Shown: piece after piece, positions 1-64,000 of the stretch
How positions within the stretch are numbered: the stretch's first letter is position 1
Layout: every line of letters begins with the position of its first letter
NCBI GenBank assembly: GCA_964016885.1
Contig: OZ024764.1
Coordinates: 11,966,001 to 12,030,000, forward strand
Origin: Eledone cirrhosa
Taxonomy: Eukaryota
Direction of reading: 5' to 3'
Length of the DNA: 64,000 bases
Notes under the pieces: model-generated
The model's database searches: none
What the model was told of the DNA's origin: nothing
The model's input: the letters and a program-made list of their open reading frames with translations, nothing else
Made by a program: the position numbers and the translations under genes

Positions 1-11967: not shown

Positions 11968-13742
11968 TTTAACCAGCCAGAATTCTCTACCTGTTTCTGT
12001 TGAAACTGGCTGTAACCGGTCGTTCAAACTGATGTTAAGGTATTGATTGTACTTAAGAGTAAATACTTTCAAACTCTCATAGATTCGATATTATGTGAGA
12101 TAATTATGTGAGGTAAAGCCTTTTCTGTGAAAATACAATAGTATATATAGAGTAATGTAAATGTTATGTGAGATATTATGTGAAGTAAAGCCTTTACTGT
12201 GACAATACAATAGTATATATAGAGTAATGTAAATGTTATGTGAGATATTATGCGAGGTAAAGACTTTACCATGAAAATACAGTAGTATATATAGAGTAAT
12301 GTAAATGTTATGTGAGATATTATGTGAGGTAAAGCCTTTACTGTGAAAATACAGTAGTATATATAGAGTAATGTAAATGTTATGTGAGATATTATGCGAG
12401 GTAAAGACTTTACCATGAAAATACAGTAGTATATATAGAGTAATGTAAATGTTATGTGAGATATTATGTGAGGTAAAGCCTTTACTGTGAAAATACAATA
12501 GTATATATAGAGTAATGTACATGTTATGTGAGATATTATGTGAGGTAAAGCCTTTACTGTGAAAATACAGTAGTATATATAGAGTAATGTAAATGTTATG
12601 TGAGGTATTATGTGAGGTAAAGCCTTTACTGTGAAAATACAATAGTATATATAGAGTAATGTAAATGTTATGTGAGATATTATGTGAGGTAAAGCCTTTA
12701 CTGTGACAATACAATAGTATATATAGAGTAATGTAAATGTTATGTGAGATATTATGTGAGGTAAAGCCTTTACTGTGATAATACAATAGTATATATAGAG
12801 TAATGTAAATGTTATGTGAGATATTATGTGAGGTAAAGCCTTTACTGTGATAATACAATAGTATATATAGAGTAATGTAAATGTTATGTGAGATATTATG
12901 TGAGGTAAAGCCTTTATTGTGACAATACAATAGTATATATAGAATAATGTAAATGTTATGTGAGGTAAAGCCTTTACTGTGACAATACAATAGTATATAT
13001 AGAGTAATGTAAATGTTATGTGAGATATTATGGGAGGTAAAGCCTTTACTGTGAAAATACAATAGTATATATAGAGTAATGTAAATGTTATGTGAGATAA
13101 TTATGCGAGGTAAAGCCTTTACTGTGAAAATACAATAGTATATATAGAGTAATGTAAATGTTATGTGAGATAATTATGCGAGGTAAAGCCTTTACTGTGA
13201 AAATACAATAGTATATATAGAGTAATGTAAATGTTATGTGAGATAAAGTCTTTACTGTGAAAATACAATAGTATATATAGAGTAATGTAAATGTTGTGTG
13301 AGGTATTATGTGAGGTAAAGCCTTTACTGTGAAAATACAATAGTATATATAGAGTAATGTAAATGTTATGTGAGATATTATGTGAGGTAAAGCCTTTACT
13401 GTGACAATACAATAGTATATATAGAGCAATGTAAATGTTATGTGAGGTATTATTGAGGTAAAGCCTTTACCATGAAAATACAGTAGTATATATAAAGTAA
13501 TGTAAATGTTATGTGAGATATTATGTGAGGTAAAGCCTTTACTGTGACAATACAATAGTATATATAGAGTAATGTAAATGTTATGTGAGATATTATGTGA
13601 GGTAAAGCCTTTACTGTGAAAATACAATAGTAAATATAGAGTAATGTAAATGTTATGTGAGATATTATGTGAGGTAAAGCCTTTACCATGAAAATACAAT
13701 AGTATATATATATATAGAGTAATGTAAATGCTAAAGGGTTAA
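11968..13742 (-). mobile_element. piggyBac-like MITE containing an internally amplified 72-bp satellite (about 12090-13730, about 23 units)
   Basis: Ends ATGCTAAAGGG-TTAA (13742). 11970-12165 aligns with the reverse complement of the unexpanded copy at 13804-14029. Unit GTAAATGTTATGTGAGATATTATGTGAGGTAAAGCCTTTACTGTGAAAATACAGTAGTATATATAGAGTAAT. Confidence 0.85.
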
Positions 13743-13803
13743 GCTTCTTTTACCGGTAAACCATAAGGGGATGCAACTCTAGCTGGGGTCCCAGTAGCTT
13801 ATT

Positions 13804-14029
13804 TTAACCCTTTAGCATTTACATTATTCTATATTTACTATTGTATTTTTACGGTAAAGGCTTACCCTAACATATCTTACATAATATCAAATTTATGAGA
13901 TTTTGATACTATTTATTTTGAGAACAATACCTTAATATCAGTTTGAGTGGCTGGTTATGACCAGTTTCAACAGAAAGAGGTAAAAAAATTCTGGCCGGAT
14001 ATGGCCGGTTTAGATGCTAAAAGGGTTAA
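13804..14029 (+). mobile_element. piggyBac-like MITE, complete
   Basis: TTAA-CCCTTTAGCATTTA ... TAGATGCTAAAAGGG-TTAA: terminal inverted repeats with TTAA target duplication, no ORF. Confidence 0.85.
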
Positions 14030-14045
14030 AGAAACCATTATTATT

Positions 14046-14411
14046 TGGCAGTATCGGTAGAGGGTCGGACGCCATGCTTTGCAGCAAAGAGTTACGTCCC
14101 TTTATGGTCTGAGTTCAAATCTCGCCGCGGTTAAACTTTGCCTTTCATCCTTGCGGGGTCAATAAAATGAAGCACCAGTGATACAATGGGATAATTGCTG
14201 GCCTTGTGCCAAAAGTAGAAACAATTTATTAGGCAGTATCGGTAGAGGGTTGGATGCCATGCTTTCCAGCCATAGAGTTACGGCCCTTTATGATCTTAGT
14301 TCAAATCCTGCCAAGGTTAACTTTGCCTTTCATCCTTACGGAGTCGATAAAATAAAGTACCAGTCACGCATTGGGTATTTGCTGGCCTTGTGCCAAAAGT
14401 AGAAACAATTA
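14046..14411 (+). mobile_element. Two tandem SINE family 1 copies
   Basis: GGCAGTATCGGTAGAGGGT...GTAGAAACAATT at about 14047 and 14232. Confidence 0.9.
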
Positions 14412-14417
14412 TTTTAA

Positions 14418-15240
14418 CTAGCAGAAAGTCCATCCTTCGGGTGGTTTTCTGCTAGCATGTGTAATGGTGTGTATATTGATATTATACGCAAGTATATATA
14501 CATGTAGATATGATACATCAAATAAAATCTTAATTGACAATATACACAGAAATTGAAGAGAGACTGTGTTACACTGTGTTACACTGTGTTACACTGTGTG
14601 ACACTGTGTGACACTGTGTTACACTGTCTTCTGTAATCAGTAAAGTAATCCATGATACATTTAAAAAAAGACGGTATTTTATATAAACTGCATTACAGCA
14701 ACATTTTATGAAAGCGAAAAAGGGAGAAAATTAGTGACGGAAATATAAATGTTATGATATAACGATGCAAATATATGAATATTTATATAAGTGATGTGAT
14801 ATAGTGTCTATCATATCATAACTGGAAGTATTGACATTTGAAAATTTTAGAAGAAGTGAATCTTGAAATAAGCAATAAAATGATTTATATTTAATCAAGA
14901 GTTACGAAATTTAGTAGATAAATTATGTAATATTCATTCATTATTTATTCAAAGTAGGGAGCGGTGGATTGGCAGTATCGGTAGAGGGTCGGACGCCATG
15001 CTTTGACGCATAGAGTTACGGCCCTTGTCATTCTCAGTTCAAATCCCTCCGAGTTTAACATTTTGCCTTTCATCCTTACGTGGTCGATAAAATAAAGTAC
15101 CAGTAATGCACTGGGGAAATTGCTGGCCTTGTGCCAAAAAGTAGAAACTATTATTTATTCAAAGTAATCCAACCTATTTTACTAATGGGATAAAAAAATA
15201 TAAACAGGACACAGTCCCGCACTCCTTACTTTATTATATC
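14418..15240 (-). mobile_element. Probable non-autonomous Helitron with an internal (ACACTGTGTT)n repeat and an inserted SINE
   Basis: Minus-strand 3' end has hairpin CCACCCGAAGGATGG, 8 nt, then CTAG|T (14418). The 5' part (15167-15238) matches 63200-63274, which ends in A|TC on the minus strand. Confidence 0.55.
14957..15149 (+). mobile_element. SINE family 1, full length with 17-bp TSD
   Basis: TSD ATTATTTATTCAAAGTA at 14940-14956 and 15150-15166; A and B boxes present. Confidence 0.92.
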
Positions 15241-15262
15241 ACGATTATCAATATTACCAATA

Positions 15263-15890
15263 ATAAAGTACCAGTAATGCACTGGGGGAATTGCTGGACT
15301 TGAGCCAAAAGTAGAAACAATTATTATTTTCTTGTGGATTGGCAGTATCGGTAGAGGGTTGGACGCCATGCTTTGCAGCATAGAGTTATGGCCCTTTATG
15401 ATCTGAGTTCAAATTCTGCTGAGGTTAACTTTGCCTTTCATCCTTACGGGGTCGGTAAAATAAAGTACCAGTAATGAACTGGGGTCGATTTAATTGATTT
15501 CCCCTCCCCCCAAATTACTGGCCTTGTGCCTATACTAGAAATCATTATTATTATCGATATTAATATTATCAACATTATAATTATCAATATTAATATTATC
15601 ATCGCTATAATTAATATTATCAATATTAATATTATCATCGTTATAATTATTATTATCAATATTAATATTATCATCGTTATAATTATTATTATCAATATTA
15701 ATATTATCGTTATAATTATTATTATCAATATTAATATTATCATCGTTATAATTATTATTATCAATATTAATATTATCATCGTTATAATTATTATTATCAA
15801 TATTAATATTATCATCGTTATAATTATTATTAACATTATAATTATCAATATTAATATTATCATTGTTCTAATTATAATTATCAATATTTT
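15263..15890 (+). mobile_element. SINE family 1 fragment, a long-variant copy (15335-15545), and a 36-bp AT minisatellite continuing from its (ATT)n tail
   Basis: Unit GTTATAATTATTATTATCAATATTAATATTATCATC repeated directly after the SINE end. Confidence 0.85.
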
Positions 15891-16014
15891 TGTTGTTGTT
15901 GTTATTTTTAATCCACATCTGTTCCGGTGTAGTGTCTGTTAGTTAAGTTTATGTCGCCTGGGGGTGATGTCTGTCTCTCCCTGGTCCTCTCCTGTCATTG
16001 CCTACTTTGGAAAC

Positions 16015-17900
16015 CACCCACCACCACCACCATACCACCACCACCACCACTACCATCAACACCATACCACTGATGGAACACTTGACTTCTCATTTTTCCC
16101 TCCCCTCCCTCTTTCCACCATCACCATCACCACCACTACTATCACCATAACACAACTACTACTACCACCATGACCACCATCACCACTACCACTATTATCA
16201 TACCACCACTATCACCATAACACAACTAGCACCACCACTATTATCATACCACCACCACCACTACCACCACTACCACTACTACCACCACACCATCACCAAC
16301 ACCATCAAATTACCACGACCACCATTACTATCACCATAACACCACCACCACTATACCACTACCACGACCACCATCACAACTACCACCATACCACCATCAC
16401 CATACGACCACAATTACTACCATTACATACCACAACTCCCACCACCACCAACACTACAACTATTACCATACCACCACTATTGCTTTCACCATACCACCAC
16501 CACAACCACCACCATTACCATACCACTGGTAAAACACTTGACTTCTCAATTTCCCATTTTCCACCACCACCACCACAACTACCACCACAACAACTACCAT
16601 ACCACCACCACCACCAAAACACTTGATTTCTCCCCCCCCCCTGTCCACCACCATCACCACCTCCACAGTTCTGTGGCTTCCAAGTCTGGATTAGGCAAAC
16701 TATGTCTGATGCCTTACAACAGCAGAGTACCACTACCACTACTACCACCCACACTACAACTATCACTGCAACCATCAGTACCAGCACCACTACCACCACT
16801 AACAACACTATCACTAACATCAATACCACCACCACTACTACCACCATTACAATCATCAGTACCACCACCACCACCACACCACTACCACCACCACTACTAC
16901 CACCACCACCACCACTCGAACCATCAGTACCACCACCACCACTACTACCATCACTGGAACCATCAGTACCACCACCACCACCACCACTACTACCATCACT
17001 GCAACCATCAGTCCTACCACCACCACCACTACTACCATCACTGCAACCACCAATACTACCACCACCAACACTACTACCACCACCACCACCATCAACACTA
17101 CCACCATCACTGCAACCACCACTACCACTACCACTACCACCACCACTATCAGCACCACCAACAACAACACTAGCACTAACATCAATACCACCACTACTAC
17201 CACCACTACCACCATTACTGTAACCACCAGTACCACCACCAACACAACCACCATCCACACTACCAACAACATTAACACTAACATCAACACCACTACCACC
17301 ATTACTGCAAACACCAACACTACTATCACCCTCACATCACTATTACCACCACTACTACGACACCCTATACCAATAACACCATGACTACTACCACCACCAC
17401 TGCCAACATTATCACTACTACTACCGACACAACAATCCAACCACCACACCCTATATCAACACCACCACTAACACCACTACTACCACAACACTCCACCACC
17501 ACTACTAACACAACTCTGCACCATCACTGCCACCACTACCACAACACCACCACCACTACCACCAGTACCACAACACACCACACCCTATATCAACACACCA
17601 CCACCATTACCACCACTACCACAACACACCACCACCACCACTACCACAACACATCACCACCACTACCACAACACACCACCACTACAACAACAAACCACCA
17701 CCACCACCACAACACACCACCACCACCACCACCACTCCACCACCAACAGTACCACAACACACCACACCCTATATCAACACACCACCACCATTACCACCAC
17801 TACCACAACACACCACCACCACCACCACCACCACCACTACCACAACACACCACCACTCCACTACCACCAGTACCACAACACACCACACCACCACCACCAT
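16015..17900. repeat. (ACC/ACT/ACA)n low-complexity tract with short unique islands
   Basis: Direct inspection. Confidence 0.95.
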
Positions 17901-18119
17901 TACAATAAGCCTGTCATATTTGCACAACAGCTTCCCTGACATGGATGGGACAGTGATGGCGATGGTGGTGGTAGTGATGTTGGGTGGTGGTGGGGGTTAA
18001 AAGGAGGGGGAGGAGGAGTGAGGTGGGGGAGGGGAGAAAATATATTGTCTGTGTCACAGCAATGTATTGTTGATTCAGTGGTGATGGTGGAGGTGGTTGT
18101 TGTTAGGTGGGGTTTTTTT

Positions 18120-19060
18120 TTATAGCCCCAGGCCAGTCCTGATCCAGTAGACCTATTTATCAAAGATGTTCCAACTGTGACCATCATATCTTTTATTATT
18201 CAGACACAGTATATCTAGGATTACATTATCTAATGTACAGTATAGTAGTTAGTATTAGTGGCTATAGTTGTTCTTTAGCCCTAGGTCAGACCTGATCCAG
18301 TAGACCTATGATCAAAGATGTCCAACTGTGATCATCTCATTCTATATTCAGACAGTGTATCTAGGACTACATTATCTAATGTACAGTATAGTAGTTAGTA
18401 TTAGTGGTTATAGTTGTTGTTTAGCCCGAGGTCAGTCCTGATCAAGTAGACCTATGATCAAAGATGTTCCAACTGTGACCATAGTATATCTAGGACTACA
18501 TTATCTAATGTACAGTACAGTAGTTAGTATTAGTGGCTATAGTGGATGTTTAGCCCTAGGTCAGTCCTGATCCAGTAGACCTATGATCAAAGATGTTCCA
18601 ACTGTGACCACAGTATATCTAGGACTACATTATCTAACGTACAGTACAGTAGTTAGTATTCGTGTCTATAGTTGTTGTTTAGCCCTAGGTCAGTCCTGAT
18701 CCATTAGACCTATGATCAAAGATGTTCCAACTGTGACCACAGTATATCTAGGACTACATTATCTAATGTACAGTACAGTAGTTAGTATTAGTGGCTATAG
18801 TTGTTGTTTAGCCCTAGGTCAGTCCTGATCCAGTAGACCTATGATCAAATATGTTCCAACTGTGACCATCCTGTCTTTTATTCAGACATAGTGTATCTAG
18901 GACTACATTATCTAATGTACAGTATAGTAGTTAGTATTAGTGGCTATAGTTGTTGTTGTTGTTCTTTAGCCCTAGGTTAGTCCAGATCCAGTTGACCTAT
19001 GATCAAAAATGTCCAACTGTGACCATCTCATTCTATATTCAGACATAGTGTATCTAGGAC
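18120..19060. repeat. ~129-bp satellite (about 6.5 units, some longer)
   Basis: TTTAGCCCTAGGTCAGTCCTGATCCAGTAGACCTATGATCAAAGATGTTCCAACTGTGACC...CTAGGACTACATTATCTAATGTACAG repeated; same unit at 55811-56805. Confidence 0.95.
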
Positions 19061-19230
19061 TTAATAAATATTAAAACTCTGCTTCAGTATTGAGTACTCC
19101 TCTCTCATAGCCGTATATATACATACATATATACATAATAACAGATGAAACTCCAGAGTAACAAAACTCAATAAAATAAATATTAAAACTCTGCTTTGGG
19201 ATTTAGTACTCCTTTCTCTTGGCCGTATAT

Positions 19231-19261
<31 letters not shown>

Positions 19262-19264
<3 letters not shown>

Positions 19265-19591
19265 CCTCATCATCCTGTTGTGGGAAGTGTCCGGTCGGCT
19301 GACCTAGTCTTGCTCATACGGGAACTGATTCTGGCTTGATTTCTACAGCTGGATGCCCTTCCTAACACCAACCTCATTTACAGTGAGTGCTGGGTGTTTT
19401 TTTTGCCATGGCACCTCCACGACCACTTTACAGTGGAATGATATGGACCCCAGTCCTATCATCTCATTTCTACAGCTCAGTAAACTGGAGCAATGTGAAA
19501 TAAAGTGCCTTGCTCAAGGAGACAACACATCTCCTGGTCAAAACCTTTCAATTGCAAGCCTGATGCTCTAACCACTAAGCCATATGTCTTC
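19262..19591 (-). mobile_element. CORE-type SINE, second copy
   Basis: Reverse complement of 6173-6410 (GCTCTAACCACTAAGCCAT, GTGCCTTGCTCAAGG, GGATGCCCTTCCTAACACC) with an extra internal segment. Confidence 0.85.
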
Positions 19592-19611
19592 ATATATATA
19601 TATATATATAT

Positions 19612-20015
19612 ATATAAAAGGAAAAATCAGTGATGCATCTGGACTCAGTTTACTGCATGTTACAATTGTTTCACCGGCAGATAGCTCGAGACACAATCAT
19701 TGTATGGATCTGTCTGATTCTAGAACTGCAGGTTCTTCGGACACTTGCAATACTTTCTTAACAAATTTTCTCATGTGAGAAAATTTGTTCCGAAAGTATT
19801 GCAAGTGTCCGAAGAACCTGCAGTTCTCAAATCAGACAGATCCACACACTGATCGTGTCTCAAGCTATCTGCCAGTGAAACAATTGTAACACGCAGTAAA
19901 CTGAGTCCAGATGCATCACTGATTTTTCCTTTTATATTACATCACACTCTGCTCTGTAAGAACATAGAGTGCTCAACTGGCATACCACTTATGGAAGCAT
20001 CATAGCTACCATTAA
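19612..20015. mobile_element. Fold-back family D: 326-bp palindrome plus tail, with variant hammerheads on both arms
   Basis: Arms 19612-19773 and 19776-19937. Right arm: GTGT-CCGAAGA(19809)-61 nt-GAAACAATTGTA-ACAC. Tail GCTCTGT...ATAGAGTGCTC. Confidence 0.85.
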
Positions 20016-20029
20016 ACACACACACACAC

Positions 20030-20065
<36 letters not shown>

Positions 20066-20082
20066 TGTAATAAACAACATTC

Positions 20083-20136
20083 CATTTACCAGTGGTTTCT
20101 TAAAAGCAAAAAATTTTGCTTTCAATCCTCAGAATG
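20083..20136 (-). ncRNA. Identical hammerhead on the opposite arm
   Basis: Exact reverse complement of 20150-20203. Confidence 0.88.
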
Positions 20137-20149
20137 AAAAAATCCTGGT

Positions 20150-20203
20150 CATTCTGAGGATTGAAAGCAAAATTTTTTGCTTTTAAGAAACCACTGGTAA
20201 ATG
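20150..20203 (+). ncRNA. Canonical type I hammerhead ribozyme, GUA triplet
   Basis: CATT|CTGAGGA|TTGAAAGCAAAA-TT-TTTTGCTTTTAA|GAAA|CC-ACT-GGT|A|AATG; all core residues and three helices present; predicted cut after 20199. Confidence 0.88.
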
Positions 20204-20322
20204 GAATAATTGCCTTATGTTGTTTATTACATAACTATTAAGCTCTGTTACCTACACAGAGCACTCTTTTTTCCTGGACTTTTCCGACGGAATTACTTCA
20301 TTTATATATATATATATATATA

Positions 20323-20670
20323 TAGTAGTAGAACACTGGAGGGTTATATAGTAGAGCACTCAGTCCATGGGACGAATTTGGTAGAAGTAGGGGCCGCATA
20401 AGGGTAAACATTTGTTCTTGGTATGGCGAACTAACTGTTGTGGACCTACTTATATATATATATATTTAATTAGAAACTAAACATATATATATAACTATTG
20501 CATTACCAAAGGTTTCAGGACTCTAGACAATATTAACATATGTTTAGTTGGTTCATCAGATAAAAAGTACTTTTCATCTGATGAGCAAACTAAACATATG
20601 TTAATATTGTCTAGAGTCCTTTGGTAATGCAATAGTTATATATATATGTTTACTTTCTAATTAAATATAT
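20323..20670. mobile_element. Fold-back family F element with hammerhead-like core
   Basis: Palindrome about 20465-20670 centred on AAAAGTACTTTT. Minus arm: TAT-CTGATGA-36 nt-GAAACCTTTGGTA-ATG; the plus arm has lost GAAAC. GAGCACTC at 20353. Confidence 0.7.
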
Positions 20671-20718
20671 ATATATATATGTATCTATATATTTAATTAG
20701 AAAGTAAACAACACAATA

Positions 20719-21330
<612 letters not shown>

Positions 21331-21661
21331 CACAGGAAAATCAACAGAGGACAAGACAAGGAATAAAAACAAGGCAAAACGAAAAAAACAATTTCTTTTA
21401 AGGGGGAAACCTTTCAGCTTAATTGAAACGAAATAAAATACCTATGGCCCCCAACCCACACTGAAATCCTACACCTCACACATGGTAATTCCCCCAGCCA
21501 CACACATGCTAATTATCCCATCCCCATGACCTATATGTTAACATCATCTAACAGGTTCATATAAATATGTTATTTTCTACTCAAATTTAAATTAAAATAT
21601 AATTGACCTAAAGTAATTTAGATTTTTGATAATAAAATTTACTGAAGTGGCAAAAAGAATA

Positions 21662-21692
<31 letters not shown>

Positions 21693-21706
21693 GTATGTGT
21701 GTATGT

Positions 21707-21737
<31 letters not shown>

Positions 21738-21765
21738 AAATGTGTATATATATATATATTTAATA

Positions 21766-21803
<38 letters not shown>

Positions 21804-22018
21804 ATGGAAAATTTGAACAGGAACAAAACAGAGAGGCAGTACAACGATATATATATATATATATTATATATATACTTCTTTCTTTGAGCTATTTCATTGT
21901 AAAGGACTACCTGAGATTTGAACTCATTATTAATAGTATATATATATATATATATACATATAAAATATGTATATATATATATATATATAAAATATGTGTG
22001 TAATATATATATATAAAA

Positions 22019-22059
<41 letters not shown>

Positions 22060-22069
22060 TATATATATA

Positions 22070-22262
22070 TAACAAAGGAATTGTGGTAAGGAACCAGATG
22101 GACCATAACGCACCAGAGTACTCAATACTTAGGGGTAGTAGATGTGGGTAATAGGAAAAGGTATGACCCCGACGGCAGAGCTCAAGCCGTTTCGACGGCT
22201 ATTTCCAGAAATAGCCGTTGAAACGTCTTGAGCTCTGCCGTTGGGGGTCATACCTTTTCCTA
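22070..22262. mobile_element. Fold-back family B element
   Basis: ATAGGAAAAGGTATGACCCC...GGGGTCATACCTTTTCCTAT inverted repeat, with the tail on the left. Confidence 0.88.
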
Positions 22263-22281
22263 TATATATATATATATATAT

Positions 22282-22544
22282 CTAGGGCGGGTAAAATTCC
22301 CAAGATCCATGATGGACGAGTTCTCTCCAGCGGTCTCTGTCCCTCATCATCGCTGCCATGTCCTGCGTCTCCAACAGACCAGTGTTTGTCCTTAGGACAT
22401 CAACATACGTTAACCTCGGTCTCCCTCTTCCAGTGTGTCCACGTAGGGTTCCCACAAGAGCACTGAGTGCAGTGTCAACTCTGGATGTCGGTGAGCATGT
22501 CCAGCTAACAGCAGTCTCCTCCTCTGTGTCACTGTCGAGCTGAC
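22282..22544 (-). mobile_element. RTE-clade LINE ORF C-terminal fragment, 5'-truncated, one frameshift
   Basis: Joining two frames gives VSSTVTQRRRLLLAGHAHRHPELTLHSVLLWEP/LRGHTGRGRPRLTYVDVLRTNTGLLETQDMAAMMRDRDRWRELVH. The RRL.LAGH..R, LLWEP..G...RGRP and DR..WR motifs are typical of RTE-type ORF ends. Confidence 0.85.
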
Positions 22545-22547
22545 TAT

Positions 22548-22755
22548 ATAACAAAGAAAGTGGGGTAACATAACGTGGACCATAACGCATCAGAGTACTC
22601 GATAGTATGGCTAGTAGAGTGGGTAATAGGAAAAGAGTCAGGGACCCCGACGACTGAGCTCCGGCTGTTTCGACAGCTAGATCCGAACTCCTATTACCCA
22701 CTCTACTACCCTAAGTATTGAGTACTCTGGTGTGTTATGGTCCACCTGGTATCTT
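22548..22755. mobile_element. Rearranged family B variant with tails on both sides
   Basis: GGACCATAACGCATCAGAGTACTC on the left, TATTGAGTACTCTGGTGTGTTATGGTCC on the right. Confidence 0.75.
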
Positions 22756-22817
22756 TTCAATGTGTCTTTCAATGTCTACGTAGACATTACAATACAATGG
22801 GAGGGAAACATAATAGG

Positions 22818-22858
22818 ACCACTGATGATGTCATAGATGTGTGACGAAAGAACTTTGA
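22818..22858 (+). ncRNA. Degenerate minimal hammerhead motif
   Basis: CTGATGA-T-GTCATA-GATG-TGTGAC-GAAAG-AA-CTT; helix I only 2 bp. Confidence 0.4.
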
Positions 22859-22888
22859 TAGACTATATATAATATTTATATATATATA

Positions 22889-23242
22889 CCAAGATAATAA
22901 TAAATGGAAACTATATTTATAAAACCATATTTATTTTATTATATATATTTCAAGGGCGACCAAGCAAAGACTATCCAGCGAATCTTCGGATCGTTAAGGT
23001 GTGATCCCCATGGGTATGTCATTATTTATAAAACAAATTTTGTATTTTATCTGATGAAAGCGCACCAAGAGTTGCTTGGTCGCCCTTGAAATATATATAA
23101 TAAAATAAATATGGTTTTTATAAATATAGTTTCCATTTATTATTATCTTGGAATATTTACTCCAGTAACTTGTTGAGTGCTCTATATCAGTTATAAACAT
23201 TTATGTTTGACGGAATTCCAACAAATTAAATACAACTCCTAC

Positions 23243-23247
<5 letters not shown>
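22889..23247. mobile_element. Fold-back family A element with hammerhead at 23043-23107 (+)
   Basis: TATTTTAT|CTGATGA(23051)|AAG..GCACCAAG/CTTGGT.GC.CTT|GAAA|TATATA|TA|ATAAAATA. 22889-22967 is the inverted copy of the 3' part. Tail ACTC...GAGTGCTC (23175). Confidence 0.85.
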
Positions 23248-23278
<31 letters not shown>

Positions 23279-23279
<1 letters not shown>

Positions 23280-23620
23280 GAGGTTATATTTAATTTGTTG
23301 GAATTCAACAAGCTTAAAAAAATTATTTCTATAACTGATATAAAGCACTCAACAAGTAAGTGGAGTAAATATACAATATATTAACAAATGGAAACTATAT
23401 TTATAAAACCATATTTTATTTTATTATTACATATTTCAAGGGCTACCAAGGCAAATTATGGTGCACTTTCATCAGATAAAATACAATACAGATTAGTTTT
23501 ATAAATGTATTTTATCTGATGAAAGCGCACCATAATTTGCCTTGGTGGCCCTTGAAATATGTATATTAAAATAAATATGGTTTTATAAATATAAGTTTCC
23601 ATTTGTTAATATATTGTATA
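23279..23620. mobile_element. Fold-back family A element, hammerheads on both arms
   Basis: TCATCAG at 23469-23475 (-) and CTGATGA at 23516 (+) with GAAA at 23554; long tail on the left. Confidence 0.85.
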
Positions 23621-23696
23621 TATATGATTTCTAAAGAATGAAACAGTTCTAGTCCTGTAGAATCTCATGCTATAATATATATATTAATATATATAT

Positions 23697-23748
<52 letters not shown>

Positions 23749-24085
23749 AATTTTTAACTGTTGGTCAATCAATGATAAACTTTGATAGCCAGATAAATTA
23801 ACTATGGAGATATAAAAGATACAGAAGCGAAAAACCAACCAAACAGTGAGTGTGTTGTGGTTATTATTTCTGGCAATATAATAACAATATGACCCTCCCC
23901 AAATATAACAATACATATAAAGAGAAATACATAAACACAGAGAGATAGAGAGAGAGTGAGAGAGAGACTTTACATATACTGTATATCTAGAGAGAGACAT
24001 ATATGTTTTGAGTGTGTTGTAAGTAGACAACGACAGTACAATGAAGAAGTATATTAGTTTTACACTTGATTTAGTAGGAAGAGAG

Positions 24086-24121
24086 TCTTAACGTTTCAGA
24101 CGCTAGTCTTTCGTCAGAAGA
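24086..24121 (-). ncRNA. Minimal Penelope-type hammerhead motif
   Basis: TCTT|CTGACGA|A-AGAC-TAGC-GTCT|GAAACGT|T|AAGA: 4-bp helix I, 4-bp helix II, palindromic ACGT in place of helix III. Confidence 0.65.
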
Positions 24122-24705
24122 TAGGATGAGACAAAAAAGAGGAAATAGACAGATAGAGAGAGAGTGAGAAGTGGAAGAAACGGGAAAACATTTTTTTTCT
24201 TTGAGAAAAACAGCACGTGTGTTCTGTCAGCCAGTATGTGTGTGTGTTGTGTGAGTATAAATATGTGTTTGTGTATATATGCATATATATGTGTGTATAT
24301 GTACATATATCTGATTGTGAAAATGTATACACACACACATATATATATATATGCCTTATATATAGGTACTGGGTGTATAATAGACGAAATCAAGGCAGTG
24401 CTCCAGCATGGGAATGGTCAACCAACAGAAATCAATTAAAAACATTGAAACAAAGAAAGATTTTATACATAAATATATATATATATATACATACATACAC
24501 ATATATATATATAATATATATATATAATACTCATACACAAAGTATACATATATACTAACATACACACACATATATATATATATATATACATTCCATACAC
24601 AAACAAATATATATACATTCATACACAAACAAATATATGTATAGACACATAAATATAAGTATACACACACACAAATATAACTATATTCACACACACAAAT
24701 ATATA

Positions 24706-25373
24706 CAGGGTATCCCAAAAATGTATACACACTTTTATTAGAATGCCGTTGAAGTGTGCCTACATTTTTTGGGAACACCCTGTGTATATATTATACACAG
24801 TGTCCCCAAAAAGTATACACACTTTTATTAGAATGATGTTGAAGTGTGCATACATTTTTTGGGAACACCATATATACGGTGTCCCAAAAAAGTATAACAC
24901 ACTTTTATTAGAATGATAGTTGAAGTGTGCATACATTTTTTGGGAACACCCTGTGTATATATATATATATATATACAGGGTGTCCCCAAAAAGTATACAC
25001 ACTTTTATTAGAATGATGTTGAAGTGTGCATACATTTTTTGGGAACACCCTGTGTGTATATATATATATATATAACAGGGTTGTCCCCAAAAAGTATACA
25101 CACTTTTATTAGAATGATGTTGAAATGTGCATACATTTTTTGGGAACACCCTGTGTATATATATATATATATATATATACAGGGTGTCCCAAAAAAGTAT
25201 ACACACTTTTATTAGAATGATGTTGAAGTGTGCATACATTTTTGGGGAACACCCTGTGTATATATATATATATATATATACAGGGTGTCCCCAAAAAGTA
25301 TACACACTTTTATTAGAATGATGTTGAAATGTGCATACATTTTTTGGGGAACACCCTGTGTATAATATATATA

Positions 25374-25407
<34 letters not shown>

Positions 25408-64000: not shown

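What the first reader, a model, noticed from the sequence alone, without database searches (positions are those of the whole stretch)
20060..20302. Intact back-to-back pair of canonical hammerheads (family E)
Both strands encode an identical 54-nt hammerhead with a complete core, 12-bp helix II, 3-bp helix III and a GUA site. Transcription from either direction yields a ribozyme preceded by its own antisense copy. The long hairpin should therefore compete with ribozyme folding and would also be a dsRNA substrate. This is the best candidate for an active ribozyme here.
Basis: partly seen in the sequence, partly recalled or inferred. Interest (0 to 1): 0.7.

Follow-up and report, generated by a model that had tools for sequence, protein, structure and literature searches.

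The report
Fold-back stub of Hydra-Penelope retrotransposon
The two mirror-image hammerhead ribozyme motifs are real, but they are the cut-short, folded-back end of a known kind of jumping gene, repeated hundreds of times in this genome and predicted to be locked off by their own antisense copy; the one unusual lead is that the full-length parent carries a second hammerhead with a likely uncuttable site.

Summary
Observation largely confirmed; interpretation reversed. Window 20060-20302 is a head-to-head pair of 5'-truncated ends of a Hydra-clade Penelope-like retroelement (PLE), inserted in (TA)n, with a 65-nt tail on one arm only. The arms share 59 identical nt including a complete type I hammerhead (helix II 11 bp, not 12; palindromic helix III). 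The genome holds 3,924 exact copies of a 27-nt piece of the motif; 32 of the first 100 listed are such back-to-back pairs. The parent is a ~3.75-kb element with a 707-714-aa RT/GIY-YIG ORF showing the Hydra diagnostic motifs. Predicted hammerhead-fold probability inside the hairpin is about 1e-46 to 1e-49, and both copies have damaged helix I extensions, so this is a poor, not the best, candidate for activity. Opposite-strand hammerhead pairs are published for PLEs, and this scan reported the same class on other DNA of this genome. New here: the parent's 3' UTR holds a second hammerhead, 1.1-1.8 kb upstream, with an intact core but GUG at the site in 35 of 35 copies (terminal: GUA-type A17 in 118 of 118); possibly an enzyme-only dimer partner. 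No RNA data were available.

The parts
20034..20061 (.). (TA)n target, left flank
   Evidence: sequence; family copies sit in TA/CA runs
20060..20150 (-). Inverted, tail-less, 5'-truncated PLE end (left arm); 11-nt deletion near 20079/20080 relative to the family
20080..20139 (-). Type I hammerhead, core 20132-20087, helix I 7 bp, predicted cut after 20087
20138..20150 (.). Junction of the two truncated copies: 11-nt unpaired spacer, 2-nt overlap at 20149-20150
   Evidence: overlap read from the sequence against L007-L011
20149..20237 (+). Sense 5'-truncated PLE end (right arm), ending 38 nt behind the cleavage site
20149..20204 (+). Type I hammerhead: core from 20154, helix II 20161-20186 (11 bp), palindromic helix III 20190-20198, A17 at 20199, helix I cut to 5 bp by the truncation
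20238..20302 (+). One-sided PLE tail (about 65 nt, ending 103 nt behind the cleavage site); in full elements it continues into the 5' UTR of the next unit
20242..20262 (+). Small hairpin just behind the first end point; a similar hairpin follows the second end point in full elements
20303..20324 (.). (TA)n target, right flank
   Evidence: sequence

Best explanation
This is a young insertion of two truncated, head-to-head copies of the 3' end of a Hydra-clade Penelope-like retroelement in a TA repeat, and its two hammerheads are likely silent passengers, predicted to be trapped by their own antisense arm. Shown: homology to the end of a ~3.75-kb element with an RT/endonuclease ORF, one-sided tail, TA flanks, variable junctions, both arms from one subfamily. 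Inferred mechanism: the endonuclease cuts both strands of (TA)n; reverse transcription starts from each DNA end at two fixed points on one uncut element RNA (38 and 103 nt behind the ribozyme site), both copies stop early, and they are joined at a short microhomology. Any read-through transcript would form a ~78-bp duplex (a likely ADAR/Dicer substrate) rather than cleave. In the parent the hammerhead likely cleaves slowly, as a dimer or with protein help.
For: Family at 98-99% identity across many contigs; 3,924 exact GUA-type 27-mers, 0 in the reversed control; 16 back-to-back pairs against 1 convergent and 1 tandem within 500 nt among the first 100 listed places; 24 of 30 best loci show an inverted arm (one partial). 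Walk to the parent; uninterrupted ORFs of 707-714 aa in 5 of 30 ORF-bearing loci; RWK, DKT, YRDD, CxCX5C, CxxC, CxH found, DKG absent, as listed for Hydra in PMC8557442 section 11; AlphaFold model pLDDT 93 with telomerase RT as best structural match, E 3.6e-8. Arms agree at the variable N7 position in 21 of 21 paired loci (18 G/G, 3 U/U). Fold probabilities. Two RT start sites, cleavage and extension of both strands, and use of uncut RNA were shown in vitro for another PLE (PMC11167929). 19 of 30 ORF-bearing copies read through the upstream cleavage site and only 1 begins at it.
Against: No RNA evidence either way for this locus. The two-primer model is transferred from a Poseidon-clade element; self-priming on an antisense template is the published alternative (PMC3846280). 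Only 3 variants were shared between arms against 25 private ones, so the one-template inference rests on N7 alone, and those loci were selected for similarity to the tailed arm. Pfam gave no RT or GIY-YIG hit on the ORF itself (4 and 3 of 69 homologues hit weakly). Equilibrium folding ignores proteins and kinetics.
Confidence: 0.9

Rival explanations
1. The back-to-back pair is a functional, regulated ribozyme module (antisense switch) active at this locus.
For: Both cores are intact and identical; the isolated minus-strand 66-mer has the hammerhead as its minimum-energy fold.
Against: Intactness is explained by youth (1 substitution in 154 nt to the nearest copies); fold probability about 1e-46 to 1e-49 in context; the antisense arm is made first on both strands; hundreds of like pairs with random spacers; opposite-strand copies cannot form the dimer that helix III calls for.
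Confidence: 0.04
2. The fold-back is itself a non-autonomous mobile unit (MITE- or retrozyme-like) that is copied as a hairpin.
For: High copy number; L002 has nearly the same junction as this locus.
Against: Spacers differ from locus to locus (11-142 nt) and are nested truncations of one parent sequence; no terminal inverted-repeat/TSD signature; retrozymes are direct tandem repeats (PMC7229834 passages).
Confidence: 0.05
3. The hairpin is an assembly or library fold-back artefact.
For: Perfect 59-nt identity between arms; no contig of the four laid runs spans the stretch.
Against: The arms differ by an 11-nt deletion and by the tail, and the tail-less arm ends at the family's fixed end point in most loci; the structure is published for PLEs.
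Confidence: 0.01

Closest known systems
Hydra clade of C-terminal EN+ Penelope-like elements, e.g. Hydra-1_Obim and Penelope-13_HM (Craig et al. 2021, PMC8557442; read: passages, section 11, supplement search passages and part 2 of 59)
   Same: RWK, DKT, CxCX5C linker, CxxC/CxH around the EN end; (TA)n targeting; 3' hammerhead with palindromic helix III (same 4-bp stem as Hydra-1_Obim in File S2) and often a non-G-C base of helix II; Penelope-13_HM is listed with a 5'-truncated inverted copy and hammerheads on both strands.
   Different: A distinct family (N-terminal 40 aa about 60% identical to Hydra-1_Obim, counted by eye); unit ~3.75 kb against <3 kb; tail ~65 nt against 30-40; longer helix II; second, GUG-site hammerhead in a long microsatellite-rich 3' UTR.
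Minimal/dimeric hammerheads of metazoan PLEs (Cervera and De la Pena 2014, PMC4209133; read: parts 1-2 of 4)
   Same: Long helix II, short helix I, palindromic helix III; dual motifs 100-700 bp apart on opposite strands already noted; monomers inactive in vitro.
   Different: U-A instead of the conserved G10.1-C11.1; no pair with one uncleavable member is described in the parts read.
Poseidon PLE of Anolis, PAc (Frangieh et al. 2024, PMC11167929; read: parts 1-2 of 4)
   Same: Two fixed 3' end points defining a tail, AT-rich targets, hammerhead upstream of the end points.
   Different: Different clade; there the ORF begins inside the hammerhead, here the ATG lies 220 nt behind the site.
Non-LTR retrozymes (PMC7229834 passages; bioRxiv 10.64898/2026.07.22.740005 part 1 of 5 and passages)
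   Same: Type I hammerheads of PLE origin.
   Different: Retrozymes are direct tandem repeats that can release circles; this locus is inverted and cannot.

Membership tests
Type I hammerhead ribozyme | Conserved core CUGANGA / GAAA / NUH with three helices | tested here: met
   A17 in 118 of 118 terminal copies, core near-invariant, N7 and loop 2 variable
Type I hammerhead ribozyme | G10.1-C11.1 pair and stable helix III of canonical motifs | tested here: not met
   U-A at 10.1-11.1; helix III hairpin +0.4 kcal/mol as monomer, -8.2 as duplex; 0 Rfam hits. Such deviations are common in Hydra motifs
Type I hammerhead ribozyme | Self-cleavage | not testable with these tools
   needs in vitro assay or raw RNA reads
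Penelope-like element (EN+) | Telomerase-like RT in a single ORF | tested here: met
   in the parent, not in the window; tblastn finds no ORF remnant in the window
Penelope-like element (EN+) | C-terminal GIY-YIG endonuclease | tested here: inconclusive
   GIY-YIG-like strand pair and motifs at about residues 573-600; Atlas neighbours carry PF01541 in 18-58% of members; 3 of 69 homologues hit PF01541; no direct hit on P0001 and the domain was not fold-searched alone
Penelope-like element (EN+) | pLTR in partial tandem, inverted 5'-truncated copy, one-sided tail | tested here: met
   64 of 118 terminal arms carry the tail, 0 of 35 internal ones
Hydra clade | RWK, DKT (not DKG), CxCX5C linker, CxxC and CxH near the EN end | tested here: met
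   against PMC8557442 section 11; a GxKF-like string occurs only at residue 504, not N-terminally
Hydra clade | Insertion into (TA)n | tested here: met
Hydra clade | Placement in an RT phylogeny with named Hydra sequences | not tested
   named reference sequences were only visible in a supplement and were compared by eye
Non-LTR retrozyme | Direct tandem repeats, each with a hammerhead | tested here: not met
   inverted arrangement at this locus

The most novel reading that the evidence does not exclude
The parent family encodes a one-way double hammerhead: a self-inserted upstream copy in the 3' UTR keeps its catalytic core but has a fixed uncleavable G17, so that in the dimer fold it would act only as enzyme on the terminal site 1.1-1.8 kb downstream, giving one cut per unit without a second tandem unit. 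For: G17 in 35 of 35 internal and 0 of 118 terminal copies; 344 exact GUG 27-mers, 15 of 19 examined with a same-strand GUA copy within 5 kb downstream; present in 4 of 5 copies with an uninterrupted ORF; shared variants at 1 of 32 core/helix I/helix III sites against 36 of 178 in the adjacent UTR (p 0.02) and 14 of 100 third codon positions (p 0.12). Against: folding gave no gain for the dimer in 3 of 4 elements; two other Hydra families have one motif only; G17 could be neutral or only protect against an internal cut.
Probability: 0.2. Interest if true: 0.55.

Novelty: new member of a known kind. Interest (0 to 1): 0.27.

Why it matters
The flagged locus itself is ordinary retroelement debris. 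Two things make the family useful. First, the role of hammerheads in PLEs is an open question (PMC8557442, PMC11167929); a family whose internal copy has exactly the change that blocks cleavage of that site while sparing its catalytic half is a natural experiment on whether these ribozymes cut in vivo and work as dimers. Second, several hundred near-perfect fold-backs of this one family would be ready-made dsRNA if transcribed, which bears on the sources of A-to-I editing and small RNAs in a genome that is probably a cephalopod's (inferred only from the likeness to Hydra-1_Obim).

Tried and rejected
Rfam scan: 0 hits. RNA evidence: no RNA holder listed; the four runs were contigs of unrecorded kind from one study, none spanning the stretch, so ends and editing could not be read; the single A>G row there reflects family variants. 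A 76-nt upstream query found only its own locus. The '1039 candidates' figure appeared for two unrelated queries and was not used as a copy number. Pfam and PDB sequence searches of the ORF gave nothing useful. Dimer-versus-monomer energies were uninformative: dimer minus two monomers +0.8, +0.4, +0.4, -5.2 kcal/mol, and the terminal monomer alone was cheapest in all four. Pile-up of 5' ends at the cleavage site: 1 of 30, not an excess (one search was a faulty first version and is not used). Search for G17 motifs in other families among fetched loci: none, but few other families were caught. The bacterial promoter scan is irrelevant to this genome; only its hairpin coordinates were used. Literature searches for an uncleavable internal or enzyme-only hammerhead in retroelements listed nothing on it; subscription papers (e.g. 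the Terminon paper, recalled only) and bioRxiv supplements were not visible and may bear on that claim. Naiad, Neptune and Poseidon assignments were rejected on domain order and motifs.

Full report
1. Observation. The window at 20060-20302 is an asymmetric fold-back between two (TA)n runs. A descriptor scan finds complete type I hammerhead cores at +20154-20199 and -20132..20087. The arms are identical over 59 nt; the left arm lacks 11 nt that the right arm and the family have; 20238-20302 has no mirror. The RNA folds into one hairpin, -131 kcal/mol, z -22.7. A strict descriptor gives 2 hits in the window and none in 100 shuffles. Rfam finds nothing at gathering threshold.

2. It is one of many. 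The best 40 candidates in the genome are 95-100% identical. An exact 27-mer across the site occurs 3,924 times, its reversed control 0 times. Among the first 100 listed places, 16 adjacent pairs are back-to-back within 500 nt, 1 convergent, 1 tandem; extrapolated, about 600 pairs. Of the 30 best loci, 24 show an inverted arm (one partial; these loci were chosen for likeness to the tailed arm). The spacer is 11-142 nt in the 20 loci parsed, made of nested truncations of one upstream sequence; this locus has the shortest. The tail-less arm and the tailed arm end at fixed points, 38 and 103 nt behind the cleavage site. In 21 paired loci the arms always agree at N7, 18 G/G and 3 U/U, although U is present in 16 of 116 terminal arms; other variants were mostly private (25 against 3 shared).

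3. The parent. Walking upstream led to a unit of about 3.75 kb (L064): end repeat with hammerhead and tail, 5' UTR, ORF, long microsatellite-rich 3' UTR, end repeat. Five of 30 ORF-bearing loci have uninterrupted ORFs of 707-714 aa, 91-97% identical. Pfam does not name the protein, but its model (pLDDT 93, 69-sequence alignment) matches telomerase RT best, Atlas neighbours carry RVT_1 and GIY-YIG in part of their members, and it has RWK, DKT, YRDD, CxCX5C, CxxC and CxH, the Hydra-clade diagnostics of PMC8557442 section 11. That paper describes inverted 5'-truncated copies and a one-sided tail as typical of PLEs; its supplement lists Hydra hammerheads with palindromic helix III, the same 4-bp stem in Hydra-1_Obim, and Penelope-13_HM with motifs on both strands. 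PMC4209133 already reports dual motifs on opposite strands 100-700 bp apart. The window holds no ORF remnant. Earlier notes of this scan reached the same class for other loci of this genome; I had the Hydra reading before consulting them, and they led me to Hydra-1_Obim and the twin hairpins.

4. How it likely works. Shown: structure and family membership. Inferred from PMC11167929, where a PLE protein cut and extended both strands, started at two RNA sites that define the tail, and used uncut RNA: two cDNAs primed from the two ends of a break in (TA)n, started at the two end points, stopped early and were joined at a 2-nt overlap. Self-priming on an antisense template is the published alternative (PMC3846280). 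Both arms run through the cleavage site, and 19 of 30 ORF-bearing copies do so upstream of the ORF while 1 begins at the site, so most templates were uncut. For the ribozymes at this locus, the antisense arm is transcribed first on either strand; the computed probability of the hammerhead fold is 8e-49 (+) and 2e-46 (-), against 0.002 and 0.012 for the isolated motifs and 0.012 for a native end. Related motifs were inactive as monomers and weak as dimers (PMC4209133). The locus is therefore a poor candidate for activity; direct tandem arrays such as L065 are better. Transcription, cleavage and editing could not be examined.

5. The unusual part lies in the parent. Its 3' UTR holds a second, tail-less, 5'-truncated copy of the end, flanked by TA/TG repeats, 250-500 nt behind the stop codon and 1.1-1.8 kb before the terminal copy. 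Among de-duplicated hits in L001-L098, 35 of 35 internal copies (classed by their upstream sequence) have G at position 17 and 118 of 118 terminal copies have A; GUG is not cleaved by hammerheads (PMC4191386 passages). The internal core is otherwise kept, with N7 varying (A 21, G 11, U 2, C 1). The GUG 27-mer occurs 344 times; 15 of the 19 places compared have a same-strand GUA copy within 5 kb downstream, 1 upstream. Of 13 downstream stretches, 8 hold both motifs, 4 the internal only, 1 neither; 4 of the 5 uninterrupted-ORF copies hold both. In a double-hammerhead fold each copy's catalytic half acts on the other's site, so G17 is the change that would block the internal cut and spare the terminal one. 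Shared variants touch 1 of 32 core, helix I, helix III and site positions, against 36 of 178 in the adjacent UTR (p 0.02) and 14 of 100 third codon positions (p 0.12) (copies are related, sample sizes differ, and the UTR has slippage-prone runs). Against: no folding gain for the dimer in 3 of 4 elements; two other Hydra families have a single motif (7 of 12 loci); with about nine differences in 100 nt, sparing the 11 core positions is unremarkable by chance; a neutral or merely protective change remains at least as likely. Searches listed no description of such a pair, within the limits of the library.

6. Verdict. The finding is a new family member of a known kind: Hydra-clade PLE debris whose paired hammerheads are a footprint of integration. 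Interest 0.27. The one-way double hammerhead of the parent is given probability 0.2 and would merit about 0.55.

Noticed in passing
L065:4759-6029 (also L046; L134:1457-2192): Direct tandem arrays of the same family's end, period about 300-400 nt, each with a hammerhead arm (GUA confirmed for both L134 copies). These retrozyme-like arrays are better candidates for active dimeric cleavage than the flagged hairpin.
   Followed up: no
L085, L095, L096, L097, L098: 5 of 30 ORF-bearing copies begin within 3 nt of the tail end point (+100/+101 from the cleavage site), as expected if the unit boundary is the RNA's 5' end or the template is one turn of a circle.
   Followed up: partly
window 20242-20267 and L064 just behind the tail end: Similar hairpins follow both end points, matching the twin-hairpin lead of earlier scan notes; the window's substitution at 20257 turns a G-U pair of the first hairpin into G-C.
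   Followed up: partly
window 20447-20683: Neighbouring, older fold-back with decayed hammerhead-like cores of another family; other copies mostly 73-89% identical.
   Followed up: partly
window 19612-19937: 326-nt fold-back beside a TA run, unrelated to this family's loci.
   Followed up: no
window 6538-6583, 22881-23624, 45937-45975: Further hammerhead-like motifs of other families, the 23-kb ones in adjacent fold-backs.
   Followed up: no
L064:4285-4245 (- strand): Polypyrimidine tract ending in CAG about 65 nt upstream of the terminal hammerhead; could be a 3' splice site like the Penelope intron. Untested.
   Followed up: no
L069-L098, last 300 nt of the ORF: Variants shared by 3 or more copies fall at 14 of 100 third codon positions against 7 of 200 first and second positions: the ORF was under purifying selection in recent source lineages.
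   Followed up: partly
L099-L125 and L145-L156: Two more abundant Hydra-like families (the second about 45-60% identical in protein to P0001), each with a single 3' hammerhead with palindromic helix III.
   Followed up: partly
window 18115-19060: Tandem repeat of about 129-158 nt, 6-7 copies.
   Followed up: no
window 41885-42012: Perfect 128-nt palindrome beside a TA run.
   Followed up: no
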